Part shown: one piece after another, positions 1 through 64,000 of the stretch
Position numbering within the stretch: position 1 is the stretch's first letter
Layout: each line of letters opens with the position of its first letter
From: Candidatus Latescibacterota bacterium
GTDB lineage: Bacteria; Latescibacterota; UBA2968; GCA-2709665
Reading direction: 5' to 3'
DNA: 64,000 nucleotides
Assembly (NCBI GenBank): GCA_965208835.1
Contig: OZ242358.1
Location: 2,304,001-2,368,000, forward strand
Made by a program: the position numbers and the translations under genes
Notes under the pieces: model-generated
The model's database searches: none
Told to the model about the DNA's origin: nothing
Seen by the model: the letters and a program-made list of their open reading frames with translations, nothing else

Positions 1-102
1 TTCTCAACGGCGTATACTGCCGTCATCGTTGTGGATTCGCTGATCGCATGGCTTCTGGCCGGACTCGTCATGGCCAGATTCGTGGAAGGGAAATCCGGGT
101 AG
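1..102 (+). CDS. 3' end of a membrane protein (partial, runs in from window edge)
   Basis: Frame 1 reads FSTAYTAVIVVDSLIAWLLAGLVMARFVEGKSG* (TAG 100-102), a hydrophobic helix. Confidence 0.6.
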   Translation, partial: FSTAYTAVIVVDSLIAWLLAGLVMARFVEGKSG

Positions 103-127
103 GTTGCGTTAACGACCGAGGTTTCGA

Positions 128-1027
128 ATGGCTTCGCAACAGTCCGGAATGTCATCGCAGGCGCACAGGGCCAGCAGAACGGCGAACCTGGCGGCGTGCG
201 TGCGCGCGTATCATTGCCGCTGGCACGCGTCGCCGATCTTCGCGGATACCTACGCATTCGACATGATATCGGGTTTTTGGCGGGCGATTGCCAGGCATCG
301 CCTGTCAAGCTGGATTACCGTTCACACGGTGTTTCGCGCGTTCCGCCCCATACACACGGAAATCGTCCTGCGGTCCCGGTATGCCGAAGACCGCCTGATG
401 GACGCCGTGGGTGCGGGCGTATTACAGTACGTCATTCTAGGAGCGGGACTCGATACGTTTTCCATGCGCCAGGACGAGCGTTCGGACAGGCTGCGGATAT
501 TCGAGCTGGATCATCCCGCAACCCAGGAAATGAAGCGTGAAAGATTGCTGAAGGTCTATGGCGCAATTCCAGCCAATCTGGTCTTCGTTCCCATCGACTT
601 TGAAATCGATCACCTCGACGAGGCGCTTGCAAAGGCCGGATTCGATCCCATGGCGCCGTCGTTCTTTTCCTGGCTGGGGACGACCTATTATCTCTCGAAG
701 GACGCAATACGCGAGACGCTTGATCGCGTTGCCGGCGTATTTGTCCCCGGCAGCCGTATTGTTCTCGACTATAAACTTGAACGGGAACTCGTTCCGGAAG
801 AGAGCCTGCCGTTTGCCGACAAGCTGGACCGCTTCGTGGCGCGGCGCGGGGAGCCGATGCTTTCCACGTTCACGCCGGAGGAGTTGAAAGACGTGATGTC
901 CGGGTTCGGCTTCGTTGAACTGGAAAACCTCCCCGCCGGGGAACAGAAGCGCCGGTACCTGAGCGGGAAATCGGGCCTGGTGGATCCGGCGCCGAACTTC
1001 TCATTTGCATTATATGGCGTGCCTTGA
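128..1027 (+). CDS. Class I SAM-dependent methyltransferase, LCM/TIGR00027-like
   Basis: QYVILGAGLDTF, IFELDHPATQ, PIDFE, WLGTTYYL motifs. Confidence 0.88.
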   Translation: MASQQSGMSSQAHRASRTANLAACVRAYHCRWHASPIFADTYAFDMISGFWRAIARHRLSSWITVHTVFRAFRPIHTEIVLRSRYAEDRLMDAVGAGVLQYVILGAGLDTFSMRQDERSDRLRIFELDHPATQEMKRERLLKVYGAIPANLVFVPIDFEIDHLDEALAKAGFDPMAPSFFSWLGTTYYLSKDAIRETLDRVAGVFVPGSRIVLDYKLERELVPEESLPFADKLDRFVARRGEPMLSTFTPEELKDVMSGFGFVELENLPAGEQKRRYLSGKSGLVDPAPNFSFALYGVP

Positions 1028-1103
1028 TTTGAACGCACAGCGACGTTTACACGATATGCAGTCGCTGTGACGAATCGTCGTCCCGAAACGAAGAGACCGG
1101 ATA

Positions 1104-1562
1104 ATGACAGACGCAGTCAGACGACGCGGCAGAGTTACCTTGCGGCAGGGTCTCGTGTTGATCTTTGTCCTTGGAAGTATCGGGCTGGGCGCCGAACTGG
1201 TGCTGCTGGGTCATTTCCAGGAGTGGCGGCAACAGGTGCCCCTTGTGCTGCTGGTATCAGGCCTGGTCCTGGTAGCGGTGAACCTGGTCTGCAGGCAGCC
1301 GGTCGTCCTCCGGATATTCAGGCTGGCGATGCTGGCATACGTGTTGGGCGGCATCGTGGGATTCTGGTTTCATATCAACGGCAACATGGCGTTTGAATTG
1401 GAAATGAATTCAAAGTTGACCGGTTGGGACCTGGTGTCCAGGACGGCCGGCGGGGCCCTCCCGGTCCTGGCGCCCGGCGCGCTCATCCAGCTCGGTTTGA
1501 TCGGCTTGCTTTACACGTACCGGCATCCCGGTCTGGACGCTGGGCAACGCGAAATGGATTAG
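1104..1562 (+). CDS. Conserved hypothetical 4-TM membrane protein
   Basis: Four hydrophobic segments; PVLAPGAL near C-terminus. Confidence 0.7.
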   Translation: MTDAVRRRGRVTLRQGLVLIFVLGSIGLGAELVLLGHFQEWRQQVPLVLLVSGLVLVAVNLVCRQPVVLRIFRLAMLAYVLGGIVGFWFHINGNMAFELEMNSKLTGWDLVSRTAGGALPVLAPGALIQLGLIGLLYTYRHPGLDAGQREMD

Positions 1563-1741
1563 TTCAATCAGGGAGCATCCGGTTCCCGGCCTTGATCGAC
1601 CCCGGGGTCGCGGCGCAGCCCCGGTCTCCGGATTGGCTGCACAGAGAGAAAGCAAACAAGCGGCGCGTCTGTCCGGAGACGCGCCGCTCTTATTTCGGTA
1701 CCGCGGGCGGTTGTCGAGAATTGGAAGTCTCTGAGAAAAAC

Positions 1742-2209
1742 CTAATATTCGATACGGTCGTCCATATTGTGCCATTCCCGGAAGACCGGCAGCGCCTCGT
1801 CCCGCATGAGCTGAAGGGACGGGATTCGCCGCTCGGTCCTCGGGATTTGTATCTCCTGGTAGAACGATTCGTCGTCGAAACCGATTTTCGCCGCATCTTC
1901 TGCCGTATTGGCGAAGTAGATCTTCTCGATCCTTGCCCAGTAGATGGCCGCCAGACACATCGGACAGGGCTCGCAGCTTGTGTAGATTTCGCATCCGACC
2001 AGATGAAACGCATGCAGTCGCGACCCCGCTTTCCTTATCGCCATCACTTCCGCGTGGGCGGTGGGATCGTTACGCGCGATCACTTCGTTGGATCCCTCCG
2101 CAATAATCCTGCCACCCTTCACGATGACGGCGCCGAAAGGGCCGCCGCGCCGCGTTTGCATCTGGATTCGCGAGAGTTCTATCGCTCTTTCCATGAATTC
2201 CCGTTGCAT
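1742..2209 (-). CDS. Nucleoside/guanine deaminase (cytidine deaminase fold, GuaD-like)
   Basis: GGPFGAVIV, DPTAHAEV, CEPCPMC zinc motifs; GAGGAG RBS before ATG 2209. Confidence 0.88.
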   Translation of the reverse strand: MQREFMERAIELSRIQMQTRRGGPFGAVIVKGGRIIAEGSNEVIARNDPTAHAEVMAIRKAGSRLHAFHLVGCEIYTSCEPCPMCLAAIYWARIEKIYFANTAEDAAKIGFDDESFYQEIQIPRTERRIPSLQLMRDEALPVFREWHNMDDRIEY

Positions 2210-2660
2210 CTCAATCCGCTCCTCACTGGCGTCAGATGTTCTCAATCCGAACGGCCACCTTGTGTTAGGTATCGTCATGAAGATCCACGTCGTTCAGCTT
2301 CTCGACCCCGTATTCAGGAGATAGTCGGTCTATTCTATCCTTTCCGAGGTGGCGGGAGCGAGTTCGTGACGAAAACGGATAGTTCCAAGGTTCTCCTTTA
2401 GTGAATGGTAAATTATCCTTCATAGCAATGCTTTTCTCGTTGTGTACCACGAAGATCAGCAAAGCCGCGGGTCTACGATTGTTGCGGTAAATCGGCTTGA
2501 CGGTGGTACAACGAAGGCGTAAGTTCCTCCCGTCTGGTAGTACACCGAGAAGCGCGCCGTTCGGTCAGAAATAATAAAGAGTGTAGAGCTAAATTGTCAT
2601 TGAATTTGACTGTCAGGATTCGGTCGTCCGGTGGTGATGGCACCTACGACCTGCGCCGCT

Positions 2661-2740
2661 CCCTGAGCTTGTCGAAGGGTCGGCGACGGTCGTTGAAGAG
2701 TACCATCAAGTAGTGAATGCGGGCATTTCGACAAGCTCAA
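2661..2740. repeat. REP-like inverted pair TGAGCTTGTCGAA / TTCGACAAGCTCA
   Basis: 13-bp perfect inverted repeat (2664-2676 and 2727-2739); related motif at 16069-16112. Confidence 0.7.
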
Positions 2741-2806
2741 TGACCGCGTTTCGATGCTCCGCAGTCACTAGAGATTTACTCGATATCGACTTGGAGGAGA
2801 ATAACA

Positions 2807-3763
2807 ATGACGGATTCGTCAGGACTTGGACACATTGAAAAGGCTGAACTCCGCGTGGCTTGGCCCAATGAGAGCAAAGATTTCACACCTTGGCTTGCGG
2901 GCAATATTTCCGAGCTTGGCCAAGTTTTGGGGTTGGAGCTGGAACTGCAGTCTCGGGAAGCTCGGGTCGGCGCTTTTTCACTAGATTTACTGGCTCTCGA
3001 ATCGGGTACAAACCGCACTGTCATAATCGAAAATCAACTGCAGCCAACAGACCATGATCATTTGGGAAAACTCCTCACGTACGCGGGCGGGTATGATGCA
3101 CAAGTAATTATCTGGGTAGCTAAGGAATTCCGGGACGAACACAGGCAAGCCATCGACTGGTTGAATCAGCGTACCGACAAGGAAACGGAATTCTATGGCG
3201 TCGTTGTTGAGGTATGGACTATTGACGGTTCTCGGCCCGCACCATACTTCAACTTGGTTGCGACCCCGAACGAGTGGCAACGCGAAGCCACTGAAACTAT
3301 ACGTTTGGGCAATACTTCCGAAAGGAACCTGCGGTATAAGGCATTTTTCCAGAACCTTATTGACAAACTTAGAGAACAGAGGTTTACAAACGTCTTCAAG
3401 GCGCAGCCGCAAAGTTGGTACAGTTTTTCAGCGGGATATGGCGAACGAGCTCAATATGCCGCCTGTTTCGGTCAAGGAGGAACGGTCAGGGTTGAGGTCT
3501 ATATTAACTCGAACGATAAGGATTGGAACAAGACCTTGTACGATCAACTTTTCGATAGAAAAATGCACATCGAATCCGAACTTGGTGATTCTCTCGTCTG
3601 GGAACGCCTTGACCATAGGCAAGCCAGCCGCGTAAGTCTAGTACGGCGCGGTAGCATTGACGACGATGAGAAGGCGCTTGTGGAGATTAATGACTGGCTG
3701 ATTTCGAAGCTCTTGGAGTTTAAACAAGGGTTTGGGCCGCATCTGGACGAGTTTGCGAGATAA
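2807..3763 (+). CDS. DUF4268 protein with N-terminal PD-(D/E)xK-like nuclease domain
   Basis: WPNESKDFTPWL, LDLLA...IIENQL, DHDHLGKLLTY; GGAGGA RBS; visibly lower GC than flanks. Confidence 0.8.
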   Translation: MTDSSGLGHIEKAELRVAWPNESKDFTPWLAGNISELGQVLGLELELQSREARVGAFSLDLLALESGTNRTVIIENQLQPTDHDHLGKLLTYAGGYDAQVIIWVAKEFRDEHRQAIDWLNQRTDKETEFYGVVVEVWTIDGSRPAPYFNLVATPNEWQREATETIRLGNTSERNLRYKAFFQNLIDKLREQRFTNVFKAQPQSWYSFSAGYGERAQYAACFGQGGTVRVEVYINSNDKDWNKTLYDQLFDRKMHIESELGDSLVWERLDHRQASRVSLVRRGSIDDDEKALVEINDWLISKLLEFKQGFGPHLDEFAR

Positions 3764-3860
3764 CACCCGTCGGAAGTAAGCAGCCCGGCGTGCCGGTGTC
3801 GCTTTGGTATTTGGAACGACGAATGAGGCGTATTTAGTAAGGCAGGTGGAACACCACAGA

Positions 3861-5186
3861 ATGTCATACGCAACCGATACCCCGCTGCCCCGTGTGCGGA
3901 ACATCGAAGTGATCCCGATCGACCAGGGTGGCGAACGTATGTTCTACGTGCGGGATCCGCTGGAGATCGCCCCGCAGCCGCTGGTGCTCGGACCGGCGGG
4001 AATGCTCGTTCTTTCGCACCTGGATGGCCAACGTTCCATCGGTCAGATTCTCGACTCCCTGCGAAGTGGCGTTCCCGGCAGTGACGTCCGAGCTGACGAT
4101 ATCCGTCACGTGCTGGGCAAGCTGAGCGAGAGCTGCTACCTGGACGACCATGTGGCTGCGGCGAGAATCTCCCGGATACGCGAGGAATTCGAACGCGCCG
4201 AAGTGCGACCGGCATGGCACGCGGGAACCGCCTACCCGGACGACCCTGTGGAACTCGCCGGGATGCTCGACGGGTTCTTTGAAGAAGCCGCCTCGTCGGT
4301 GGACGCGCAAGGTGGAGACAGAAACCGGGCGCATAGGGCGCGGCTCGCCGCTGTCATGTGCCCGCACATCGATCTGAGGGCCGGCGGGGAAACATATCCG
4401 CCGGCGTTTACCGCACTGGCCGACGCGGCAGGCGCCGCTCAGCCGGTTGAACTCTATGTCATTCTGGGTGTGGCCCACAGCGGCGGCACGGAACCGGGAA
4501 AGAGCTTCGCCATCGCGACCGGCAAACACTACGAAACGCCCTTCGGGCGTGCGCCGGCCGACACAAACGTAATCGGAGACTGGTCCAGCCTCGCCGGTCG
4601 CGACATCACGGAACAACAATGGCTGCACCGCACGGAGCACTCCGTGGAGTTCGCGCTGCTGTTTCTGCAGTACATCCATGCCCGGGCGGAACTCCCGCCG
4701 TTTCAGGTGGTGCCGGTCCTGCTCGGAAGCGTGGATCACCACCTGCATGAAGGACGGAATCCCCTGCATTCCCCCGAGGTGGCCAACGAACTCGAAGCGC
4801 TGCGGGCGGCGGTTTCTGCAAGCGGGAAGCGCGTCCTGTACGTTCTCAGCGTGGACCTCGCGCATATCGGCCCCAAATTCGGCGACCAGGCAAGGGTCGA
4901 TGATGCGGCGGCGGCCGCCTGCGAGTCGACCGACCGCGACCTGCTGGGGTACATCCAACGATTCGATGCGGCGGGTTTCTTCCGTACGTTGAAGGCAGAC
5001 GGAAACGCGCGGAACGTGGACGCCGTCTCCGGTCTGTTCTCGCTCCAAACGCTTCTGGCCGGCGCCGAATGCCGCGGCGACCTGCTCAGCTACGGGCAGA
5101 ACCGCCAGGACGATACCGGTTCGCTGGTCAGCTACGCCAGCATGGCCTTCTACCGGATGCCGCCCGCATCCACGCCGGGCGTCTGA
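3861..5186 (+). CDS. amrB: AmmeMemoRadiSam system protein B (MEMO1 family) with N-terminal extension
   Basis: RPAWHAGTAYP, PHID, GVAH, EHSVE, SVDLAHIG, VSYAS motifs. Confidence 0.85.
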   Translation: MSYATDTPLPRVRNIEVIPIDQGGERMFYVRDPLEIAPQPLVLGPAGMLVLSHLDGQRSIGQILDSLRSGVPGSDVRADDIRHVLGKLSESCYLDDHVAAARISRIREEFERAEVRPAWHAGTAYPDDPVELAGMLDGFFEEAASSVDAQGGDRNRAHRARLAAVMCPHIDLRAGGETYPPAFTALADAAGAAQPVELYVILGVAHSGGTEPGKSFAIATGKHYETPFGRAPADTNVIGDWSSLAGRDITEQQWLHRTEHSVEFALLFLQYIHARAELPPFQVVPVLLGSVDHHLHEGRNPLHSPEVANELEALRAAVSASGKRVLYVLSVDLAHIGPKFGDQARVDDAAAAACESTDRDLLGYIQRFDAAGFFRTLKADGNARNVDAVSGLFSLQTLLAGAECRGDLLSYGQNRQDDTGSLVSYASMAFYRMPPASTPGV

Positions 5187-5360
5187 ACCAGGGGCGCCTC
5201 GCGCATTCTTCGAGCGGCTCGGACTAGCGCAAGCAACTCGCGCTGCGTGCAGAATACTCACCTGTTTCGTTCTGTCCCTCTTTCCTTGTTTCTCGCATCG
5301 TTGCCTGTCGCACGTTATATTTAGCGCACACCGTGACTTCCAATGTTTCAGGAGGCCGAT

Positions 5361-6206
5361 ATGCCCAGGAGATGGTTGCGCGTTGCCGCGGTACAGATGC
5401 ACGCCAATGACGACATCGAAAAGAATGCGCGCGAGATCGTCGACCGGCTGAATGCCTGCGCCGGCAAACGCGTAGACGTGGCCGCGATTCACGAAGGCGT
5501 CCTGTTCGGCTATTGCGACCGACCGGATTTCTGGGCGGATCTGGATCAGTCCCGCATCGAAAGAGCCGAACGGCAGATCGTCCGCGCCTGTCGCGACATA
5601 GGCATCGCGGCCGTCGTCGGATCGACCCATCTGGAAGGCGGCCGCCGCTTTAACAGCTTGCTGGTTGTGGACAGAGACGGCACGGTGCGCGGGCGTTACG
5701 GCAAAATCCATCTTGCGGGCGAACGCTGGTTCGAGCCGTCCCAGCACCTGCCCGTTTACAGCCTGTGCGGCGTACCGTGTTGTTTCCTGATCTGTCACGA
5801 TATCCGCTATCCCGAACTCGTGCGGCTGCCAGCGGCTGCCGGCGCGCAGATCTGCTTTTTCTGCAGTTGCGAGAGTTCCGTCACGTTCGAGCACAAACTG
5901 TCGGCCTACCGGGCGATGCCCATCAGCCGCGCGACCGAGAATGCAATCTACGTGGTTATGTCCAACGCGCCCGCCGACCCAGCCGATATCGACCGCGCGG
6001 GGTCGTCTCACGGCGAGTCGAAGATCATCCATCCGGACGGAAACGTGATGGTTGAAGCCGGGATGTTTTCGGACGAGATCATCATCCGGAGGCTCGATCT
6101 CCACGAGGCGTCGCGAAATGTCGCGATGCGCGCCGTAAACGACGTCACCTGCCTCAGCGGATGGATGAAGGACGGTGTGAGGCTCGTGGACGGGGGAATC
6201 GCGTGA
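5361..6206 (+). CDS. Carbon-nitrogen hydrolase (nitrilase superfamily)
   Basis: E-K-C triad: IHEG, YGKIHL, LICHDIRYPE; GGAGG RBS. Confidence 0.88.
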   Translation: MPRRWLRVAAVQMHANDDIEKNAREIVDRLNACAGKRVDVAAIHEGVLFGYCDRPDFWADLDQSRIERAERQIVRACRDIGIAAVVGSTHLEGGRRFNSLLVVDRDGTVRGRYGKIHLAGERWFEPSQHLPVYSLCGVPCCFLICHDIRYPELVRLPAAAGAQICFFCSCESSVTFEHKLSAYRAMPISRATENAIYVVMSNAPADPADIDRAGSSHGESKIIHPDGNVMVEAGMFSDEIIIRRLDLHEASRNVAMRAVNDVTCLSGWMKDGVRLVDGGIA

Positions 6207-6237
6207 CGAATCGTTTCAATTCGTTCGAGGAGGATGT

Positions 6238-7695
6238 ATGAGGGGGTCCAGGCCGAATATTCTCTGGATCTGTACGGACCAGCAGCGGTACGACACGATC
6301 GGCGCGTTGGGGAACCCGCACGTCGACACGCCCAATATAGACCGTCTGGTCGCGGAAGGATTCGCGTTTACGCACGCGTATTGCCAGAGTCCGATCTGCA
6401 CGCCGAGCCGCGCGAGTTTCCTGACGGGACAATATGCGAGCGCCGTCCACGTGAACGGAAACGGCAATTCGCATTTTCCGGACGCGCCGCCGCTGGTTAC
6501 GAAATTGCTCGCCGACAGCGGATACGATTGCGGCCTGATCGGCAAGTTGCATCTGTCCAGTGCGTTCGGTCGCGTGGAAGAGCGGGTCAACGACGGTTAC
6601 CGGTACTGGCAATACAGCCACGCGCCAAGGGACGACTGGGAAACCGGACACGACTACGCCGACTGGGTGCGGTCGAAGGGGGAGGTGCTGGGCGAACTGA
6701 CGAAGAGCCTGGACGGAGTGCCCGCCGAGCTGCACCAGACCACGTGGTGCGCGGAGAAGACCATCGACTTCTTGAGCGAAGCGCGTGAGGGCCCGTGGCT
6801 GGCTTCCGTGAATATCTACGATCCGCATCCGCCGTTCAATCCGCCCGGGACGTACCGCGACCTGTTCGATCCGGAACAGGTAGGCGAACCGTTGTTTCGG
6901 GAAAGCGATCTGGCACAACAGAAGGCGCTCGAGTCCATCGACTTCCAGTCCAAAGGCCGGCATCCGCGCGACCTGGACATCAGGAGCCCGGTGATCCCCT
7001 GGACGCAGACCCGCGGACTGGTGGAGCCGGAAACCGGCGGCAAACGGGATGCGAAAACGCTGATCGCCGCGTATTATGCCATGATCAAGCTGATCGACGA
7101 TCAGGTCGGCCGGATCATGGCCGCCCTGGAAGCAACGGGACAGCGTGAGAATACACTCGTGATCTTCAACAGCGATCACGGCGAGATGCTGGGAGACCAC
7201 GGGCTGATTCAGAAGGGCTGCCGCTTCTACGAAGGGCTTGTGAGGGTGCCGCTGATCTTCTCGTGGCCCGGACACGTGTCGTCCGGCCGGAGAAGCGACG
7301 CGTTGGTGGAACTGCGCGATATCGCCCCGCTGCTGTTGGAACTGGCGGGGCGGCCCGTTCCCGAGCGGATGCAGGCGCGTTCGCTGGCGCCGATGCTCAG
7401 CGGCGAGAAACCGGCCGACGAACATCGCGAATTCGTACGCTGCGAGTTCTACGATGCGCTGGATCAGGCCGACGGGACGTTCGCGACGATGTACCGCGAT
7501 CGCCGTTATAAGCTCGTCGTCTACCACGGGCACGGCCTTGGCGAACTCTACGACCTCGATGAGGATCCGGGGGAGTTTGACAATCTCTGGAACAGCCCCG
7601 ATCACGCAGATGTGAAACTCGACCTCATGCAGCGCAGTTTTGACGCGTCCATGCTCGCCATGGACCGGGGCCCCGAACGCATCGGACCGATGTGA
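6238..7695 (+). CDS. Sulfatase (formylglycine-dependent)
   Basis: RPNILWICTDQQR, CTPSR, GKLH, DPHPP, SDHGE, ELYDL. Confidence 0.92.
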   Translation: MRGSRPNILWICTDQQRYDTIGALGNPHVDTPNIDRLVAEGFAFTHAYCQSPICTPSRASFLTGQYASAVHVNGNGNSHFPDAPPLVTKLLADSGYDCGLIGKLHLSSAFGRVEERVNDGYRYWQYSHAPRDDWETGHDYADWVRSKGEVLGELTKSLDGVPAELHQTTWCAEKTIDFLSEAREGPWLASVNIYDPHPPFNPPGTYRDLFDPEQVGEPLFRESDLAQQKALESIDFQSKGRHPRDLDIRSPVIPWTQTRGLVEPETGGKRDAKTLIAAYYAMIKLIDDQVGRIMAALEATGQRENTLVIFNSDHGEMLGDHGLIQKGCRFYEGLVRVPLIFSWPGHVSSGRRSDALVELRDIAPLLLELAGRPVPERMQARSLAPMLSGEKPADEHREFVRCEFYDALDQADGTFATMYRDRRYKLVVYHGHGLGELYDLDEDPGEFDNLWNSPDHADVKLDLMQRSFDASMLAMDRGPERIGPM

Positions 7696-7886
7696 GAGAG
7701 GAGTACGGTAGACCGGTTACTCTTCCATCCGACACCCTGAACGACATCGACCGGGACCGTTATCGTGGATTGACGTGCTCGATTCTCAACGATTGCGAGA
7801 CCCGTCTGGTACGTTAATTGCAATAACCTGAACCATCCTCCACTTTCATAGTGGGCCGGCGGAATTTCTGCAAAGGATGGTTCAAT

Positions 7887-9986
7887 ATGACTGAGAAATC
7901 AGACGCACTCGATCTCCTCAGGTTGGCTACGGATGACGCGGACGTTAATTTTCGGCGCGGGCAATGGGAAGCGATCGACTCCCTGGTGAACAGGAGGGCT
8001 CGATTGCTTGTTATCGAGCGCACCGGATGGGGCAAGAGTTCGGTCTACTTCATCGCGACACGAATTCTCCGTAACAGAGGGCGCGGGCCGACCCTCATCG
8101 TCTCGCCTCTCCTCGCCCTGATGCGAAATCAGATCAACGCCGCCCGCCGATTGGGTATCCGTGCGCTCACGATCAATTCAGCAAACAGAGAGGAGTGGCC
8201 GGACGTTCGGCGAGCCGTACGGGAGAACGAGGCGGACGTGCTCCTGATTTCGCCCGAGAGGCTGGCAAACGACGAATTCGTTGAAAGCGTCCTGCTGCCT
8301 GTCGCCTCACGAATCGGGCTGCTGGTAGTAGATGAGGCGCATTGCATTTCTGACTGGGGACACGACTTCCGTCCGGACTACCGGCGGCTGGTCAGTGTAT
8401 TGCAGCGAATGCCCGGCAGTGTGCCGATACTTGGCACGACGGCAACGGCGAATGACCGCGTGGTAGAGGATATCCGGGCACAGCTTGGCGATTTCGCGAT
8501 ACAACGCGGGAACCTGGTGCGTCGAACACTTGCTCTGCAGAAAATGCGATTGCCCTCGCAGGTGGAGAGGCTCGCATGGCTGGCGGAACACATTGATTCT
8601 TTGCCTGGTACGGGAATCATCTATACACTTACCAGGCGCGATGCGAACCTGGTTGAAAAGTGGCTCCGGAAACACGGTATTACAGCGAGAGCGTACTATA
8701 GCGGCGTGAAGCGTGATGACTTCGAGGACTCGAACGCTTATCGTCTGCATCTCGAACGAAAGCTGCTTCGTAATGAAATAAAGGCATTGGTGGCAACGAC
8801 GGCACTCGGCATGGGGTACGACAAGCCGGATATCGGTTTCGTCGTCCACTACCAGGCGCCCGGTTCGATTGTCGCCTATTACCAGCAGGTGGGTCGCGCG
8901 GGCCGAGCCATCTCGCACGCCATCGGATTATTGATGTCAGGAGACGAGGATGCCGACATTCATGAGTATTTCCGGCGAAGCGCTTTTCCTGTGGAAGCGT
9001 GGGTAAAGGCTATACTCGGCGTCCTGGAAGAGAGTGATGGCTTACGTGTCAGTCATATCGAAAGAGCGGTAAATCTGACGCGCGGTCAGATTGAGCAAGT
9101 GCTCAAATTCCTGTCTGTGGACAGTCCTGCGCCGGTCATTAAATCCGGGTACAAATGGGCCCGCACGGCTGTGCGGTATCAGATGGATCGCGAACGAATC
9201 CGGCGATTGACGGAAAAACGTCAAATCGAGTGGCGGGAGGTCCAGGAATATCTCGAAACAGACCGGTGCCTGATGGAGTTCCTCACAAGGGCTCTTGACG
9301 ACGTTGCCCCTCGGCCGTGCGGCAAGTGTGCTTCGTGCCGTCGGCGACCGCTTGTCGATCCCTCCTGCACGCGTAAGACCGCGATCGTGGCAGCACGATT
9401 CCTTCGTCAATCCGAGCTTGTGCTGGAATGCAACAGGCAGGTCGCGAGAGGTGCATTTCACGAATATGGCTTTCGCGGAAATCTGCCCGGTGACCTGCGT
9501 GCGGAGACGGGAAGGGTCCTCTCTCGATGGGGCGACGCGGGCTGGGGGCAACTGGTCGCCGATGACAAACACCGCGGCTATTTTCGTGAGGAGCTGGTGA
9601 ACGCGGTTGTGGAGATGTTGTTTAAACGGTGGAAACCGTCTCCGACACCCAAATGGGTCACGTGCGTCCCCTCCAGGAATCGACCGGACCTCGTCCCTGA
9701 CTACGCGGAACGGTTGGCGGCGGCATTGGGACTGACGTTCGATCCGATCGTAACAAAAGTAAAGAACAACGATCCGCAAAAGTTGCAGCAGAACAGATTT
9801 CATCAGTGCAGGAATCTGGATGGCGCATTTGCGGTCGACCGCGCCGTCCCCAGCGGACCGGTCCTTCTGATTGACGACGTTGTCGACTCCGGCTGGACAT
9901 TGACCGTAATCGCTGCGCTGCTTCGACGAGCTGGAGGCGGCCCCGTCTGGCCGCTGGCTCTCGCGACCTCGAGAATGGCGGCTTGA
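7887..9986 (+). CDS. RecQ-family helicase with C-terminal PRTase/ComF-like domain (RqlH-like)
   Basis: RTGWGKS, DEAHCISDWGHDFRP, TTATA, YYQQVGRAGR, CGKCASC; C-terminal LLIDDVVDSGWT PRPP loop. Confidence 0.88.
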   Translation: MTEKSDALDLLRLATDDADVNFRRGQWEAIDSLVNRRARLLVIERTGWGKSSVYFIATRILRNRGRGPTLIVSPLLALMRNQINAARRLGIRALTINSANREEWPDVRRAVRENEADVLLISPERLANDEFVESVLLPVASRIGLLVVDEAHCISDWGHDFRPDYRRLVSVLQRMPGSVPILGTTATANDRVVEDIRAQLGDFAIQRGNLVRRTLALQKMRLPSQVERLAWLAEHIDSLPGTGIIYTLTRRDANLVEKWLRKHGITARAYYSGVKRDDFEDSNAYRLHLERKLLRNEIKALVATTALGMGYDKPDIGFVVHYQAPGSIVAYYQQVGRAGRAISHAIGLLMSGDEDADIHEYFRRSAFPVEAWVKAILGVLEESDGLRVSHIERAVNLTRGQIEQVLKFLSVDSPAPVIKSGYKWARTAVRYQMDRERIRRLTEKRQIEWREVQEYLETDRCLMEFLTRALDDVAPRPCGKCASCRRRPLVDPSCTRKTAIVAARFLRQSELVLECNRQVARGAFHEYGFRGNLPGDLRAETGRVLSRWGDAGWGQLVADDKHRGYFREELVNAVVEMLFKRWKPSPTPKWVTCVPSRNRPDLVPDYAERLAAALGLTFDPIVTKVKNNDPQKLQQNRFHQCRNLDGAFAVDRAVPSGPVLLIDDVVDSGWTLTVIAALLRRAGGGPVWPLALATSRMAA

Positions 9987-9987
9987 T

Positions 9988-10971
9988 ATGAATTCGGGTG
10001 CCAATACTCAGGCTGTAATGCTTCTCACGGTCTCGTTTGGCAGATCGGACCGGTCGGAGGCAAAACCGCTCTCGTCGAAAGAATGGGCGCGCTTCGCAAC
10101 CTGGCTAAGAGATCGTGATTTGGAGGCCTCGGATCTGCTGAAGGGTGAATTGAGAAGCCAGCTTGATGGTTGGACGGATCGTTCAATTACGCTGTCCAGA
10201 CTGGAAAGTCTTTTTGAACGCGGAGGAGCGCTTGGCCTGGCGCTCGAGAAATGGCAGCGTGCCGGTCTCTGGATCATTACGCAGGGGGATCCACGATATC
10301 CTGAAAGGTTGAAACACCGGTTTGGGTTGAATTCCCCACCCGTACTCTTCGGCTGCGGGAATGAAATGCTTCTTGCGCGCGGCGGCATTGCCGTAGTTGG
10401 CTCCCGAAATGCCGACCCGGAAGACATTGCTTTTGCAGGGAATCTTGGCGCCGCCGCCGCCCGGCAGGGACATTCGGTCGTTTCGGGTGCAGCTCGCGGT
10501 GTGGACCAGAGCGCCATGTTGAGCGCACTGAAGAACGACGGCACGGCAATCGGCGTTGTGGCGGAGAGCCTGATGCGTGCGGTGACGTCCGTGAATTATC
10601 GCAAGTTTCTTCTCTCACGTGATCTGGCGCTGGTAACACCGTTCAATCCGGAAGCGGGATTCAGCGTCGGAAACGCGATGTCGAGAAACCGGTACATCTA
10701 TTGCCTGGCTGACGCCGCGATCGTGGTAAGCAGTACAGCGAATCGTGGAGGCACGTGGAACGGCGCACTGCAAAACCTGGATGCCGCGTGGGTACCCCTG
10801 TGGGTCAAATGTCCTGCAAGAAGAGATTCGGGCAATGCGAGGCTTGTCGAGAGGGGTGCGCGCTGGATTCCCGACGATCTGGAGTCACTGCAGTCCTTGA
10901 CGACATCCGGACCGGAAAAGGCGTTGCGGCTCGAACTACCGCTCTCACGTCGGAGACAGGACAATCTATAG
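9988..10971 (+). CDS. DprA/Smf-like protein (RqlI-like)
   Basis: YPERL, PPVLF, IAVVGSR, VSGAARGVDQ, AMSRNRYIY, GGTWNG; starts 1 nt after helicase stop. Confidence 0.85.
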   Translation: MNSGANTQAVMLLTVSFGRSDRSEAKPLSSKEWARFATWLRDRDLEASDLLKGELRSQLDGWTDRSITLSRLESLFERGGALGLALEKWQRAGLWIITQGDPRYPERLKHRFGLNSPPVLFGCGNEMLLARGGIAVVGSRNADPEDIAFAGNLGAAAARQGHSVVSGAARGVDQSAMLSALKNDGTAIGVVAESLMRAVTSVNYRKFLLSRDLALVTPFNPEAGFSVGNAMSRNRYIYCLADAAIVVSSTANRGGTWNGALQNLDAAWVPLWVKCPARRDSGNARLVERGARWIPDDLESLQSLTTSGPEKALRLELPLSRRRQDNL

Positions 10972-11015
10972 TACACGAAACAAATCCAATCGTCTCCCGT
11001 GTTCTCAGATCATCA

Positions 11016-12272
11016 TTACTCCCCCGTGTATCCCTTTGACGCCCAGACCTTTTTGGCCAGCTCTTTGGCTTCATCTGACGGTTCGATGTCGCCCAGGATG
11101 CTGGAGGGCGGCTGTCCGTCTTTCTTGCGCGCGGGGTCGGGCGACCAGTCGTCGTTTTCGTATTGCTTGCGCACGGATTCGTCGCGGAAATCGGGCACTT
11201 CCATAGAATCCGAATCGTTCAGCGCCGAGCGCCACGCCTGGATGCCCGCGATGCTCATGTCGAGACCGCGGTAGACGTCGAGATACGGCTGTTCTCCCTT
11301 GCGGATCGCCTCGGCAAAGTGCCAGGTCGTAAAGAAGTCCCCGCCGCCGTGGCCGGTGCGGGTCGCCCGGTTGTGATGGACGGGGAAGTCGGGCTTGTAG
11401 ACCGTTTCGACCGGATCACCCTTGCGCTTTTCCCATGGTTCGTACCAGACGCGCAGCCGCTGTTTGTCGCCGTGGCGGCAGTTTTCCATCACGCCCCTGT
11501 TGCCGTGGATGCGTACGTAGTTGCCGTGACCGCGCAGCCCCCCGTGCAGGGATTTCAGAACCGCATCGTTGTCCATCCTGCAGATGATCACCGCGGCCGT
11601 GTCCGAACGCCTCATGTTAAGCGTCTGGGAGGGGTCGCCGAAGTCATAGGGGATGACAAAGCCGTTCACTCTGGTCGGCCTGGTGTCAGTGATATACATC
11701 ACCGGTGCGATGGAGTGGGTGCAGTAGTACGTGGCCGGCACCCAGTTGCGCCAGTGGTCTCGCCCGCAGCTGCGCCCCAGCTTGATCTCGGGCGGGTCCG
11801 GGTGGACGTATTCGCCCTCTCCGTATTTGAACTCACCAACGCGCCCTTTTTGATAGAGCCGTCTCATCTCCTGGTTGAAGACCATGTAGGGGTAATTCTC
11901 GGCGAACATGTAGGCCCTGCGGCTTTTTTCGACGGCTCGCGCAAGAGCCACGCCTTCGCCCAGCGTGTGACATGCCGAGGTCTCGCTCATGACGTGCATT
12001 CCGGCGTTGAGCGCCCTGATGGCAAACGGCGCGTGCTCGTGAAAGTAGTTTGCCAGCACAACCGCGTCCATGTCGCATCCCAGGAATTCGTCGTAATCGA
12101 CAAATGTCCGCACGTTCAGCGCTTCGCCCTCCGCGATGAGCCGCTCTTCCCAGGTGTCGCAGATTGCGACAAGCTCCATGCCGGTCGCTCCTGCCGCCCG
12201 CGCAAAGGAGCGTCCCCGGCCGACGCCGACCACGCCGACCCGTATACGCTGTTTGCTCTTTCTTCTGGCCAT
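11016..12272 (-). CDS. Gfo/Idh/MocA family oxidoreductase
   Basis: RVGVVGVGRG, HVMSE, AENY, GHGGGDF. Confidence 0.88.
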   Translation of the reverse strand: MARRKSKQRIRVGVVGVGRGRSFARAAGATGMELVAICDTWEERLIAEGEALNVRTFVDYDEFLGCDMDAVVLANYFHEHAPFAIRALNAGMHVMSETSACHTLGEGVALARAVEKSRRAYMFAENYPYMVFNQEMRRLYQKGRVGEFKYGEGEYVHPDPPEIKLGRSCGRDHWRNWVPATYYCTHSIAPVMYITDTRPTRVNGFVIPYDFGDPSQTLNMRRSDTAAVIICRMDNDAVLKSLHGGLRGHGNYVRIHGNRGVMENCRHGDKQRLRVWYEPWEKRKGDPVETVYKPDFPVHHNRATRTGHGGGDFFTTWHFAEAIRKGEQPYLDVYRGLDMSIAGIQAWRSALNDSDSMEVPDFRDESVRKQYENDDWSPDPARKKDGQPPSSILGDIEPSDEAKELAKKVWASKGYTGE

Positions 12273-12522
12273 ATGTAAATTCCCCGACGTTGCAGTTTCG
12301 TGGGCGAATTCGAGAATTTCGAATTCAACATCCGGTCTACGAAAAGATAGTACTGATCTTCGCACTTCATACTGATTTTTCGACCGCGCAGTACCTGTCG
12401 AAAACTCACATTTCTTGTTACAATAGTTACGAGCGGGCGGCCTGAACTGATTCGTCACTCTTCAAGGCCGGTATCTTACGTCGAATCGAACGACTCATAG
12501 CCAGGCCGGAGAACATATCGAC

Positions 12523-13341
12523 ATGGAATCCGAGACGGAAGAAAGAATAGGACTGACGCCGGCTCAACGTTATTTCTTCGACGTCAACGGCTACGTCCTG
12601 CTCAAGGATGTTTTCAGTCCGGCGGATTGCAGGCGACTGATCGATCTCGCGGACCGGATGGACGCTGACGACGGATGCGCGTACAAGCACGACGGGTATC
12701 CGAAGACGCCGGTGCTGACGATTCTCTCCCGGTGCGCGTGGTATGATCTGCAGTTGCTCGAAACGGCGATGCACCCCGTGCTGTTGCCGATCATGCAGGA
12801 CGTGGTCGGGGGTGACGTGCGCCTCGAGGAGCATCAGTATCTCATCAACTATCCAGTTGAGCCGGAATGTGATACGGCGTTCAATGACTCCCGTGTGGCA
12901 GATGAAGGGTGGCACCGGGGCATCGCGCCGAACTTCGGGAGCTTCGAAGCGGGCGGGCACTACCACTGTATGTTCAGCAAAGCCTTCATCTACCTCACCG
13001 ACAATGGTCCGGGCGAAGGCACCTGGGTCGTGCCGGGAAGCCACCGCATGGACATGCCCATGGCGGCGCTGCGCGAAATTATGGACGAGACCCTGGCGCG
13101 GCAACTCGAGTCCCGGGCCGGAGACGTGCTCATCCTGAGTGAAACGCTGATCCACGCGGGTCCCAGATTGGTGGCTGGCGCACGGCCTCGCTATTCGCTG
13201 GTCTACGGGTACACGGCGCCGTTCATGCAGACTTGGAATCGCTACGACCCGCCGACCGACCTGCTGGAACGGGTGACTCCGGAACAACGCAGCCTTCTTA
13301 CGGGTGAACTCCGTTACGCATTCCGCCGTGGGCAATTCTAA
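12523..13341 (+). CDS. PhyH-family Fe(II)/2-oxoglutarate enzyme with HxG instead of HxD
   Basis: FDVNGYVLL, WHRG, YLTD, GTWVVPGSH, AGDVLI, LIHAG. Confidence 0.85.
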   Translation: MESETEERIGLTPAQRYFFDVNGYVLLKDVFSPADCRRLIDLADRMDADDGCAYKHDGYPKTPVLTILSRCAWYDLQLLETAMHPVLLPIMQDVVGGDVRLEEHQYLINYPVEPECDTAFNDSRVADEGWHRGIAPNFGSFEAGGHYHCMFSKAFIYLTDNGPGEGTWVVPGSHRMDMPMAALREIMDETLARQLESRAGDVLILSETLIHAGPRLVAGARPRYSLVYGYTAPFMQTWNRYDPPTDLLERVTPEQRSLLTGELRYAFRRGQF

Positions 13342-13527
13342 GAAGTTGTTTTAAAAATCCCGGTGAGTCCCGAGCGCGAACGAAAATGTGTCGGTCAAGG
13401 CGGGCAAAGGCGCCTAAGAGAGGCGAGCAAGCGCAGCCTCGACCTTTCGATACGGGTGCTTTTGACCAACGCAGACCGACGCTTTTGCAGCCGCGCGAAG
13501 ACCGCTGGACGTTTTAAGACAGCTTCC
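13341..13527 (+). mobile_element. MITE-like element copy A
   Basis: Ends AGAAGTTGTTTTAAAA / TTTTAAGACAGCTTCC; interior shared with copies at 26616, 46940, 57323. Confidence 0.8.
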
Positions 13528-13595
13528 AGGGATCGGGGGGAGTCCCAACGCGGCCTCGTCGCCACACGATTCAACAGACAACAGCCGGACGATCG

Positions 13596-13835
13596 GCGTC
13601 GACCGGCCCCACCCATGCCGTTGCGCGCCAGATCGCGATTGCGCACTTTCTCTACAATCTGGTGGGTGTCGTCGTCATCTACGCCATCCCCGGGCTGCGG
13701 GATGTTCCCATCGTGGGCGCCGAGTGGCTTTCGCGCCTCGGCAGCGCACGGAAATGGCTGGCCATAATGTATATTCTCTTTGCATTCTTCGGCATCCCGG
13801 CGGCGCTCGTGTTTGCTAACGCATGGCTGTCCTGA
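13596..13835 (+). pseudogene. C-terminal remnant of an NptA/SLC34-type Na+/phosphate cotransporter
   Basis: ASTGPTHAVARQIAIAHFLYNLVGVVVIYAIPGLRDVPIVGAEWLSRLGSARKWLAIMYILFAFFGIPAALVFANAWLS* with no start; resembles the QIALxHxxFN C-terminus of NptA. Confidence 0.7.
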
Positions 13836-13885
13836 GTGCAGCAAGCAACGTCCTGTCAATCGTCTCGAATTCAGGATCCTGTCCT

Positions 13886-14911
13886 ATGCCATTTGGTGTC
13901 GCAGTGCTGGGTACCGGCCGCATCGGCGGCAGTTACATCGATGTCGTGAAGAAAACGCCCGGCGCGGACATGAAGGTTGTCGCGGAGCCCGGAGAGGATG
14001 CCGCCGCGCGTTGGCGGAGCCGGCACCCCGACGTCGAATTTGTGGATGACTACCGGAAAGTGCTGGAACGCGACGACGTCGACGTGGTCATCGGGACCCT
14101 TCCGCACTGGCTCCACTACCAGGCGGCGCTCGATGCCGCGGCCGCGGGAAAACACATCTATATGGAAAAACCGCTCGCGGCCTGGGCGTGGCAGGCGGAG
14201 GAGATGCTGGTCGCGGCCCGTGAGAACGGCGTCAAGCTCATGACGGCGCACACGCAACGCTACTTTCCTGCCGTCGCGGCGATGAAGGAAATCGTGGACC
14301 GCGGCGACCTGGGGTCCGTGATCATGGCCTACGACATGTGGCACAAGCCGTACGGTCCCTACAATCGGCCCGAGTGGATGCTGGACCGCGAGCGTGGCGG
14401 CGGCATGGGCCAGATGGACGGCACCCACCAGATCGACAGGTTGCTCTGGATTATCGGGAACGACGTCGCGACCGTTTCGGCACAGCAGGGGCAGTTCACG
14501 TTTCCGAAGTCCGAACATCCGGCCATTGACTGCGACGATACCGGCGTGTATTTTATCCGATGGAAGAGCGGGATTGTCGCCGCTGTCAGCCGCATTGCGT
14601 GGGCGCGCGGGGCAACGGAATACGGCGGCGACTGGTTCTTCACCCGTGGCATGGCGCGCTTCCGTCTGCCCTACGGCGGGGGCGATCCGCCGGCTCTGTT
14701 CATCGCTGACACGGCCGACGGGACATGGCGGCGCGAATCCGTGCCCGTTCGAGACAGCCTGGTGGACGAATTCACCGATTTCATCGAGTCTCTCGAACGG
14801 GGTGACGACGATACGCCGATACCGCAGGTTCACGGCCTGAACGTACTCAAGGTACTCGAAGCGACCGAAGCATCTGCACGCGCCGGCCGCGAAGTTGACC
14901 TTGATTCGTAA
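13886..14911 (+). CDS. Gfo/Idh/MocA family oxidoreductase
   Basis: VAVLGTGRIG, AGKHIYMEKP, GGMGQMDGTH. Confidence 0.88.
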   Translation: MPFGVAVLGTGRIGGSYIDVVKKTPGADMKVVAEPGEDAAARWRSRHPDVEFVDDYRKVLERDDVDVVIGTLPHWLHYQAALDAAAAGKHIYMEKPLAAWAWQAEEMLVAARENGVKLMTAHTQRYFPAVAAMKEIVDRGDLGSVIMAYDMWHKPYGPYNRPEWMLDRERGGGMGQMDGTHQIDRLLWIIGNDVATVSAQQGQFTFPKSEHPAIDCDDTGVYFIRWKSGIVAAVSRIAWARGATEYGGDWFFTRGMARFRLPYGGGDPPALFIADTADGTWRRESVPVRDSLVDEFTDFIESLERGDDDTPIPQVHGLNVLKVLEATEASARAGREVDLDS

Positions 14912-15123
14912 GTCTTCGGGTACGTAAAATCGAATATGTGCTTGTAAATAAAGGCGATTAGACGGCGGATTACCAGGATACACCAGGTCACTGGACGTGA
15001 AGGAAGAAACGTCCTTCTATACGTCGATAACGCCCTGTTTCGGAGGGTTTTATCGCGTCGCCGCGTTGCTGTTTTTTTCGGATTGAGGTTGAGTTGAGTC
15101 TCAAATGAAAACCGGAGGGCAGG

Positions 15124-15858
15124 ATGAAAGAAACCCGCACGTTCTTTGAGGAAAACGGCTACTACCTGGCCAAAGGCGTCTTTTCGCCCGATGAAGTCGG
15201 CCGTCTTGAGAATGAATTCGATCGCATTGTCCGCCAGCTCGGCAAAGACGCCGAGGGCGCTTCGAACGACAACGGTGTCTTTGGCACACGCAACGTGCAG
15301 CAGTATTCGGGATTGTGGATGGCGGCCCTGCTTCACGAGAAGTTCCTCGACATTGTCGAACAGTTCATCGGCCCGGACATCGTACTCAACCATTCCACGC
15401 TCTTCGAGAAACGGATGACAACCGGAACGACACCGTTCCATATGCACCAGGACTGGAGCTATCTGCCAACCGAAAAGAACACCATGATTGCGGGAATGAT
15501 CCATATCAGCGAAGCCACGGAAGAAATGGGCTGCCTCAGAGTCTATCCGGGTTCGCACAGACACGGCAGGGTGGAAGGCTCTACCGCCACGAATGCCGAG
15601 TTCCACGAGCGGTTCCCGTTTGAAGGATCCACGGCGATTGAAGCACGTCCGGGAGACGTCACCTTTTTCGATTACTTCATTGTGCACGGTTCGCCGTCCA
15701 ACCGCTCTGAAATACCGAGGAAGGTTGTGATCGCGCGGATGTTATCCGGTAAAGATCGCAAGGAGGACATCCACCAGTTCAGCGAGAATCTGGTGTTGCG
15801 TGGATGGAACTACCACACGACCGCCGAAACGGCCAGGAAAACCGTCGCCAGGGCCTGA
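15124..15858 (+). CDS. PhyH-family dioxygenase
   Basis: FEENGY, HQD, GCLRVYPGSH, PGDV, VHGS. Confidence 0.88.
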   Translation: MKETRTFFEENGYYLAKGVFSPDEVGRLENEFDRIVRQLGKDAEGASNDNGVFGTRNVQQYSGLWMAALLHEKFLDIVEQFIGPDIVLNHSTLFEKRMTTGTTPFHMHQDWSYLPTEKNTMIAGMIHISEATEEMGCLRVYPGSHRHGRVEGSTATNAEFHERFPFEGSTAIEARPGDVTFFDYFIVHGSPSNRSEIPRKVVIARMLSGKDRKEDIHQFSENLVLRGWNYHTTAETARKTVARA

Positions 15859-15982
15859 GAGTGAATCGAACGACGTGTGCGTGGACGAGCGCGCCTGGGC
15901 GGACTGCTTGACGCGACCCTTTCCCGTCGATGTCATTTCAGAACAGCTTGCTGATTCATTGGATGAAATATTAATTTTCTAA

Positions 15983-16011
15983 TTGACGAGGTGGTCGCGA
16001 TTCCATATATT
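15983..16011 (+). promoter_or_regulatory. sigma70-type promoter
   Basis: TTGACG-N17-TATATT in AT-rich context. Confidence 0.6.
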
Positions 16012-16068
16012 AAATTATTAGTAGATATGGTGAGGAGGAAGGGATGCTTCGCCAGACGGGCTGACCAA

Positions 16069-16400
16069 CCCTTCGACAATCCTTCGGCAGGCTCAGGACA
16101 ACGGCTCAGGGAGAGGCCAGGGAGACCGGCACGAATCCAGCCGAAGAACGAACCGTTATGCTGCATTTCATTTCTGACCGAATGCCTGACGCTTGGGAAT
16201 GACCCCATGCTGCAGTAGATCCTTCGTCGGCCCCGGGGGGCCTCCTCTGGATGACAGCGGGACCCAGCTCGCTTGACTATCGGCCAACATGTCACTCTGA
16301 GCGCGCATGCCTCCTCAGCATAACAGCCCAGACGAACACTTGAAGGATATATTTCACCAGTGGTTTTTGATATTCATGCCATTCTGAGCGCAGTGGAGTC
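16069..16400. repeat. Cluster of REP-like palindromic repeats, one nested
   Basis: CCCTTCGACAA-TCCTTCGGCAGGCTCAG-GACAA-CGGCTCAGG; AGATCCTTCG...GGATGAC; TGTCACTCTGAGCG and GCCATTCTGAGCG half-sites. Confidence 0.6.
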
Positions 16401-16440
16401 GCGCCAGCCATAGCGTAAGCCTCACATTAGGAGGTGTAAA

Positions 16441-17976
16441 ATGAAGACCGTTAACCTCACCCTATTCGCGCTGCTCCTGCCTGGGACGACAATGGCGAAA
16501 GCGACGCTGACGTTGGACGGCGCTTCCACCGACAGTACGATTACCATCAACTACGTCGTCCCTGAGTCATCGCACGTACAGGTGAGGATCGGATCAACCG
16601 GGGGCATACTCGCAGCACCCCAATACGGATTCCAGGCGCAGGGGGACTACACGATCGTACAGGATAAATCGGGATTTCCCAGGGGCGATTACCTTGTACA
16701 GCTGATATTGGATCGTGATCGCGACAGGGTCAGCCGGCGGAGCTTCCTTCATAGTCCTTCAGGGAGGCCGATCGCACGGTCCAGGCCAGCGCTCAACCTC
16801 TATAATCAATCTTTTATCAGCACCATGTTCGACCCGAATAAGTCGGTAAAACTGTGGAACGAACTTCTGACCCGGTTTCCCGACTACGCGGACAGGGGTA
16901 CAGCGCATCTATATTCAATCCCGGCCAGAATGTCGGCGACAGACAGTATCGACGTCCACGCTGCCGCGGACAGCGCCGCAGCGTTGTACCCGTATCCCGG
17001 GACATATCTGACCATCGGCCGTTTCCTGAGCGGGCTGGAAGTACCGGCCAGCGTAAAGGTGAGGTACCCGGAATCTGCGTTAAAATTCGCTGAAAGGGCC
17101 GTAAAGCACATAGGCGATGTACCGGAGCCCTACCGCAACGAGGCGCTCTATGGCTGCCTGCATCTCAGGGCTTACTGCCTGCAGCTCCTCGACAGGTTCG
17201 ATGAGGCCGAAACGGCTTACAGCGAAGCCATCAAGACGCTCATGTCGTTGGAGGGTATGGGTTCTTATACGGATTTCCTGCAGGGCGTCTGGGCGTACCA
17301 GGGTCTTGCATCGCTTAACGAACAGCAAGGCAGGTACAAAGACGCGATTGAACTTTACGAGAAGGCCGTCAGGGCAAAACCGAGGGATCCCGAACTCTGG
17401 ATGGCCTTGCAGCGCAATTTCAACCTCGCTCATGGGTCCGACACCGGCTATGAGGCATACAGCAGGAAACTGGAGGCCGAGATACCTGGTGGCGCGCCTG
17501 AACACCAGGACGACTTGGTCGGGAAACCGCTTCCTGGATTTGTGCTGACGCAATTGGGAGGGGGCACATTGACCCTGGAACAGGTCATGGGAAACGTGAG
17601 TGTTCTGAACTTCTGGGCGTTCTGGTGCGGGCCCTGCATGGCGGAGTTGCCCGTTATTGCCCGACTCGCGAGAGAAACTTCGGGGAGTGGAGTGAAGGTG
17701 ATCGCCGTTCACACCCCTCTTGAATCCGTTCCAGGCATTTCGAAAGACCAGGTCCCAAAGCTCGTTCGAAATACCGCAAGCAAGTACGGGGGCACGTTCG
17801 AAGTCGTATGGGACAGTAAGGAACAGAGTCTCTATGTGCAGACCGGGACAAAATCCCTGCCCGTAACGATCGTCGCGGACAAAGAGGGGATTGTCCGATA
17901 TAGGATGGTCGGCTTCGATCCGGAGAACGCATACCGGAAATTAAAGGCCGTCGTGGACAGTCTCAATGCCCTTTAG
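16441..17976 (+). CDS. Exported TPR + TlpA/redoxin domain protein
   Basis: Signal-like N-terminus, TPR helices, LNFWAFWCGPC thioredoxin motif; AGGAGG RBS. Confidence 0.82.
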   Translation: MKTVNLTLFALLLPGTTMAKATLTLDGASTDSTITINYVVPESSHVQVRIGSTGGILAAPQYGFQAQGDYTIVQDKSGFPRGDYLVQLILDRDRDRVSRRSFLHSPSGRPIARSRPALNLYNQSFISTMFDPNKSVKLWNELLTRFPDYADRGTAHLYSIPARMSATDSIDVHAAADSAAALYPYPGTYLTIGRFLSGLEVPASVKVRYPESALKFAERAVKHIGDVPEPYRNEALYGCLHLRAYCLQLLDRFDEAETAYSEAIKTLMSLEGMGSYTDFLQGVWAYQGLASLNEQQGRYKDAIELYEKAVRAKPRDPELWMALQRNFNLAHGSDTGYEAYSRKLEAEIPGGAPEHQDDLVGKPLPGFVLTQLGGGTLTLEQVMGNVSVLNFWAFWCGPCMAELPVIARLARETSGSGVKVIAVHTPLESVPGISKDQVPKLVRNTASKYGGTFEVVWDSKEQSLYVQTGTKSLPVTIVADKEGIVRYRMVGFDPENAYRKLKAVVDSLNAL

Positions 17977-18058
17977 GCGATGCCTCGATAGGCCGCGTCA
18001 CGGTCGGCTGCAATCGCGGTGATTCGATCATCACCACACCCGCGCGATGGACTGCATG

Positions 18059-18082
18059 GCCAGGTTTCAAACCTGCCCCTGC
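18059..18082. repeat. GTAG-type REP palindrome, degenerate copy
   Basis: CAGGTTTCAAACCTGCCCCT, matches 28536-28561. Confidence 0.6.
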
Positions 18083-18297
18083 CGTTTGTCCGTGACGTAA
18101 CGTATTGGTGCGGAACCGATTTTCCCGGCAGGCGTTAAATCCAATGTGGACCGATCTGAAGACCGATTAGTCGCCAACAGGCCTGTATTCTCGCCAACCG
18201 TCCGAAGGCGATCGAGACGCGGTTTCGTTGCCCGATCCGACTGTCGCAATTTGCGACACCCGGGGGTCTCCGAGAAACATCAAGGAAAAACGCGCCA

Positions 18298-18672
18298 CTG
18301 AGAACAATTCCCAGGATTATTTGTCTATGGCTACCCTTTACCGCATTTACAGCGGCCGGAATCGGGGCGGAGACCGCCTCCCCGCTGCTGCAGGCCATAC
18401 GAGAGGAATTGAACCGCTCCGTTGACCTGCTCAAACGGCAGCCGGTCCCGCCCCATTTTCTGAGTTATGAGATCACGGAAACGCATGTCGGAAATACCGT
18501 CCCCATACGGTCCGAGGATACCTCCTCGCCATTTTCCGGGGGGTTGTGGACGTCTGGTTCTCGTCGGTATCGTCCCCCCCGGATGATTCTGTTCGAGGAC
18601 ATCACGCTGAAGTCGCCCACCGGCGAGGTCGCCAAACCGCCGGTTTCCCTGCATCCCTTCTTCGGTGGATGA
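18298..18672 (+). pseudogene. Internally deleted TldD/PmbA-related peptidase locus
   Basis: Signal peptide + SPLLQAIREELNRS..PPHFLSYEITE joined directly to ILFEDITLKSPTGEVAKPPVSLHPFF*. Confidence 0.6.
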
Positions 18673-18715
18673 GTACAGGCCGTTCCGCGAACGGGCGCCA
18701 TCTTGCAATATTGGT

Positions 18716-19720
18716 TCAGACGCCGGTGAACGCTTTGGCCTTGTCCTCCGTTCTGGACGGCCGCGTCTGGCGTTTGCCACGCAACTCGCCCCACAGGGCG
18801 ATCGCGATACCTGTAAGGATGATGCCGCCGCCAATGAGCTGCGCGGGCATGGGCACCTCGCCCAGGATGAGACCGGCGAAGAGCACGCCGGCCACCGGCG
18901 AGAAGGACGACGCGGTGGCGATGTCGGCGGGACCCACGCGTTTGATGCCGGCAAACCACGCCAGCTGCCCGCAGGCGACCACGATCCCGCCGTAGAGGAC
19001 CATCCAGCCCCACAGCACCGGCGAGAAGATGTCGGCGAAGTGCTCGATGCCGAACAGGTAGAGCCCGATTGCGAGGAAGAAGATTGCGCCCAGCAGGTTG
19101 CGGTAGACGCTGAAGATGCCCAGGGGGATCGTCTGAAGCTGCTTTCGACCGATTTCCGCGCCGCACACCAGCAGTACGGTCGCAGCCGCCGCAAAGACCT
19201 CACCGCTGCCCGCGCCGCCCCGCATCCGCGCCGCCGCCATGCTTTCCGGCGACGCGTCCATCTGCAGCACAAGCGTTGTCGCCACGCCCCCGACGGCGCA
19301 CAATGCGCCGAATACGGCCGTTCCGCTCGATTTCTCCCGATAGAACAGCCAGGCCAGCAAAAGGACAAGCGGGATTTCTATCGTCTCGATCAGGACGATA
19401 TTGGTGACCGAGGTGCGCGCGATGGCCGTAAACATCAGGGCAGGCGCGACCGCACCCGATGTAAGGGCCAGCACGGTTTGTACCAGCCACTGGCGGCGCG
19501 ACAGCCTGCGCAGGCGGGCGGGGCGCCATTCCCGGTGATTGAGGCCGAACAGGGTCAGCGCCGCCACGAGATTGCCCGCGAAGAGCAGATTGCAGAATGA
19601 AATCGGATTACGGCCGTCGATCAGATGCGCCTGTCCGATATCCACCAGCCGCGCCACCACCGACGCGGCGGCGGCGAAGATCAATATCGCTATCCACAGA
19701 TAGATTCGTCCCAGGGTCAT
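18716..19720 (-). CDS. DMT/EamA family transporter
   Basis: About 10 TM helices in two EamA-like repeats; GGAGG RBS. Confidence 0.85.
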   Translation of the reverse strand: MTLGRIYLWIAILIFAAAASVVARLVDIGQAHLIDGRNPISFCNLLFAGNLVAALTLFGLNHREWRPARLRRLSRRQWLVQTVLALTSGAVAPALMFTAIARTSVTNIVLIETIEIPLVLLLAWLFYREKSSGTAVFGALCAVGGVATTLVLQMDASPESMAAARMRGGAGSGEVFAAAATVLLVCGAEIGRKQLQTIPLGIFSVYRNLLGAIFFLAIGLYLFGIEHFADIFSPVLWGWMVLYGGIVVACGQLAWFAGIKRVGPADIATASSFSPVAGVLFAGLILGEVPMPAQLIGGGIILTGIAIALWGELRGKRQTRPSRTEDKAKAFTGV

Positions 19721-19914
19721 CGGGCCTCCAGACTGTTCGGGTCGAACGCCTCTCCCGTCGCGCGCACGATCACGATCGCATCGGGTGCGCGCAACACACG
19801 TATGTTCCGGTGTTTTCTCCCGCTTGACGCAGGTCAATCCGGGCTCTTTATTGTACCCAATACCGTGTTTCCACGCAATCGGGTAATCTCCAGAACAAAG
19901 ATAAGAGGATGCCA

Positions 19915-20298
19915 ATGAGCCGGACACACGCCGCGAAACTGACTGGAATGAGCCCTCAGTTCCTGGTCGCCGATCTGGACCGGTCGATCGAATTCTACAC
20001 GGGGCAACTCGGGTTCGACCTGGACTTCCGGTACGAGCACTTCTACGCGGGAATCGTACGAGACGGTCACTCCATCCATCTGAAGCTCGCCGACGCGCCG
20101 GGCGACGAGAGGGAATTCCGCCGCGAACACGAGCACCTGGACATTACGTTTACGGTGGACGATATCCAAACCGCGTATGAGGATGTGCAAAACCGGTCCG
20201 TTCCGGTCATTCAGCCACTACGTGAGATGCCCTACGGTCGTGAATTCTACGTATCGGATCCCGACGGGTATATCCTGGCCTTTGTCGAGACAGTATGA
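19915..20298 (+). CDS. VOC/glyoxalase family protein
   Basis: VADLDRSIEFY...LGF, PYGREFYVSDPDGY. Confidence 0.88.
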   Translation: MSRTHAAKLTGMSPQFLVADLDRSIEFYTGQLGFDLDFRYEHFYAGIVRDGHSIHLKLADAPGDEREFRREHEHLDITFTVDDIQTAYEDVQNRSVPVIQPLREMPYGREFYVSDPDGYILAFVETV

Positions 20299-20359
20299 CC
20301 CGGGCGCCGGCCTGTCGTTAGCGGGAACGAGGACGAGCTTCAGACGGTTGACATCGGAC

Positions 20360-20404
20360 TTGACATCGTCGATGGATTTTCCTATACGTATAATACACGT
20401 ATAG
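20360..20404 (+). promoter_or_regulatory. TA operon promoter with palindromic operator
   Basis: TTGACA(20360)-N17-TATACG, TATAAT at 20389; perfect inverted repeat CTATACGT-N7-ACGTATAG (20382-20404). Confidence 0.7.
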
Positions 20405-20439
20405 TTGTTTCCCGTGCCGTCTGAATAGGAGAAATACAT

Positions 20440-20670
20440 ATGCGCAAGAAGCTGACCATCACCGTTGACGAAGAAGTGTATGAAGGTTTGCATCAGGTGA
20501 TCGGCCGCCGCCGCATCAGCCGCTTCGTCGAAACGCTGGTCCGCCCGCACGTGCTTCGCCCCGACCTCAAGCAGGCATATGCAGATATGGCGCGCGATGA
20601 AGAACGGGAAGCCGAAGCCGCGGAATGGGCGGAAGAGACCGTGGGAGACGCATTCGATGCGCCGAGGTGA
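20440..20670 (+). CDS. Type II antitoxin (RHH-like)
   Basis: [14 protein letters not shown]; acidic C-terminus; overlaps toxin start. Confidence 0.82.
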
Positions 20671-20977
20671 AGTATGGTGGGTGGATTTCAACCCGTCCAT
20701 CGGTGGCGAAGTCCGCAAGAGACGCCCCGCGATTATCGTCAGTAACGACGCATCCAACAGGCATCTGAATCGTGTTCAGGTTGTGCCGTTAACGAGCAAT
20801 CTCGATCGCCTCTATCCCAGTGAAGCCTATGTGTCTGTCCGTGAAGAAAGAAGCAAGGCGATGGCCGATCAGTTGTCAACGGTCAGCAAACACCGGTTGA
20901 GCACGCTTAAGGGGCGTATCTCCGTTTCGGATATGGACGGCGTCGAACGCGCGATAAGGATACAGTTAGGCATGTGA
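20657..20977 (+). CDS. PemK/MazF family toxin
   Basis: [41 protein letters not shown]. Confidence 0.92.
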
Positions 20978-21111
20978 TGTCAATGGCGCACGTGTATCGT
21001 GTATATTGTATAGAGTCTCAATTGGTCGGGATCGGCGGGTGAATGAACGCCACACGCCGGCATCGGCCGGTGACGTTCACAATCGGGAAACAAAGGAGGA
21101 AGTCAAACACG

Positions 21112-22338
21112 ATGGCGACGATCAATTCCAACTACAACAAACTCTCAGCCGGCTATCTGTTCCCGGAAATCGCGAGGCGGACAGGAGCATACCTCGAAGA
21201 TCATCCCAATGTCAATGTGATGCGACTGGGAATCGGAAACACGACGGAGCCGCTGCCTCCAAGCGTGATTGCCGGTTTGCATCAGGCCGTGGCAAACCTC
21301 GCGGCCGTCGAGACCTATAGCGGTTACGCGGACGGGAGCGAAGGGGAATTGCCTCTCAGAGAGGCGATCGCGAGCCGATATGCGGAGCGCGGCGTCACAC
21401 TTGATCCGGAAGAGATATTCGTGAGCGACGGCGGAAAGCCCGATTCCGCGAATATTCAGTCCATTTTCGGCCTGGACAACGTGGTGGCGGTCCAGGACCC
21501 GGCCTATCCCGTCTACGTGGACAGCAACGTGATCGCCGGACGTACCGGGAACGCCGCGGAGGGACAGTACGACGGAATCGTCTACATGCCCTGTACCGAG
21601 GCGAACGGCTTCTTTCCTGATCTGCCTGCGGACAAAGTGGACCTGATCTACATTTGCAGTCCGAACAATCCGATCGGTTCCGTTGCAACCGGGAGTCAGC
21701 TGCAGACGTTTGTGGATTATGCACGCGAACACCGGGCCGTGATCATCTTTGACGCGGCATACTGCGCGTACATTTCGGATCCTGAACTGCCGCACAGCAT
21801 TTTTGAGATCGAAGGCGCGAATTCCTGCGCGATCGAAATCAACAGTTTTTCCAAGGATACGGGCTTTACGGGCGTGCGGCTGGGCTGGACGGTGGTCCCC
21901 CGGGAACTGGCCGTGGAAGACGCCGGGCCCGGCGTCGTTAACGGGCTCTGGCGCAGACGGCAGAATACGATGTTCAACGGCACCTCCAATATTGTGCAGG
22001 GCGGCGGCCTGGCTGCGTTTACGGAGGAGGGTAAGGCGGAATGCGCCGGGATGGTCGCCTATTATATGGCCAACGCCGCGCGCATCCGTTCAGGGCTCGA
22101 ACGCATCGGGCTGACGGTCTATGGCGGGGTCCACGCGCCCTATCTCTGGATGAAGACGCCGGGCGGCATGGGTTCGTGGGAATTTTTCGACAAGCTGCTT
22201 TCCGAGGCGCACGTCGTGGGGACGCCGGGGGCCGGATTCGGCCCCAGCGGCGAAGGATTCTTCAGGCTGAGCGCGTTCGGACACCGTGAGGATATCGAGT
22301 CGGCCGTGGAGAGCATCGAGAAGAACCTCAGGCTGTAG
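21112..22338 (+). CDS. dapL: LL-diaminopimelate aminotransferase
   Basis: GYLFPEI, LGIG, DPAYPVY, CSPNNP, SFSKDTGFTGVRLG, PGAGFG, FRLSAF. Confidence 0.93.
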   Translation: MATINSNYNKLSAGYLFPEIARRTGAYLEDHPNVNVMRLGIGNTTEPLPPSVIAGLHQAVANLAAVETYSGYADGSEGELPLREAIASRYAERGVTLDPEEIFVSDGGKPDSANIQSIFGLDNVVAVQDPAYPVYVDSNVIAGRTGNAAEGQYDGIVYMPCTEANGFFPDLPADKVDLIYICSPNNPIGSVATGSQLQTFVDYAREHRAVIIFDAAYCAYISDPELPHSIFEIEGANSCAIEINSFSKDTGFTGVRLGWTVVPRELAVEDAGPGVVNGLWRRRQNTMFNGTSNIVQGGGLAAFTEEGKAECAGMVAYYMANAARIRSGLERIGLTVYGGVHAPYLWMKTPGGMGSWEFFDKLLSEAHVVGTPGAGFGPSGEGFFRLSAFGHREDIESAVESIEKNLRL

Positions 22339-22422
22339 TTTCCCGTCTGACCCCGGCTGTCCGGTACCGGGCGCCTCGCGGGCGGGGTTCCCTTGCGGAC
22401 GGGGCGGACAGGAGAGATGGAA

Positions 22423-23379
22423 ATGCGACTGCGGGTCCTTGCTTTCTGTATCTCGTTTGGAATGGCGGCGCCGGGCGTTTCGGAGGAGAAGAAACCGCCG
22501 CCGAAACTTTCGGTTGCTTTCCGCTTTGTCTCGGCTTTCGGACAGAAGGGTGGGGGAGTCGGGCACTTTCATGATGCTTCCGCTATCGCCCTCGATTCGT
22601 TCGGCAACTTCTACGTGGCCGATACGGGGAACGACCGCATCCAGAAGTTCGATGCGGACGGATCGTATGTATCGGAGGTTGGCACCTTCGGCTGGGACCC
22701 CGGTCAATTCAGTCAGCCGGCGGGTGTTGCGGTGGGAAAGGGCGGGCTCGAGGTATGTGTTGCAGACGGGAGAAACAACCGCATCCAGATCTTCAGCCCT
22801 CACTTCCGGCTGCTGGGTGTGGTCGGAGGGCGGGACGTCGACGGTCCGATCCGTCTGGGAACGCTCGGCGGGATCGCGGTTTCCGAAGACGGTGAGATTT
22901 ACGTGTCGGATACTGATTCCGACCAGGTGATACAGATCAGCGATTACAGCCCTATGGAAAACCAGTTCGGGGGTTACGGATACGGCGCCGACCGGCTCAG
23001 GCGTCCTTTGGGACTCGCCGTCGGACAAAAGAGCGAAGTCTACGTCTGTGACAGTGAGAACGATCGGATCGCGGTATTTGACCGGTACGGAAGTTTCAAA
23101 AAAAGCCTGGCGGAAGGGTCGCTATCCGGCCCTGCCGGTGTGTGTACAGGGCCTGAGGACGTACTGTTTGTGGCGGACACCGGACATCACCGCATCGTGG
23201 TCCTGGACCTGCGGACGGGGGACGTGGCCTCGCTGATGGGCGGGCCCGATGCAGGACATCGGCCGGGTACGTTCAGGGGGCCGAAAGACGTAGCTTTCGC
23301 CGCCGGCAGATTCCTGTTTGTTCTGGACGGCGGCAACCATCGCATTCAGAAGTTCGAAATGCTGATCAGGAGAAGGTAG
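22423..23379 (+). CDS. Exported NHL-repeat beta-propeller protein
   Basis: Repeated YVADTGNDRIQKF-type units; signal peptide. Confidence 0.85.
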   Translation: MRLRVLAFCISFGMAAPGVSEEKKPPPKLSVAFRFVSAFGQKGGGVGHFHDASAIALDSFGNFYVADTGNDRIQKFDADGSYVSEVGTFGWDPGQFSQPAGVAVGKGGLEVCVADGRNNRIQIFSPHFRLLGVVGGRDVDGPIRLGTLGGIAVSEDGEIYVSDTDSDQVIQISDYSPMENQFGGYGYGADRLRRPLGLAVGQKSEVYVCDSENDRIAVFDRYGSFKKSLAEGSLSGPAGVCTGPEDVLFVADTGHHRIVVLDLRTGDVASLMGGPDAGHRPGTFRGPKDVAFAAGRFLFVLDGGNHRIQKFEMLIRRR

Positions 23380-23462
23380 CGGACGTCTGACTCAGGATTC
23401 GGGAGTCGGCAGTAAGGCCGCGGGGTCTCGGAACCCGGTCTTTCGGGCTCCCGACCTTTTGT

Positions 23463-26400
23463 ATGTTCAAGACCTTTCCCATCCTGCAGGTCTTCATGAT
23501 CTGCGCAGGCTTTTTGACCGCGGCGGGTGCGGCGCCGCCCCCGGATCGGTTGACCGTCTTCGATATGGAACGGACCATTCGGTCGGATGGCGGCCGGGGA
23601 CCCTACCGCATTTCGGACCGGCCCATTCTAAGTGATAGCGAAAGGGTCTGGGTGGGGGACAGCCTGCTCGTCAGGGGCCCGGACTACGAACTGGACTACG
23701 TCGACGGATTGCTGCTGCTGGCACGGGAACGGCTCCGCGGCGTCGAGCTTCTGGTCCGGTTCCGGCAGTTGCCCCGGGTGCTCCCGAAGGTTTTCAGGCG
23801 CCGTGAGCAGAACGCGCAACGGGCGCCGGTACGGCAGAACCGGGCCCGTCGCCGATGGCGCCGCGCGGCATCGAAAGCGCCGGAGGCGTACGACGAGGCT
23901 CAGACTCGTCTCGACGTCGGGGGCGCCAAGCGCATTCAGGTCACAGTCGGCGGGAATCGCGATCTCGAACTCAGCCAGGCGTTGCGGGTGCATATAACCG
24001 GACAGATGGCGGACGGCGTCGAAATTACCGCGCTGCTGTCCGACCGGAACCTTCCGTTGGGGTTGGACGGAAGCACCAGAAGCCTGCAGGAGCTGGACCG
24101 CGTGATGTTTCAGGTCCGTTCACGGAAGGCTTCGGCTTCACTCGGCGATCTGGACGTTGCGTTTGACGGCACCACGTTCGGCAGGTATCGCCGCAGGCTC
24201 CACGGCGCGCAATTCGCGTTTTCGTCTTCGGGAACGGACCTGAGGGTTTTCGGGGCCGCCGCCGATGGACGCTGGATCAGCCACCGCCTTCTTCCCGTCG
24301 AAGGATATCAGGGCCCTTACAGGTTGCCCGGTGACGCCGGAGCGCCGGGCGGACGAATCGTTGCGGGTTCGGAACGGGTCTTTCAGGACGGACGTCTGTT
24401 GCGGCGTGGCGAAAGCCAGGACTACGTCGTGGACTATGATATGTCCACAATCACGTTTACGCCCGTCAGGCCGGTAACCGGACAGAGCCGCATTACCGTG
24501 GAATACCAGTACGAGGCGCCCGGGTCCCGACGGCGTCTGATGGGCGCGCGCGGCACGCTCGCGCTATCCGACGACCGGCTGAAGCTGGGGGGCACGTTCA
24601 TACGCGAGGCCGAGCGGGAAGGCCCGGTCACGGGCGCCGGCATCTCGTCACCTCCGTTTCAACCGCTTCGACAGCAGCTGGCTGTGCTGGATGCAGCGTT
24701 TGAACCCGTCGGGGGCGTGCGGCTGGACGGCGAACTGGCAATGAGCCAGGCGCCCACGCAGGCGGACGCGCGTGAGCAGCGGCGGGGCGGGGCATTCAGG
24801 CTGGGACTGGATCTGTGGCCGGACGCGCTTCGCTTGCGCGGGCGTGGCCTCGGGCGGTTTCGGCTGACGGGCGCATACAGGCAGGTCGGCGCACAGTTCC
24901 GCGGGATGGAGAGGTCCGTGAGGGTAACGCGTGAGGGGCGGTGGGGCTGGCGGGCCGACGGGCCGGAAGCCGGAGACCGGACGGGCGAAGTTGCTTTGCA
25001 ATACGCCCTGAGGCCCGGCATCCGTCTCGACGCCGGCTATGGCAGGCGTCACGGAAGGGTGAACGCGGTTCGGCGCGACATCGGGTTGCAGATTTCCGAC
25101 GCGCGGGCGCCGCGGGTGTTCTATCGATTCGACGAGGTGTCGCACGGGTCGGGGATGTTCGCCAGGCATCGGGGCCGCATCCGGGCGCCGGTGCGAGGGA
25201 TTACGCCCGGGTTGCGTTTTGAGTCGGAAACGGCGACCGGGGCGTCGGTTTCTCATTCGACCCTGTTCTACGCCACGGCGCCCGATTCCACCCATCGAGG
25301 GATACGCATGCGGACGGGGGCCGTGGACCTTTCCTCGCGGGTACTGGACGCGCTGGCGTGGACTTCGGAGATTTCGATCCGGAGGATAGGCCTCCTGGAG
25401 CACGCGTGGCAGGACAGCCTCCGGGCCTGGACGACGACCCACCGCGCCTCGATGTCAGGCTGGCGCGGGCTGTCTTTTTCGGGGGAGTACAGCAGGAGCA
25501 GGACGAAATCCCCCCTGCATCCGGCAAGGGGGCGAATGACGGACCTTGGCCGGATAAGATGGGGGTACGACGTCTTGAACGGCGCCGTATCGCACAGATT
25601 CTCCTATCGGATCTCCAGTACCGGGGCGCCGGACAGCCATCCCGTGTTCATCGACGTTGGACGTGGTCGAGGCACGCATGTGTGGGAAGACGTGGACGCC
25701 GACGGACTCCGGGATCCGGAGGAGTTCGTGGCCGACGCGGGTGGCGAGTACGTCAGGTTTTACAGCCCCGTCGTCGGATTCCGGCCTGTGCGTGACGCGG
25801 CTCTGGCCGTCCGGACCGAACTCGTGCTGAAGCGTTTGATGCGATCTCCCGCTGGCGTGTGGCTGCGTCTCCTCTCCGGGCTGTCGCTCGACGTCTCGCT
25901 GGAAGCCGACCGGCAGGCGCCGCCGGGCAATGCCGGCGTGGCGCCCTGGGACCTGTACGGTTTCGGTTCCGGCGCCGGGATGCTCCACGGCAGGCGCGAG
26001 CTGCGCACGCGGCTTTACCTGTTCCGATATGGCCGTCCCGCCACGCTGCGTCTGTCCGCCCGCCAGGGTTCCCGCGCGGACCGGAACTTTACCGACGGCG
26101 CGCTGGAGACGACGTCCCAGGTGGCCGCTCTGGGACGTTTCGCGCTTGGACGGACCTCGTCCCTGCAAATAGAGCTGCACGGTGGGATGCGAGACCGGCC
26201 CGGTGACGGGCCGTTTTTCTACCGGATCCGATCGCGACGGCTTTCCATGAACGGGTATCGGCATCTCCCCAAGTCGTGGCAGACGCGCATGGAACTGTCT
26301 CTTGGCAGGGACCGGGAAGAAAACCGTGCGCTGCTTGCCCGCTTTGTAACGGTACGCCCGGAAATGAGGCGCGCCCTGCCCGGCCGAGGGCGGATGCGGA

Positions 26401-26618
26401 TTTCGTGTGACTGGACCCGTGTCTTCGCTTCGGGATCAATGCCGTTGTTCCTTGGAATGGCCGATGGAAACCGCGATGGAAACAACGTGGGCTGGCGCCT
26501 GGGCGTGGACTACCGGATGGGACGGTACCTGACGGCCATGGTCCTGTACGACGGTCGTAAACGCCCCGGAAGATCCCTTCTGCATCTCGGACGCATGGAG
26601 ATGCGGGCCCTTTTTTGA
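23463..26618 (+). CDS. Large (1051 aa) putative outer-membrane beta-barrel protein
   Basis: Signal peptide, alternating beta-strand pattern, terminal EMRALF; duplicated SERV..G.LL.RG..DY..DY motif. Confidence 0.75.
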   Translation: MFKTFPILQVFMICAGFLTAAGAAPPPDRLTVFDMERTIRSDGGRGPYRISDRPILSDSERVWVGDSLLVRGPDYELDYVDGLLLLARERLRGVELLVRFRQLPRVLPKVFRRREQNAQRAPVRQNRARRRWRRAASKAPEAYDEAQTRLDVGGAKRIQVTVGGNRDLELSQALRVHITGQMADGVEITALLSDRNLPLGLDGSTRSLQELDRVMFQVRSRKASASLGDLDVAFDGTTFGRYRRRLHGAQFAFSSSGTDLRVFGAAADGRWISHRLLPVEGYQGPYRLPGDAGAPGGRIVAGSERVFQDGRLLRRGESQDYVVDYDMSTITFTPVRPVTGQSRITVEYQYEAPGSRRRLMGARGTLALSDDRLKLGGTFIREAEREGPVTGAGISSPPFQPLRQQLAVLDAAFEPVGGVRLDGELAMSQAPTQADAREQRRGGAFRLGLDLWPDALRLRGRGLGRFRLTGAYRQVGAQFRGMERSVRVTREGRWGWRADGPEAGDRTGEVALQYALRPGIRLDAGYGRRHGRVNAVRRDIGLQISDARAPRVFYRFDEVSHGSGMFARHRGRIRAPVRGITPGLRFESETATGASVSHSTLFYATAPDSTHRGIRMRTGAVDLSSRVLDALAWTSEISIRRIGLLEHAWQDSLRAWTTTHRASMSGWRGLSFSGEYSRSRTKSPLHPARGRMTDLGRIRWGYDVLNGAVSHRFSYRISSTGAPDSHPVFIDVGRGRGTHVWEDVDADGLRDPEEFVADAGGEYVRFYSPVVGFRPVRDAALAVRTELVLKRLMRSPAGVWLRLLSGLSLDVSLEADRQAPPGNAGVAPWDLYGFGSGAGMLHGRRELRTRLYLFRYGRPATLRLSARQGSRADRNFTDGALETTSQVAALGRFALGRTSSLQIELHGGMRDRPGDGPFFYRIRSRRLSMNGYRHLPKSWQTRMELSLGRDREENRALLARFVTVRPEMRRALPGRGRMRISCDWTRVFASGSMPLFLGMADGNRDGNNVGWRLGVDYRMGRYLTAMVLYDGRKRPGRSLLHLGRMEMRALF

Positions 26619-26779
26619 AGCTGTCTTAAAATTCCCAGCGGTCTTCGCGCGGCTGCAAAAGCGCCGGCCGGCGTTGGTCAAACCCACCCGTATGGACAAA
26701 TATGGGCGGATTCTCCCGCCTTGACCGCCACTTTTTCGCTCGCGCTCGGGAACTCGCCGGTAATTTTAAAACAGCTTCT
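26616..26779 (-). mobile_element. MITE-like element copy B (inverted)
   Basis: GAAGCTGTCTTAAAA ... TTTTAAAACAGCTTCT. Confidence 0.8.
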
Positions 26780-26791
26780 GAGAGGTGCGGT

Positions 26792-28507
26792 GTGATTCGA
26801 AAATTGCATGTGTGGCGCTACAGCCTGGTCGTGTCCCTTGTGATGGGAGTATGGGCGGACGCGTCCGCGTCCGGTCGCGTACTTATACGGCAGGTGCGGA
26901 TCGACGGGGCGCACCGGATTTCCGAGGATCGCGTTCGAGGCTGGCTGATGACGCGGGCCGGCCTGCCCGCGGACAGCCTGATGCTCGAGAAGGACATGGC
27001 GCGAATTCTGGACGGATATGTGGCCGAGGGCTACTGGCAGGCTTCCGTCGCGTTTCCTGAGGTGGAGCTGGACCGGGGGCGTGTGCGGTTTCGGATCGAG
27101 GAGGGCAGACGGACCTTCATCGATACGCTCCGGATTACCGGAAATAAGAGCGTTGCGACGGACTCGTTGCTGAACGAGGTATTTTCGCGGAGCGGGTCTC
27201 CGCTCATCAGGGAATCCGTAACGACGGACCTCGAAGCGCTTCTCAGGTATTACGAGAACCGCGGGTATCCCTATTGTTCGCTGGCGCCCGAGGTAAGCCT
27301 GGTTCCGGGCAGCGACTCGGTGCAGGTTCGGATCGCGGTTGACGAAGGTCCCTTCGTTCGGGTGGATACGATCCGCTTCACGGGCAACCGGATCACCCGT
27401 GCAGAGACGCTCCTCAGGGAAATGCGGATCGCGCCGGGCGGCCCCTACGATCAGCGCCGGGTCGACCGTGCCCTTCGTGCGCTCAGACGTCTTCCATTTC
27501 TGCTGGATGTGGATGATGCGGCGTTGACGACCGAACCGGACGGACGTACGGCGCTGGTGGTTTCCGTCCGAGAAGCGCCGGCAGGCAGGGCCGAAGGCGT
27601 CGTGGGCGTTGTGCCGGCGTCGCGGGACGGCGCTCAGGGCCTGACTGGTTCGTTCGCGATCTCGTTCGGAAATCTGCTTGGAACCGGGAGGCGGGCGGAC
27701 GCCTCCTGGTCGCGCAGCGGGAGCGAGGCGTCAGATCTGGATCTGCGTTACGTTGAACCCTGGATCCTGAGGCGTCCGCTGGGTCTTGACGTTGCGCTTC
27801 TGATGCGCCAGCGGCCCGGGTTTGCCGAGAATCGCATGGGTCTCGGCGTCAGTCTGTCTGCGGTCAGCGGCACCGAGGTCCGGTTGGGTGTATCCCGAAG
27901 CGGCGTCCGGCCGGATTCGAGCGGGGCACGCCGGTTTGCGAAGGGCCGTATCACATCTCTGGAAGGTGCGCTGGAATACGACGGACGGAACGATCGATGG
28001 AATCCAATGTCGGGTACGATGTATCGCGTCGGCCTGGTCTGGAGCCGCGTGACGCAGAGCGGCGGCGCAGGCCGGAGGTTGCGCGCAAACGCGGACCTGC
28101 AACGGATTCTTGGGCTGGGACGGCGGACCGCGTTGGCCGCTTCGCTGCATGGCGCGGGCGTGGCCGAAGCCGGCGTGGAGCTTCCCGACGGGCTGTTGCG
28201 ACTGGGAGGAGCCACGTCGATAAGAGGCTATCGCGAGGAAGCGTTTCTTGTGAATCGGGCGTTCTGGATGAATCTGGAGGTGCGGCTTATACTGGCGCGC
28301 AGGTCAAGGGCGTTTCTCTTTGTCGATGCCGGTGTTCTGGGGGATGCCGTGGGTGGTGAAAGGAACGGTCTGCTCTTCCCGCTGGGATTCGGACTGGGCA
28401 TGCGGACGGTTTCCCGGCTCGGGACGATCGGGCTGGATTACGGATTGGCAAGAACCGACAGCCCCGGTCGCGGTAAGGTGCATATACGCATGGTGAACGA
28501 CTTTTAG
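26792..28507 (+). CDS. Omp85 (BamA/TamA family) protein with POTRA domains
   Basis: POTRA repeats (IRFTGNRIT), FGNLLGTGR, YVEPW, SIRGY, terminal F; GTG start with GAGGTG RBS. Confidence 0.85.
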   Translation: MIRKLHVWRYSLVVSLVMGVWADASASGRVLIRQVRIDGAHRISEDRVRGWLMTRAGLPADSLMLEKDMARILDGYVAEGYWQASVAFPEVELDRGRVRFRIEEGRRTFIDTLRITGNKSVATDSLLNEVFSRSGSPLIRESVTTDLEALLRYYENRGYPYCSLAPEVSLVPGSDSVQVRIAVDEGPFVRVDTIRFTGNRITRAETLLREMRIAPGGPYDQRRVDRALRALRRLPFLLDVDDAALTTEPDGRTALVVSVREAPAGRAEGVVGVVPASRDGAQGLTGSFAISFGNLLGTGRRADASWSRSGSEASDLDLRYVEPWILRRPLGLDVALLMRQRPGFAENRMGLGVSLSAVSGTEVRLGVSRSGVRPDSSGARRFAKGRITSLEGALEYDGRNDRWNPMSGTMYRVGLVWSRVTQSGGAGRRLRANADLQRILGLGRRTALAASLHGAGVAEAGVELPDGLLRLGGATSIRGYREEAFLVNRAFWMNLEVRLILARRSRAFLFVDAGVLGDAVGGERNGLLFPLGFGLGMRTVSRLGTIGLDYGLARTDSPGRGKVHIRMVNDF

Positions 28508-28535
28508 CGACTCGTCCTGGAATTTAGATCGGATG

Positions 28536-28561
28536 GTAGGGGCAGGTTTCAAACCTGCCCT
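28536..28561. repeat. GTAG-type REP palindrome
   Basis: GTAGGGGCAGGTTTCAAACCTGCCCT between convergent genes. Confidence 0.7.
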
Positions 28562-28607
28562 TTCTGTTTTATGAATTCCAGCAGACAGAGACGCCTGATC
28601 CAGCCTG

Positions 28608-29423
28608 TTAAAACGGGAACAGGACGGAGGTATTTTCAGGTGTGAGTGCCGCGCCGTATTCGCACACCTGGAAGGCCTCGGCATAGCGGACGGTGCGCCC
28701 ACGGCTCTCACCGTAACGTTTCACGAGAATGTCCCGGTGGCGGTCGGCAACGGCCCTGAACTGCTCCAGTCTGTGTTCCAGCCACTTTCTGCGTTGGCGG
28801 GGCGAATTCGGCACTTCGTCGAGTTTCCCCGCGTTAAAGGGCAACCACTCGTACATCTGCGACGTGTGACAGTGCAGCATATCGAGCTTCTTGTCGACGA
28901 TGTCGTCGATGTCGATCGCAACCTCGGGCATAAACGGTGCGGGAAACCGGAAGTTATCGCTCATGTAGGCGATCACCGGATTGTACGCGAGCGCGGGAAC
29001 GTCCGTACAGACGTTCGGGACGGTGACCATGTAGGCGGCGTCCTGAACGAGGATGCCTGCGTACCGATGGTCCGGATGGTAGTCATTGGGCCGATGGGTC
29101 AGGATCAGGTCGGGCGTGTAGGAGCGGATCATGCGGATGACGTTCTTGCGGTTCTCCAGCGTGGGCTCAAGCTCTCCGTCGTGGTTGTCCGTTACGTGGT
29201 ATTCGATGCCGGCGACGGCGCCGGCGGCCTGCGCTTCCGCCCGGCGCCTGCGGGCGAGCGAGATGCCCCCCATTTCGTGATGGCCCGCGTCTCCGTTCGT
29301 CATGGAAACGAAACGGACCTCATGTCCCAGAGCCGCGTAGTTGATTGCAAGCCCGCCGGCCTTGATATCGCAGTCGTCGGGATGGGCCCCGAAAACGATG
29401 ATTCTGAGAGGTCGGTTCGTCAC
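28608..29423 (-). CDS. PIG-L/LmbE family deacetylase
   Basis: GAHPDD, TNGDAG, RRAEA, YHPDH. Confidence 0.88.
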   Translation of the reverse strand: MTNRPLRIIVFGAHPDDCDIKAGGLAINYAALGHEVRFVSMTNGDAGHHEMGGISLARRRRAEAQAAGAVAGIEYHVTDNHDGELEPTLENRKNVIRMIRSYTPDLILTHRPNDYHPDHRYAGILVQDAAYMVTVPNVCTDVPALAYNPVIAYMSDNFRFPAPFMPEVAIDIDDIVDKKLDMLHCHTSQMYEWLPFNAGKLDEVPNSPRQRRKWLEHRLEQFRAVADRHRDILVKRYGESRGRTVRYAEAFQVCEYGAALTPENTSVLFPF

Positions 29424-29430
29424 GGTGTAC

Positions 29431-31143
29431 TCAGTTCGGATCCGGGTGGTAGTCGACCTCGATCGATATCTCGTTTCCATCGCCGGGAATGGTCACGAGG
29501 CCGACGTGTTCACGGTATCGGACATCCTTGTCCGTACGAGCCGTTTTCCCGTCCACCCGGACCTCACCGACTGACCTGCCGGAGAACTGTTGCGGAATCT
29601 GGATGCGGAGATCGGGGTGTTGCGAACGGCCCTGCAGGTTGAATCTGAGTCTTGACCCGTTCCATCGCACGTCGGCGAAGCGCCAGGTATCGCGTGCGCT
29701 CCAGAAGGCCACCCACTGGTCGAATGACCAGATTGGCAGGCCTTTCCTGTTTGCCTGTCGAAGCAGTTCCCGGCCCTGTTCCTCCGAAAATTTCACCCAG
29801 TTTCCGGGATGGATACAGACGCCGTAAGGTGTGTGGAAACGGGTCGTTATATCCGTAAAAATGCGCTCGATCATGACCGAGAATACTGCCGGGGACAGCT
29901 TGTAAGAATAGTCCTGCGGGCCGAACATGCCGTCGTCTGTGAGGTGTGTATGCTGCTGATAGACATTGACGAGGCGCCCGTCCGGGTGGCAGAAGCGCAT
30001 GGGAAGCGCCGCGCCGAAGGACGCGTAGGGCGCGCATTCTCTGTCTTTCATGTAGGTCCCTGAGAAGTAGTTGCCGTCCATCTGCACGCCGAGTCTTTCC
30101 ATGACGTCCACGAGGTCCAGATAACCGGCCCATGCCGTGCAGTGATTGCGCACGGTACGCGCGGGAATCCGGAAGGTCTCCTCGAACAGGCGGATCTGGC
30201 GCTCAAATTCGGCAACGCGTTCCGATACGGGACGCCCATCCAGCGGGCGAAGGTTCGGGTGAGGTCCGATGTCGTGGCGTCTTGCGTATCTTGCCACGTC
30301 CCCGGGCGTGGATTTGGTGAGGTCGGGAATGATATACAGGCTCATGCGTCCCCCGGCGTCGGCGACGCCGTTGAACTCGTCTTCGTTAGACGCCACGTCG
30401 GCGTAGTCCTCGTCGCCGGAGTAGAGCAGGATGCCCCGTGCGGAGCGGGGAAGATGGGACAGAACGGGAACCGGCGCGGGCAGGTACCTGCGGGCCAGGT
30501 CTGCGAACAACCGCGAAAGCAGGTCGGCGTGGGGGATCCATCCGGCATCGTACGGGCCTGTGCGGGCGGCCATGTGCGTCGGCCTCGCGCAGCCATCCCC
30601 GTCGGGAATCCTTTCCGCGAGTTCGGGATCGCCCTGCCGCAGCAGAAGAACGCAACGGGGCAGGTCGAAGGCGAAGGAGACGATTCGACCGTCGCCGATC
30701 CGGGTCTCCGCAATGCCCGCGGTTTCGCCGCCATAGCGCCCCGGGTGAGACAGAAAGGCCAGTGGTTTCGCGGTTTCCGAAAGTTCCCACGTGTGAACAG
30801 ATCCCACGACCGGAACGAATTCGCCGGCCAGGCCGCCGGTGGGATACGCGACGTTGCGCAGACGCAGCGGCGGTTCTTTCGTGCCGCGCACCTTCAGTCC
30901 TGCGGCGCGCGCAAGCGCCCTTCCCGGGAGGAAGCAGAGAACCGTGCCTCCCCGCCGGGCGTAGTCGGACAGCGTGGCTTCGTCATGGTAAGCCGGACAC
31001 ACAAGCACCGGAAAATCGGCCGGTTCCAGTCCCGGTACCATGTCGTCGGAGACTGGCGCGAATAGGGGCAGACCCCAGGTCTTGAGAATCTCGGCGATGT
31101 AGTCCGAGAGTTTGGAACGGTTTGTAATTATGCCGATCTGCAT
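29431..31143 (-). CDS. Hypothetical protein with polysaccharide-deacetylase-like C-terminal domain
   Basis: SGDED, GPHP, RNH, IHP motifs; translationally coupled to neighbours. Confidence 0.6.
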   Translation of the reverse strand: MQIGIITNRSKLSDYIAEILKTWGLPLFAPVSDDMVPGLEPADFPVLVCPAYHDEATLSDYARRGGTVLCFLPGRALARAAGLKVRGTKEPPLRLRNVAYPTGGLAGEFVPVVGSVHTWELSETAKPLAFLSHPGRYGGETAGIAETRIGDGRIVSFAFDLPRCVLLLRQGDPELAERIPDGDGCARPTHMAARTGPYDAGWIPHADLLSRLFADLARRYLPAPVPVLSHLPRSARGILLYSGDEDYADVASNEDEFNGVADAGGRMSLYIIPDLTKSTPGDVARYARRHDIGPHPNLRPLDGRPVSERVAEFERQIRLFEETFRIPARTVRNHCTAWAGYLDLVDVMERLGVQMDGNYFSGTYMKDRECAPYASFGAALPMRFCHPDGRLVNVYQQHTHLTDDGMFGPQDYSYKLSPAVFSVMIERIFTDITTRFHTPYGVCIHPGNWVKFSEEQGRELLRQANRKGLPIWSFDQWVAFWSARDTWRFADVRWNGSRLRFNLQGRSQHPDLRIQIPQQFSGRSVGEVRVDGKTARTDKDVRYREHVGLVTIPGDGNEISIEVDYHPDPN

Positions 31144-32315
31144 CAGTCTGCTACCTCCGGCATGACGCCGTTGGCCCTGGCGTCCGTCGGACGAAATTCG
31201 GGCACTTTCATCGGCCTGACGCCGCAATCGATGGAGTCCGCCGCGAGGATGGCCGGTGCGGCTGTCTCGATCGCCCGGTAGACGTCGAACTCCAGGGCCT
31301 TGCCGTCGCGGACGGCGTCGCGGAATGCGGCGTGCACGTAATAGTCGGCGTCGCCGTGGCCGCTTGCGCGCGCCTCGGGCGCGGCGTCGGTACGCTCGAA
31401 ACGCCAGTCGACCTCGGCCATGTCGTGCATCTGGTCATCGGCCAGCCACATGAGCGGTCGTCCTCTCTGCGAACGCTTCCATTCAACGCTGCCCCTTGTG
31501 CCGAGTACCTGGTACCAGTGGTGACCCCGGCTGCTGGGGATTTTTTGTGTGAATCCGGCGGCCATCCGCAAAATCGCATCCTTTTCGGTTTTCATCAGCG
31601 CAACCTGGGTGTCGGGCTGGCCGATTTCGGGATGGGAATAGCTCGGCCCGTTCGTACTCATGGCCGTCACTTCCACCACACGGTCGTCCAGGACCCTGAG
31701 CATGGGGCTGAGTTCGTGAGGAAGGTAGTGGATGGGCGGCATTTCGTGAAGCCAGGTCGGCCTGGCGCCGGGGTGTTCGTCCAGCTGTTCTACCGTATGG
31801 AAGTTACCCGTATTCGGGTCCTGAAAGAACTGCCTCGTACCGTAGTAGCCGATATACTGGCCTTCGCAGAAGGTGACCCTGCCCAGCCGCCCCTGCGCCA
31901 CGAGGTCCCTCCATGTGTCCACGAAACCCCAGTACCTCGTTTGCTCGGCCAGGTGATAGACCAGACCGGTGCGTTCAATCTGGGTGACGATCCGCCAGCA
32001 GTCTTCCAGGGTATGGGCGGCGGGCACTTCGGAGTTCACGTGTTTTCCGGCTTCCAGGGCCATCGCCGCCATCGCGCCCTGTTCCCTGCAGCGGACGCAG
32101 AGGGCGATGGCGTCCACGTCGCGGTCGGCCAGGATGTCCTCGTACGCCGAATACGCGGTGGCCGGGTTATCAAGCGCGGCGAGCGCCCGTTCGTGCAGTG
32201 GCGCGATGGGGTCGCACACGGCCGTGATCCGGTAGCCGCGGAGGCGTTGGAGCAGACGGAGCCAGTGCAGGCCCCTGTGTCCAAGGCCGACGAGGCCAAC
32301 GCGAATGTCATCCAT
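31143..32315 (-). CDS. Gfo/Idh/MocA family oxidoreductase
   Basis: RVGLVGLGHRG, GKHVNSEVP, GHGDAD. Confidence 0.88.
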   Translation of the reverse strand: MDDIRVGLVGLGHRGLHWLRLLQRLRGYRITAVCDPIAPLHERALAALDNPATAYSAYEDILADRDVDAIALCVRCREQGAMAAMALEAGKHVNSEVPAAHTLEDCWRIVTQIERTGLVYHLAEQTRYWGFVDTWRDLVAQGRLGRVTFCEGQYIGYYGTRQFFQDPNTGNFHTVEQLDEHPGARPTWLHEMPPIHYLPHELSPMLRVLDDRVVEVTAMSTNGPSYSHPEIGQPDTQVALMKTEKDAILRMAAGFTQKIPSSRGHHWYQVLGTRGSVEWKRSQRGRPLMWLADDQMHDMAEVDWRFERTDAAPEARASGHGDADYYVHAAFRDAVRDGKALEFDVYRAIETAAPAILAADSIDCGVRPMKVPEFRPTDARANGVMPEVAD

Positions 32316-32326
32316 TGAATACTTCA

Positions 32327-32366
32327 GAACGAAAGAACGAGACTACGAGACTACGAAAGAACGAGA
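32327..32366. repeat. Five 8-bp tandem units (nnACGARA)
   Basis: gaacgaaa gaacgaga ctacgaga ctacgaaa gaacgaga; reverse complement of the 60809 array units. Confidence 0.75.
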
Positions 32367-32495
32367 CCACCTTCGCCGGGATCACGGGATCGAACCCGCG
32401 TTCGTCTGCGTTGGCTGGATTCAGACGAATATACGGATCTGCGACCGGCAGGCAAGCGCATCTTTTTCGCCGAACCGGCGTCGTTCCGGTTGAAC

Positions 32496-33722
32496 CTATT
32501 CGGGGCGCCGTCCTGGACCGGGATCGGATGCCCTGTGAAAATAGTAGAGTCCGATACCGCAGGCAACCGCACCCAGGGCGAAGACGGCACCGATCGCGAA
32601 GGGTAACGGAGTGCCCCAGTCGATGAGTTTTCCGCCGCCCAGGCTCCCGGACAGCATGCCGGCGCTCCATGCAACGTGCGCGCTGCCGACCACGCGACCC
32701 TCTTCGCCTTCACGGGCGGTCAGTTGGAGAATACCGGGCATGGTCGTGGAAAGGGACCACGCGAAAACGGAAGCCACGATCCCGAAGATGTACAGTCCCG
32801 CGAGCGTGTGCGCCGAAAACGCCAGGCCCACGGCGCTGACGGCCACGATCGAGGACGAGATTAAAACCGGTTTCCAGCGGCCGATACGATCGACCAGCCT
32901 GCCCGTGAGCAACTGCGACACGCAGGCGGCGACCAGGCTGATCGCGCTGTACGTGGTAACCGACGTGTTCGTCCCTGAGACCCGAAAGATGAGCAGGGGT
33001 ATGAGCAGCGTCACCGCGCCCCAGTAACTGGTGGGCAGGTACCGGATGGCCAGCAGCAGGCGTACCTCCCGCCGCCGGCAGAGGTCGACAAAGCCAGCCA
33101 GGGAACGCGTGGCCGATCTCTCGTTGTTTTCGCGACGAGGAAGGCTGGGCAACAGGACGAGGGACAGAACGACGATTCCTGCGGCGGTCGCGCAGGCCAG
33201 ATGCCCGAGGCGCTGATATCCCAGGTTGTCCGCAATGGGTCCGGCCAGCAGGTTTCCCGCGGCGCTGCCGAGCGTGCTGCTCAGGAAGTATCCGCCCGCA
33301 GCCATACCCAGGACCCGCGCATGAACCGCGCCCAGAAGATAGCTCTGCCCGCCCGTACTGCTGAAACCGAACGTCATGCCCAAGCCGATACATAAAGCCG
33401 AGAGGAGATAGGGGTCGCCGGTGAGAAAGATCGCGCCCGCCAGCAGCGGTCCGAACTGGCCCAGAATGAGTACCCGTTTGATACCGAAGGCATCGCACAG
33501 CATGCCGGCGGGAACCGAACAGAGTCCCCCCAGCATGAAGAAGAGTCCGCGCAGGCCCGCGGAGAACAGCGGGGACCGGTCAAGGCCGGCTTCCACGTAC
33601 ACCGGAAGGAGTGAGGAATAGAGGGGGGAGGAGACGAAACTGGCAAGGAAGGAAACGACGAGTAGGGCGACGAACCGGCGGTTCAGCAACTCATTGAGGC
33701 CTGAGGAGGATGGTTCGGACAT
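32496..33722 (-). CDS. MFS transporter
   Basis: About 12 TM; GMLCDAFGIKR and GRLVDRIGRW motif A. Confidence 0.88.
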   Translation of the reverse strand: MSEPSSSGLNELLNRRFVALLVVSFLASFVSSPLYSSLLPVYVEAGLDRSPLFSAGLRGLFFMLGGLCSVPAGMLCDAFGIKRVLILGQFGPLLAGAIFLTGDPYLLSALCIGLGMTFGFSSTGGQSYLLGAVHARVLGMAAGGYFLSSTLGSAAGNLLAGPIADNLGYQRLGHLACATAAGIVVLSLVLLPSLPRRENNERSATRSLAGFVDLCRRREVRLLLAIRYLPTSYWGAVTLLIPLLIFRVSGTNTSVTTYSAISLVAACVSQLLTGRLVDRIGRWKPVLISSSIVAVSAVGLAFSAHTLAGLYIFGIVASVFAWSLSTTMPGILQLTAREGEEGRVVGSAHVAWSAGMLSGSLGGGKLIDWGTPLPFAIGAVFALGAVACGIGLYYFHRASDPGPGRRPE

Positions 33723-33792
33723 TAATTGAACCGGATTATTGCGATTCGCGTTCGAAAGCGCTGGACAACAAATCGCGGCGAAATCATATTTA

Positions 33793-33893
33793 GCAGTCCG
33801 TTGATAAAGTTGCTCTGCAGGCGAGGCCGCGCAACGCAGTATCTCGACCGCAAGGGCCGGCCGCAGCCCGGATGGGCTTGTTCAATGGGCTGT
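33793..33893. repeat. Short MITE-like element with imperfect terminal repeats
   Basis: CAGTCCGTTGATAAAG ... CTTGTTCAATGGGCTG; internal GAGGCCGCGCAACGCAG core. Confidence 0.45.
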
Positions 33894-34062
33894 CAGGTGT
33901 GAATTTCAGGCCGGCCTATTATGGACGATCGCCGTCGCGTTGTCAACCCAAAAGCGTTTTCGGCGTCACTGCGGTTGCGGGCCGGCCCCGAAGCGGCGCA
34001 GGTCGTCTAAGTGCCGAAACGCGCGTGTCGGGTCGGCGGCAGGGGGTGCAAAGAGGTCCTGT

Positions 34063-34593
34063 ATGGAGAAAAGAGAAAAAAAGGTGGTACAGGGCTGGAC
34101 CGGCAGGTTTTATGAGGACTTCGCCGTGGGCGATGTCTATCGGAGCCGGTTCGGGAGAACGGTGACGGAGGCCGACAACCAGTTGTTTACGCACCTGACG
34201 CTGAATACCAATCCGCTTCACTTTGACGAGGCGTATGCCCGCGGCACGCGTTGGGGAAAGATCCTGGTGAACAGCACGTTTACGCTGGCGCTGGTGGTTG
34301 GCATGAGCGTGCCCGACGTAAGTGAGCGGGCGATGGCGAATCTGGGGTGGAGCGAAGTCCGGATTCCCAATCCGGTTTTCGTGGGAGATACGCTCTATTG
34401 CGAGACGGAGGTGCTCGCCAGGCGCGCGTCGAAGTCGTTTCCGGAAGCGGGCATTGTAAGGGTGCGGACCCGGGGAGTCAATCAGGACGGGCGCGTCGTG
34501 ATCGACCTGACGCGCAGTGTAATGATCTACAAGAGGGCGCACGCGCCGCCCGGAATAAACTTTCCCGAGATTCGCGAGGAGAAGGACGGGTGA
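34063..34593 (+). CDS. MaoC family (R)-hydratase
   Basis: YEDFAVGD, RTVTEADN, NPLHFD, NLGW, PVFVGDTL. Confidence 0.88.
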   Translation: MEKREKKVVQGWTGRFYEDFAVGDVYRSRFGRTVTEADNQLFTHLTLNTNPLHFDEAYARGTRWGKILVNSTFTLALVVGMSVPDVSERAMANLGWSEVRIPNPVFVGDTLYCETEVLARRASKSFPEAGIVRVRTRGVNQDGRVVIDLTRSVMIYKRAHAPPGINFPEIREEKDG

Positions 34594-35447
34594 ACGCGAT
34601 GCGGTCCTGGCTGTTTGTGCCGGGGCACCGGCAGCGGATGATCGAAAAGGCATTCGGTCTGTCGCCGGATGTCGTCATCCTGGATCTGGAAGACGGCGTC
34701 CCGCCGCGCAGTAAGGACGACGCGCGCGGGACGGTGGCTGCCGCGCTGGGGCGCGTCCCGGAAGGAGTGACTCCGTTCGTGAGGGTTCACGCGGCAGGGT
34801 CCCCGGAGTTGCGCGCTGATCTGCGGGCGCTCTCCGGAGCGGGTCTGCAGGGCCTCGTGTTGCCCAAGGTACAGGGTCCTGATGATGTGCTTGAAATGCA
34901 CCGGTGGCTCGACGAACACGAAACATCGGTAGATTTACCGTCCGGCACCCTCAGGCTGCAGGCGACAATTGAGAGCTCCGGGGGTCTGGTCCAGGCTCCG
35001 GCGATTGCAACCGCCACCCCCCGGCTGGCGGGGCTCATGTTCGGCGCGGAGGACTTCGCGCTCGATATGGGCCTTTTTTCGCAGCCGGGTCAGGGTCTGC
35101 TCGACTACGCCCGGTCGGCGCTGGCTGTCGCCGCGGCAAGCGGACGAATAACGGCCATAGACAAGGTCTTTACCGACGTCCGTGATTCTGACGGACTGGC
35201 CCTGGAAGCGCGGCGGGCCAGAAACCTCGGATTTTCCGGGAAAGCCGTGATCCACCCGGACCAGGTCAGCGCGGTGAATGAGATTTTCAGCCCCACGGGA
35301 GACGAGGTAACGCGGGCGAGGAGGATCGTCACGGCCTTCGGTTGCCAAACGGAAGGCGCCGCGGTCGTGGACGGCCGGATGGTCGACAGACCGGTCCTGG
35401 AACAGGCTCGAAGGATTCTGGACCGGCTCGGGGACGAACCTGCTTGA
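34590..35447 (+). CDS. CitE-like acyl-CoA lyase
   Basis: RSWLFVPG, LDLEDGV, LPKV, FGAEDF, GKAVIHPDQ, GRMVD; GTGA overlap with MaoC stop. Confidence 0.88.
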   Translation: MNAMRSWLFVPGHRQRMIEKAFGLSPDVVILDLEDGVPPRSKDDARGTVAAALGRVPEGVTPFVRVHAAGSPELRADLRALSGAGLQGLVLPKVQGPDDVLEMHRWLDEHETSVDLPSGTLRLQATIESSGGLVQAPAIATATPRLAGLMFGAEDFALDMGLFSQPGQGLLDYARSALAVAAASGRITAIDKVFTDVRDSDGLALEARRARNLGFSGKAVIHPDQVSAVNEIFSPTGDEVTRARRIVTAFGCQTEGAAVVDGRMVDRPVLEQARRILDRLGDEPA

Positions 35448-35518
35448 GCCGGAGCGGTTTTTTGGTTTCTTTCGCGTGAGGTTCAATTTCAAGTAGCTTC
35501 CACGGGCATGAGGGTCAC

Positions 35519-36724
35519 TTGCAGGAAAGACACCAGCACCCGCCGTTGAGCGGCATCAGGATTGTCTCGGTGGAGCAGTTCGGCGCCGGTCCGTGGGGGA
35601 CGATGATGCTCGCGGACCTGGGGGCGGAGATCATCAAGGTCGAAAACCCCGGGACGCGCGGCGATGTCGCGCGTTATGTGCCTCCGTATACCGCTGATCG
35701 CGACAGCCTGTATTTTCAAAGCTTCAATCGGAACAAGAAGAGCATAACGTTGAATTTACAACATCCGGAATCCAGGGAGGTACTGCATCGGCTGGTGAGG
35801 GTTTCGGACGGCGTTTTCAACAACCTGCGCGGGGACCTTCCCGCCCGGCTGGGCCTGGACTATCCGTCCCTGAGCGAGGTCAAGGCTTCGATCGTGTGCT
35901 GCTCGCTTTCGGCATTCGGGCGCAGCGGGTCTCGCGCGGACGAGCCGGGTTACGACTATCTGATGCAGGGCTATGCCGGCTGGATGAGCCTTACTGGAGA
36001 ACCGGACGGCCCGCCGACGAAAACAGGACTCTCCCTCGTGGACCTCGGCGCCGGCGCGATGGCGTCGCTGGGCATGGCCAGCGCAATCTTCCGCGCCAGG
36101 CAGACGGGGCTGGGTTGCGACGTGGACGTGAATCTGTTCGATACGGCGCTTGCGCATCTGGGATATGTCGGTGCGTGGCACCTGACCAGGGGCTATGAGG
36201 CGGAACGGACGCCCGATTCTTCCCATCCGTCGCAGATTCCGTCGCAGGTGGTGCCGACAAAAGACGGTTGGCTAGTGGTGATGTGCGCGAAGGAGAAGTT
36301 CTTCCGAAATCTCGTTTGCGTTCTCGGTGCGCCGGAACTGGCGGAGGACTCCCGGTTTCGCTCCTTTGAGGATCGCCTGGAAAACCGGGACACGCTGGTT
36401 CCGATTCTCAAGAACCGCTTCCGCGGGAAGACGACCGCCGACTGGCTTGCGCTGCTCAAGGGCAAGGTGCCCTGTGCGCCGGTGAACACCGTTGCGCAGG
36501 CCTTCGCCGACCCGCACGTGGCGGAGCACGACATGATTCTGGAGCTGCCGCATCCGGAGTTCGGCGCCGCCAGGGTCGTGGCAAGTCCTATAAAGGTCGA
36601 CGGCCCGTCGGTCGAACCCCGGCGCGGACCCTCGCTGGGAGAACACAACGAGCGGGTCCTGGGCGACTATCTGGGCTATTCGACCTCGGAGATCGAGAAA
36701 CTCCGCGGCGATGGCGCCATCTGA
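35519..36724 (+). CDS. Family III CoA-transferase (CaiB/BaiF)
   Basis: LADLGAEIIKVE, NRNKKS, PGYD, GEHN. Confidence 0.9.
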   Translation: MQERHQHPPLSGIRIVSVEQFGAGPWGTMMLADLGAEIIKVENPGTRGDVARYVPPYTADRDSLYFQSFNRNKKSITLNLQHPESREVLHRLVRVSDGVFNNLRGDLPARLGLDYPSLSEVKASIVCCSLSAFGRSGSRADEPGYDYLMQGYAGWMSLTGEPDGPPTKTGLSLVDLGAGAMASLGMASAIFRARQTGLGCDVDVNLFDTALAHLGYVGAWHLTRGYEAERTPDSSHPSQIPSQVVPTKDGWLVVMCAKEKFFRNLVCVLGAPELAEDSRFRSFEDRLENRDTLVPILKNRFRGKTTADWLALLKGKVPCAPVNTVAQAFADPHVAEHDMILELPHPEFGAARVVASPIKVDGPSVEPRRGPSLGEHNERVLGDYLGYSTSEIEKLRGDGAI

Positions 36725-36765
36725 GTCGTCGCATCCGGGACATCTCTCCCCGCCCGACCCACCAC

Positions 36766-37026
36766 CTGGTGAGAGGGGAGACGTTAGACGGGAGAGGGGG
36801 AGAAAACCGGGTAGACGGGAGACGCAAGACGGGAGAGATTTCCTGCCTTGTGAGGGTTCTTTTCGGGCCGAAGGCGAGAAGTTGCGAAATATCGGGCAAG
36901 GACTTCATCTACCGTCTTCCCTCTAACGTCTCCCCGCATTTCTTCTACCGTCTACCGGCTCCCGTCTCACCGCCTTTTGTCTTCCCTCTACCCGCATTCA
37001 GGCTTTTTGCTGCCAAAACTACGGTT
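36766..37026. repeat. Heptamer-flanked hairpin element copy 1
   Basis: AGACGGG-type units left, CCGTCT-type units right; core GAGAGATTTCCTGCCTTGTGAGG shared with 42143. Confidence 0.75.
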
Positions 37027-37064
37027 ATCCTTTATAGAAATGAGGCTAAAAGAATGGAGACCCC

Positions 37065-37910
37065 ATGGGCAATACGTTGACGCTTCCGGCGCACTATTAC
37101 CGCCAGCACGACGCGGACCTGGACGCCGACATTCCGGGACGCGGCTACGCGGGCTGGACCTCGCGAATGCTCGACGTGCCGCTTGAAAGGACGGCGCTGG
37201 TGAGCATGCACGCGTGGAATCCGGGTCTGGTGGACGCAATCCCTCCCGGCCCGGGGTCGCCGTACGACGGCTGGTTCCGTATGGTGGAATACCTGCCGAG
37301 GGCGATGAAGATCTCGCAGGACGTCTTTCCCCCGCTTCTGCAGGCGGCAAGGCAGGCCGGACTTTCCGTCATCCACGTCGCATCGAGCGAGAGCTATACC
37401 GCGTCGTACGACGAATACCAGCGTATCAAAGGGATGGCCGGGGAGGAGCCGCAGGCGGCGTGTGGCGCGGTGGAAGACCCGCTGAAGAAGCAGTGGCAGG
37501 CGGAACGGGGCAGGCAGATGACCGGCGCGCACAACCAGCCGGACATTTCGGCGGGGTTCAAACACATCGACTTTGCGCCCCAGGCGATTCCGGTAGCCGG
37601 CGAGCCGGTGGTGATCAATACCCATCAACTGAATGCGGTCTGCCGTGAGCGGGAAATCTGGCACCTGATCTATATCGGGTTTGCCGTCAACTGGTGTCTT
37701 CTCGCCAGCCCCGGTGGCATGGTCGATATGGGAAGGCTGGGGTACGTGTGCTCGACCATCCGGCAGGCGACAACGGCCGTTGAGAACGGGGAGAGTTGTA
37801 CCGAGGAATGGGCAAAGGAGATTGCGCTGTGGCGGGTCTCGCTGATGTTTGGCTACGTGTTCGACGTCGATCCGGTGATGGACGCGCTCAGTCAACTATC
37901 GGATGGGTGA
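37065..37910 (+). CDS. Isochorismatase-like cysteine hydrolase
   Basis: RTALV, AARQAGLSVIH, IYIGFAVNWC. Confidence 0.6.
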   Translation: MGNTLTLPAHYYRQHDADLDADIPGRGYAGWTSRMLDVPLERTALVSMHAWNPGLVDAIPPGPGSPYDGWFRMVEYLPRAMKISQDVFPPLLQAARQAGLSVIHVASSESYTASYDEYQRIKGMAGEEPQAACGAVEDPLKKQWQAERGRQMTGAHNQPDISAGFKHIDFAPQAIPVAGEPVVINTHQLNAVCREREIWHLIYIGFAVNWCLLASPGGMVDMGRLGYVCSTIRQATTAVENGESCTEEWAKEIALWRVSLMFGYVFDVDPVMDALSQLSDG

Positions 37911-37947
37911 CGGCTGGTTCGGCAGCCGATAAGCAGGGTGAAGCGGT

Positions 37948-38610
37948 CTACAGCGCCGTAACGAGCGCGATGGCCCCCACGACGAGCAGGGAGACCGCCC
38001 AGATCAGATCGAAGTTGATCCAGTTTCGCCGCAGCACGGCCAGCCCCAGTTTGCGGTAAACGACCCACGCGACGGCGCCCATCACGAGCCACATGGCGAA
38101 CGTATGGACGCCAACGGCCAGAACGACGTTGGCGGGCGGGTTTGCAACCGGCGCGCCATGGCCGTGGCCGGCGGTCGCCACACCCAGAAGGGCGGGAACG
38201 ACCATCAGTCCGGCGCCGTGTGCGGTGGCCATCAGAAACGACCAGGAGAAGAGGTCTCCGGGCCCTACCTTCATGCCCACCCAGCGTGGATGCCGGTAAT
38301 AGTTGAACAGCTTGTAGACCCCGAAGGCGATCAGCAGGAGGGCGGTTATCCACTGCACGGCGGACAGGGAAATGAAGTGGAGGCCCGCCAGCACGCAGGC
38401 GGCCACGAGGGCGACCGAGGCGGCGTGGCCGGCCGCGATGGGAAAGAGCGCGATCCAGACGGCGCGTCCGCTGTTCTGCTGGAGCCCCAGGGACAGGGCG
38501 AACAGCCAGCCCATGCCGGGATTCAGTCCGTGAAAGGCGCCGAAGCCGATCATCGCCAGCCACGGACCCAGCCAGTCAGGAAGGGTAGCAGAAAGAGTCG
38601 GTAGAGGCAT
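37948..38610 (-). CDS. His-motif membrane protein paired with SBP56 (start uncertain)
   Basis: FHGLNPGMGW, AAGH, MATAHG, VGVHT; about 6 TM; overlaps SBP56 3' end. Confidence 0.7.
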   Translation of the reverse strand: MPLPTLSATLPDWLGPWLAMIGFGAFHGLNPGMGWLFALSLGLQQNSGRAVWIALFPIAAGHAASVALVAACVLAGLHFISLSAVQWITALLLIAFGVYKLFNYYRHPRWVGMKVGPGDLFSWSFLMATAHGAGLMVVPALLGVATAGHGHGAPVANPPANVVLAVGVHTFAMWLVMGAVAWVVYRKLGLAVLRRNWINFDLIWAVSLLVVGAIALVTAL

Positions 38611-39973
38611 CTCCTCCTTCCAATCTGACCTGGTGGACGCGCGTTTCGCCGAAGTCGATGAAGAAATCGGGATCAAGTTCGAGCCCTCCGTCCTTATCGG
38701 CGTTGGCTTTCGTCATCCACCCGTCCATTCCGGACGGATAGAACTGGTCGTCCCAGGCGCTGTAGAGCGAATTGGTAAAGTAGATCCTCCGGCCGTCGCG
38801 GCTGATTTCCACCATCTGCGGGCCACCCGACAACGAGCCGTCACGCTTCGCGTGCGGCTTTTTGTTTACAATACCCCCGATTTCCACCTTGCCGGTCAAT
38901 ACCGGTTCGAACGGATCGGAAACGTCGTACTGATGCAGTTCGCCCAGGCCCCAGCATGAAACGTAGAGAAACCTGTCGTCCAGCGAGAGGTCGATATCGG
39001 TGACCAGGGGCGGTACGGCTTCGAATGCTTTCAACATCGGCGGCAGGTCGGCCGCACTGGCCGGCACGGCCGGAATTGAGATCGCCTTCCGCATTCGCCA
39101 GGCGTCGTTTTCGCGGAACCAGGTCCAGATGGACGCGGACAGGTCTGCCGTGCTCACGACCACGCCTGCGAATCCGTAGGTCTTCCGCGGATCGTGAGCC
39201 GGGCGCAGTTCCAGGAGCATCTGATTCTCGGGGCCGATGTCGACTGTCTGATCGAGCCGGCGCCTTCTGAGGTCCCAGAAGTGGAGCCGGTGGCCGTACC
39301 GGTTCGCGAGCAGGTCCTCGGGCACCACCCCGTTCTCGAATTGCTCCGGCTTTCCCCACTCGCTGCTCATCATGACGTCTTCCGCCAGGTGCCACCAGAA
39401 GTCGTACGCCAGCTCCTGCGATCCGCGATGGATTTCCCACGGACCGATGACGTCGAAGCTGAAGTGGTCGAGCAGGAAGATCCCCCCCGGTCCGTCCGAT
39501 CCATTGGCCGGCCCCAGGGCGCTGACGTAGATCGCGTCGGGACCGCAGTGTACGGTGTGGGGCCTGCTGTAGCCCGACCTGGCCATGAGCTCCTCGGGCT
39601 CTATGATCTTGACGATATGGGGCCTGGTGGGGTCCGGTCTGGTGTCCACGATGTATATGCGTGACGTGCGCAGGGCGGGCAGGATCAGGTAGCGGCGTTC
39701 AAGATGGGGATGGGGAGCATAGGGGCACAGGGCCGAGCTGCAGGCATTCCAGCCGAAGTGGTGAAGTTCGTCCCCGTTATACGGCATCTGAAGGGAATAA
39801 ACGGTTTGACCGTACGTGGGAGATTCTGCATCCAGATCCACCACGCACAGCGCGTCGGGTCGATCGTTCCCGCCGGGATTGAGAGCGGATACGTAACCGT
39901 ATCGTTCAGGCGGAGCCTGCATGGCCATCCTGGGGGATGGGTAGAACGATGGATCGGGTTTCCATAGTGGCAT
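38576..39973 (-). CDS. Selenium-binding protein SBP56 / methanethiol oxidase family
   Basis: DELHHFGWNACSS, PHTVHC, YDFWW, SSEWG, GGPQM, NSLYSAWDDQFYP. Confidence 0.9.
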   Translation of the reverse strand: MPLWKPDPSFYPSPRMAMQAPPERYGYVSALNPGGNDRPDALCVVDLDAESPTYGQTVYSLQMPYNGDELHHFGWNACSSALCPYAPHPHLERRYLILPALRTSRIYIVDTRPDPTRPHIVKIIEPEELMARSGYSRPHTVHCGPDAIYVSALGPANGSDGPGGIFLLDHFSFDVIGPWEIHRGSQELAYDFWWHLAEDVMMSSEWGKPEQFENGVVPEDLLANRYGHRLHFWDLRRRRLDQTVDIGPENQMLLELRPAHDPRKTYGFAGVVVSTADLSASIWTWFRENDAWRMRKAISIPAVPASAADLPPMLKAFEAVPPLVTDIDLSLDDRFLYVSCWGLGELHQYDVSDPFEPVLTGKVEIGGIVNKKPHAKRDGSLSGGPQMVEISRDGRRIYFTNSLYSAWDDQFYPSGMDGWMTKANADKDGGLELDPDFFIDFGETRVHQVRLEGGDASTDSFCYPS

Positions 39974-40098
39974 CGTCGCACGTTCCTTCCAATGGGAGAT
40001 GGAGGAGGTTCGCGGTGGCGAGTACACCGGGGGCGTGCGACAACGCACGGGCTCCGGTGTACCGGGTCATAATCGGACTGCAGTCGGGAGCGGAGATG

Positions 40099-42132
40099 TC
40101 AGAGTTGGCGATAGTCGATGGTACCGGGCTCAGAAACCAAAGCGCACCCTGAAACTTCGAGCACGGAGCCGGCAGCGAGCCGGCCGGAGTCGAATTTGTC
40201 TTCCACGGTTCGGACGTGCGCGAATTCCGCATCCGTCCGAATGCCGCGGCAGGTAAACGTACTTTCAGGCCCCGCGGTCAGGACCATGTCGGCCACGTTG
40301 CCCGATCGAATGCGAACGGCGCAGCCCGCGGCGGTACCGGCGGCGTCGATCTCGGGAGGCGCCATGTCTTTGTGATACGGAACGAACGCGACAACGCAGA
40401 ACAGAGGGCTCCAGAACCAGTCGTAGCGCAATCTGGGATGGTCGTGGAACGTCTCTTCGCGCCACCGGCCCGGCCACGGCGTCGCAATTTGGACGTCGCA
40501 TCGGTTCTCTCGCCGGCATCCGACGATGGATACCCTGTCACGTCCGCACTCAAGCCGATTGCCGGCGGCGGTGTGCAGCAGCCAGGTCAAGATCGGTCGG
40601 TCGTGCATTTCAAAATCCAGGCGGTCGACAACGATCACGGAGGCGGGCGCGCCTCGCGCATCCGGAAGGCAGAGCAGGCGCCGGACGAATCGCTTTGCGC
40701 ATCCGTAGCTGCCGCCCGCTTCGGATTCGACAAAGGGGAAGTTGCCCTGGATATCCGCGCGTACGATGCCGTCCGTTCCCGCCGGGCCCCGTCGCTGCAT
40801 CTCACCCATCACCAGAGGCAGATTGTGGGCTTCTCCCAGCGCGCCAAGACGAAGCACTTCGGTGGTGTCGGGAAGCCGTTCGAGGGCGTAGCCCGAGTCG
40901 CAGGCAAAGCTCTCTCCGAGAGCGTGCAGCGCGAAGTGATTGCGATCGGCCTGCCGGTGCCCGCCGGCCGGGAAGACGTCGCACAGAAATGAAAGGAAGA
41001 AATCTTCGGACCCCCACCCGGAGCGGACGTCCACAAGGCCCCTGTTGCGAAAATGCCGGACCCTGGGTATGTCCCGGCGGTCGGGCGGCACGGGCTCTAC
41101 CGACGGGTCGAAGTAAAGCAGATAACGCGTAACGGTGTCGCTCCAGCCGTCGGCCGGCGGGTGCCAGTATTCGCCTCCGGCCGGGGGCTTATCGATGCTC
41201 TGCCAGAGCCACTGGGCGAGTCCGCTGTTCTGTTGAGAAGCCAGAAGGGCGAGCCATTCGATGTGAAACCCGTCGTTGCAGTCGTTCAGCGGATTCGGCC
41301 GCCCCGTCGCCGGAATGAGTTCGTACGCGAGCCCCTCCGCGATGCGTTCCCATCCGGAATGGTTCGTGAGTTCCCGGTCCCCGCAGGCGGCCAACGCCAG
41401 GGCGAACGGGGCGAGGTAGTGCAATGTGGCGCTGCCATACGCCGGCCCTTCGTAGAATGCGCCGTCGCCGTCGTGACCCTTTTCGAGGAAGAGCAGGCAT
41501 CGCTTCTTCGACAGGTCCAGAGCGGCGTTGAACCGGGACTCGTCCAGCACGCCGTACCCGCGGAGTACGAGTCCGAGCAGGCCCAGACCGATGAGTCCGA
41601 TGGCGGCCATGTTCCAGTCCGGGCGCTTCTCCTCGGGGTCCGGCGGGTCATCGAGCGTATAGTCGATGAAAGGAAGGCAATAGGTGCCGATTTCTACGCG
41701 ATCCGCGTCCGTCAGCTCGTGCCGTAACAGGTCCAGTCCGATGGCCAGAACCATGGAGCTGGCGCCGGCGTCCAGGCAATTGTCCCGCCACGTGCTGTAC
41801 GGGCGCCCGTAGTTCGTGCCGCCGCAGTTCTCCACAATACGGTATTTGACGATCGTCCGGAGAATGTTGCATGCCTCCGACGCGTACTTTCCGTCAAGGA
41901 GAACGCCGCCCACGGCAAGGGTCTCGATCGAATTGGGCAGCAGGCGGCCGCCCGGCCTGGTCAGCCAGAAGTCCGCTTTGCGTTCGTTATAGTCGATGTA
42001 TGCGTTCGAGGCCGGATCGAGATGGTCATCGCAGGCTTTCCTGAGAATTCGTTTTAACGAGGATACGACAGGACTGGCGTCAACCCGCCGGTTCTCCAGA
42101 ATGGGGCGAAATAGCGATTCCGGAATATTCAT
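40099..42132 (-). CDS. Heparinase II/III-like polysaccharide lyase fold protein
   Basis: WN, DGAFYEGPAYG, RSGW, GHRQADRNHF, EAHN. Confidence 0.7.
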   Translation of the reverse strand: MNIPESLFRPILENRRVDASPVVSSLKRILRKACDDHLDPASNAYIDYNERKADFWLTRPGGRLLPNSIETLAVGGVLLDGKYASEACNILRTIVKYRIVENCGGTNYGRPYSTWRDNCLDAGASSMVLAIGLDLLRHELTDADRVEIGTYCLPFIDYTLDDPPDPEEKRPDWNMAAIGLIGLGLLGLVLRGYGVLDESRFNAALDLSKKRCLLFLEKGHDGDGAFYEGPAYGSATLHYLAPFALALAACGDRELTNHSGWERIAEGLAYELIPATGRPNPLNDCNDGFHIEWLALLASQQNSGLAQWLWQSIDKPPAGGEYWHPPADGWSDTVTRYLLYFDPSVEPVPPDRRDIPRVRHFRNRGLVDVRSGWGSEDFFLSFLCDVFPAGGHRQADRNHFALHALGESFACDSGYALERLPDTTEVLRLGALGEAHNLPLVMGEMQRRGPAGTDGIVRADIQGNFPFVESEAGGSYGCAKRFVRRLLCLPDARGAPASVIVVDRLDFEMHDRPILTWLLHTAAGNRLECGRDRVSIVGCRRENRCDVQIATPWPGRWREETFHDHPRLRYDWFWSPLFCVVAFVPYHKDMAPPEIDAAGTAAGCAVRIRSGNVADMVLTAGPESTFTCRGIRTDAEFAHVRTVEDKFDSGRLAAGSVLEVSGCALVSEPGTIDYRQL

Positions 42133-42142
42133 ATCAAACCTT

Positions 42143-42303
42143 CTGGTGAGAAGTTAGACGGGAGAGGGGAGAGATTTCCTGCCTTGTGAGGATTCTTCTC
42201 GTGCAGAGGCAAGGAGGAAAAACATACCGGGCAAGGACTTCTTCTACCGTCTCACCTCTGCCGTCTCCCCGCATTCAGGCTTTTTGTGGCCAATTTAACG
42301 GTT
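42143..42303. repeat. Heptamer-flanked hairpin element copy 2
   Basis: Same CTGGTGAGA start, core and CCCGCATTCAGGCTTTTTG end as 36766. Confidence 0.75.
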
Positions 42304-42359
42304 TTCTTTTTTCGAATTGACGCTATCCCTGATTCGTCGTCGCGCCGGACGAGCCGGGA

Positions 42360-43124
42360 TCAATCCCGGTCCATGCCCGGCGGCATGAAGATCTCCCGAC
42401 GCCGGCCGTCGCTGTATCCGTCCACCTCGCTGAGCACCACGCCGGGGCTGGACAGCGCCGCCCTCACGATCTGGCGGTTGAAGGTATGGACGTAGTCTGA
42501 GGTCAGGTATTCTTCTACGGGCATCCAGAGACATTCTTCGATTTCTTCGGGCTGCGGGATGATTTCGTAAGAGAGCGGCTTGAGGCGGCAGACAAAGTAG
42601 ATATCGGACTTGTCGTGGCGGTATCCGTGCCAGTGGCGGAAACACACCATCGCTTCAAATGACGTCCTTACACCCGTTTCTTCCCGGATTTCCCGTACGG
42701 CGGCCTCGGCCAGGTGTTCGCCGGGATGCAGCGCACCGCCCGGAAGTTTGTAGTAGGGCCTGCTGCTGCCGCGGTGTTTTTCGCAGACAACCAGAATCTC
42801 GTTTTTCTCACTGATGACCACCCCTCCCGCACCAATGTAGTGGGTGGCGAAACCGGGGATGAATGCGTCATCGACCAGCGGCCGGGTCAACAGGAGATAA
42901 GCCTCGCCGCTGTGATGAAAAGAGAAACCCGCCTGAACCGCGACGGGTATGAATTCCGACTTGCTTATGGGAACCTCCAGCCACACCAGCTGGTAGCCTC
43001 CCTTTTTCCAGATCTCCAGGGACATTGAGAGCCGGTGGCTGAACGTCTCCATGTCTGAGGGAAGGCTTTCGGGGCTGATTACAATGCCGTTGAAGGCATT
43101 GGTAGTATGCTCGAGGACGTCCAT
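42360..43124 (-). CDS. Nudix hydrolase, NUDT6-like
   Basis: LPGGALHPGEHLAEAAVREIREETG; N-terminal W..GF.FHH domain; KSDIYFVC. Confidence 0.85.
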   Translation of the reverse strand: MDVLEHTTNAFNGIVISPESLPSDMETFSHRLSMSLEIWKKGGYQLVWLEVPISKSEFIPVAVQAGFSFHHSGEAYLLLTRPLVDDAFIPGFATHYIGAGGVVISEKNEILVVCEKHRGSSRPYYKLPGGALHPGEHLAEAAVREIREETGVRTSFEAMVCFRHWHGYRHDKSDIYFVCRLKPLSYEIIPQPEEIEECLWMPVEEYLTSDYVHTFNRQIVRAALSSPGVVLSEVDGYSDGRRREIFMPPGMDRD

Positions 43125-43342
43125 ATCGGGATCCCCCGGATCCTTGTCGGCGCGGTTGGCGGCGACCTGAATGTAAACAGCCTGCGGCCGGTTCACAAGT
43201 GGTTTTGATACGGAGAGGTTTTGGCTTGACAGGGTGCGGCCAGCGGTTGATATTGACGGTCCTTTTCGGTTGCGGAAAGCGGGATTGTGCAGGCTTTTTT
43301 GCGTTTGTATTGAGTGCCGGATCCGAGTTCAGGAGGTGGTGG

Positions 43343-44542
43343 ATGAGCAGTGTTTATGAACGCCTGGGTATTCGTACCATAATCAATGCGGCCGGGCCGT
43401 CCACACGGTTGAGCGGGTCGATTCTCCCGGCGGAGGTGGCGCGGGCCATGGCGGAAGCCTCTCAACATTGCGTGGATATCGCGGAACTGCAGGCCTGGGC
43501 GGGCCGGGCCATTGCTGACATCACGGGGGCCGAGGCCGGGTACGTCACGTCGGGAGCGGCGGCGGGCATCATGCTGGGCGTGGCGGCGTGCGTTACCGGA
43601 CTGGATCCTGGCAGGATGAACCGTCTGCCGGACACCGGGGGCATGAAGGACGAGGTGATTATCCCGCGGAGCCACCGGAACTTCTACGACCACGCCATCC
43701 GTGCGGTTGGCGTTAAGCTCGTGGAGGTTGGGATTTCCGACCGGTACAGCGGCGCCGGAGTCAGGGATACGGAAGCCTGGGAAATTGCCGATGCGATTAC
43801 CGACCGGACAGCGGCGGTCGCATATGTGATGAATGCGCGGGCGCGCCCGGACCTCGCGGACGTTGTGAAAGCAGCCCACGATCGTGGTGTGCCGGTTGTC
43901 GTGGACGCCGCCGGACAGCTCCCGCCCCAGACGAACCTCCAGCGATTTGTCGAAGCCGGGGCGGACGTGGTCTGTTTCAGCGGAGGAAAGACCATTCGCG
44001 GGCCGCAGAGTTCCGGGATCCTTTGCGGTCGGAAAGAACTGGTCATGGCCGTCGCCCTGCAGCACCTGGACCAGGACGTTTTTTACGATCTCTGGAACCC
44101 GCCGCCCTCGCTGATCGAAAAGGATCGGCTGCCAGGTGCGCCTCAGCATGGGATCGGGAGACCATGCAAGGTTGGCAAGGAGGAGATCGTGGGGCTCATC
44201 ACGGCGCTCAGGCTGTTCGTCGCCGAGGGGGACGAGGAGCGCCATGCCCGATGGTCGGCTGAAATTCGGAGTCTCGCGGATGCACTCGAGACACTGCCGA
44301 ATGTGCGGGTAACCGCGGCGACCGATCCGGGCAGGCCCGTTCCCGGTCTGCGGGTTGAGATCGACGAAGCCGCGGCAGGAATCTCAGGGCTGGAACTGGC
44401 ACGGCGACTCATCGAGGGCGAGCCCGGCATTCACTGCAATACGGCTGATGTGTACGAGGGCGCATTGGGGTTCGGTCCCATGTGCCTGAGGGAAGGGGAC
44501 GTGGAGGCGATCGGAAGGAGAATGGGTGAATTGCTGGCCTGA
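43343..44542 (+). CDS. SelA/DgaE-like PLP-dependent enzyme
   Basis: IINAAG, VTSGAAAG, VDAA, FSGGK, GPQSSG, GIGRPCKVGKEEI. Confidence 0.82.
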   Translation: MSSVYERLGIRTIINAAGPSTRLSGSILPAEVARAMAEASQHCVDIAELQAWAGRAIADITGAEAGYVTSGAAAGIMLGVAACVTGLDPGRMNRLPDTGGMKDEVIIPRSHRNFYDHAIRAVGVKLVEVGISDRYSGAGVRDTEAWEIADAITDRTAAVAYVMNARARPDLADVVKAAHDRGVPVVVDAAGQLPPQTNLQRFVEAGADVVCFSGGKTIRGPQSSGILCGRKELVMAVALQHLDQDVFYDLWNPPPSLIEKDRLPGAPQHGIGRPCKVGKEEIVGLITALRLFVAEGDEERHARWSAEIRSLADALETLPNVRVTAATDPGRPVPGLRVEIDEAAAGISGLELARRLIEGEPGIHCNTADVYEGALGFGPMCLREGDVEAIGRRMGELLA

Positions 44543-44646
44543 GAGACGAGAGGACAGGCCGGCACTAAGACAGCTTCTAAGGTCAACGTTTCTGAACTCG
44601 TAGCGAAGGCGTTGGCCGGACCGGTACGGTATCGGGAGATTCAATT

Positions 44647-45993
44647 ATGAACGTGGATTGGGATGCGGCGGGACGGGAAGCGGTGGACTGGCATTGCAGG
44701 CTGCTTCGTTTCGACACCACGAATCCCCCCGGTAACGAACTGCCCCTCGTCAGGGACATTGCCGGGGCGCTGACCGGTGAGGGTCTCTCTCCCGGCGTCC
44801 TGGAATCCGCGCCCGGGCGCGGGAACCTGGTGGTGCGTCTCAAGGGTGACGGATCCGAACGTCCGCTGCTGCTGCTGTCGCATATCGACGTGGTTCCGGC
44901 GGAGCCCGCGAAATGGACGCGCGACCCGTTCGGCGGCGAGGTGGACTCGGGATATGTGTGGGGACGCGGGGCGATCGATTCCAAGCTGACGACGGCCGTC
45001 GGGCTGCAGGTACTGTTGTTGTGCAAGCGCCTGAATCTGCCGCTGACGCGCGACCTGGTCCTGGTGGCGGCCGCGGACGAGGAGCTTGGGGGCGTGCAGG
45101 GGGTGCGGTGGCTTGCGGCCAATCACCCGGAGGTGTTCGACGCGGAATACGGCATCAACGAGGGCGGCGGCTTTGCGTTACTGATCGACGGGCGTCCGGT
45201 ATACACGTGTCAGGTGGCCGAAAAGGGGAGTGCCGAGTTGAACCTGGTCGCGCGCGGACAACCCGGGCACAGTTCCGTTCCCCACAGCGACAACGCGGTT
45301 TTTCATCTGGGAGGGGCGCTGGAGCGATTGAGCGGCGTGAAGATGCCTAACCGGATTACGTCCGGTGTGAGGGCGTTCTTCGAAGGCGCCGCGGCAGCGC
45401 AGGTGAGAGACGAGGTGGCGGAACAGTTGCTCGGAGTACTGGATCCGGATCGCTGTGAAGCCTCGCTGCAGGCCTTGCCGGTTGACGAGCCGACCCGGAA
45501 AATGTTCGACGCGATGGTGCGCAATACGTGCGCGCCGACCATGCTCGAGGCCGGCGTCAAACGCAACGTGATCCCTTCCGAAGCCGTGGCGCGGCTGAGC
45601 GGCAGACCCTTACCCGGGGTGGACGAAGAGGGGTTTGTCCGGGAAGTTCGTGACATGGCCGGCGACGGCGTCGCTCTCGAAATGGAAAAGGACTTCAGGC
45701 CGGGCACGGAGTTCGACCATCGGACGCCGCTGTTCGACGTGGTCCAGGCGTCGATTTCCAAATGGGATCCGAATGGGGTCGTCGTCCCGTACATGCAGAC
45801 GGGCGGCACGGATGCGCGGTTTCTGCGGGACCGCGATATCCACATCTATGGATTTCTGCCCATGCGGTACGAGGAGGGCGAGGCGTATTTCGACTTGTGC
45901 CATGGGCACGACGAACGGGTGTCCGTCGCGAACGTAAGATTCGGAGTGCAGGTTCTGTTCGACGTCGTGTGCCGGCTGAACGGTATCGGGTAG
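44647..45993 (+). CDS. M20/M25/M40 metallopeptidase
   Basis: SHIDVVP, GRGAIDSK, ADEE, NEGGG, GGTD, HGHDER. Confidence 0.9.
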   Translation: MNVDWDAAGREAVDWHCRLLRFDTTNPPGNELPLVRDIAGALTGEGLSPGVLESAPGRGNLVVRLKGDGSERPLLLLSHIDVVPAEPAKWTRDPFGGEVDSGYVWGRGAIDSKLTTAVGLQVLLLCKRLNLPLTRDLVLVAAADEELGGVQGVRWLAANHPEVFDAEYGINEGGGFALLIDGRPVYTCQVAEKGSAELNLVARGQPGHSSVPHSDNAVFHLGGALERLSGVKMPNRITSGVRAFFEGAAAAQVRDEVAEQLLGVLDPDRCEASLQALPVDEPTRKMFDAMVRNTCAPTMLEAGVKRNVIPSEAVARLSGRPLPGVDEEGFVREVRDMAGDGVALEMEKDFRPGTEFDHRTPLFDVVQASISKWDPNGVVVPYMQTGGTDARFLRDRDIHIYGFLPMRYEEGEAYFDLCHGHDERVSVANVRFGVQVLFDVVCRLNGIG

Positions 45994-46021
45994 ATGCCGG
46001 ATTGGCTCCTTCAACGGCCAA

Positions 46022-46918
46022 TTAGCGTTCCAGTACGTGTCGAAGCGCGCCTTCGAGTTCGGGGTGTTGAAAGTCAAATCCGGATTCCTGCAGGCGGTTG
46101 GGCGTGACGCGGGTGCTGGACAGCAGCAGGGCATCCGCCATTTTGCCGAATGCCAGCCTGGCGGCGAATGCCGGCATGGGGAAGAGCGTCGGACGAGACA
46201 GAATACCCCCCAGTGTCTTGGTGAATTCCCGGTTGGTCACCGGCGCCGGCGACACGGCGTTGACGGGGCCCTCGAGCGTTTCCGTGTTGAGCGCGTGGAC
46301 GATGACTCGTGTCAGATCGTCCAGAGAGACCCAGCTCATATACTGATCGCCGCCGCCGATCACGCCACCAACGCCCATCTTGAACGGGAACAGCATTTTG
46401 GCCAGCGCGCCGCCGTCCGCGCTGAGTACGATTCCGACTCGCAGGTTTACGGTGCGGACGCCGGCGTCAGTTGCGGGCCGCGCGGCATTCTCCCACGCAA
46501 TGCACGTCTCCGCAAGGAAGTCGGCGCCAGGCGGGCTTTCCTCGTTGAGGACTTCGTCGCCCCGGTTACTGTAATATCCGATCGCCGACGCTGAAACCAG
46601 AACGCCGGGGGGCGTCTGCAGCCCGGCAAGGCCCTGCGCCAGAAGCCGGGTGCCGTCTTCGCGGCTGCTGCGGATTCTGCCTTTCTTTGCTTCGTTCCAC
46701 CTGCCGGAAGCGATGTTCTCGCCTGCCAGATGCACCACGGCCTGGATTCCTTCGAGGGCGGCAGGCGCAAGTTCTCCCGTTTCCGGGTCCCACCGGCGCT
46801 CCATGTCGTCTCTCGGGCTCGTGCGAACCAGCCGCAGTACGCGGTGGCCGCAGGCTTCGAGATGCGGAACGAGAGAAGATCCGACGAGCCCTGTCGAACC
46901 CGTCACGAGTACGGTCAT
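46022..46918 (-). CDS. TIGR01777 family NAD-dependent epimerase (YfcH-like)
   Basis: VTGSTGLVG, HLAGENI, SASAIGYY, GDQYMSW. Confidence 0.9.
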   Translation of the reverse strand: MTVLVTGSTGLVGSSLVPHLEACGHRVLRLVRTSPRDDMERRWDPETGELAPAALEGIQAVVHLAGENIASGRWNEAKKGRIRSSREDGTRLLAQGLAGLQTPPGVLVSASAIGYYSNRGDEVLNEESPPGADFLAETCIAWENAARPATDAGVRTVNLRVGIVLSADGGALAKMLFPFKMGVGGVIGGGDQYMSWVSLDDLTRVIVHALNTETLEGPVNAVSPAPVTNREFTKTLGGILSRPTLFPMPAFAARLAFGKMADALLLSSTRVTPNRLQESGFDFQHPELEGALRHVLER

Positions 46919-46939
46919 GGGGTGCCTCCTTGTTTGTTG

Positions 46940-47152
46940 AAAGCTGTTTTAAAATTACCGGTGAGTTCCCGAGCGCGAGCGAAAAAGTGGCGGTTATGAG
47001 GCGCGAGGGGCGCGCAGCGCCGACGGGAGAATCCGCGCATATCCAATGTATCGTGGCTGCGCGCCCCTCGCCACTCTTGGGCGGGTTTGACCAACGCTGA
47101 CCGGCGCTTTTACAGCCGCGCGAAGACCGCTGGGAATTTTAAAACAGCTTCT
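46940..47152 (+). mobile_element. MITE-like element copy C
   Basis: AAAGCTGTTTTAAAA ... TTTTAAAACAGCTTCT. Confidence 0.8.
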
Positions 47153-47565
47153 TAGAGTTGGTAGAGCATCACGTAGATGATCACGCCGCTGACGCACACG
47201 AACATCCAGACCGGCCACACCCAGCGGGCGAGGCGTCTGTGTGGCTGGTATCGCCCCCGCAGGGCAAGCCATACAACCGCGAGGACGAACGGCGCGTTCA
47301 GTGCAGCCAGTACGATGTGCGGGACCAGGATGGCAAAATAGACGCCGCGGGTCCAGTCGTGGTGAGGATAGGGTACGGACCCGACCTTGAAGTGATAGAA
47401 CAGATATGAAGACAGAAACAGGGCCGAAAAGACGAGGGCGAGGAGCATCATTTGCCTGTGTTGTCGGATGTTGCCGCGCCGGATCTGCAAATAGCCGATC
47501 AGGAGAAAGACGGCGCCAATCGTGTTGAATATCGCATTGAGTGCTGGCAGGTCGTTTACGGCCAT
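47152..47565 (-). CDS. DUF420 membrane protein
   Basis: LPALNAIFN, HRQMM, FLSSYL.YH, HIVLA, HRRLARW..PVW. Confidence 0.88.
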   Translation of the reverse strand: MAVNDLPALNAIFNTIGAVFLLIGYLQIRRGNIRQHRQMMLLALVFSALFLSSYLFYHFKVGSVPYPHHDWTRGVYFAILVPHIVLAALNAPFVLAVVWLALRGRYQPHRRLARWVWPVWMFVCVSGVIIYVMLYQL

Positions 47566-47802
47566 CCGTACCTCGTAAGGGATTCAAAATCAAGTGTACT
47601 CATTTTTTTGTTTGTTGGCAACCGAATGAGATTGCCGCGGTCTGGAAATCGAAGCTGCGGCGGGGTGCGCGTACGGCAGAGACCGTACCCAGGCGACCCG
47701 CTTCCCGTGGATGGGCGGAACCGGTTGACACTGTATTGGATTTCCGCTTTTTTCGTCTTCTTGGGAAGTCTATAAGCCATTTTAAAACAGGAGGATAATG
47801 GC

Positions 47803-48006
47803 ATGTCGTCAACGGGCGGCCAGTGGATGACTCCGGGAGAGATCGAGCAGGCTCTCGGGCGCAGAAAGTCCAGGGAGGTATTCGAAGACCTGATATACGA
47901 TCGGCGCACCCGGCGAGAGATTCTGGATCTGCTGATAGAGGCCACAGCCTGTAATGAGTTTTCGGCGGAAGACTTCCTCAGGGAAATCGTAAAAACCAGA
48001 GAGTAA
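47803..48006 (+). CDS. Small hypothetical protein (67 aa)
   Basis: AGGAGG RBS, charged helical composition, directly upstream of nadB. Confidence 0.6.
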   Translation: MSSTGGQWMTPGEIEQALGRRKSREVFEDLIYDRRTRREILDLLIEATACNEFSAEDFLREIVKTRE

Positions 48007-48054
48007 ATCGTGCCGCCGCCGCGGCGCCGGCGAATTCGAAAGGGAAGGCAGATC

Positions 48055-49707
48055 GTGTCCGAAGTCCTGGAGACCGACTATCTGGTCATAGGCAGTGGTA
48101 TTGCCGGCCTTTCATTTGCGCTGAGAGCGGCCGAGTCCGCCTCTGTCGCTGTGATTACCAAGAAGGAGTCCCAGGAGTCGAATACGAACTATGCCCAGGG
48201 GGGAATCGCCGCAGTATTCGATTCGGACGATTCCTTCGAACGCCACGCGGCTGACACGCTCGCGGCCGGGGCCGGTCTCTGCCGCAGGGAGACCGTGGAA
48301 CTGGTGGTTGAACAGGGTCCACAGATGGTTCGGGAATTGATCGACTGGGGCGCCGCATTTACAACAGGGTCTGCCGGGCGTCTGGCGCTGGGGCGGGAAG
48401 GAGGACACACCCGTCACCGGATTGTACACGCGGACGACCTGACGGGAATGGAAATCGAACGGGCGCTGACGGAAGCGGTCGAGGCGCATCCCAACATAAC
48501 GCGGTTCGAACACCATATGGCGGTGGACCTGATCACGGAACACCATCTCTTTGGCGTCAGGAGCGAACCGCAGGGTCGGATTCATTGCTGGGGGGCCTAC
48601 GTTCTGGATTCAGCGTCAGGCCGGGTCCGGCGATTCCTGGCGCGAATCACGCTTCTGTGTTCCGGCGGGGCGGGGCAGATTTATACGCACACAACCAACC
48701 CGGGGATCGCAACCGGCGACGGGATCGCCATGGCCTACCGGGCGGGGGCGCCGATAGCCAATCTGGAGTTTATGCAGTTTCACCCCACGACGCTCTACCA
48801 TCCGGAGGCCGATTCGTTCCTGATTTCCGAGGCGGTGCGCGGTCACGGCGGCGTGCTGGTGGATCGTCACGGCCATCCCTTCATGGACGCCTATCACGAT
48901 ATGGGGGCGCTGGCGCCGCGCGATATCGTCGCCAGGGCAATCGACAACGAGCTGAAGAAGAGCGGCGCTCCCTGCGTGTATCTCGACATCACCCACGTGT
49001 CCGCCGCCGAGATTCAAGCGCGTTTTCCGAACATCCACCGGCGATGCCTAGCGCTCAACGTCGATATCACCCGGCAGCCCATTCCCGTCGTGCCCGCGGC
49101 TCACTATATGTGCGGCGGCGTGTCAACCGACCTCTGGGGGCGTACGGATATAGAAGGGCTCTACGCCTCCGGAGAGGTGGCGCACACCGGTCTGCACGGC
49201 GCGAATCGACTGGCCAGCAATTCACTTCTCGAGGCGCTGGTGTTTTCGGACCGCGCCTGTCGGCACGCATCCCGGTGTCTGGACAGGGTAACCGGCATTC
49301 CCGACGTACCCCTCTGGCGGGATGACGACGTGTTCAACGCCGAGGAATGGGTGCTTCTGTCCCATGATCGAACGGAGGTCCAGAAGTTGATGTGGGATTA
49401 CGTTGGCATCGTACGTTCCGACTTCAGGTTGAAAAGGGCGGCCCGGCGAATTGGCGTTATTGCCCGGGAGGTCGAGGAATTCTACAAGCGGACCAGGGTT
49501 ACGGAAGCGCTCCTGGAGTTGAGAAACATCACCACCGTGGCCGCGCTCGCCGTTCGCTGCGCACTGAAACGGCGCGAGAGCAGGGGGCTTCACTATAACG
49601 TGGACTGTCCTGCAGACGACACGGCGACACCGTCGGATACGGTCCTGTCCGCCCGCGAGACCTGGCAGTCGTCCGAAATCGACTGGCAGGCGGCCCTGAA
49701 TATCTGA
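48055..49707 (+). CDS. nadB: L-aspartate oxidase
   Basis: IGSGIAGL, NYAQGG, REGGH, QFHPT, SEAVRG, HYMCGG, HGANRLASNSLLE, ESRGLHY. Confidence 0.95.
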   Translation: MSEVLETDYLVIGSGIAGLSFALRAAESASVAVITKKESQESNTNYAQGGIAAVFDSDDSFERHAADTLAAGAGLCRRETVELVVEQGPQMVRELIDWGAAFTTGSAGRLALGREGGHTRHRIVHADDLTGMEIERALTEAVEAHPNITRFEHHMAVDLITEHHLFGVRSEPQGRIHCWGAYVLDSASGRVRRFLARITLLCSGGAGQIYTHTTNPGIATGDGIAMAYRAGAPIANLEFMQFHPTTLYHPEADSFLISEAVRGHGGVLVDRHGHPFMDAYHDMGALAPRDIVARAIDNELKKSGAPCVYLDITHVSAAEIQARFPNIHRRCLALNVDITRQPIPVVPAAHYMCGGVSTDLWGRTDIEGLYASGEVAHTGLHGANRLASNSLLEALVFSDRACRHASRCLDRVTGIPDVPLWRDDDVFNAEEWVLLSHDRTEVQKLMWDYVGIVRSDFRLKRAARRIGVIAREVEEFYKRTRVTEALLELRNITTVAALAVRCALKRRESRGLHYNVDCPADDTATPSDTVLSARETWQSSEIDWQAALNI

Positions 49708-49763
49708 ACGTTCGCCCGGCAGGGCAGTACCCTGAGTCGTGCGCGCACCCTGGAGAAGCCTGC

Positions 49764-51563
49764 ATGCAAAACGGCATCGCCGTGCTGGATTTCGGGGGGC
49801 AATACGCCCACCTGATCGCAAATCGCGTCCGCCGATTGCGGGTCTATTCGGAAGTCTTCCGGCCCGACGTGGACGCTTCCGCGGTGAATGGATACTCCGG
49901 CCTGATTCTGTCCGGAGGGCCCGCCAGCGTCTACGACCCGGATCAGCCTGCGTTCAATCGCGCGCACCTGGATTCCGGGCTGCCCGTACTCGGGCTCTGT
50001 TACGGCCACCAGCTGGTCTGCCGGGAACTGGGTGGCGAGGTTGCCCGGGGTGTTATCCGCGAGTACGGATCGGCGGAACTGCGGATTCGGTCCACAACAG
50101 GCTTGTTCGCGGGCATGGAGCCGTCTCAGGTGGTGTGGATGAGCCACGGCGACGTAGCCCGCCGTTTGCCGGAGGGGTTTGAGGTTCTGGGCGCGACCGA
50201 GGATTGCGCGACGGCCGCGGTCGGGGATGCGCGGCGCAACATCTATGGACTGCAGTTCCATCCGGAGGTCGCGCATACGGCTCGCGGCATGGATATACTG
50301 GACAATTTTCTGAATATCTGCAAGGCGCCGCGTACCTGGACGATGGCCAATTACGTGGAAACGGCGATGGAGGAGATTCAGGAGCAGGTCGGACCGAAGC
50401 GCGTGTTTCTGCTGGTTTCCGGAGGCGTGGACTCAAGTGTGGCCTTTGCACTGTTCAACCGCGCGCTCGGACCGGAGCGGGTGCTGGGCCTGCATATCAA
50501 CAACGGTTTTATGCGGAAGGGCGAATCCGCCGCAGTTTCTGACGCGCTCACGAGCGAAGGATTCGAAAACCTGGTTGTAGAAGATGCGACGCAAGCGTTT
50601 TTGCTGAGTACCGAGGGTATGGTGGAACCGGAAGAGAAGCGGCTGGCCGTCGGCAGGGCGTTTCTCGATGTCAAGGATCGCGTATTGGCCCGAATGGATC
50701 TGGATTCCGATGGCTGGTTGCTGGGCCAGGGCACGCTTTATCCGGATACCATCGAATCCGGCGGCACGGAACACGCCGCGGTGATCAAGACGCACCACAA
50801 CCGGGTGGACGCGGTAGAGGAGTTGATCGCCCGCGGCCTCGTCATCGAACCGCTGGCACACCTCTACAAGGACGAAGTGCGCGAACTGGGGATTGCCCTC
50901 GGCCTTCCTCAGCATCTGATATGGCGCCAGCCCTTTCCCGGACCGGGGCTGTCCGTGCGCTGCCTCTGTTCCCGGGGAGACGGCGCCGATACGCCGCAGG
51001 CGGAGGCCGAGGAAGCCGCCCGCGATATAGCGGTCCGCGCCGGACTGGGCCTCCGCCTGCTACCCCTGAAGAGCGTGGGGGTTCAGGGAGACTTCCGCAC
51101 CTACGCTCACCCCGCGGTTGTCTGGGGTGAGGCGGACTGGACGGTTCTGGAGGACGTTTCCACGCGTGTCACAAATGCGGTATCCGCGATCAACCGCGTC
51201 GTCTACCTGCTGGCGCCGTCGGCGCTTCCTGAACTGAAGCTGAAGCGGGCCTTCCTGACCCAGTCTCGTCTGGATCTTCTCAGGGACGTGGACGCGCTGG
51301 CGATGGCGGCCCTTGAGCGTGAGGGCCTGTCGAAGAAGGTGTCTCAGATGCCCACTGTCCTGCTGCCGTTGACATCCGACGGTGTCGGGGAGACCGTGGT
51401 TTTGAGGCCGGTAGAAACGCCGGACTTCATGACGGCGAGGTTCAGCGAGCTGCCCTTCGATTTCGTGCTGAAACTCGCGCGTAAGATTCTGAATATGGGA
51501 GGCGTCGAGGCGGTGTTTTACGACGTGACGCACAAACCGCCTGGAACGGTCGAGTGGGAGTAG
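49764..51563 (+). CDS. guaA: GMP synthase (glutamine-hydrolysing), long form
   Basis: LDFGGQY, GLCYG, QFHPEV, SGGVDS, QGTLYPD, IKTHHN, PFPGPGL, KPPGTVEWE. Confidence 0.95.
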   Translation: MQNGIAVLDFGGQYAHLIANRVRRLRVYSEVFRPDVDASAVNGYSGLILSGGPASVYDPDQPAFNRAHLDSGLPVLGLCYGHQLVCRELGGEVARGVIREYGSAELRIRSTTGLFAGMEPSQVVWMSHGDVARRLPEGFEVLGATEDCATAAVGDARRNIYGLQFHPEVAHTARGMDILDNFLNICKAPRTWTMANYVETAMEEIQEQVGPKRVFLLVSGGVDSSVAFALFNRALGPERVLGLHINNGFMRKGESAAVSDALTSEGFENLVVEDATQAFLLSTEGMVEPEEKRLAVGRAFLDVKDRVLARMDLDSDGWLLGQGTLYPDTIESGGTEHAAVIKTHHNRVDAVEELIARGLVIEPLAHLYKDEVRELGIALGLPQHLIWRQPFPGPGLSVRCLCSRGDGADTPQAEAEEAARDIAVRAGLGLRLLPLKSVGVQGDFRTYAHPAVVWGEADWTVLEDVSTRVTNAVSAINRVVYLLAPSALPELKLKRAFLTQSRLDLLRDVDALAMAALEREGLSKKVSQMPTVLLPLTSDGVGETVVLRPVETPDFMTARFSELPFDFVLKLARKILNMGGVEAVFYDVTHKPPGTVEWE

Positions 51564-51657
51564 GGTCCGGGATTGTCGACGGTTTCGCGGCAGCTTCGAA
51601 GGGCCGCGGGACGGGCTGTCGGTATGTTTGAATTCAACCCTCGAGGAGGCAAATCCG

Positions 51658-52095
51658 ATGCATGAAGTCAACTATCTCGCTGTTTTGATCGCAGGCGTTT
51701 TGCCGATGCTGGTGGGTGCCGTCTGGTACGGCCCCTTGTTCGGAAAGAGGTGGCTCGGTTATATGGAGACCACGGAGGAGGAGATACGCAAGGACTTCAA
51801 CCCACTCAAGACGTACGGCGTGAGTTTTCTGCTGGCGCTTGTCACCGCTTTCATACTTGCGCAACTGCTTGCCGGAATGGGAGGGCAGCAGGATATTTCA
51901 TCGCTGCAGGGGAGCGGGGGAAAGGCGATGGTGGGCATCCATCTGGGATTGATGGCGCTGATCGCCTTCGTGCTGCCGGTGGCGTACCAGTCCGTGGCCT
52001 TCGAGCGGCGCAAGGCCGGCCTGTTCTGGCTCAACCTGGGGTATAACGGCGTCGCGCTTCTCGGGCAGGGCGTGGTCGTCGCGGCCTGGAGCTGA
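51658..52095 (+). CDS. DUF1761 membrane protein
   Basis: NYLAVL, GAVWYGPLFGKRW; GAGGAGG RBS. Confidence 0.85.
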   Translation: MHEVNYLAVLIAGVLPMLVGAVWYGPLFGKRWLGYMETTEEEIRKDFNPLKTYGVSFLLALVTAFILAQLLAGMGGQQDISSLQGSGGKAMVGIHLGLMALIAFVLPVAYQSVAFERRKAGLFWLNLGYNGVALLGQGVVVAAWS

Positions 52096-52809
52096 CGCAA
52101 CAGGACACCACGGGAGGGCTGGAATCGAAAACGGTCGGTCGGAAGCGACGGCCGTTTTTTCGTCCAGGGCAAAGCGATCGACCGGGACGGTCTGTTCGAC
52201 ACGCCGGTGACGGGCGGCGAACGCGGCCTTGACCCGCGAGCCGAGCAGCACGCAGATGAAGAATACGGCGCCTCCGGCCAGCATGAGGTTGGTGAGATTC
52301 AGCAGATTTCCGATTACCGCGAAGAGCAGGTACCGCGGGAATCGCCCGAGAAAAACGGCGACCAGGTACCGCTGGAAGGGATAACCGCTTGCCGGACTGA
52401 GGATCCGGAAGATATAGAACGGTATGAACGGAACCAGCGCGGCGAACCATATTGCAAAAAAGGGCGCTTTCATGAAATAGTGAACAGCGCCCTTGTAGAC
52501 ATCGCTTTCGCGCGTCCGCCTGATTCTGGCGTTCTGAAAGGCGAAGTTGATGGCCCGGTAGTCCACGAAGCAGGCGATCAGGGTGCCTGCAACGGCGGCA
52601 ACCGCAACCGCGACAGGATGATAGGACCGGCCAAGGTAAACCAGCGCGGGTTCGTGAGGGAACGGAACGAAGGAGTTGGCGGGAATGCTGTAGAAGAAGA
52701 GAAGCGAAAGGTCGCGATATTGAGGCAGCAGGAGCGCCGCTGCGCCCGAAATTGTGAACAGGCCCGCCGCAGCGCCGAGAAATACTTTCCAGCCCTTGCT
52801 CATTTCCAT
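51898..52809 (-). CDS. DedA/VTT-domain membrane protein (3' end overlaps DUF1761 gene)
   Basis: PFPHEP, AGT...DY, PFIPF, GRFPRY. Confidence 0.7.
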   Translation of the reverse strand: MEMSKGWKVFLGAAAGLFTISGAAALLLPQYRDLSLLFFYSIPANSFVPFPHEPALVYLGRSYHPVAVAVAAVAGTLIACFVDYRAINFAFQNARIRRTRESDVYKGAVHYFMKAPFFAIWFAALVPFIPFYIFRILSPASGYPFQRYLVAVFLGRFPRYLLFAVIGNLLNLTNLMLAGGAVFFICVLLGSRVKAAFAARHRRVEQTVPVDRFALDEKTAVASDRPFSIPALPWCPVASAPGRDDHALPEKRDAVIPQVEPEQAGLAPLEGHGLVRHRQHEGDQRHQSQMDAHHRLSPAPLQR

Positions 52810-52850
52810 AACCGACAGACCCTTTTTTCGGTGGGTAGTGCTGCGGCGAA

Positions 52851-52879
52851 AATATAAGTGAATCTTTTAAAAGTGTCAA
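52851..52879 (-). promoter_or_regulatory. sigma70 promoter for DedA-like gene
   Basis: TTGACA-N17-TATATT with upstream A-tract. Confidence 0.7.
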
Positions 52880-52953
52880 CTTTTTTTCAGTTCGCGTTCT
52901 GAATTTCGTCTATACGCAGTTCCCTTATCGACTCCGCAACGTGCGGACGGTTC

Positions 52954-54306
52954 CTAAAACGTGCTTTCCGGCGTTGTTCCGGGGCACCAGCGTGCCGTTG
53001 TCAACGCGGGGACGAGCGCATTCAATGCCGACGGGGTTCCGATTCGCCTGAGCGCCTCGGCGGCGTTGCCCCGTGCGTAACGATTGTCGTCTGCCAGCCC
53101 GTCACTGAGCTCTGGAACGGCGGATTCGGCTGCCGGACCCAGTTTGGCAAGGGCCAATGCGGCGGTGCGACGCACGTCGCCGTCGGTATCCTGCATATGC
53201 TTCTTCAATCCTGAAACCACTGCCGGATCCCCAACAGCGACATTTCCGAGCGCTTCCGCGGACCACCGGCGGATTTCCGGGTCGTCGTGTTCCAGGGTGT
53301 CGACCAGGCCCGGGACGGCCTCTTCGGCGCCTCCGCCGATATCCGCCAGGATCTCGACTGTCCGGGCAGTGTCGTCTCCGAGCCGCTCGACCATGTCCGG
53401 AACCGCCGGCGCACCGATGGCGCTCAGGGCGTATGCCGCATTGCGTCGCACGGACTCCGACCCGTCATCCAGAAGGGCCGTAAGGGTGGGTATGGCGGCG
53501 GTTCCTATCCTGGCGAGGCGGTAGGCGGCATTGAGGGCCGTGTTTTCATGCGCGTCGTCCAGGTCCCGTGCGCTTGCGGCCACCTGCGCGTTAACGCCGT
53601 TCGCGGGAGGACGTCCACGGTGCCAGTCCCACATGTGGTTCCACAGCAACGCGCGTTCGTCCGTGTGGTTCCAGCCACCTCGCGCGGCACCCCCGGATCC
53701 GCCGTGCCGCCAGCTCGGGGTGTCCGGTTCCTGCATCCGCGCGAAGAGGAATTTCATCATATAGCGGGGCCCTTCGCTGGAATTCGGCATGGCCCGGTGC
53801 CACAGGTCGTAATGGACGATCGTGACGTCGCCCGCGTCCCCGTATAGCGGCAGTTCCTCGCTCGCTTCCGCGTTATAGGTGTTGTTGTAGTGGCTGCCGG
53901 GCACGACGCCCGTGGGACCCAGGCGTATCGGAGTGGGCTGGGGGTAATAGAACGCCATGGCCCACCTTGTGTGATGGTGCCGCCGGTTCCAGCCGTCCAT
54001 ATGCATACGCTGACCGTCGCTTCCCGGCGGGTTGCAATGGCAGTGCCGATGCGGATGCATATAATAGTTGGCGCCGAGTAGCCCCGTGAGCCCGCCGGCG
54101 ACGTTCGGGTCCTGGAAGACCCTTTGGATTTCCGGCAGCCTGGGCAGAAGGTTGTTCCCGGGGTTGCCCTCTTTCTCAAATATGTCGTCGGTGCGCCGGT
54201 AGATGTCGTCATGGAATTCCGGAGGAAGCTCCGTCTTGACGGAAATGAACCCGTTGACGACGTAGAACCGCATCTGTTCGTCGGTGAGCAGCTTGGCTCT
54301 TCGCAT
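52954..54306 (-). CDS. PhyH dioxygenase fused to HEAT repeats
   Basis: HMD, VVPGSH, HYDLWH; C-terminal VRRNAAYALSAIG-type repeats. Confidence 0.85.
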   Translation of the reverse strand: MRRAKLLTDEQMRFYVVNGFISVKTELPPEFHDDIYRRTDDIFEKEGNPGNNLLPRLPEIQRVFQDPNVAGGLTGLLGANYYMHPHRHCHCNPPGSDGQRMHMDGWNRRHHHTRWAMAFYYPQPTPIRLGPTGVVPGSHYNNTYNAEASEELPLYGDAGDVTIVHYDLWHRAMPNSSEGPRYMMKFLFARMQEPDTPSWRHGGSGGAARGGWNHTDERALLWNHMWDWHRGRPPANGVNAQVAASARDLDDAHENTALNAAYRLARIGTAAIPTLTALLDDGSESVRRNAAYALSAIGAPAVPDMVERLGDDTARTVEILADIGGGAEEAVPGLVDTLEHDDPEIRRWSAEALGNVAVGDPAVVSGLKKHMQDTDGDVRRTAALALAKLGPAAESAVPELSDGLADDNRYARGNAAEALRRIGTPSALNALVPALTTARWCPGTTPESTF

Positions 54307-54328
54307 GGGAGGACCTCTCTTCCGGCCG

Positions 54329-55516
54329 TCAGGCCCGTGGGCGCCCCGGTTGCCAGGGATGCGCCAGAAGGGCTTCTTCGACAATGTCCGTGCCCCAACC
54401 CGGCGCGTCGGGAACGGCCATGCGTCCGTCGACGATGGTTGGCGGATCCGTGACGAGGTCGTCTTTCCAGGGCACGTCGTCGATGTCTATTTCCATGATG
54501 CGCACGTTTGGAAGCACGGCGCATAGGCTCGCACTGATGAACGATGCGAGGTGGCTGTAGTAGTTGTGCGGGGCGACGTTCAACTGGAAGACTTCAGCGA
54601 GGTCCCCGATTTTTCTGGACTGTGAGAAACCGTTCCACGGAACGTCGATCATGAACACGTCGGCCGCCTGACGCCTAAAATAGGGAATATAGCCCCGCAT
54701 GTGAAACAGATTTTCACCGGTGCAGATGGGCGTGGAGGTGGACTGCCGGATCGCCAGGATGGCATCGGGATCGTACATGTCGATTTCAAGCCAGAGCAGG
54801 TTGAAGGGCTCCAGAACTCTTGCGATTCGCCTGCAGGCTTCCGGCTTGAAGTTGAAGTTGAGGTCCAGGTTGATGTCGACGTCCGGTCCGACGGCTTCCC
54901 GGAGCGTGCCCACAAGGCTCTCGATCTGCGTCAGCAGCCGATTCGATATCGCCTGGTCGGTCGTACCGGGTTTGCCGGCAAAGCCCGGAAAGTAGACCGA
55001 ACCGGGATCGCCGGGAAACAGGATGTTGGTCTTGAGCGCCGTGAAGCCCTTTTGCACGACCTCGCGGCCCAGCGCGGCAACGTCGCCCAGGTTGCGCAGC
55101 GGCGGGGTCCCGATGAGTTCGTGCGCCCGGATCCTGCTGGTGCCGCAGTGCGACCAGTAAAGCCGGACGTCTTCCCGCGTGGGCCCGCCGAACAGCTCGA
55201 CAACCGAAATGCCGAGGGCCCGCGCCTTGATGTCCACCAGGGCCAGTTCGATACCCGAAATGGCTTTCGCTGCCGCGCCGTCAGGACTCTGGCGGCTGCG
55301 TCTGACCATATCCTGGAACCGCATTTCGAACGGGCGCGGATCCCGGCCGATCAGCACGGCTTTGAAATCTTCAACCGCGCCTGCGACGCTCAGGGGCATC
55401 TTGTCGTCGCTGCATTCGCCCCAACCCGTAACGCCGTCGTCGGTTTCCACCTTGACCAACAGCCAGGACCGCCAGCCGGCGTCGACGTGGAACGTCTGTA
55501 TATCCTTGATGCGCAT
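54329..55516 (-). CDS. Mandelate racemase/enolase superfamily acid-sugar dehydratase
   Basis: ETDDGVTGWGE, ALVDIKA, FTALK, CTGE, PHN, PGWG. Confidence 0.88.
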   Translation of the reverse strand: MRIKDIQTFHVDAGWRSWLLVKVETDDGVTGWGECSDDKMPLSVAGAVEDFKAVLIGRDPRPFEMRFQDMVRRSRQSPDGAAAKAISGIELALVDIKARALGISVVELFGGPTREDVRLYWSHCGTSRIRAHELIGTPPLRNLGDVAALGREVVQKGFTALKTNILFPGDPGSVYFPGFAGKPGTTDQAISNRLLTQIESLVGTLREAVGPDVDINLDLNFNFKPEACRRIARVLEPFNLLWLEIDMYDPDAILAIRQSTSTPICTGENLFHMRGYIPYFRRQAADVFMIDVPWNGFSQSRKIGDLAEVFQLNVAPHNYYSHLASFISASLCAVLPNVRIMEIDIDDVPWKDDLVTDPPTIVDGRMAVPDAPGWGTDIVEEALLAHPWQPGRPRA

Positions 55517-55555
55517 TGAATCGCCTGCTCCCGGCCGCCGGGCGGGCGGCCTCAG

Positions 55556-55591
55556 AACAAAGAAACAGGGGGCGCGTGTCTGCCCCCTGTT
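55556..55591 (-). terminator. Intrinsic terminator after glnA
   Basis: AACAGGGGGC-N8-GCCCCCTGTT stem followed by U-rich tail on minus strand. Confidence 0.65.
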
Positions 55592-55621
55592 CGCGTCGCG
55601 TGTGAATTGTGATTTACGGTT

Positions 55622-57040
55622 CTACGCGTCGAAATACAGCGCGAATTCGTACGGATGCGGCCTGAGTCGCATCTCGTCGATTTCGTTCTTGCGCTTGTAG
55701 TCGATCCAGTGGTCAATCACGTCCAGGGTGAAAACGCTTCCCTTGAGGAGGAAATCGTGATCGGCTTCAAGGGCGTTGATGGCTTCTTCCAGCGATCCGG
55801 GCGTCTGGGGGACTCTGGCCAGTTCTTCCGGCTCCAGATCGTACAGGTCCTTGTCAAGGGGCTCGCCCGGGTCGATTTTGTTCTCGATGCCATCCAGGCC
55901 GGCCATGAGCATGGCTGCAAAGGCCAGGTAGGGGTTGCACGAGGGGTCCGGGCAGCGGAACTCGATCCGCTTTGCTTTGGGGCTGGGCGAATACATCGGG
56001 ATCCGGACGCAAGCACTGCGGTTGCGCTGGGAATAGGCCAGGTTGACCGGGGCTTCGTATCCTGGTACAAGGCGTTTGTAGGAGTTGGTGGTCGGCGCGG
56101 CAAATGCCAGCAACGCGTGTGCGTGTTTGAGGATGCCGCCGATGTAGTGGAGCGCCATCTCGCTGAGTCCGGCGTAGGCTGAACCGGCAAAGAGAGGTTC
56201 GCCGTTCTTCCACAGACTCTGGTGCACGTGCATCCCCGTGCCGTTGTCTTCAAAGAGCGGCTTGGCCATGAAGGTGGCAGTCTTGCCGTGTTTCCTTGCC
56301 GTATTCTTGACAATGTACTTGTAGAGAATCAGCTTGTCGGCGCATGACAGCAGCGGCGCGAACCGGAAGTCGATTTCACCCTGGCCGCCGGTCGCCACCT
56401 CATGATGGTGGGCTTCGACTTCGATTCCGCTGTTGAGCATATGCAGAACCATCTCGCTCCGGATATCCTGAAGGCTGTCGGTAGGCGGCACCGGGAAGTA
56501 CCCCTCTTTGTAACGCGGCTTATAGCCCAGGTTCGGCTGTTCGTCGCGGCCGGTATTCCAGCGGCCTTCGTTTGAATCGACGTAATAGTAACCCGAATTG
56601 TTCGTCTGGTCGAAGCGGATATCGTCGAAGACGAAGAATTCGGCCTCGGGTCCGAATGTGGCCGCGTCCGCGATGCCTGAAGATTTAAGGTAGTTCTCGG
56701 ACTTTTTCGCCACGGTTCTGGGGTCGCGGGTGTAGAGGTCTCTCGTGATCGGGTCTTCGATTTCACAGAATATAACGAGCGTGGGAATCTCAAGGAAGGG
56801 ATCGACAAAGGCCGTATCGGCATCCGGCATCACGAGCAGGTCGCTTTCGTCGATGGATTGCCAGCCGCGCATGCTGGAGCCGTCGAAGCCGAGGCCGTCT
56901 TCGAACGTGTCTTCTTCGACTTCCTCCGCCGGCACGGAAAAATGCTGCCAAAGCCCCGGATAGTCCGTAAAGCGGAAATCCACGATCTTCACGTTGTTAT
57001 CCTTGATCATTTCAAGGACGTCTTGAGGCGTCTTGCCCAT
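55622..57040 (-). CDS. glnA: Glutamine synthetase type I
   Basis: [41 protein letters not shown] adenylylation loop. Confidence 0.96.
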
Positions 57041-57127
57041 GCTGCCGCTCCTTTCGGGTGTGGGTCGTTGAATGGTCTCCACAAATGTCAAGACGAAATT
57101 GGAACGGCGCAAATATACGGGCAGTAT

Positions 57128-57165
57128 GTTTCGTATAGATTGCAAATATGTTAAATATATGTTAA
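57128..57165 (-). promoter_or_regulatory. 11-bp periodic direct repeats upstream of glnA
   Basis: TTAAC-n6-TTAAC-n6-GCAAT-n6-GAAAC on minus strand. Confidence 0.5.
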
Positions 57166-57275
57166 TAGCGGTACCGCTCAGCATGAGTGGGCGATGCCGG
57201 CGGCGCCAGCCGCCAGAGTCCGGAAACAGTCGCGGAGCGGGGAATTTGCGCCGTTCCGGATCAGCAGTAAAAGGC

Positions 57276-57304
57276 TTGACAAGAAACTTGCATTCCTTTA
57301 TCAT
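57276..57304 (+). promoter_or_regulatory. sigma70 promoter facing hrcA
   Basis: TTGACA-N17-TATCAT. Confidence 0.7.
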
Positions 57305-57322
57305 TTGAGGGAATACGGATTT

Positions 57323-57492
57323 AGAAGCTGTTTTAAAATTCCTGGCGAAAATGTGTCGGTCAAGGCGGGCAAATTCGGCTATGAGAGGCGAGCAAGCGCA
57401 GCCTCGATCTCGTAGAACGGGTGGATTTGACCAACGCAGACCGACACTTTTGCAGCCGCGCGAAGACCGCTGGGGGTTTTAAGACAGCTTCT
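57323..57492 (+). mobile_element. MITE-like element copy D
   Basis: TTA|GAAGCTGTTTTAAAA ... TTTTAAGACAGCTTC|TTA, apparent 3-bp target duplication. Confidence 0.82.
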
Positions 57493-57702
57493 TAGCTGGA
57501 TTCCGACAGTCTGAAGCTGCCCCTGCCATCCGGGTTGGCGTACGGGGGCATGCCGTCGGCATGCCAAAACGTCACCCTTCACGAAGTCCGCTCTCCCCCG
57601 TTAAAAACCGTCCACTGACTCAGATCGTCAATCTAAAGCTCAACGGGCATCTCCTCCGGCCCCCGCGGTCTTTCTCTGAGGCTATCGGAAGGGGTGGGAC
57701 GT

Positions 57703-58737
57703 ATGTTGCAGGTACAGCAGCGCGAAGCGGCAATTCTGAAAATTCTCATCAGCAAGCATGTCAATACCGGAGAGCCCGTCGGGTCACGCGCCATCGCCAG
57801 GTCCGGTCTGGGTCTCAGTTCCGCCACGGTGCGCAATTCCATGGCCGACCTGGAGGAGAAGGGCCTGCTCACCCATCCACACACCTCGGCCGGCCGCGTA
57901 CCCACGGACAAAGGCTACCGCTATTACGTCGACAAAGTGATGCCGCGGCAGACAATCGAGGAGGAGGAGCGGGAAGAGATCCGAGAGCGGGTAAGGGCAT
58001 ACGTTCGTGAGGGGGATATCGAGGCCTTGCTGGAGCAGATGTCCAGATTGATCGCCGATCTCTCAATGAACCTGGGCATGGTTCTCTCGCCGAGGTTCGA
58101 GCGGGGCGTATTCGACCGACTGGAAATGGTTCATCTGTCCGAAGGCAGGCTGCTGCTGGTGCTTGCGATCAAGTCGGGGCTGGTGAAGACGATGGTGATG
58201 GAGGTGGACTCGGCCATCACGCCGGGCGAGCTGGACGAGACCTCGCGGGCGGTAAACGAACGCCTGTCCGGTCTCAGCGTTGCGGAGATCAGGGATTCGG
58301 TCGCAGAGCGGCTCAGGGAGGTTTCGAGCGGGTCTCCCAGGCTGCTGCGGGTGCTGTGCGACAGCGCGTTGAATCTCTTCCGGTTTCAGAACGGCATGGA
58401 TCTGCATTTCGGCGGGGCCGGCAATTTCATTATGCAGCCGGAATTCAACCGCAAGAAAAACGACCTGGCCGCCCTCATGGAGCTGCTCGAGGCCCGGGAA
58501 CCGATGATTACGATTCTGGACGAACGGACCGAACACGAGGGGATTTCCGTGACGATCGGCGCCGAAAACGGGCCGCCGCAACTTCAGGGCTGCAGCGTGC
58601 TTACGTCGCGGTACCGCGTCGGCGCCATTTCCGGGGTCATCGGGTTGATAGGCCCTACCCGCATCCCGTATGCGAGGCTCATTCCCCTGACCCGGTATAT
58701 GGCCACGCTGGCCGAGGAAATGCTGGATCACCAGTGA
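57703..58737 (+). CDS. hrcA: Heat-inducible transcription repressor
   Basis: GEPVGSR, SSATVRN.MADLE, PHTSAGRVPTDKGYRYYVD, IGPTR. Confidence 0.95.
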   Translation: MLQVQQREAAILKILISKHVNTGEPVGSRAIARSGLGLSSATVRNSMADLEEKGLLTHPHTSAGRVPTDKGYRYYVDKVMPRQTIEEEEREEIRERVRAYVREGDIEALLEQMSRLIADLSMNLGMVLSPRFERGVFDRLEMVHLSEGRLLLVLAIKSGLVKTMVMEVDSAITPGELDETSRAVNERLSGLSVAEIRDSVAERLREVSSGSPRLLRVLCDSALNLFRFQNGMDLHFGGAGNFIMQPEFNRKKNDLAALMELLEAREPMITILDERTEHEGISVTIGAENGPPQLQGCSVLTSRYRVGAISGVIGLIGPTRIPYARLIPLTRYMATLAEEMLDHQ

Positions 58738-58755
58738 GAGGACACGCACAAGAAA

Positions 58756-59373
58756 ATGATAGACTCTGACGAAGTCAACGGCAAGGAAACAGAGGAGGAA
58801 GCCGCCGAACCGGAGGGTAGCGGGGAAGCGGAGGCTTCCGGGGAAGAAGACGCCCCGGACCCGCTTGAGGAAGCCCTCCGGGAGTCCGAAGCGTACAAGG
58901 ACCGGTGGATGCGTCTGGCGGCCGAGTTCGACAATTACAAGAAGCGGAGGACCAGGGAGTTCGATGCCCTGGTACAATCGGCCAGCGAGAACCTGATTCG
59001 GGATCTGCTGCCCGTTCTCGACTCGGTCGCGCGTGCGCAGGAACATCGCGCCGACGGCGAGGAAGATTCAGAGGGTTTCAAAGAGGGCGTCGCGATGATC
59101 ATGGAGGCGTTTCCCAAAGTCCTCCAGCGTCGCGGTCTTTCCGAGATCGAAGCCGCAGGGCAGCCGTTCGACCCCAACCATCACGAAGCGCTGATGCAGA
59201 TGACATCCGAAGATCACGAAGAAGGGCTCGTGATGGCGGTAGTGGAACGCGGCTACCGTCTCGGCGATAAAGTGATCCGGCCCGCAAAGGTCGTTGTGAG
59301 CGGCGGAAGCGCGGGGGAGGCGTCCGAAACCGATGAAGAGGGCGAGAAAGAAAGTGAAGCGAGGCAATCCTGA
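58756..59373 (+). CDS. grpE: Nucleotide exchange factor GrpE
   Basis: AEFDNYKKR, FDPNHHEA, GY.L..KVIRPAKV. Confidence 0.95.
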   Translation: MIDSDEVNGKETEEEAAEPEGSGEAEASGEEDAPDPLEEALRESEAYKDRWMRLAAEFDNYKKRRTREFDALVQSASENLIRDLLPVLDSVARAQEHRADGEEDSEGFKEGVAMIMEAFPKVLQRRGLSEIEAAGQPFDPNHHEALMQMTSEDHEEGLVMAVVERGYRLGDKVIRPAKVVVSGGSAGEASETDEEGEKESEARQS

Positions 59374-59441
59374 GCAGGGCCGGAATTCGGCTCTGCTGTC
59401 TGTTTTGTCGTACTGTTCTGTCCCGGAAATAAGTTGCCTGA

Positions 59442-59548
59442 ATTCGGCCGCTGAGTCGCCCGGCTCGCAAGGCGCTTGAGCGCAGGCGACCTGTGCAAGG
59501 TCAGCGAGCGAGGGGAACGCAGCGAGACGGGATGATTCGGCGGCCGAA
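59442..59548. repeat. Long imperfect inverted repeat element
   Basis: ATTCGGCCGCTGAGTCGCCCGGCTCGC ... GCGAGACGGGATGATTCGCGGCCGAAT with CAAGGCG/AACGCAG core. Confidence 0.65.
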
Positions 59549-59587
59549 TGGTGAGGTATTTTTGGGACAGGACAATAGGAACGGGTA

Positions 59588-60745
59588 ATGTCCAAACGCG
59601 ATTATTATGACGTACTGGGTCTGCAGCGTGGCGCGACCGATGGCGACATCAAGAAAGCCTATCGCAAGCAGGCGATGAAATATCACCCCGACCGGAACGC
59701 GGGGGATGAACAGGCCGCGGCCAGATTCAAGGAGGCTGCGGAAGCGTACGAGGTTCTGGGCGATGCGCAGAAGCGCCAGGTTTACGACCAGTACGGGCAC
59801 GCGGGCCTGGGCGGTCCGTTCCAGGGCGGTGGATTTCAATGGTCCGACTTCACCCATGCAACCGATTTTGAAGATATCTTTTCCAACCTCGACGACGTGT
59901 TCGGCGGCGGGATTCTGGGCGATCTGTTCGGCCGCCGCGGGGGTCGGCGCGGCCCACAGCGCGGTGAAGATCTCCGCATACCGCTGCGGTTGACGCTCGA
60001 GGAAATTGCGTCCGGCGTCCAGAAGCGGATCCGCTTCGCCCGCATGGACCGTTGCGACACCTGCGCCGGAAGCGGCGCCCGGTCCGGCGCGGCCGCCAGG
60101 ACCTGCAGCGTATGCAACGGAATGGGGCAGGTGCGCCAGGCCACGAGGTCTCTGTTCGGGCAGTTCGTGAACGTAACCGTGTGCCCGCAGTGCAACGGCG
60201 AAGGGAAGGTGATCGGCGACCGCTGTTTGGAATGCGGCGGCGACGGCAGGATGAAGAAGACCGTAAGTCTGTCCGTCAATATCCCGGCGGGCGTCACCGA
60301 CGGCAACTACATACCGTTACGGGGGCAGGGCAGCGTCGGGCCCAGGGACGGGGCCGCGGGTGACTGTATGGTGCTGATCGAAGAGGCGGAGCACGAGCAT
60401 TTCGAGCGGCACGGCAACGATATCCTCTATGAGTTGCCCATCAGTTTCAGCCAGGCGGCGCTCGGCGCGGAGGTCACCGTGCCCACACTGAGCAGCAGGG
60501 CCGAGATGAAGATCCCGGCGGGGACCCAGTCCGGGCAGGTCTTTCGCCTGAAGGGCAAGGGAATTCCGGAGCTGAACGGGTATGGCACAGGAGACCAGTT
60601 GGTCCGCGTGATGGTCTGGACGCCCGCTCGTCTCAACGAAGAGGAAAAAGCGCTCTTCCGACAGCTGGCCGATTTCGAAAACGTCCAGCCTCCCGAGGGT
60701 GGAAAGGGCTTGTTCGACCGCATGAAGGAAGCGTTTGGCGCGTAG
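59588..60745 (+). CDS. dnaJ: Chaperone DnaJ
   Basis: KRDYY, HPD, four CxxCxGxG zinc motifs. Confidence 0.96.
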   Translation: MSKRDYYDVLGLQRGATDGDIKKAYRKQAMKYHPDRNAGDEQAAARFKEAAEAYEVLGDAQKRQVYDQYGHAGLGGPFQGGGFQWSDFTHATDFEDIFSNLDDVFGGGILGDLFGRRGGRRGPQRGEDLRIPLRLTLEEIASGVQKRIRFARMDRCDTCAGSGARSGAAARTCSVCNGMGQVRQATRSLFGQFVNVTVCPQCNGEGKVIGDRCLECGGDGRMKKTVSLSVNIPAGVTDGNYIPLRGQGSVGPRDGAAGDCMVLIEEAEHEHFERHGNDILYELPISFSQAALGAEVTVPTLSSRAEMKIPAGTQSGQVFRLKGKGIPELNGYGTGDQLVRVMVWTPARLNEEEKALFRQLADFENVQPPEGGKGLFDRMKEAFGA

Positions 60746-60808
60746 CGTCCGTTTCGTACCCGACGCGGAATGACGCGTCGCGTGATCGCTGTATTGCGCG
60801 TTTCATGG

Positions 60809-60928
60809 TTTCGTATTCTCGTCTTCTCGTAGTTTCGTATTCTCGTTTTTTCGTAGTTTCGTAATTTCGTATTCTCGCAGTCTCGTCTTATCGTAGTCTC
60901 GTCTTATCGTAGTTTCGTATTCTCGCAG
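60809..60928. repeat. Fifteen 8-bp tandem units, consensus THTCGYnn
   Basis: tttcgtat tctcgtct tctcgtag tttcgtat ... in strict 8-bp register. Confidence 0.85.
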
Positions 60929-60932
60929 TTTC

Positions 60933-62369
60933 TCATGTCAGCCTTGGAAAAAGGGGCTGGCTTTTTTTTATCTGCGATTTTGAGAAACTGGCCTCAATTC
61001 TGCGCGCAGTACCGGGAAGAAAGGGTCTCAGTACCCGCGAGACATCCAGAACCGCCCCGATCCAGGCCGAGAGGTGTTCCGACAGGCTCTCGGCCTTCTG
61101 ATCATTCAGAAGTTCCCATGGACGCGCCGCGTCGATATCACGGTTAATTTCGTCCACGCGCCGCCAGATGGCCCGGAGGGCGCCGGCGAAGTCGAACCTG
61201 TCCAGCGCGCCGCTCACGTCAGACGGGACATGGGTTTCACGCGTATCAGGGGGACCACAAACGGACCTCTCGCAGAGGGATTCCAGCCGGCGCACGAGGT
61301 TACCAAGCCCATTCGCCAGGTCCGAGTTGTAGAGTTCCCGCAACCGGGCTACCGATACGTCTCCGTCCTCTCCGGAGCGGACGGCGCGGAGCAGGTAGTA
61401 CCGGAGGGCGTCGGCGCCGAATCGGCGAATCAGAGGGAACGGATCGACGGCGTTGCCCTGCGATTTGCCGATCTTGCGCCCCTCCACGGTCAGGTGTCCG
61501 TGGACGTAGATGGTTCCGGGCAGCGGCAGGCCGGCCGAGAGCAGCATGGCCGGCCAGTAGATCGCGTGGAATTTGAGGATGTCTTTGCCGATGACATGGA
61601 CACAGTTGGCGCATTTCCGCCAGTAGCGTTCGAAATTGTCGACGTTTGAACCATAACCCGGCCCGGTGAGGTAATTTGTCAGGGCGTCGAACCACACGTA
61701 TATAACCTGCGATGCATCTCCCGGTACGGGTACGCCCCAGCCTCCCGATCGCTCCCGATTGCGGGAGATGCTGAAATCCTGCAGGCCCTGGCGGATGAAG
61801 CCAAGCGCCTCGTTTCGCCGGGTTTCCGGGAGAATGCGAAGCTTCCCGGATGCTATCAGGGTCTCCAGCGGCTTCTGATAGGCGGACAGGCGGAAGAAAT
61901 AGTTCGTTTCCGCGACGTTCTCGGGTACGACGCCATGTACAGGGCACCGTCCGTTTGCCAGATCCCTTTTCAAGTAGAAGTCTTCGCAGCCCACGCAATA
62001 CAGACCCCGGTATTTTCTGAGGACGATGTCCTCCTTCCGGCAGGCCAGCCAGAACCGGGAGGCGCCGCGGAAGTGGGCGTCGGACGAGGAGCGAATGAAA
62101 GCGTCATGAGAGATATCGAGGGCCCTGGCGAGGTCCCGGAAGACAGCGGCGTTCCGGTCGCAGAGCTGACCGGTGGACAACCCTTCGCTCACCGCGGCCT
62201 GCACGTTTTTGAACGCGTTCTCGTCGGTCCCCGTCAGAAAGAAGGTGTCGTTGTCCTGAAGACGGCGCCATCGGGCGATAACGTCGGCCTGCACCAGTTC
62301 CAGCGCGAAACCCACGTGTGGGCGGGCGTTGACGTAGGGAATCGAGGTCGATACGTATGAGGTTTTCAT
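60933..62369 (-). CDS. metG: Methionine-tRNA ligase, short form with variant signature motifs
   Basis: IPYVN..PHVGF, TGTDE, CVGC..CPVH, YVWFDAL.NY, GKDILKFH, KIGKSQGN. Confidence 0.9.
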   Translation of the reverse strand: MKTSYVSTSIPYVNARPHVGFALELVQADVIARWRRLQDNDTFFLTGTDENAFKNVQAAVSEGLSTGQLCDRNAAVFRDLARALDISHDAFIRSSSDAHFRGASRFWLACRKEDIVLRKYRGLYCVGCEDFYLKRDLANGRCPVHGVVPENVAETNYFFRLSAYQKPLETLIASGKLRILPETRRNEALGFIRQGLQDFSISRNRERSGGWGVPVPGDASQVIYVWFDALTNYLTGPGYGSNVDNFERYWRKCANCVHVIGKDILKFHAIYWPAMLLSAGLPLPGTIYVHGHLTVEGRKIGKSQGNAVDPFPLIRRFGADALRYYLLRAVRSGEDGDVSVARLRELYNSDLANGLGNLVRRLESLCERSVCGPPDTRETHVPSDVSGALDRFDFAGALRAIWRRVDEINRDIDAARPWELLNDQKAESLSEHLSAWIGAVLDVSRVLRPFLPGTARRIEASFSKSQIKKSQPLFPRLT

Positions 62370-62384
62370 GGCGTTTCCTTTCTG

Positions 62385-62423
62385 AAAAAAAAAACCCACC
62401 GCCGATCCGTCGGCGGTGGGTTT
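62385..62423 (-). terminator. Attenuator terminator in metG leader
   Basis: Perfect GC-rich stem CCCACCGCCGA-CGGA-TCGGCGGTGGG followed by 10 U, ending 15 nt before metG ATG. Confidence 0.85.
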
Positions 62424-62451
62424 GTCAAATACGGTAACCGTGTCGTTCAGT

Positions 62452-62610
62452 TCAAGTCAAGGGATGCTCCGCCGCAGGATTCTCGAAAGGGAAGGAGGAC
62501 ATCATGCACATCGGGATCGCGGCGACATGAGTCGACGCCGTGCTATGCCTTACGACTGAGGACCGCCCTGATACGCGCGACCTGAAAGCTGACAATTGAA
62601 CGGATTTCAT
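62452..62610 (-). CDS. Putative metG leader peptide (52 aa) with Met-Cys-Met-Met control codons
   Basis: AAGGGG RBS; MKSVQLSAFRSRVSGRSSVVRHSTASTHVAAIPMCMMSSFPFENPAAEHPLT*. Confidence 0.7.
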   Translation of the reverse strand: MKSVQLSAFRSRVSGRSSVVRHSTASTHVAAIPMCMMSSFPFENPAAEHPLT

Positions 62611-62638
62611 TTACAGCACCCCTTATTGTGTGGGCTTA

Positions 62639-62667
62639 AAGATAGATGGTCGGCCATGAATTGTCAA
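62639..62667 (-). promoter_or_regulatory. sigma70 promoter of leader-metG transcript
   Basis: TTGACA-N17-TATCTT. Confidence 0.75.
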
Positions 62668-62818
62668 GCGCGGAATTCTTAACTTGCCCTTGTCCTTTTC
62701 GCGTGATGGGCTTACATTGTCGAAGACGGGAGAACCGGCGACCGGCCCGGCGGTCGCCAGGGTACAAGCCTTACCGGGCGCAGTCTTATTTTGGCGAACT
62801 ATCGATAGGGATTCGGCT

Positions 62819-63868
62819 TTGCTTTTCTGGCTGGGAGAACGCTTCGCGGACGTTTACGGTCCCCTTCGGTTGTTGACGTCCTATCTGTTTCTGGCAGTCC
62901 TCGGCACGGCGATGGCAGGGTTCTTCACCTGGCGTCTGCTTCCCCGGTTGTGGAAGCGCCTGCCCAGAGACCGGGGCCGGGCGTATGCCGTGGAGAACGA
63001 ACAGAGCCACGGTAAACCGGTCGGTGCGGGCATTATCTTCATACCGATCTACGTCGCCGTGTGCATCCTGGTCCTACCGCCGGGCTCCCGGTACTGGCAG
63101 ATCCTCGGGTGCATACTGCTTGCGATGGTGGCCGGTTTTCTGGACGATCGAAGTCCCGGAGGATGGGGCGAATATCGCGTGGGCGGCATCGACCTGGGCA
63201 TCTCGTTACTGGGTGCGATGGTCATCTGCCAGTTGGAACCGGTCCAACTCTGGCTGCCGCTGATGAAGACGCCGGTATCGGTTCCGCCGTGGATTTTCGT
63301 GCCCGGCGCCGCGCTGTTGATCTGGGTCTCGATCAACGCCACCAACTGTACCGACGGCGTGGACGGGCTGTCGGGAAGCCTGAGCGTGATGGCGTTCGTC
63401 TACCTGGCCACAATTCTGTACGGGATTGTGGGACACCGGGATATCGCCAGGTACCTGCTCGTGCCGCATTACCCGGATGGCGCGGTCTGGGCGCTGTTCG
63501 CGTTCATTATGGCCGGGTGTCTGGCCGGTTACCTCTGGTATAATGCGTATCCCAGCTCCGTTCTCATGGGAGACGCGGGCTCCCGCCCGATGGGCTTCCT
63601 GCTCGGGATATTGGTTCTGGCGTGCGGCAATCCGTTTCTGATCGTCGTCGTCGCCGGCGTGGTTCTGGTGAACGGCGCCACCGGGCTCCTGAAAGTCGCG
63701 TTTCTGCGGTTTTTGAAAATCGGGATATTCAGGACGGTCCGTTATCCGCTGCACGATCACTTCCGGCACAAGAACGGCTGGTCGAATACCCACGTGCTCG
63801 TGCGGTTCATCCTGCTTCAGGCGTTCGTAACGCCAATCCTGCTGGTGCTGCTGGTCAAGATCCGATGA
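62819..63868 (+). CDS. mraY: MraY-like phospho-MurNAc-pentapeptide transferase (divergent type)
   Basis: GFLDD, NATNCTDGVDGL, YLWYN..P..VLMGDAGS, PLHDH; TTG start inferred. Confidence 0.8.
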   Translation: MLFWLGERFADVYGPLRLLTSYLFLAVLGTAMAGFFTWRLLPRLWKRLPRDRGRAYAVENEQSHGKPVGAGIIFIPIYVAVCILVLPPGSRYWQILGCILLAMVAGFLDDRSPGGWGEYRVGGIDLGISLLGAMVICQLEPVQLWLPLMKTPVSVPPWIFVPGAALLIWVSINATNCTDGVDGLSGSLSVMAFVYLATILYGIVGHRDIARYLLVPHYPDGAVWALFAFIMAGCLAGYLWYNAYPSSVLMGDAGSRPMGFLLGILVLACGNPFLIVVVAGVVLVNGATGLLKVAFLRFLKIGIFRTVRYPLHDHFRHKNGWSNTHVLVRFILLQAFVTPILLVLLVKIR

Positions 63869-63888
63869 ATGGCACGTGAGAGGAGCGC

Positions 63889-64000
63889 ATGGACGAAAAA
63901 GAGACATTGAAGCGAGAGATCTGCGAGGCCATCGACCGCCGCAGGGGGCAGATCGAGCGGATCGGGGACCACATCATGGCCCATCCCGAGACCGGTTTCA
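63889..64000 (+). CDS. 5' end of M20 amidohydrolase (partial)
   Basis: GAGGAG RBS; MDEKETLKREICEAIDRRRGQIERIGDHIMAHPETGF. Confidence 0.65.
   Translation, partial: MDEKETLKREICEAIDRRRGQIERIGDHIMAHPETGF

Follow-up and report, generated by a model that had tools for sequence, protein, structure and literature searches.

The window, the whole 64,000-nt stretch of DNA that was analysed, comes from a genome whose closest relatives are mostly labelled Candidatus Latescibacterota. Its minus strand carries a gene for an accessory methionyl-tRNA synthetase (MetRS), here named metG2, which is preceded by a promoter, a short open reading frame (ORF) with a cluster of methionine codons and an intrinsic terminator. 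The features are listed here in the order in which they are read on the minus strand.

62639..62667, minus: sigma-70-type promoter, -35 box TTGACA (62667-62662), 17 nt, -10 box TATCTT (62644-62639)
near 62632: predicted transcription start, from the position of the promoter
62619..62624, minus: Shine-Dalgarno (SD)-like sequence of the leader ORF
62452..62610, minus: leader ORF of 52 codons (52 aa); peptide poorly conserved
62518..62525, minus: candidate segment 1 upstream of the Met codons, able to pair with segment 2
62500..62511, minus: control codons Met-Cys-Met-Met, with the sole internal Met codons at 62511, 62505 and 62502
62494..62503, minus: candidate segment 1 of the preliminary description, GATGTCCTCC, overlapping the Met codons
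62469..62480, minus: segment 2, the antiterminator arm; core CGGCGG (62474-62469), extension 62480-62477
62473-62463, minus: GGCGGAGCATC, pairing partner of the segment 1 proposed in the preliminary description
62385..62423, minus: intrinsic terminator (segments 3:4), 14 bp (62423-62392), U10 tract (62394-62385)
62416-62411, minus: CCGCCG in the terminator 5' arm, complement of CGGCGG
62376..62381, minus: ribosome-binding site of metG2
60933..62369, minus: metG2, accessory methionyl-tRNA synthetase, 478 aa, ATG at 62369

A preliminary description of this DNA had placed the promoter, ribosome-binding site, 52-aa ORF, Met cluster, terminator and U10 tract on the minus strand, and all of them were found where it had put them, as were GATGTCCTCC, GGCGGAGCATC, CGGCGG and CCGCCG. 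CGGCGG begins 25 nt past the last Met codon, and the leader stop is at 62454. The promoter was the single promoter-like site in 61500-64000; since the mean of shuffled sequences was 0.8, the match is weak evidence alone. The terminator has a folding energy of -26.7 kcal/mol (z -6.7), reached in 0 of 200 shuffles, and at least three ATG within four codons occurred in 159 of 200,000 random 51-codon stretches of the genome. The folding energy of the whole leader is unexceptional (z -0.97; z -0.64 for the 2:3 stretch), and the evidence for an RNA switch in this leader is comparative, not based on folding energy. The leader peptide matched no Pfam family.

The genome holds two metG genes. The housekeeping copy (647 aa, C1:2197708) lies directly behind another gene and has no Met-cluster leader there; metG2 is about 170 aa shorter and 38% identical to it. 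The preliminary description had named metG as the target; the gene is the second, 478-aa back-up copy and not the main metG. The protein passes TIGR00398 (397.7 bits against a cut-off of 336), its closest solved relatives are the Aquifex-type 2csx and other type-1 enzymes, and by family score it is a predicted methionyl-tRNA synthetase, type 1-like, with variant forms of the catalytic motifs. Proteins of the metG2 type have HVGF, DE-N[AS]-x-KN and KI[GS]KS where the housekeeping form has HLGH, DEHG-x-KV and KMSKS, a motif count that is biased, one search seed having been derived from the second motif. According to the part of PMC9071491 consulted, a DEHG-x-KI stretch lines the auxiliary inhibitor pocket of type-1 MetRS; this pocket-lining motif differs between metG2 and the housekeeping copy.

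Transcription of metG2 is apparently monocistronic, because the convergent dnaJ comes next. The region 55622-60745, its genes identified by reading their sequences, holds glnA on the minus strand and hrcA-grpE-dnaJ on the plus strand; dnaK is missing from the place between grpE and dnaJ, and the last of these converges on metG2. On the other side, a divergent MraY-like gene (62684-63868, plus strand; 117.7 bits against the mraY cut-off of 192) stands apart from any division-cell-wall cluster in that part of the window.

Among 60 relatives, the carriers of the short metG comprise 13 of the 14 other genus members, 3 of 7 further family members and a few others. The long metG is also present in all 20 Latescibacterota carriers of the short gene, this genome included, and 10 of 12 distant genomes checked have another metG. 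A search of 251 genomes around Neorhizobium returned only three close matches, Neorhizobium itself included, so the gene is patchy. No recurrent biosynthetic-cluster neighbour appeared among 35 of the 90 listed flanking ORFs of distant loci (scan at E 1e-25), and the four annotated plasmid regions carrying an accessory metG showed no biosynthetic-cluster context. As to the role of the spare enzyme, we lean towards a back-up for starvation or capacity; bypass of an inhibitor would be a rather unlikely role, and something else is unlikelier still.

Conservation of the leader and of its RNA pairing

Of the 20 short-metG loci (L001-L020), 17 share the arrangement of promoter, leader ORF, Met cluster and terminator: all 14 loci of the genus and L016, L017 and L018. 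In L014, L015 and L020, metG2 lies directly behind other genes and has no such leader. One genus supplies 14 of the 17 leaders, and kin are not independent in these counts. The promoter pattern TTGAC[ATG]-17 nt-TAnnnT is present in 17/17 homologous leaders, while the spacer varies, and a purine-rich SD-like stretch precedes the leader start. The ORF is open with an in-frame Met cluster in every one of the 17 leaders, its length ranging from 46 to 57 codons, and the first Met stands 91 nt before the terminator in 14 of them.

Within the genus, Met codons 1 and 2 are invariant (14/14 loci) and the third is kept in 13 of 14, while each of the 12 codons before the first Met is represented by 3-7 different codons. 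The distant leaders read MGMSM, MGMPMSM and MGM. The codon between the leader Met codons can be Cys, Arg or Tyr, and co-sensing of Cys was rejected because this middle codon varies. The preliminary description had read the locus as a Met-codon attenuator, and the Met-rich upstream ORF that it sought in orthologous leaders is conserved; a Met cluster kept while the peptide drifts, together with the Met-pair leaders of other phyla described below, supports its reading.

Two internal promoter candidates, TTGACA at 62428 and TTGACT near the leader stop, were rejected, neither being conserved in the alignment. With the TTGACA inside the leader unconserved and about 15 nt left between the end of the terminator and the start codon, a promoter bypassing the terminator is unlikely. 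A de novo scan of the genome returned 19 leader-terminator candidates; among them, a Met cluster occurs only in the metG2 leader, and the scan missed the His leader described below. At C1:3674460-3674740 of the same genome, a Val/Leu/Ile/Pro-rich leader ORF is followed by a terminator with a U tract and a 591-aa gene, which from its N-terminus is probably acetolactate synthase, its leader probably being a classical ilv attenuator. A weak match at C1:4645200-4645290 sits in unrelated coding DNA and was discarded.

The terminator carries the helix covariation that the preliminary description had proposed to look for: 98.3% of cells are paired, 6 pairs show two-sided changes, and the covariation score was reached by none of 500 shuffles. 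Segment 2 can pair with the terminator 5' arm in 82 of 84 cells for the core and in 49 of 56 for the extension (14 genus loci), and in L016-L018 segments 2, 3 and 4 differ jointly from the genus form with the pairing kept. Most two-sided changes come from three distant sequences and so represent few events; for the 2:3 helix, the automatic alignment holds only 2 two-sided pairs, a number matched by 41 of 500 shuffles. The 1:2/2:3/3:4 scheme of the preliminary description stands for 2:3 and 3:4, whose pairing is conserved, but its 1:2 helix, with 116 of 126 cells paired across the 14 loci of the genus, is one of two candidates. The alternative, upstream of the Met codons, is paired in 99 of 112 cells in the same 14 loci, with coordinated changes in L016 and L018, and both are unpopulated at equilibrium in the shortened fold of the window leader.

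Folding with a ribosome constraint, also suggested in the preliminary description, agreed with the scheme in one of two models and only in part in the other. In model A all RNA behind the leading edge of the ribosome was excluded from pairing; the probability of 2:3 was then at least 0.5 in 17 of 17 leaders with the A-site anywhere between two codons ahead of the first Met and six codons past it. At +10, a single leader of the 17 still reached this level, and from +14 onwards no leader did; all Met control codons lie within the range of A-sites that favours 2:3. In model B the footprint alone was blocked and upstream RNA could pair across the ribosome; with the ribosome at the first Met, 9 of the 17 leaders reached the same level, and at the last Met 5 did, the window leader giving 0.84 and 0.01, respectively. 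Naked RNA already favours 2:3 in 6 of the 17 leaders. The predicted preference for the antiterminator with a ribosome over the Met codons is model-dependent. Because the terminator (-26 kcal/mol) is more stable than the 2:3 helix (-14 to -18 kcal/mol), the switch must be kinetic.

Control codons, downstream genes and Met leaders of other phyla

The same genome (G000) holds a His leader at C1:453741-453980, composed of TTGACT-17-TATCTT, a long ORF, a segment 2, a terminator and a U tract; its HRHTHH cluster is located 90 nt before the terminator, ahead of methyltransferase-hisI-hisG. The locus (L232, C1:453741-456101) gives the genome a second set of his genes. A His leader precedes methyltransferase-hisI-hisG in 13 of 16 such loci. 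Mixed forms were found as well. The HMHHHM leader of G017 is followed by an operon that includes hisG, metG2 and a prs-like gene; that of G054 has MGMHTHT, with a remnant of prs ahead of metG2; in G037, a Met/His/Thr-rich leader precedes a broken thrS-metG-hisI-prs operon. G110 and G126 have two His-rich leader and terminator units in tandem before metG2 (L208:820-1245 and L205, respectively), hisI and prs follow metG2 in G110, and some metG2 leaders of these two genomes are richer in His than in Met. An archaeal-type thrS (PRK03991) lies beside metG2 in L207 (G037:C132) and L200 (G015), broken or interrupted in both.

This link between control codons and cargo is the strongest argument for amino-acid sensing, and the His and Met versions in one genome amount to a natural codon-swap experiment. 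When the genome was searched with a Met-leader profile that left out the terminator, the His leader was not recovered; a His-leader profile matched only L017 (E 1.5e-4) and L199 (E 8e-4) in a small set, leaving the Met leaders of the genus unmatched. A covariance model did match the His leader (E 2e-5), with a score no better than that of an unrelated terminator, and common descent of the two leaders is therefore unproven; the intermediates in G017 and G054 point to it and make it plausible.

We placed 181 metG proteins from L001-L198 on a FastTree tree, after removing 8 duplicate entries and 9 loci whose genes are broken or truncated. A Met-pair leader was scored when a closed ORF of 8-75 codons with an internal MM or MxM lay no more than 330 nt upstream (in four loci, 650 nt), and loci with less than 150 nt upstream were left unscored. 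In clades picked on the tree while it already displayed the leader labels, and in which kin are not independent, a Met-pair leader was present in 16 of 18 loci of the Latescibacterota clade, 4 of 11 of its sister group, 65 of 72 of a large clade of Alphaproteobacteria, Actinomycetota, Myxococcota, Chloroflexota and Rokubacteria, 5 of 6 of a Ktedonobacteria clade and 3 of 70 of all other metG. By the same rule, none of 11 other amino acids exceeded 17 of 72 in the large clade. A -10 box stands 4-8 nt before a start codon in 45 of the 65 large-clade leaders (shuffled mean 3.6, maximum 9).

Met-pair leaders precede accessory metG genes on plasmids of Rhizobium, Sinorhizobium, Streptomyces and Embleya; examples are MNRSLANATMMMPRS (Rhizobium, L111, a compact leader of 15 codons), MHTNPINVTMMMLRS (Sinorhizobium, L114) and MITPSRQHRMMPRTRGC (Streptomyces, L112). 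When distant loci were folded, blocking the Met codons opened the terminator in L040, L042 and L114, and not clearly in the other five. Some family members occur in named, cultured hosts, such as Neorhizobium petrolearium DSM 26482. In an actinomycete locus (L048:3001-6254), a second full metG follows directly after the accessory one, and the leader has one internal Met only.

Some relatives carry a second element, absent from the window. Within 130 nt before metG2 in L009, L011, L014-L017 and L019, a second ORF with GG-x-x-x-M-x-x-S runs out of frame across the metG2 start codon; its Met codon lies 73 nt upstream in 6 of the 7, inside a helix that pairs with the metG2 SD. Blocking the Met region lowered the paired probability of this SD from 0.88-0.99 to 0.43-0.76, with L016 showing the opposite, and the element looks like a candidate translational Met switch. 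It stands behind the transcriptional leader in 5 of the 7. In L019 (G012), metG2 is frameshifted near codon 137 and both leader elements are intact.

Proposed mechanism, alternatives and known systems

We propose, with a probability of roughly 85%, that the leader is a ribosome-mediated attenuator that senses charged elongator Met-tRNA and controls a back-up MetRS. Its parts, their conservation and spacing, the complementarity of the segments and the match of control codons with the gene were observed directly. From these we infer that the leader is translated, that the ribosome stalls, that the switch operates in vivo and what its physiological trigger may be. RNA polymerase would start near 62632 and a ribosome would translate the leader. 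With ample Met-tRNA, it would pass the Met codons, cover segment 2 and reach the stop at 62454; the 3:4 hairpin would then form and transcription would stop at the U tract. When Met-tRNA is scarce, because methionine runs short or the main MetRS fails or is inhibited, the ribosome would wait on the Met codons, the free segment 2 would pair with the terminator 5' arm and loop, and, with 2:3 formed, polymerase would continue into metG2. Sensing Met poses a difficulty for a leader peptide, since initiation of the leader itself requires Met-tRNA.

The same RNA could instead respond to general slowing of ribosomes or to nascent-peptide arrest of the TnaC or erm type, triggered by an antibiotic, SAM or a metabolite, with the ATGs incidental or kept for pairing. 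In favour of this improbable reading, the leader is long for a classical attenuator, the stall positions favouring 2:3 span about 9 codons, and a conserved pairing segment extends into the last Met codons; yet most positions of the peptide ahead of these codons are variable, unlike in arrest peptides, whose hallmark, a conserved peptide upstream of the stall site, was absent from the 14 genus loci, and Met pairs are kept in unrelated sequence contexts across several phyla, with His codons at the same place before his genes. Control independent of translation, by a protein (e.g., MetRS), an RNA binding uncharged tRNA or a new riboswitch, would make the ORF a by-product. It would fit naked RNA that takes either fold, depending on the species, and has a parallel in E. 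coli metG, with its terminator-containing leader without a peptide; we consider it still less probable, given that no Rfam family was matched at gathering score in the window or 12 related loci and that the frame and its Met cluster are preserved throughout the 17 leaders.

If the clustered ATGs were alternative starts of a shorter leader, initiator tRNA or the rate of initiation would be sensed. A start at 62511 would indeed give a 19-codon ORF, an ordinary leader length, and Met shortage also hits fMet-tRNA; however, an SD-like sequence precedes the leader start at 62610 and none precedes 62511, and the -10 box of 45 of the 65 large-clade leaders indicates that the ORF starts several codons before the Met pair, which places this idea lower again on our scale. 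The least credible account is that the terminator is constitutive and leaky and does no more than hold down the expression of a horizontally acquired gene, with everything else due to shared ancestry. The strength of the terminator and the predominance of one genus among the leaders suit it; against it, 65 of 72 distant homologues have a Met-pair leader and 3 of 70 controls do, the spacing is fixed, and segment 2 still complements the terminator arm where that arm has changed.

Building on the Met attenuator, a broader scenario may be sketched, which we hold as tentative and, taken as a whole, rather doubtful. The leader and gene would form a mobile module of several phyla, in which a variant MetRS, its pocket remodelled near the methionine site, stays silent until Met-tRNA falls and protects against a postulated natural MetRS inhibitor, comparable to the protection from indolmycin by an auxiliary TrpRS. 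The Latescibacterota leader would go back to an attenuator that responded to His, Met and Thr alike and stood before a thrS-metG-hisI-hisG-prs operon; when this operon broke up, each half would have retained only its own control codons, and some relatives would have added a tandem translational Met switch.

Methionine genes are usually described as being under MetJ, SAM riboswitches or T-boxes. No T-box, and no SAM or other Rfam riboswitch or leader, matched the window or the 12 related loci at gathering score; the 15 weak hits fell on the terminator only, the best by E-value scoring at most 21 bits, and included no T-box. An auxiliary, indolmycin-resistant TrpRS of Streptomyces coelicolor is reportedly under ribosome-mediated attenuation. 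Both systems have a spare synthetase turned on by a leader that senses (in the case of metG2, putatively) a shortage of its own charged tRNA; the differences are that the former concerns Trp and has its resistance shown, and that metG2 concerns Met. The tandem arrangement in five relatives with a second Met-codon ORF recalls B. subtilis rtpLP, where transcriptional and translational sensing of uncharged tRNA-Trp follow each other; the first sensor of rtpLP is a T-box, whereas both elements appear to be read by ribosomes in the metG2 relatives.

The preliminary description was not aware of a characterised Met-sensing attenuator, and our literature search, with subscription papers outside its scope, likewise found no tested example and no account of this accessory-metG family, but putative Met leaders have been proposed in print. 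In the supplement of PMC4007540, a table entry proposes Deide_09379 of Deinococcus deserti, before metG, as a Met leader/attenuator. As in the window, a short Met-containing ORF (15 aa, internal M-x-M) precedes metG, there with a mapped transcription start; it differs in being leaderless, and another start site, nearer to its 668-aa metG, gathers more reads. The parts consulted of PMC4007540 give no structure for it. In Streptomyces lividans, metL, before metNIQ, was proposed as a Met-dependent leader peptide (PMC8079986, consulted in part); it precedes a Met importer, its authors found no typical intrinsic terminator, and the part consulted contains no analysis of conservation. As far as found in the sources consulted, Met specificity is thus suggested in print twice, each time for a single leader without a functional test.

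The consulted part of PMC2965389 describes His leader peptides before hisS paralogues in bacilli, which are alike in that a duplicated synthetase gene acquired a leader-peptide attenuator and differ in concerning His and Firmicutes. Its table S8 lists 11 metG-family terminators (3 T-box, 8 unannotated), none as a leader peptide. For Streptomyces, trpS and leuS attenuators were predicted in PMC1262725; according to the part consulted, the methionine operons of the actinobacteria surveyed have no RNA structure conserved ahead of them. The parts consulted of PMC1183508, PMC5314783, PMC8165550 and PMC7916415 contain nothing on Met leaders. The conserved family makes Met testable as a leader-peptide signal and also flags a widespread spare MetRS, which may be a starvation back-up or an inhibitor bypass.

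By every testable feature except the ambiguous 1:2 helix, the leader belongs to the classical leader-peptide attenuators, with a short promoter-proximal ORF and its ribosome-binding site, conserved cognate control codons, an intrinsic terminator and an exclusive 2:3 antiterminator, the last with weaker support under the footprint-only model. It resembles the pheM-pheST type of E. coli in its leader ORF, cognate codons, alternative antiterminator and terminator, U tract and downstream synthetase gene, and differs from it in that the control codon is Met and the leader is about 52 codons long.
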